Below are positions 1 to 15,939 of a stretch of 15,939 nt of DNA, one piece after another. The notes under the pieces were generated by a model, which saw nothing but the letters and a program-made list of their open reading frames with translations, made no database searches and was not told the origin of the DNA. Origin of the DNA: Candidatus Thorarchaeota archaeon (lineage in GTDB: Archaea > Asgardarchaeota > Thorarchaeia > Thorarchaeales > Thorarchaeaceae); assembly GCA_048882045.1 (NCBI GenBank), contig JBHLRZ010000053.1, positions 1 through 15,939 of the forward strand, read 5' to 3'. Within the stretch, counting starts at the first letter, position 1. Each line of letters opens with the position of its first letter. Both the position numbers and the translations under genes were made by a program.

Positions 1-3000
1 ACAATCGTCATCGATACATCTAGTTTAGGTGGGGTTGGTCAGATTACACTACACCTTAATTTGACTTGGTCAGGTACTCCTTTCTATGCGGATGTACAAA
101 ATCAAGAGTTTGTAGTGCTTGTCTTACTACGGAGTTCACAACTAACACATGTACCATTCACACCCGGTCAATGGGGAAATAATGTCACAATAGAGTTTGT
201 CTACACGGACATAATCTCTGGAACTACTACTGGAATGTTAGGTACTCTGACCCTGGACATAGGAGCATCTTTCTATACAGTCACACCTGGTGCGGAAGGT
301 CACTTCACCGTTGTTTTGAATTCATCAGCGTTCGGTCCACCGGGACTGTACTACTTGAATGCAAGTATCGTCTATGAGGGCTCAAACTACGTGAGTGATG
401 CATTCGAGTACTTTGCGTTTACTGTTCTTGAAAGATCAACTCAGATAGGTTATGAGAGTCCAGACAATGCACCGTATCTCTCCAACGTGACATTTGTAAT
501 TACATATACTGATGACAGCACAGGCTCTGGTATCACAGGTGCAATGGTTGTTGTATCAAGTGATCCATTGGTTTTGGTACTAGGAACCGATTATTGGATT
601 ACTGATCTTGGTCTTGGAGAGTATCTCATCGAAGTAGATTCATCCTCTCTTGGTGCGCCTGCAGCGTATCAACTCAATGTCACAGTATCCTATTCTGGAG
701 CACCATACTATCTCACATCTCTTAGAACAATTTCTGCTAACGTGGTTCATCGACCAACACAAATACGTATTGTTGAAACTCCGGGTAACACTCCATTCCT
801 TGAGAATGTGTCATTCAGTTTCGTGTTTGAAGACTTCTTAGATAAGTCATTCATTACAATCGACAAGAGCCACATCACATTGAGTCATGGAGTCAGTGAA
901 ACCTTGATACCTGCTGGAGAATACAGGCTCTCTAACTTTGGTACTTACTATCAAATTTCTTTCAACTCAACAATATTGGATGCATTCAGCCTTGTGACAA
1001 GCCATGATATTCAAATGCTAATTGAATGGACATCAGGATCACCTTTCTATTCTAATCGAACTACGACTACTCAGGCATCAACTACAAACCGACCAACAGT
1101 CATCCTCTTCCCACTCGTGGAAGAAAGTCCGTACTTTGATAATATCACAATCGATCTTGAGTATATTGACTTTCTCACAGGAACGGGCATTGATGGTGCC
1201 AATGTTGTACTTTCAACTAGTAATTGGACGGTTCCCTCCTATCAGTTGATTATTCTTGGGAACGGTGTCTATCAACTAGTTGTGAACACCACTGTGTTTG
1301 GTGCAACTGGTACAGTCTATTTTGATATAACAGTCACTTGGAGCGGCGCACCATTCTATTCGGATAGGGACGCCCTCAATATCCCTGCGAAAATCAGGCA
1401 TGTTCAAACTTCATTAATTGCTGAGGCTCCTCCAGCTGGTTCTACGGCTGTTGGTGTTCCAATTACTGTCGTTCTCACCTTGGAGGACTTTGATCATGAC
1501 AGACTCCTTGAAGGTGCAGTTATCGCAGCAGACTGGACTATCATTACAGGGAATTCATATCAATGGGTTGAAATCGGGAACGGAGTTTACGAACTAACTC
1601 TCAACACAACAGGTCTTGTAGCACAACAATATTGGATATCTGTCACTGCTACCAAGACTTTCTACCAGGTTGCACAAGCCCAAGTGTTAGTTCAACCAGG
1701 TGCACAGATTGTCGAAATCGTTCTCAGTCAATCTACGTACTATGGAGACTGGGGAGAGATTGTGAACATCAGTTTCTGGATTCAAGAACCATTCTACTTA
1801 ACGTACGTTGAAGGATTCGACTCAACCCTCCTATGGAATGGAACAATCTACTACTTCACTGACACTGGTACTGGCTTCTATTATCTACTACTCGATTCGT
1901 CCGATGCAGATTTTGGTATCTATAATCCTCAGATTACTGTGTCGCGTGAATTCTACCAGACAAGGCAGAAGAGCTTCACTCTGGTTGTTTCTAAAGCACC
2001 TGGTGTTATACTACCTCTCCAATCAACCTATGATGCTGTAGTGGATACAAGCATAGACATCTATGTCTACTTGAATAACACCGTTACTGGTGCTCCCGTT
2101 ACTGGAGCAGTAGTGACAATGGAATGGAATGGAACAGTTTCAGGACTGACAGCTACTGGAGTGCCAGGATGGTATACTGGTTCAGTTGATGTTACTGGCT
2201 TTGCAATTGGTGTATTCCCGCTCACAGTTCGCGCAGTAACGACCAATGTCCAATTCATCGACACCAACATTGACATCAATATTATACCCATACCTACAAC
2301 CATCGCAGCATCAGATGGCAGTATAATCCGCTATGTCTACTTTGGGGAAACATTGTCAATTCTAGCAGTGTATAATGACACGTACAACAATGTTCTATTA
2401 CCTGGAGGAATAGTCACATACACTCTTGGAGATCTGAGTGGATCCTTTACCGATGAACTGAACGGTTCCTATAGTGTTGTTATTGATGTAAGCTCTCTCG
2501 CTTCTCAATCAATCTATCTCAGAATGGTCGCGACAAAGGCTGGATATGCTACTGCAATCAAGTCAATCGTGATAACTATCTTACCCATTCCAACTGAAGT
2601 GTCTGTATCACCACTTCTACAGAGTGGCTATGCTGGTGATACGCTGACATACTACTTCAACTTCACAGACACTCAGCACGATACGCCTGTTGTAGGAGCT
2701 AATGTTCTCGCAAGTTGGCAGGGTGGAGATGCAATAGTAAATGACCTAGCTAATGGTACTTACCAGGTCATTGTGTTGATCAATGTGGATATTCCTGGAC
2801 TATATGACTTAGTGGTGAGATTTGACCTTACCAATTTCACTACAAGAACACTCACAGCGAAGGTGGAGGTGTATGCGACACCTGCAGTTATTGAAGGACC
2901 AACACTGGTTTCAGTCCCAATCAACGAACCTACATCAATCATCTATAATGTCATTAACCAGATTGATGACTCACATATCACAGACATCATTGGAATAGCC

Positions 3001-4113
3001 TATTCCACCCAACTTGGCGAAACCGAACTTGAGCTATTAGGCAATGGCTCGTACTCCCTAAACCTCGCGGGCGACTTGTTCTATGGAACATATGTCTTTG
3101 ATATCGCATTTGGTACAGTGAAGTACTCCCTTGCTCCAATGCACCTTGAAGTGAGAATCAGACCAGTTGATACTCAACTGGTGTATCTAAATGATACAGT
3201 CATCACATCTCCTGGAGTTCTCTTCAGTGTTTCAATAACATATTTCGATGTTGACCACAGAATTGGTATCTCTGATGCGAACATATCGGTCCAAGCCAGT
3301 CAAACCAATATTACCTACTGGGCTGACAGAACAACTGATGAACTTGGAACTTACACATTGTGGTTTACGGCTGAGAGAGACCGGACATTCACAGTGACCA
3401 TCTTCTTCGAGAAGGAGGATTATGAATCTCAGCAGTTCATCCTAACTATCAAATCTGACATAAGCTCACAACAGCAGTTTCAGCAGGCTTTGATAGTTGG
3501 CGGAAGTTCAGCTCTGATTCTGATTGCTATGCTTATTGTCGCGTACGTCCGAGTATGGAGTATACCCAAACAGATACGTGCAATTAACAGGATGATGCGA
3601 GCTCTATCTAAGGGCAGGATACCAAAACCTGCAAGTGCTCCTACTAGACGTTTTATATCAATGGAGATTGTCAATGAGGAAGCTAGCGCTCTTAAAATCA
3701 GAAAGGACTCGTCTGAGATCTGGGAGTATCCCATAGAAACTACAATACCAGAAGTGAATGAGCTCTTGGAAGAGCTTGCCATGATCACTGGACTCGGTGA
3801 GGTAGAGATCGAAGCATTCAAGGCTGACCTTGCTCGCATGAGGGCTTCCGAGAGACCTGGTTTCTTGAAGGAAGTCATCGAACAGGAGAGGGCACGACGT
3901 GCTGATGTCTTGGCTAAGCCACCTGAGGGTGAGCCCGCTCCTGACAAAGTACCCCTTGCTCAACGACCTGAGGAGCTGGAGGATCTACGTCAGAAACTCC
4001 TGAAGAAAGGCATGGCTAGCGATGAGATTGATGTCATCATCGAGGAGGCCAAGAGTCTTTCAAAGGCTGACTTGGATGCCCTGCTCAGTAGTCTTGGAAT
4101 AGACATGGATTAA
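1..4113 (+). CDS. Very large single-pass cell-surface (adhesin/S-layer-like) glycoprotein with tandem Ig-like beta-sandwich repeats, C-terminal TM helix and ~185-aa cytoplasmic tail; 5'-truncated by window edge
   Basis: Frame is open from base 1 (TIVIDTSSLGGVGQITLHLNLTWSG...), so the TTG at 61 is not the real start. T/S/V/Y-rich beta-type sequence with recurring R(S/P)TQI, P(Y/F)xxNV(T/S), GIxGAxV, LGNGxYxL motifs. Hydrophobic helix ALIVGGSSALILIAMLIVAYV (3487-3549) is followed by a basic stretch (RVWSIPKQIRAINRMMR) and a charged helical tail. Confidence 0.9.
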   Translation, partial: TIVIDTSSLGGVGQITLHLNLTWSGTPFYADVQNQEFVVLVLLRSSQLTHVPFTPGQWGNNVTIEFVYTDIISGTTTGMLGTLTLDIGASFYTVTPGAEGHFTVVLNSSAFGPPGLYYLNASIVYEGSNYVSDAFEYFAFTVLERSTQIGYESPDNAPYLSNVTFVITYTDDSTGSGITGAMVVVSSDPLVLVLGTDYWITDLGLGEYLIEVDSSSLGAPAAYQLNVTVSYSGAPYYLTSLRTISANVVHRPTQIRIVETPGNTPFLENVSFSFVFEDFLDKSFITIDKSHITLSHGVSETLIPAGEYRLSNFGTYYQISFNSTILDAFSLVTSHDIQMLIEWTSGSPFYSNRTTTTQASTTNRPTVILFPLVEESPYFDNITIDLEYIDFLTGTGIDGANVVLSTSNWTVPSYQLIILGNGVYQLVVNTTVFGATGTVYFDITVTWSGAPFYSDRDALNIPAKIRHVQTSLIAEAPPAGSTAVGVPITVVLTLEDFDHDRLLEGAVIAADWTIITGNSYQWVEIGNGVYELTLNTTGLVAQQYWISVTATKTFYQVAQAQVLVQPGAQIVEIVLSQSTYYGDWGEIVNISFWIQEPFYLTYVEGFDSTLLWNGTIYYFTDTGTGFYYLLLDSSDADFGIYNPQITVSREFYQTRQKSFTLVVSKAPGVILPLQSTYDAVVDTSIDIYVYLNNTVTGAPVTGAVVTMEWNGTVSGLTATGVPGWYTGSVDVTGFAIGVFPLTVRAVTTNVQFIDTNIDINIIPIPTTIAASDGSIIRYVYFGETLSILAVYNDTYNNVLLPGGIVTYTLGDLSGSFTDELNGSYSVVIDVSSLASQSIYLRMVATKAGYATAIKSIVITILPIPTEVSVSPLLQSGYAGDTLTYYFNFTDTQHDTPVVGANVLASWQGGDAIVNDLANGTYQVIVLINVDIPGLYDLVVRFDLTNFTTRTLTAKVEVYATPAVIEGPTLVSVPINEPTSIIYNVINQIDDSHITDIIGIAYSTQLGETELELLGNGSYSLNLAGDLFYGTYVFDIAFGTVKYSLAPMHLEVRIRPVDTQLVYLNDTVITSPGVLFSVSITYFDVDHRIGISDANISVQASQTNITYWADRTTDELGTYTLWFTAERDRTFTVTIFFEKEDYESQQFILTIKSDISSQQQFQQALIVGGSSALILIAMLIVAYVRVWSIPKQIRAINRMMRALSKGRIPKPASAPTRRFISMEIVNEEASALKIRKDSSEIWEYPIETTIPEVNELLEELAMITGLGEVEIEAFKADLARMRASERPGFLKEVIEQERARRADVLAKPPEGEPAPDKVPLAQRPEELEDLRQKLLKKGMASDEIDVIIEEAKSLSKADLDALLSSLGIDMD
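67..3450 (+). repeat. About 11 complete degenerate ~100-110 aa protein-level repeats (Ig-like domains) in the surface protein
   Basis: Units begin at LRSSQL, ERSTQI, HRPTQI, NRPTVI, HVQTSL, GAQIVEI, KAPGVI, PIPTTI, PIPTEV, ATPAVI, RPVDTQL. Most contain a YxD..G(I/V)xGAxV segment and a GxY hairpin. Not recognisable as DNA-level repeats. Confidence 0.75.
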
Positions 4114-4121
4114 ATTACTAA

Positions 4122-4156
4122 ACCAGCTAGATTCAATCCGGCTGGTGTTCTATTTC
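4122..4156 (+). terminator. Stem-loop just after the surface protein stop codon (terminator or 3' stabilising hairpin)
   Basis: ACCAGC (4122-4127) pairs with GCTGGT (4141-4146), with inner GATT/AATC; followed by T-rich GTTCTATTTC. Confidence 0.45.
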
Positions 4157-4206
4157 ATGAGGACTAGAGAGAAGAGTTAAGTGAGATTACATTTCTTTCG
4201 ACCACT

Positions 4207-5295
4207 ATGGACCTCAATGAAAAGATGAAACTAATCACGGGCGTAGGTGAGGAAGTAGTTACTGAGCCTGAACTTAGGGCACTATTAGAAGAGAAACCGC
4301 AACCAATAGCTTATGACGGATTTGAACCGTCTGGACTTGCACATCTCCCCTTTGGTGTTTTTAGATCTCTTCTGTTAAAAGATCTAATCAAGGCAGGCAT
4401 CAAGTTCAAGATCTGGTTAGCGGATTGGTTTGCTTGGATTAACAACAAGATGGATGGTGATCTTGGAAAAATCCAGCATGTAGGTGAATATTTCATTGAG
4501 GTATGGAAGGCAGCTGGAGTTCCTACAGACAAGGTAGAATTCCTTTGGGCATCTGAAGCCATGGATTCAGTTGATTACTGGTCTCGTGTTGTCAAAGTTG
4601 CCAAGAATACCACAGTGGCAAGAGCAACTAGAGCTCTTACCATCATGGGACGCCGGGAAGGCGAGATGAATGAAGTTGCACAATACTTCTACCCAATGAT
4701 GCAAGTAGCAGACATCTTCCATTTGGGTGCAGACATCACACAACTAGGTCTTGACCAGAGAAGAGCCAATATCCTAGCTCGAGAAATTGGACCAAAGCTT
4801 GGCTGGTGGAAACCGGTCGTAATTAGCCATCATATGCTCATGAATCTGGAAGGGGCTGCTGAACCTGAGGGGTATGACGAAGAGAGTTCAATCGACATTC
4901 AAATCTCCTCAAAGATGAGTAAAAGCAAACCATCATCGAGTGTGTTTGTCCACGATACAACCGAGGAGATTCGCAAAAAGATAATGGATGCTTTCTGTCC
5001 TCCAAAGGAAGTTGCAACTAATCCCCTGCTGGATTGGGCAAAACATGTTGTTTTCCGCGGTTTCGATAGTGTGACTGTAGAGAGAAAGGAGAAGTTCGGT
5101 GGAGATATCGAATTCGTGAGCTACAACGATTTGGAGAAGGCATATGTTGAAGGAAATCTTCATCCTCTTGACTTGAAGAACATGATGACCATATACATTG
5201 ACAAGATGGTCGATCCAATACGCACTCACTTTGAGAAGAAGAAGAGTGCTAGAGAGATGCTGGAACTTGTTAAGAATTATCAGATAACTCGATAA
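4207..5295 (+). CDS. tyrS: Tyrosine--tRNA ligase (archaeal/eukaryotic type)
   Basis: AYDGFEPSG, HIGH-equivalent HLPF(G), LADWFAWINNK, YPMMQVADIF, GLDQRRAN, KMSKS (4912-4926), AFCPP, LHPLDLK. Confidence 0.97.
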   Translation: MDLNEKMKLITGVGEEVVTEPELRALLEEKPQPIAYDGFEPSGLAHLPFGVFRSLLLKDLIKAGIKFKIWLADWFAWINNKMDGDLGKIQHVGEYFIEVWKAAGVPTDKVEFLWASEAMDSVDYWSRVVKVAKNTTVARATRALTIMGRREGEMNEVAQYFYPMMQVADIFHLGADITQLGLDQRRANILAREIGPKLGWWKPVVISHHMLMNLEGAAEPEGYDEESSIDIQISSKMSKSKPSSSVFVHDTTEEIRKKIMDAFCPPKEVATNPLLDWAKHVVFRGFDSVTVERKEKFGGDIEFVSYNDLEKAYVEGNLHPLDLKNMMTIYIDKMVDPIRTHFEKKKSAREMLELVKNYQITR

Positions 5296-6301
5296 TCTTT
5301 CTTGTTCTTCGAGTAACAAAACCAAGCGCAATGAAACCAACAATGACACTAAACCACAGTGTCACAACCCGAATGATTATGGTTGCTACACTTGCTTGTG
5401 CCTGTGCCATTCCAAGGAGGAACTGTATCAATGCCACTGATGTTATCTCATATGTCCCTACTCCTCCGGGGAGAAAGGAGATCGCACCGATTATTGATGC
5501 GGTTGCATGTACGAAAGTTGCCTGCAACAGAAGAACCAATGATGCAGGGTCAAGGGTCGGAAGCCCTGCACCAGACAGAAGACTCAACAACAGCCAGAGC
5601 TCAAGACACTCCATGAACCAACCTGGAATACTTATTGTCGTACTAACAACGAGTGGCGTTGGACTAAGTGTCTGTGTCATTGTGTTCTCAATGTCATCTA
5701 CGCTGTCTTGAAACCTCTTTAGAGGACCAAAAGATGTGAAACGTTTCAAGATTTTCTGATAGAATGTCTTCTGACTCAAAATTAAGGCTCCAACAAAGAC
5801 TACTCCCCCAAGCAGAGCAACAGTCAGCAATTGGTCTCCAGTGTTGATACCAATTGAAAATCCAATCATTGCCAAAAGGACCAGGGCAAGAAGATCGGTG
5901 ACTCGTTCAGATACCACAACTGGGACTGTCTTAGCTATTGGAGTTCTGTCAATATCGCGAATGAAGAAGCCCTTTACAGCTTCTCCAATTTTCCCTGGTG
6001 TTGTAGTAAGAGTAAAACCAGCAAGAAAAATGCTGAAGCTGTCGATGTGAGAGAGATTGACATCAATTCGCCTAAGGAAGTACTGCCATTTTACATATCG
6101 AATGATGTAGTTAAGAAATGACAATGCCATCATTGTTGGAATTACAATCCACCAATCGATTAAAGAGAGTGCTGAAATTACGTCGTCTAATTGTCCATAG
6201 AGGCCAACAGCCGCAAACACAATCACACTGAATATTACGAAGAGAATCAACTTTCGGGTGCTTATCATGGACTGCTCTTTTGATTCCTCACCAAGCGTCA
6301 T
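5270..6301 (-). CDS. Lysylphosphatidylglycerol-synthase TM domain / UPF0104 (AglD2-like) flippase-like membrane protein
   Basis: About 8 TM helices; family motifs R..KW..FL, TTPGKIGEAVK, VVSERVTDL, SFLPGGVGTYE, IIRVVTLW. Start uncertain (6307, 6301 or 6268). 3' end overlaps tyrS convergently by 26 nt. Confidence 0.85.
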   Translation of the reverse strand: MTLGEESKEQSMISTRKLILFVIFSVIVFAAVGLYGQLDDVISALSLIDWWIVIPTMMALSFLNYIIRYVKWQYFLRRIDVNLSHIDSFSIFLAGFTLTTTPGKIGEAVKGFFIRDIDRTPIAKTVPVVVSERVTDLLALVLLAMIGFSIGINTGDQLLTVALLGGVVFVGALILSQKTFYQKILKRFTSFGPLKRFQDSVDDIENTMTQTLSPTPLVVSTTISIPGWFMECLELWLLLSLLSGAGLPTLDPASLVLLLQATFVHATASIIGAISFLPGGVGTYEITSVALIQFLLGMAQAQASVATIIIRVVTLWFSVIVGFIALGFVTRRTRKIIELSDNS

Positions 6302-6968
6302 ATGCAATCTTCCTCACTCTTTGCCATAGCATTGTTGGAATGTGAAGCATGAAGAAGGACGGCCACCCAGTTATCTGTGTCCTACCTTTCTTCAGCTCCT
6401 CGTAAATGTCATCAGCAGTTTCGATATCCTGCAGCCATGTCTTTGCATGACCCATTTCCCAAGAGGTATGACCATCACTCCCAGCTGTCATTGGTTTGTT
6501 CAATCTTTTGGCAAGTTTCTGTGCACGCTTGTTGAAGTAATCAAAGATACATCGGGAATTGATCCCTTCAATGAGGTCAACGTGTCTAGATATCAACTCA
6601 TCAGGCAGTCCTTTCCTTATTGCAGCATCCTTTCGCAAAATGTCTCTTGGATGAGGCAGGACGACCAGTCCATTGTTGTCGTGAACATCTTCTGAAATCT
6701 CTGCAAAGGTGCGATTCTCTATGTGTTTGGAAACAAAGACACCTATAACTTCGCCATAGTCAGTCGTCTTGTACTCACAGGCGGGTATTATGAACCGTCC
6801 TTCTCGTTCAATGACCTTGAGTGTGGCTGCTCTCCAGTGTTCCGTAGGAGCGACACCTCTGAGACCTTTCTGCTTCATCATCTTGAAGAGTGAGTAGGGA
6901 TTTTGCATACCATCCTTACTGTGGATAGTATGCATGTGGAAGTCAAATGCTGAGAGTCGGGAATTCAT
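6288..6968 (-). CDS. PHP-family metal-dependent phosphoesterase
   Basis: DFHMHT (HxH), TEH, ACE, LPHP, IEGINSR, AGSDGH metal-binding motifs. ATG at 6968 is preceded by SD-like AGGTG; alternative GTG start at 6977. Confidence 0.9.
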   Translation of the reverse strand: MNSRLSAFDFHMHTIHSKDGMQNPYSLFKMMKQKGLRGVAPTEHWRAATLKVIEREGRFIIPACEYKTTDYGEVIGVFVSKHIENRTFAEISEDVHDNNGLVVLPHPRDILRKDAAIRKGLPDELISRHVDLIEGINSRCIFDYFNKRAQKLAKRLNKPMTAGSDGHTSWEMGHAKTWLQDIETADDIYEELKKGRTQITGWPSFFMLHIPTMLWQRVRKIAYDAW

Positions 6969-6977
6969 CTGGCGCAC

Positions 6978-7931
6978 CTATGGGATCCATGCTGTAATAG
7001 AATTCCAGAATGCCCAGAATGCATTTTCTATAGCTACCCAAAAGAACAGTGTCCAAAGAAGGGTGACAAGGAAGATGACTATTCCAATTGAAATGCCAAA
7101 ATCCTTGAAAGCAAGAAGAGGCTTTCTTCCCACTGGGCTTCCTATTTGTATTAGGTATACATATCTCATGACTATTCCTGCAACAACTGGAACTGTCAAC
7201 ATAATGGGCTGTTGCTCCATGACTGCTCCATATTTGTTGAAGCAGTAGAGTGTGTAGAAGAAGATGAACCATGTTGCAGACATGGTAATTCCCTGATCGA
7301 GGATTTTCTCTGTGTATTGAGTGAACACAGGTTTGTGTTCAGCAGCCTTCTCACCTAGATATTGTAGCTCGTTTTTCCGTTTGCCAAATCCGAGTACCAA
7401 AGCGAAGAAGAATACTCCGATCACAAGCCATGATGTGAAGTTTTCATCAATAAGGAATGCTCCTGAGATTGCTCTTATAATGAATCCGACCGCAATTGTA
7501 ACAACATCAACGATTGCCCATTTCCTCAAATATGCATTATAGAGTTGGGTGGTTATGAGGTAGATAATTAGGCATATGAAGAACAGTGCATTGAGATAGA
7601 TTCCCAGAGTGAAACCAGATACAAGAAGGATGATCGCTAGTATCATTGAAGTCCTTCTAGATACCTCACCTGATGGCAATGGTCTATTTTTTTTCTCAGG
7701 ATGGGCTGCATCAGCCTCAAGGTCTTGTATATCATTGAAGATGTAGGTTGCGCTTGAAACTGCACAGAATGCTAAGAATCCTAGAATCAATGGTGGATAG
7801 TAAGTGAAGTTCAATACTTTGGGAATTGCTGGGTAAGGATCAACTTCCGCAAAGATGATTGCCAGGAATACAAGGACATTCTTGTACCACTGTGCTGGTC
7901 TCATGAGTCTAAGATATTGATAGAATCCCAT
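6978..7931 (-). CDS. UbiA-superfamily prenyltransferase, decaprenyl-phosphate phosphoribosyltransferase (DPPR synthase) type
   Basis: RLMRPAQWYKNVLVF, YIFNDIQDLEADAAHPEKKNRPLPSG, GFIIRAISG, GFGKRKNEL match the mycobacterial Rv3806c-type subfamily pattern (RPxQWxKN ... NDxxDxxxDxxHPxKxxRP ... KRxxEL); about 9 TM helices. Confidence 0.88.
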   Translation of the reverse strand: MGFYQYLRLMRPAQWYKNVLVFLAIIFAEVDPYPAIPKVLNFTYYPPLILGFLAFCAVSSATYIFNDIQDLEADAAHPEKKNRPLPSGEVSRRTSMILAIILLVSGFTLGIYLNALFFICLIIYLITTQLYNAYLRKWAIVDVVTIAVGFIIRAISGAFLIDENFTSWLVIGVFFFALVLGFGKRKNELQYLGEKAAEHKPVFTQYTEKILDQGITMSATWFIFFYTLYCFNKYGAVMEQQPIMLTVPVVAGIVMRYVYLIQIGSPVGRKPLLAFKDFGISIGIVIFLVTLLWTLFFWVAIENAFWAFWNSITAWIP

Positions 7932-7946
7932 TAGCTACATTCTCCA

Positions 7947-9023
7947 TTATTCGGAATATGAATCCCACAGTTTGCCCCATTCAGTTTCCAAGAACCACTT
8001 GACCCATTTCTTTCCCTTTAGGGGTAACCAGATGCCATCGTGATAAAGTCCACTGAGCTGGGTAGGAAGCCACATCAATGGAGACCGGAACATGAATCTT
8101 TCCATTCCGGGAAACTTGAGAAATCCGCGATTCCAAGCAATTACGGGACTCTTCCCAGGATTCAGGTTGAAGTTTGGAAGGTCTTCCCATGACTCAAAAT
8201 CGCCAACAATCTCAATCTTCTCAGGATTTGACTCTCCAAGACCTAGCTCGTTTGCGATCTGTAGTTTGTGTACACACGTCTGGTCAATTCCCATCAATCT
8301 TGTCTGGACAGTATCCGCAGCTACCATGTCAGCTGTAGCAATGAGTACATTCCCAATTTTTGGAATCATAGTTCTGGGACCTGCTCCATCACCGATAATT
8401 GTCCCATCAGTCAAAACAAACTCTGAATGAGATACTGTCTGTTGCATGAGCAAGAGGTCTACAAGTACTTCATGGATCTTTAGATGCGCCAAGTGTCGCT
8501 TTTTTGTTAAATAGAGTCCAAATGAGTCCTTCATCGCTCCAGTCATTTGAGTGTGTCCATGAGTCTTGATTGTGGGTAGATGAATGATGTTGGTTCCAAA
8601 GATCTCCTTAGGAGCAATTGTTTCTCCAAATATACCCTTAAGGACCAAAGTTTTCTCTGGGAGGTCTACATCTACATACGTAGCTTTTATGAGTGGAAGA
8701 AACTTGATCCTATGTTTCTTCATCACAGGCCACCAGTTATTGTTCTTAACTCCAGCGTAGATGTTGGTCACGACTGTTTCGTTTTCGACAGCCTGAATCT
8801 TCCGATTATCAAATCCATCAGCGAGCAATTTTCTGAGTAAGCCGTCGAAGATGTACGGGTTTGTTGAGCAAGCAGGATAGAGCTTACTCCATGAGAGATT
8901 GAGTTTTACACTTGTGGTGACATCCTTTGAAACAAACTTGTCATAGTCTGCTAAATCCATGACTCTGGCTATATCATCATAAACCGTCTTAGGAGTAGTC
9001 TTGACCACAGCAACTTTAGGCAT
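7947..9023 (-). CDS. DUF362 domain protein
   Basis: VKLNLS...STNP, IHLPTIKTHGHTQMTGAMKDSFG, LTDGTIIGDGAGP, DMVAADTV..LMG are the typical DUF362 blocks. No ferredoxin extension. Confidence 0.88.
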   Translation of the reverse strand: MPKVAVVKTTPKTVYDDIARVMDLADYDKFVSKDVTTSVKLNLSWSKLYPACSTNPYIFDGLLRKLLADGFDNRKIQAVENETVVTNIYAGVKNNNWWPVMKKHRIKFLPLIKATYVDVDLPEKTLVLKGIFGETIAPKEIFGTNIIHLPTIKTHGHTQMTGAMKDSFGLYLTKKRHLAHLKIHEVLVDLLLMQQTVSHSEFVLTDGTIIGDGAGPRTMIPKIGNVLIATADMVAADTVQTRLMGIDQTCVHKLQIANELGLGESNPEKIEIVGDFESWEDLPNFNLNPGKSPVIAWNRGFLKFPGMERFMFRSPLMWLPTQLSGLYHDGIWLPLKGKKWVKWFLETEWGKLWDSYSE

Positions 9024-9069
9024 AGTAGAATCAGCTCATACCCTTGTCTGATGCTGTTCGTGAGAAGGT

Positions 9070-9090
9070 GTTGTTCTTAAACTTGCCTCA
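9070..9090 (-). promoter_or_regulatory. Putative archaeal promoter (BRE/TATA) for the DUF362 operon
   Basis: Minus strand GAGGCAAG-TTTAAG (TATA at 9081-9076) in the only sizeable gap (93 bp) of this gene run, about 55 bp before the ATG. Confidence 0.4.
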
Positions 9091-9116
9091 ATAGGAGGAG
9101 TTGCACTACTTCCAAT

Positions 9117-9569
9117 TTAGGGGAATATGCTTTTCATGGTTGATCCTCGCAATAAAACAATGATGACAGCATTCATCAACATGTTAATTGGGAATGGACC
9201 CACGCAAATTGAAATGATGCTTGCATAAATCCCATATCTTCGTGCCCAAGGTTGTACAGTCCAAAGTGCCCAAGCAATACAGAATGAAGTAACAAACATG
9301 AGTCCCGATAGAAACACGACCAGAATGCTCAGAAAATTGGAGATTGGATCCAGATACCAAACGTTCTGAAAGAATCCAATACCTATCATCAAATTTGGGA
9401 GAAGGAAAATTGCTGTTAGAACCTCTAAAAGAACTACTCCTGAAATTTCTGAATTCATCACATCTATATCTTCAGAGTCATAGATCTCTTCATTTTGCTG
9501 AGACAACACTAATCCTCCTGAGATGAGTATGGCTTTTCTACTCAAATGTGATTCCATCGGCTCATCCAT
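9117..9569 (-). CDS. Hypothetical membrane protein (3-4 TM)
   Basis: Acidic N-terminus then hydrophobic helices; AWALWTVQPWARRYGI loop; ATG directly abuts the phosphatase TGA. Confidence 0.65.
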   Translation of the reverse strand: MDEPMESHLSRKAILISGGLVLSQQNEEIYDSEDIDVMNSEISGVVLLEVLTAIFLLPNLMIGIGFFQNVWYLDPISNFLSILVVFLSGLMFVTSFCIAWALWTVQPWARRYGIYASIISICVGPFPINMLMNAVIIVLLRGSTMKSIFP

Positions 9570-10409
9570 TCATAGTGCAATGATTTCAGTTTGGAATTCT
9601 CCTCCAAGTCGAACTACTTTGGGAACTGCAGCACCACGATATGTAGCACTAAAGATACTGTACAGTCTATTATCAAAGAAGGTCCTTACACCCTCTGGTA
9701 CAACCTCGTGAGCTCTGAAGAACAACTCAACTCCTAGGTTATCAGAGAATTCACTGAATGCTTTTCTTCCAAATGCCTTCACTCTGCCCCCTCTTCGGTT
9801 TGCGGCAAATCGAAAATCTGCCTCTTTTGGATCGTTCCATACGATTTGGTGGATGATGTCGTTTGGGAAGTTTTTGTTGTATCTGCTTGGAGCTTGGATG
9901 TCCTCCAATCTACTGACACCTTCAGGAACCCCACCATGACACGCGAATATACCATCATGATTAAAGGCCGCAATTGGAAGGTTTTCAAACACGCCAAGAT
10001 AGTATTGATAGACATCGAATGAGAACTTCCGAGTCACCTCAGCGTAGAAACCATATCTCTGAGCTACCTCATCTGATTCATGATTCCCTCGAAGCATTAT
10101 CACACGGTAAGGAGCTGAAAGCGCCATAGCAATTACAAGATTGAAGGTCTCTATCTGAGCTGGTCCTCTATCAGCATAGTCTCCAAGAAACACAAATGAG
10201 TGGTTCTCATATTTTCTAAACAGAGCCAAGACATTCGTTATTGATTCAAACTCTCCGTGCAGGTCGCCAACAAATATCACGTTTTGCAAAGGTATCTCGA
10301 CGCAGTTCTTCTTGGTTCGATACAAGTCTCTCACAGTTCCTGTGAGCTGCAAGATCTCTTCTTTTGTAACCTCAGTTCTTCCATTCATGATCTCTCGAAC
10401 TAGGTCCAT
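9570..10409 (-). CDS. PPP-family Ser/Thr protein phosphatase (PP1/PP2A/PP5-like metallophosphoesterase)
   Basis: GDLHG, GDYADRG, RGNHE, HGG, WNDP, RG...AFG, RAHE and SIFSATY (SAxNY-like). SD AGGAGA upstream. Confidence 0.93.
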   Translation of the reverse strand: MDLVREIMNGRTEVTKEEILQLTGTVRDLYRTKKNCVEIPLQNVIFVGDLHGEFESITNVLALFRKYENHSFVFLGDYADRGPAQIETFNLVIAMALSAPYRVIMLRGNHESDEVAQRYGFYAEVTRKFSFDVYQYYLGVFENLPIAAFNHDGIFACHGGVPEGVSRLEDIQAPSRYNKNFPNDIIHQIVWNDPKEADFRFAANRRGGRVKAFGRKAFSEFSDNLGVELFFRAHEVVPEGVRTFFDNRLYSIFSATYRGAAVPKVVRLGGEFQTEIIAL

Positions 10410-10424
10410 CTCACATCTCCTCGA

Positions 10425-10928
10425 TTACTTCCAGTTCATAGCCTGGAAGACCATATCAACCGCTTCTTTGGGTGATTTAGCACCGTAGACAGCATCCGTC
10501 CGTCTATGGTCAAGTTGTTCTCCTGCAAGCTTTGCAGCCCAACCTCCTGAAGGAACCAATGAGACAACTGGTTTGCTTGAAAACCAAGCAATTGCCATTT
10601 CACTCAAAGTGCCTGCAGACCCATCGATAGCTATGACTGCATCTCCTATCTTAGCGACAAGATAGTTCCTGGCATATCCAAGTCCTGTGGGTATTGCGAT
10701 GTCGATAAACTCGTTGGCATGTTCTTTGGAGTCAGTAGGTAGAATTCCAATCGTTTGCCCTCCCTCTTTCTTTGCGCCACGACTAGCTGCTTCCATGATA
10801 CCACCAAGTCCTCCAGTAGCAAGGATGATTCCCCTCTTAGCAATCTCCTTACCTACTTCCTCAGCGAGCTGGAGGTTTTGGTCATTGGCATCTGACCCAC
10901 CGATAACGGAAATGATTCTTGCAGGCAT
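10425..10928 (-). CDS. TIGR00725 family protein (SLOG/LOG Rossmann-fold nucleotide-binding protein)
   Basis: ISVIGGS, TGGLGGIMEAASRGA, TIGILP, TGLGYARN, DAVIAIDGSAGTLSE. Confidence 0.92.
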   Translation of the reverse strand: MPARIISVIGGSDANDQNLQLAEEVGKEIAKRGIILATGGLGGIMEAASRGAKKEGGQTIGILPTDSKEHANEFIDIAIPTGLGYARNYLVAKIGDAVIAIDGSAGTLSEMAIAWFSSKPVVSLVPSGGWAAKLAGEQLDHRRTDAVYGAKSPKEAVDMVFQAMNWK

Positions 10929-10940
10929 CTTGAGTCTCCA

Positions 10941-12053
10941 TCAAGTATGTGATGATTCAAGATTATGGAGCTTCTTTTTGAGCATACTGTATCCGGCTTC
11001 AGAGAGTCTGCCTTCTCTCAATCTTTCCTCAGCGGCCTCTAGTAATGACTTTCTTGATTCCGGTCTATCAAGACCACGGAGGATATCTTCTGATATCTCA
11101 TCAAAAGGTGCTTCGGGACTGATCTGAAATCTTGTACAAGTAGATGCTCCTAGAATCTGTTTTGTTACATGTTTGGGAAGACTCCTCGATGATAGTGCAT
11201 GTATCTTCGCGATAGTGAGGAGTGCCCGAGACCGCAGATCTTCAGAAGACCATCCAGTATCTGTCCCAACAATACAGAGATTTGACTTCTTTTTGCAACT
11301 TGAAAGACATAGACGACACATTTTGGGTTCAATCTGAATCGTTCCAGTTCTCATGTCAACCCAAGTGATTCCTTCTCTCATTTCAATTGCGCATAGATAT
11401 CCAACTACTCTCAGTCCCAGATCAAGAACAATCTCCCTAATCTCCTCGATCTCTATATCCGAAGTAGGCGGAGTCGATGAAATTGGAGGTTGAGGTTCAT
11501 AGGTTGGACATTCTTCCTCGGTCATAACTCCAATCAATGGTAGTACTTGTTTTTCATCCAAACGATTCACTAGATGGTTCGCAACAAGTCTGACCGCAGT
11601 CTCTACATTAGGAAGTGCCTGGATAGTTGGCAATGTTTCAAAGAAAGAACTCAATCTATTAATCTGCTTCTCAGCTTCTAGGACAGAACCAATTACTACA
11701 ACCATAAATAGAGTTTCAAGGGTCAATGATAGATCTTGCAGTATTTGAGGGATTGATCCCACTTCAGAGGATCGAACCACAACGATTGCTGCTTTGTGTC
11801 CTTTGATATAGCTCCGTGTGATTCCTCTCACACGTTCCGCAGAAGGCAGAGACCACAACTGAAGAATGACGTTTAGATTTTCAGGATAGTCTAATCGAGA
11901 AACACCAAGACTCACACCTAGAGTATTGTATAACTGATATGATATACAGTCACCTGACGTCCTACGAAGGAACCCTGTTTGCAGAGGTAAGTTCTGACCA
12001 ACAACCAAGACCTTGAAGATCATTCTGCCAATGGGGATATCACTACTCTTCAT
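10941..12053 (-). CDS. Rab-like small-GTPase-fold protein with degenerate G motifs (pseudo-GTPase), fused to a Cys-cluster domain and SHOCT-like C-terminus
   Basis: FKVLVVG, TLGVSL, ILQLWSLPSAERVRGITRSYIKGHKAAIVV align with Rab FKxxxxG, TIGVDF, [30 protein letters not shown]. CRLCLSSCKKKSNLC at 11318-11274. C-terminal ERLREGRLSEAGYSMLKKKL. Confidence 0.7.
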   Translation of the reverse strand: MKSSDIPIGRMIFKVLVVGQNLPLQTGFLRRTSGDCISYQLYNTLGVSLGVSRLDYPENLNVILQLWSLPSAERVRGITRSYIKGHKAAIVVVRSSEVGSIPQILQDLSLTLETLFMVVVIGSVLEAEKQINRLSSFFETLPTIQALPNVETAVRLVANHLVNRLDEKQVLPLIGVMTEEECPTYEPQPPISSTPPTSDIEIEEIREIVLDLGLRVVGYLCAIEMREGITWVDMRTGTIQIEPKMCRLCLSSCKKKSNLCIVGTDTGWSSEDLRSRALLTIAKIHALSSRSLPKHVTKQILGASTCTRFQISPEAPFDEISEDILRGLDRPESRKSLLEAAEERLREGRLSEAGYSMLKKKLHNLESSHT

Positions 12054-12155
12054 TCTCTCAAGTTACCATTCGAAATTGTTTACTAAAAACTATGGGTCAT
12101 GGTGTCTAGAAGGGAAAGCTATTTGTCACATCTAAGGGATGGAAATTTGAGAATA

Positions 12156-12524
12156 ATGACACGTTTATACAGGGTTGCAGAGGCTGAGTCTATACAGAGA
12201 GCAGGATATGAAGCGAGCTACTTTGCTGACTTGATATTCAGAGAACCTGTTGATTCGTGTGGAATGATTCTTGTTACATTGGAACCTGGTTCTACGAGTT
12301 CTCCACATGGGCACGAATTTCTGGAAGAGGTCTTTATGGCACTAGCTGATATCCAAGTTCATGTAGATGATGAAACGATAGTACTGACAAAGGGAGACGT
12401 CCTTGTTGTTGAACCTGGTGAGATGCATTCATTTGAGGTCATTGGAAATACTTCTGTTCAAATCCTAGCTATGAAGTTTCCAAACCTCAAGGACGACAAA
12501 GTTGTACCAGATAGAGGTACTTAG
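12156..12524 (+). CDS. Cupin domain protein (Cupin_2-like)
   Basis: LEPGSTSSPHGHEFLEE (HxH...E) and GDVLVVEPGEMHSF. Likely start MTRLY at 12156; alternative at 12099. Confidence 0.88.
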   Translation: MTRLYRVAEAESIQRAGYEASYFADLIFREPVDSCGMILVTLEPGSTSSPHGHEFLEEVFMALADIQVHVDDETIVLTKGDVLVVEPGEMHSFEVIGNTSVQILAMKFPNLKDDKVVPDRGT

Positions 12525-12536
12525 CGGCAATACTTC

Positions 12537-12974
12537 TTATGGTTCGCCATAGCCATAGTCGTCGTCTTCCTCTTCCTCGTCATCTTCCTCGAACATAATA
12601 TCGACTGGAGCCCTTCTGTATTCCACATAGGAACTAGGAACTGACCGACGAATGGCCTTTTGAAGCTCTTTCCATTCCTTGTGCCTTTTCCTTCGACCAA
12701 TATACCCTGCAATGGTAATCACTGCAAATGATACACCACCAACAAGGTATAGCTCCTCTCTAGTACTGAAAACTCCTGATATCGCACTTAATGCCAGTAT
12801 CATGATTCCTCCGATAATGAGGATGTTGATCTGACAATCGCAGGTAATATTCAATTCCCTAGGACCCACTTGAAAATCTTCAGGATCAGACCCCGGTGCG
12901 AGGTTAAGTATATAGTTGAAGCCAGCTGCCAACAGAGTTCCTATAATGACTAGTACCCATGTCAGCAAATCCAC
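12537..12974 (-). CDS. Hypothetical 3-TM membrane protein with acidic C-terminal tail
   Basis: Three hydrophobic segments, basic post-TM stretch RRKRHKEWK, tail EEDDEEEEDDDYGYGEP. GTG start 19 bp after the PIN gene stop. Confidence 0.75.
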   Translation of the reverse strand: MDLLTWVLVIIGTLLAAGFNYILNLAPGSDPEDFQVGPRELNITCDCQINILIIGGIMILALSAISGVFSTREELYLVGGVSFAVITIAGYIGRRKRHKEWKELQKAIRRSVPSSYVEYRRAPVDIMFEEDDEEEEDDDYGYGEP

Positions 12975-12993
12975 TTCATTTCCATCCGTTCAA

Positions 12994-14814
12994 TTATATT
13001 TGGGCTTCTGGCTCAGCTACTTTCAGACAGCTGAATCCATACTCTCCTTCGTATGAAATCTCTGCTGTTTCACTCGGCGTGATGATCAAGACGACTGAGT
13101 ACTTCTTAACAATAGCTGGTTTTGCATCAGTCACTTCATATTCTCCATTAGTGAGAGCCAATTTATGTCCTGTCTTCAAGCCCTTTAGTTCAGGATGATA
13201 TGTCAGATCGATTGCAACCCTGGCTTGTAGCTTGTCATTCCTTACAACAAGCATCTCTTTCTTGTTGATCTCTTCAAGAGAGAGAATGTTCATCCAGCCA
13301 GTAAGTTCCTCCTTGAGGTCCTGCACATCTACTGCACCATCAGTCGCCATCCCTTCAACAGGTGGGATTTGCCCCTGAATCTCATTCAGAATGGGTGTAA
13401 TTTGGGATGTATTCCACCCCTTCTTCACGAATGCCTTTAGAGCGTGTTCTGCAATCTTCTCAAGTGCTGGCTTGAATCTATCATGGGATGATGATGAAAC
13501 TTTGTAGAGCATAAGGAATGATCCGAGTGCTCCTTCCTCCCTGTTGTATGCAACTCCAATCTTGTATGCAGTTACTGCTAGTTGCCACGCATTGTCATGG
13601 TCATCGAACTGTATGCTATACTTCGTCAGATCATTAAGCATGGACATTGTGACATCTGGATGTTGGAGCTTTGTCTTGGTCAGACTGAAACCTCCCATGA
13701 ACTTCCTGAGGATCTGCATTGTGATGTAAAGGCCTTCAGAGGTTTCTAGCATGTCCTCTATCCCAATCCTCTGAATCATACTGTCGTACAGACTATAATA
13801 ATAGTCGATCTCATCATAGTCCTCTCTAATGAGTGCTAGTACAATCCTTACGAAGAAGACTGATGCCTTTAACTCATCATTAGCGACCTCTGCAAACATG
13901 AGTAGTCGAAATGCTTCATCACTGACAGACAAAGCTTCCTCCATCCCCTGTCTAGTTCCTCGATATAGATGGCATATCATCTCCAAGTAGTAGAGGAACA
14001 AAGTGAGGTCTGCTGCGTGTCTGACAAGACTTCCGTGGGTCTCATGATCTTCAGTAAGAGTCGAAACGATGAGTAATCGCTCAATTTCATTCTGAATCTC
14101 TTCGATTTCCTGAGCCAGCGTATCATATTTTCCTTCTCTGAAATCCTCAAACATAGAAGGAATGTCTGCCTTGATGTCCTCGAGGAAGTCTAATACAAAC
14201 AACGGTTGCCCCTTTGAGAGCTTTCTGTCAACGCCTTCGGCTGGGCGTTTTACCGTACGTAGGACTCGAAGTGCGTGTTCCTCAATAATGCGTATCCTTG
14301 TCACTGGATCATAGGATTCTTGCCTAGCAATGCTGTATCTTACTTCTTCTGAGTAGATACGGTCTCTGATGACAGAGAGGTCTTGTTTGAGCTTCTCATT
14401 ATCGACAGACTCCATCAACTCAAGTGTGTATGCCGAACCCACGATTCCTTCGACTTCAACATTGAGATCCTGTATAGTGTTCAGGAGCTTGAGGTCGCTT
14501 GTGACAATCTTAGAACCCTTGTTTCTCATGGCGCCAAGGACAAGTGACATGTCATTCGGCTGAGGGAGTGAACTTTCAGGTCTGTTGATGCTTTCAATGA
14601 ATGATTTGATGTCCTTAGAGAGGGTTTCATCGATCTGGACAATGTTCTCTGCTTCCCTCCGGAGATACCATCTGAGCTCTTGGAACACCTGTCTTGTCAT
14701 CCACAGCTCCATTCCTGCCGCGTCAGCTGCTTCTTTCACTATCACTACATCTTTGGGTCTCTCTGAGAAGCCGCTGATGAAGAAATTCGCATCTAGGTAA
14801 ACTCTCAATCTCAT
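12994..14814 (-). CDS. PIN-domain ribonuclease-like protein with long alpha-helical (TPR-like) region and C-terminal beta (OB-like) domain, 606 aa
   Basis: RVYLDANFFIS, MTRQVFQEL, QPNDMSLV, IVTSDLKL supply the D/E/D/D acidic PIN tetrad. ATG at 14814 is preceded by SD GGAG; the 54 upstream codons in the ORF track are probably untranslated. Confidence 0.8.
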   Translation of the reverse strand: MRLRVYLDANFFISGFSERPKDVVIVKEAADAAGMELWMTRQVFQELRWYLRREAENIVQIDETLSKDIKSFIESINRPESSLPQPNDMSLVLGAMRNKGSKIVTSDLKLLNTIQDLNVEVEGIVGSAYTLELMESVDNEKLKQDLSVIRDRIYSEEVRYSIARQESYDPVTRIRIIEEHALRVLRTVKRPAEGVDRKLSKGQPLFVLDFLEDIKADIPSMFEDFREGKYDTLAQEIEEIQNEIERLLIVSTLTEDHETHGSLVRHAADLTLFLYYLEMICHLYRGTRQGMEEALSVSDEAFRLLMFAEVANDELKASVFFVRIVLALIREDYDEIDYYYSLYDSMIQRIGIEDMLETSEGLYITMQILRKFMGGFSLTKTKLQHPDVTMSMLNDLTKYSIQFDDHDNAWQLAVTAYKIGVAYNREEGALGSFLMLYKVSSSSHDRFKPALEKIAEHALKAFVKKGWNTSQITPILNEIQGQIPPVEGMATDGAVDVQDLKEELTGWMNILSLEEINKKEMLVVRNDKLQARVAIDLTYHPELKGLKTGHKLALTNGEYEVTDAKPAIVKKYSVVLIITPSETAEISYEGEYGFSCLKVAEPEAQI

Positions 14815-14822
14815 GTCTCCGT

Positions 14823-14934
14823 CTGGTTTGACTGGCCAATGATCAGAAACCGAAGTCCTGTCCAGTTGGACTTTCGCATGTGCTCCATCATTAAGGTCTT
14901 TTGCTCTCTCCGTTGGCCGTAGAGATTGGACAGG
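14823..14934. promoter_or_regulatory. Structured element in the long leader of the PIN gene (strand uncertain)
   Basis: CCTGTCCAGT (14857-14866) / ATTGGACAGG (14925-14934); AAGTCC (14853-14858) / GGACTT (14868-14873); GGTTT (14825-14829) / AAACC (14847-14851); GGCCAA (14834-14839) / TTGGCC (14913-14918). Confidence 0.35.
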
Positions 14935-15080
14935 CAGAACACCGGAAAAAGGTTGCGATACACACGTAAAAGACAAGAAAAATCTGTCAAGTTGTCATCT
15001 AGAGGGGGCGATTCATTTTTTTAACCTAAATCAACGAAACAGTACTCTTTCTGTAAGTCCGCGCCAGGCGAAATTGTCAC

Positions 15081-15095
15081 CATATACTTAATATG
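15081..15095 (+). promoter_or_regulatory. TATA-like box inside an inverted repeat CATAT-N5-ATATG, upstream of the RNA candidate
   Basis: ACTTAATA at 15086-15093, about 25 bp before the 5' strand of the closing helix. The identical 8-mer recurs at 15446-15453, 40 bp before the pepF ATG. Confidence 0.5.
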
Positions 15096-15111
15096 TTGTT
15101 ATGTCCTATTA

Positions 15112-15372
15112 TGTGCTATCACCTAAACTCTGGTTTTGAGACACGCTGGAGTTTCGCCGACACAAAGGTATATCTGCGAATGCTTCAATCTCATTACCAT
15201 CAAGGGCGCTGCCGATTCATTGTGCGAGTCGGTCCAATTCTTTGGCGTGCGGAATTGGCCTCGCGAGTTACCTCAAAATGGGTTCTTCGGAACGCGGCTG
15301 CACAAAACATTAGGTGGTGGCGCGGCAATGCACCGCGTTGCTCGCACGAAGCGGCGCCCACCTTTTCCTTTT
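15112..15372 (+). ncRNA. Unclassified structured RNA candidate (~210-nt core plus 3' hairpin and U-tract)
   Basis: 15-bp closing helix 15112-15126/15310-15324, several internal hairpins, a cUUCGg tetraloop (15282-15293), a possible 7-bp pseudoknot; non-Watson-Crick positions in the stems read as G-U on the + strand. Confidence 0.6.
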
Positions 15373-15446
15373 GCATTCTATCTATAATTGACCGCAGTTG
15401 ACATTAAAACATTAGGAGGTGGCGCGGCGCGCTTTTTCCTTTTACA
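15304..15446 (+). repeat. Imperfect direct repeat, 2 copies: AAAACATTAGG(T/A)GGTGGCGCGGC at 15304-15326 and 15406-15428, each followed downstream by TTTTCCTTTT(G/A)CA
   Basis: 22 of 23 nt identical; the second copy lacks the internal segment between two GCGGC microhomologies. Confidence 0.85.
15312..15372 (+). terminator. GC-rich branched hairpin followed by TTTTCCTTTT
   Basis: GGCGC (15319-15323) / GCGCC (15354-15358) plus AGGTG/CACCT; inner GCAATGC/GCGTTGC; T-tract at 15363-15372. Confidence 0.5.
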
Positions 15447-15492
15447 CTTAATAGGAGGTTGTGGAGTACACTTCTCTACTTGGGTGGCTGAG

Positions 15493-15939
15493 ATGGAAGA
15501 TAGCATTGAACCCCCAGTCTGGGATCTTTCACCTCTTGTCGAGAGTCATGACTCGGAAAATGTAAAGAGGTTAATGGATGATTCATTGAAACAGACTGAA
15601 GTATTTGAAAGAAAGTACAAGGGCCGAATCAAAGAACTAATCCCTGCAGATATTCATGTCCTCCATAAGGAATTGGATTCGATCTTAACGTCTTGGATGC
15701 ATATCTTCCGTTATGCATTCCTTAGGCAGAGCCAAGATGGAGAAGATAGGATAGCAAATGACTTGCGTGCATATTCGATGAAGATTGATACCGAGATTAA
15801 ATCGAAGATCATCTTCTTCGATATTGAGATTTCTAGAACTCTTGTGGATAGACCTGATATTGTTCAACATCCAGATGTAGAAGAATATAGGCACGCATTA
15901 GAGAAAGCAACAGAGAGGGGAAAATACCTGCTCTCTGAG
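15493..15939 (+). CDS. pepF: Oligoendopeptidase F (peptidase M3B), N-terminal part; runs off the window (absent from the supplied ORF track)
   Basis: Manual translation MEDSIEPPVWDLSPLVES...FERKYKGRI...FRYAFLRQSQD...IFFDIEI...EEYRHALEKATERGKYLLSE with no stop. WDLS, YKG, YA.L, F..EI, Y.H.LE and LSE are the PepF N-terminal pattern. SD-like GGGTGG at 15482-15487. The HEXXH motif lies outside the window. Confidence 0.85.
   Translation, partial: MEDSIEPPVWDLSPLVESHDSENVKRLMDDSLKQTEVFERKYKGRIKELIPADIHVLHKELDSILTSWMHIFRYAFLRQSQDGEDRIANDLRAYSMKIDTEIKSKIIFFDIEISRTLVDRPDIVQHPDVEEYRHALEKATERGKYLLSE

Follow-up and report, generated by a model that had tools for sequence, protein, structure and literature searches.

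The stretch of DNA analysed here, referred to below as the window, covers positions 1 to 15,939 of contig JBHLRZ010000053.1 (assembly GCA_048882045.1) of a Candidatus Thorarchaeota archaeon. Near its right-hand end lies the gene of a structured non-coding RNA, transcribed as a unit of its own; the RNA is about 255 nt long and runs on the + strand from 15110 to 15366, both ends being approximate and placed from the extent of conservation among 16 to 48 homologues. A TATA-like promoter box precedes the gene at 15082-15094 on the same strand. Upstream, on the - strand, a gene for a PIN-domain protein occupies 12994-14976; homologues of this protein align from about residue 56, and its start is probably an ATG near 14814, giving about 604 aa, and not the TTG at 14976. 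Downstream of the RNA gene, a decayed second copy of its 3' part is found at 15406-15446 (+ strand), followed by an open-ended reading frame at 15493-15939. The latter codes for the N-terminal end of a protein similar to M3 oligoendopeptidase F, with 48% identity to a Peptidase_M3 protein of 615 aa whose gene occupies the corresponding insertion site in another species. The remainder of the window's M3 gene is missing from the assembly.

An original prediction, made from the letters alone, had proposed a non-coding, structured RNA of about 210 nt on the + strand, transcribed from its own promoter, and all the strings that it quoted were found in the sequence at the positions assigned to them. 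Its core is borne out by the TATA box upstream, a covarying fold, and the lack of any open reading frame kept in the homologues. In MAFFT alignments of homologous loci the box, which reads TTTTTATA in most relatives and the degenerate ATATACTTAATAT in this genome, is kept about 26 nt upstream of the conserved 5' tail (CUAUCACC); the start site given here is a putative one. The + strand of 15112-15324 folds at -76.4 kcal/mol (z = -3.12, with none of 200 dinucleotide shuffles equal to it), and the - strand of the same segment has no excess over shuffles (z = -1.25). Furthermore, the consensus pairs include 216 G.U cells versus 10 A.C cells, which fixes the + strand. No conserved reading frame was found across the RNA among its homologues, and a 102-aa reading frame at 15093-15401 was rejected as coding because neither its frame nor its length is kept. 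The proposed length, in contrast, was too short. Conservation, together with the helices P-e, P-b and P-a described below, reaches ...GCGGCGCCC (15351-15359), which is followed by ACC (15360-15362) and a pyrimidine/U run; since it continues this far, the proposed end at 15324 falls inside the most conserved loop of the molecule, and the probable 3' boundary lies about 45 nt past it, so that the RNA extends to about 15366.

BLAST searches with 15090-15380 against related genomes gave matches of 78-86% identity over about 270 nt in about 13 congeneric genomes, and weaker matches in other genera. Two covariance models of the best-conserved part, R1 built from 16 sequences and R2 from 48, found the RNA in 68 of the 87 genomes of the class and in 16 of its 17 genera, with one full copy in each genome; among high-quality genomes (at least 90% complete and at most 5% contaminated) it was present in 21 of 24. 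Outside the class, the covariance models found no copy in 113 sampled genomes of 22 other families of the Asgard phylum, and five chosen outgroup genomes had no match to R1 or R2 even at E <= 10. The family had been thought probably restricted to Asgard archaea, and its matches are indeed confined, as far as searched, to one class, Thorarchaeia. The search for homologues and covariation across Asgard genomes had been suggested as a check of the prediction; both were found, with a signal far beyond chance. No virus-borne copies or attP-like tails were present in IMG/VR, a 16-mer scan of the genome contig collection returned only chance matches in GC-rich bacteria, and we found no description of the RNA in the literature.

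Comparison with known RNA classes gave an equally negative outcome. No Rfam 15 family matched the window at the gathering score or the segment 14800-15520 at E <= 10, and at E <= 10 no family touched the RNA in 20 diverse homologous loci. The original failure to match the RNA to SRP RNA, RNase P RNA or tRNA is repeated here, as none of these matches it (Rfam 15, ARAGORN). The genome has its SRP RNA on contig C11 at 46113-46423 (a full-length match to RF01857, 80.5 bits, E = 3e-18) and its RNase P RNA on contig C1 at 75143-75483 (RF00373, 167 bits), and identity with either was rejected because both are located elsewhere and the RNA matches neither model at E <= 10. The 80.5 bits of the SRP RNA fall below the gathering score of 96.5 bits, so that standard annotation would miss it. 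The new RNA founds an uncatalogued family, confined as far as searched to Thorarchaeia: single-copy, class-wide, independently promoted, highly structured and not in Rfam.

RNAalifold, applied to 16 homologues, produced an architecture unlike the one predicted originally, and its pairs were then written out explicitly and counted. The molecule is composed of a 5' tail (15112-15126), a 5' hairpin whose apical motif is conserved, and a 3' domain of 157 nt. In this domain P-a and P-b, of 9 bp each, are stacked on each other and open into a four-way junction from which P-c, P-d and P-e branch. In the 16 sequences, 98.3% of the cells of the 3' domain were paired and 28 of the 44 pairs showed compensatory changes, while only 31-47% were paired in controls with the partner slid by 1-3 columns. 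When 48 sequences from 16 genera were used, 96.6% were paired and 36 of the 44 pairs were compensatory (423 cells) in an alignment that was fitted to the model and somewhat favours structure, and with which an independent MAFFT alignment agrees; none of 500 shuffles paired as well, and the slid controls gave 33-42%. When the 3' domain is folded by itself, its minimum free energy structure contains P-a to P-d.

Within the 3' domain, the 5' strand of P-a (GGGCGCUGC, 15204-15212) pairs with 15351-15359, with 97.9% of cells paired and 6 of 9 pairs compensatory in the 48 sequences. An internal loop of 8 x 2 nt separates it from P-b, in which UGUGCGAGU (15221-15229) pairs with 15340-15348 (94% paired, 8 of 9 pairs compensatory), and the 3' strands of both helices together occupy 15340-15359. 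Hairpin P-c (15231-15260) has a stem that varies freely with compensation and a near-invariant loop, UUGGCGUGC, in which GGCGUGC is invariant. Hairpin P-d (15264-15289) is made of a lower stem CGAG/UUCG, an upper stem ACCU/GGGU and the loop CAAAAU, with compensatory changes at all four upper-stem pairs and at 2 of 3 lower-stem pairs; its CAAAAU-type loop was grouped with the near-invariant segments, yet its sequence and length vary across the family. A kissing contact, in which UUUG of the P-c loop would pair with CAAA of the P-d loop, was considered and rejected, as the variants in the homologues show no consistent compensation. Helix P-e (15291-15301 with 15330-15339) is formed by AACGCGG:CCGCGUU plus GC:GC, is 98.5% paired with compensation at 7 of 7 pairs, and closes an apical loop of about 28 nt. 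This loop holds the 20-nt, G-rich AUUAGGUGGUGGCGCGGCAA (15309-15328), which is identical in all 16 sequences of the A2 alignment and nearly so in the 48. In one genus (locus L085, G068:C65:46956-47156), a hairpin of about 35 nt is inserted in the loop between AGGUGG and UGGCGCGGC, and the loop therefore consists of two modules.

The 5' part at 15132-15198 is a long interrupted hairpin, for which RNAalifold on 12 same-genus sequences gave the stems GG/CC, UGAGA/UCUCA, GGAGU/GCUUC and UCGC/GCGA. Its apical motif GACACAAAGGUAUAUC (15159-15174), with the consensus RACC-NNAAG-NUWUAAC, matches as a strict pattern in at least 36 of 48 homologues and lies at a nearly fixed distance before the 3' domain.

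The pairings proposed originally fared unevenly when counted on the 16 homologues. The stem CCAAUUCU/GGAAUUGG, which is P-c, was 92% paired with 6 of 8 pairs compensatory, and UUCGC/GCGAA was likewise upheld (86% paired, 3 of 5 pairs compensatory). A 15-bp helix proposed to close the molecule survived in part: it was 74.6% paired with no compensatory change, its core CUAUCACC:GGUGGUGG (15116-15123/15313-15320) being kept and the rest not. Conservation was missing for the hairpin AAACUCUGG/CUGGAGUUU (46% paired), for the pseudoknot that was to join its loop UUUUGAG to CUCAAAA (45%), and for the stem CGAUUC/GAGUCG (51%). The closure of a multibranch domain by GCUGC/GCGGC clashes with the covarying P-a, and the tetraloop hairpin GUUC-UUCG-GAAC is kept in close relatives only, its UUCG being the 3' strand of P-d.

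The core of the closing helix deserves separate consideration, as it would join the 5' tail to the invariant loop. The tail core, at 15116-15123, is kept in at least 13 of the 16 sequences, and its changes are C>U only; compensation cannot be seen here because the 3' side of the helix never varies. Since the helix crosses P-a, P-b and P-e on different nucleotides, it would constitute a pseudoknot and not an alternative fold; the nested minimum free energy fold of the full RNA chooses it at the expense of P-a and P-b. In other genera, C-rich segments complementary to the same invariant loop are found at different places. When the loop was matched by RNAduplex with the 5' regions of the homologues, five lineages (this genome, part of genus g3, g4, one g10 genome and one g7 genome) gave duplexes of -23 to -27 kcal/mol, for which no more than 5 of 100 shuffles were as good (z = -1.6 to -4.1), and the partners differ in sequence and position among lineages (for example CGCCGUGACCAUCACCC, GCGCCGCCAUCAA and GACGCCACCACUC). 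The remaining homologues, including most members of the genus, had RNAduplex values no better than shuffles, and two-sided covariation is absent, the loop being invariant. We take this as moderate support for a conserved contact between the 5' segment and the loop.

The 3' end of the RNA resembles that of a tRNA. In all 48 homologues P-a starts with GGGC and ends with GCCC, which is followed by ACC and then by U or C, never by A; in this genome the invariant ACC opens the segment 15360-15372 (+ strand), where it is followed by the pyrimidine/U run UUUUCCUUUU. The ending ...GCCCACCA is shared by many of the genome's tRNA genes, and the terminal GC-rich helix and ACC of the RNA agree with these ends in 7 of 8 letters. 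Because the base after ACC is U or C while tRNA genes encode CCA, the resemblance is to an acceptor end without A76. All the tRNA genes that ARAGORN found in the genome encode their 3' CCA, and many have introns (38 candidates with the intron option, 17 without it). The RNA also shares with tRNA and tmRNA genes the duplication of its 3' part behind inserted genes. Unlike them, it has no cloverleaf, no T-arm and no anticodon-like loop, and its A76 is never encoded, although every tRNA gene here encodes CCA; its helix is of 9 bp plus 9 bp, versus 7 plus 5 in tRNA, and all 48 homologues have G-C as the third pair of P-a, not the G.U (G3.U70) of tmRNA. A tRNA or tmRNA was accordingly rejected: ARAGORN found none in the window, the putative 'anticodon' loop (P-d) varies, and no conserved reading frame is available for a tmRNA tag. 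We know of no tmRNA, and of no Ro/Y RNA systems, in archaea.

Several known structured RNAs invite comparison. The archaeal SRP RNA (RF01857) and RNase P RNA (RF00373) are alike in their size range, in being single-copy and of housekeeping type, and in their long-range helices, whereas the lack of a model match even at E <= 10 separates the RNA from both. The large orphan RNAs of bacteria, OLE, raiA, ROOL and GOLLD, are similar in that they are a few hundred nucleotides long, have many covarying helices and invariant loops, are restricted to certain lineages, and were discovered by comparative genomics ahead of their function; they differ in having no sequence or covariance-model similarity to the RNA, which has an archaeal host and a different architecture. 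OLE RNA often adjoins membrane-protein genes, as does the RNA of Thorarchaeia, but nothing points to the neighbouring membrane proteins binding the latter. The Ro60-bound Y RNA and YrlA combine a terminal stem and a tRNA-like feature in a structured RNA, as seen here; on the other side, the RNA has no Rfam match and the genome has no match to TROVE/Ro60. No TROVE/Ro60 gene was found in this genome, which is 93% complete and in which the positive controls were found; a La gene was not found either, in a search that had no positive control. Neither a C box (RUGAUGA), a D box (CUGA), nor ACA-tail or K-turn features of box C/D or H/ACA RNAs were seen in the sequence, and no snoRNA-type Rfam family matched it.

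Downstream of the RNA, in most genera, lies an operon for a membrane protein of about 190 aa and an FtsX/MacB-type permease of about 950 aa; the operon carries a conserved TATA-like box of its own, CTAATTAAG, about 27 nt ahead of the probable start codon. Several genomes have 1.4-3.4 kb of foreign genes between the RNA and this operon, and in the present genus such genes are followed by decayed copies of the 3' strand of the RNA; no tail remnants of this kind were seen in the other genera examined. The remnant at 15406-15446, in which AAAACAUUAGGAGGUGGCGCGG/AAAACATTAGGAGGTGGCGCGG is followed by an internal deletion of about 29 nt and then by a U/T-run, points to an old event, an insertion or a duplication, that separated the RNA from the gene after it. 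The assembly has the RNA and the downstream operon on different contigs. Contig C20 (57999-63021, locus L034) breaks off within another copy of the RNA tail, which shows 100% identity along 77 nt. After this copy come three single genes, for LRR proteins of 446 aa and 376 aa and for a NosD/beta-helix protein of 696 aa, each followed by an RNA-tail remnant, and past them the conserved operon for a 191-aa protein and the FtsX permease. The window's contig, C53, and C20 are probably neighbours with an assembly gap between them. A recombination core GGCGCGG-CAAUGCA-CCGCGUU was rejected, as the remnant boundaries are too variable.

The neighbouring genes, which encode membrane or surface proteins, point to no protein partner, and none suggests the guide or template function that had been raised as a possibility. 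The PIN-domain protein upstream is single-copy and occurs in 82 of 151 sampled Asgard genomes; it was rejected as a partner because many Asgard families have it but lack the RNA, and because the two are usually unlinked within the class.

The TATA box upstream, the U run downstream, the TATA-like box belonging to the operon, and the foreign genes lying between the two indicate that the RNA is a transcription unit of its own. On balance we favour, with somewhat better than even confidence, a stable RNP or structural RNA that would act in trans, either bound by protein or organised by itself. Its invariant G-rich loops would be sites of protein or tertiary contact, and the 5' segment would pair with the P-e loop and close the molecule as a pseudoknot. 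The tRNA-like end would give a defined and protected 3' end, might make the RNA a substrate of tRNA end-processing enzymes, and would explain why, in this genus, inserted genes land at the tail of the gene, as happens with tRNA genes. Such a combination would link RNA biology with genome plasticity. The near-constant adjacency to the membrane-protein/FtsX operon could reflect a local regulatory role instead.

To our knowledge, very few structured RNAs are known in archaea beyond rRNA, tRNA, RNase P RNA, SRP RNA and guide sRNAs, and none of these RNAs is confined to Asgard archaea, which among prokaryotes are the closest relatives of eukaryotes. The covariation described here is unusually clean, and the RNA is large and class-wide, which makes it a ready target for structure determination and for pull-downs of its partners. 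If it were merely a lineage-specific scaffold or regulator, it would still be a new RNA family for annotation pipelines.

The invariant loop lends itself to another interpretation, that of a base-pairing regulatory sRNA in which the G-rich AGGUGGUGGCGCGG would be a seed for C/U-rich targets and the RNA's own 5' segment an intramolecular mask. The loop stays constant although its partner within the molecule changes, which hints at a further constraint from outside, and the loop resembles a Shine-Dalgarno sequence (AGGUGGUG versus AGGAGGUG); the AUCACCU of the 5' tail is what we take to be the usual 3' end of archaeal 16S rRNA, the 16S rRNA of this genome not being assembled. We nevertheless consider this interpretation rather improbable, as the genome contains no site complementary to the loop core within 2 mismatches apart from the RNA's own copies, none of its tRNA 3' ends matches the loop, and about 255 nt with a 44-pair fold is much more structure than a seed-type sRNA needs. 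A related candidate, pairing of the loop UGGUGGCGCGG with a tRNA 3' end in the manner of a primer-binding site or a T-box, was rejected since no tRNA of the genome ends in CCGCGCCACCA and the nearest, tRNA-Phe, has a central mismatch.

The acceptor-like end would gain further meaning if the RNA were an Asgard-specific housekeeping RNP RNA with its 3' domain treated as a tRNA mimic. RNase P would then cut before GGGC, the CCA-adding enzyme would turn ACC into ACCA, and the 5' and 3' parts would perhaps remain joined through the helix between the 5' segment and the loop. This elaboration appears improbable to us as a whole. Were it true, archaea would have a previously unknown tRNA-like effector RNA, and processing or charging of the RNA in the manner of a tRNA would make it a tRNA mimic of a new type.

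The position of the RNA with respect to the operon raises the question of whether it could be a cis-acting leader, a riboswitch or attenuator of the co-oriented membrane-protein and FtsX/MacB genes, with P-a and the U-run acting as terminator. In most genera the RNA does lie 60-300 nt upstream of the operon in the same orientation, its GC-rich helix followed by a U-run looks terminator-like, and an alternative local hairpin, GGCGCGG/CCGCGUU, is present in this genus. Set against this, the conserved TATA-like box of the operon stands at a leaderless distance, other genes are inserted between the RNA and the operon in at least 6 genomes, and one genus has the operon about 13 kb away and on the opposite strand. 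Furthermore, the alternative hairpin is not conserved, P-e covaries while its loop stays fixed, and P-a covaries within the core fold and not as a switchable element. A leader function is thus decidedly unlikely.

The same fold could be read as that of a new ribozyme, self-cleaving or otherwise catalytic, with the four-way junction and the invariant loops as its active site. Junctions of this kind, in which unpaired nucleotides are invariant and a pseudoknot is probable, are typical of ribozymes, and the RNA has no evident protein partner; however, no Rfam ribozyme family matches it, its one copy is chromosomal and not associated with mobile or repetitive DNA, and no data point to a cleavage site, so that we regard catalysis as very unlikely. 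The idea that the RNA or its gene belongs to a gene-capture platform, an attI-like site whose transcript would help to insert or express single-gene cassettes, draws on the cassettes with displaced RNA-tail copies behind the gene in this genus and on a strong RNA promoter pointing into them, yet it is extremely unlikely given that the remnants occur in one genus only while the RNA is conserved in 16, and that the left ends of the remnants are spread between -65 and -27 nt. The gene is more probably a passive target.

Two smaller features were observed in the downstream region. In the remnant at 15406-15446, a T>A change makes a perfect GGAGGTG. In L034 (5960-5990, - strand) and the homologous loci of many genera, a conserved ATGCGTGA...GAGCTAATTAAGGGA is found just upstream of the gene for the membrane protein of about 190 aa; it is probably a regulator site followed by the TATA box of a leaderless mRNA, although callers of open reading frames read it as the codons MSELIKGK.
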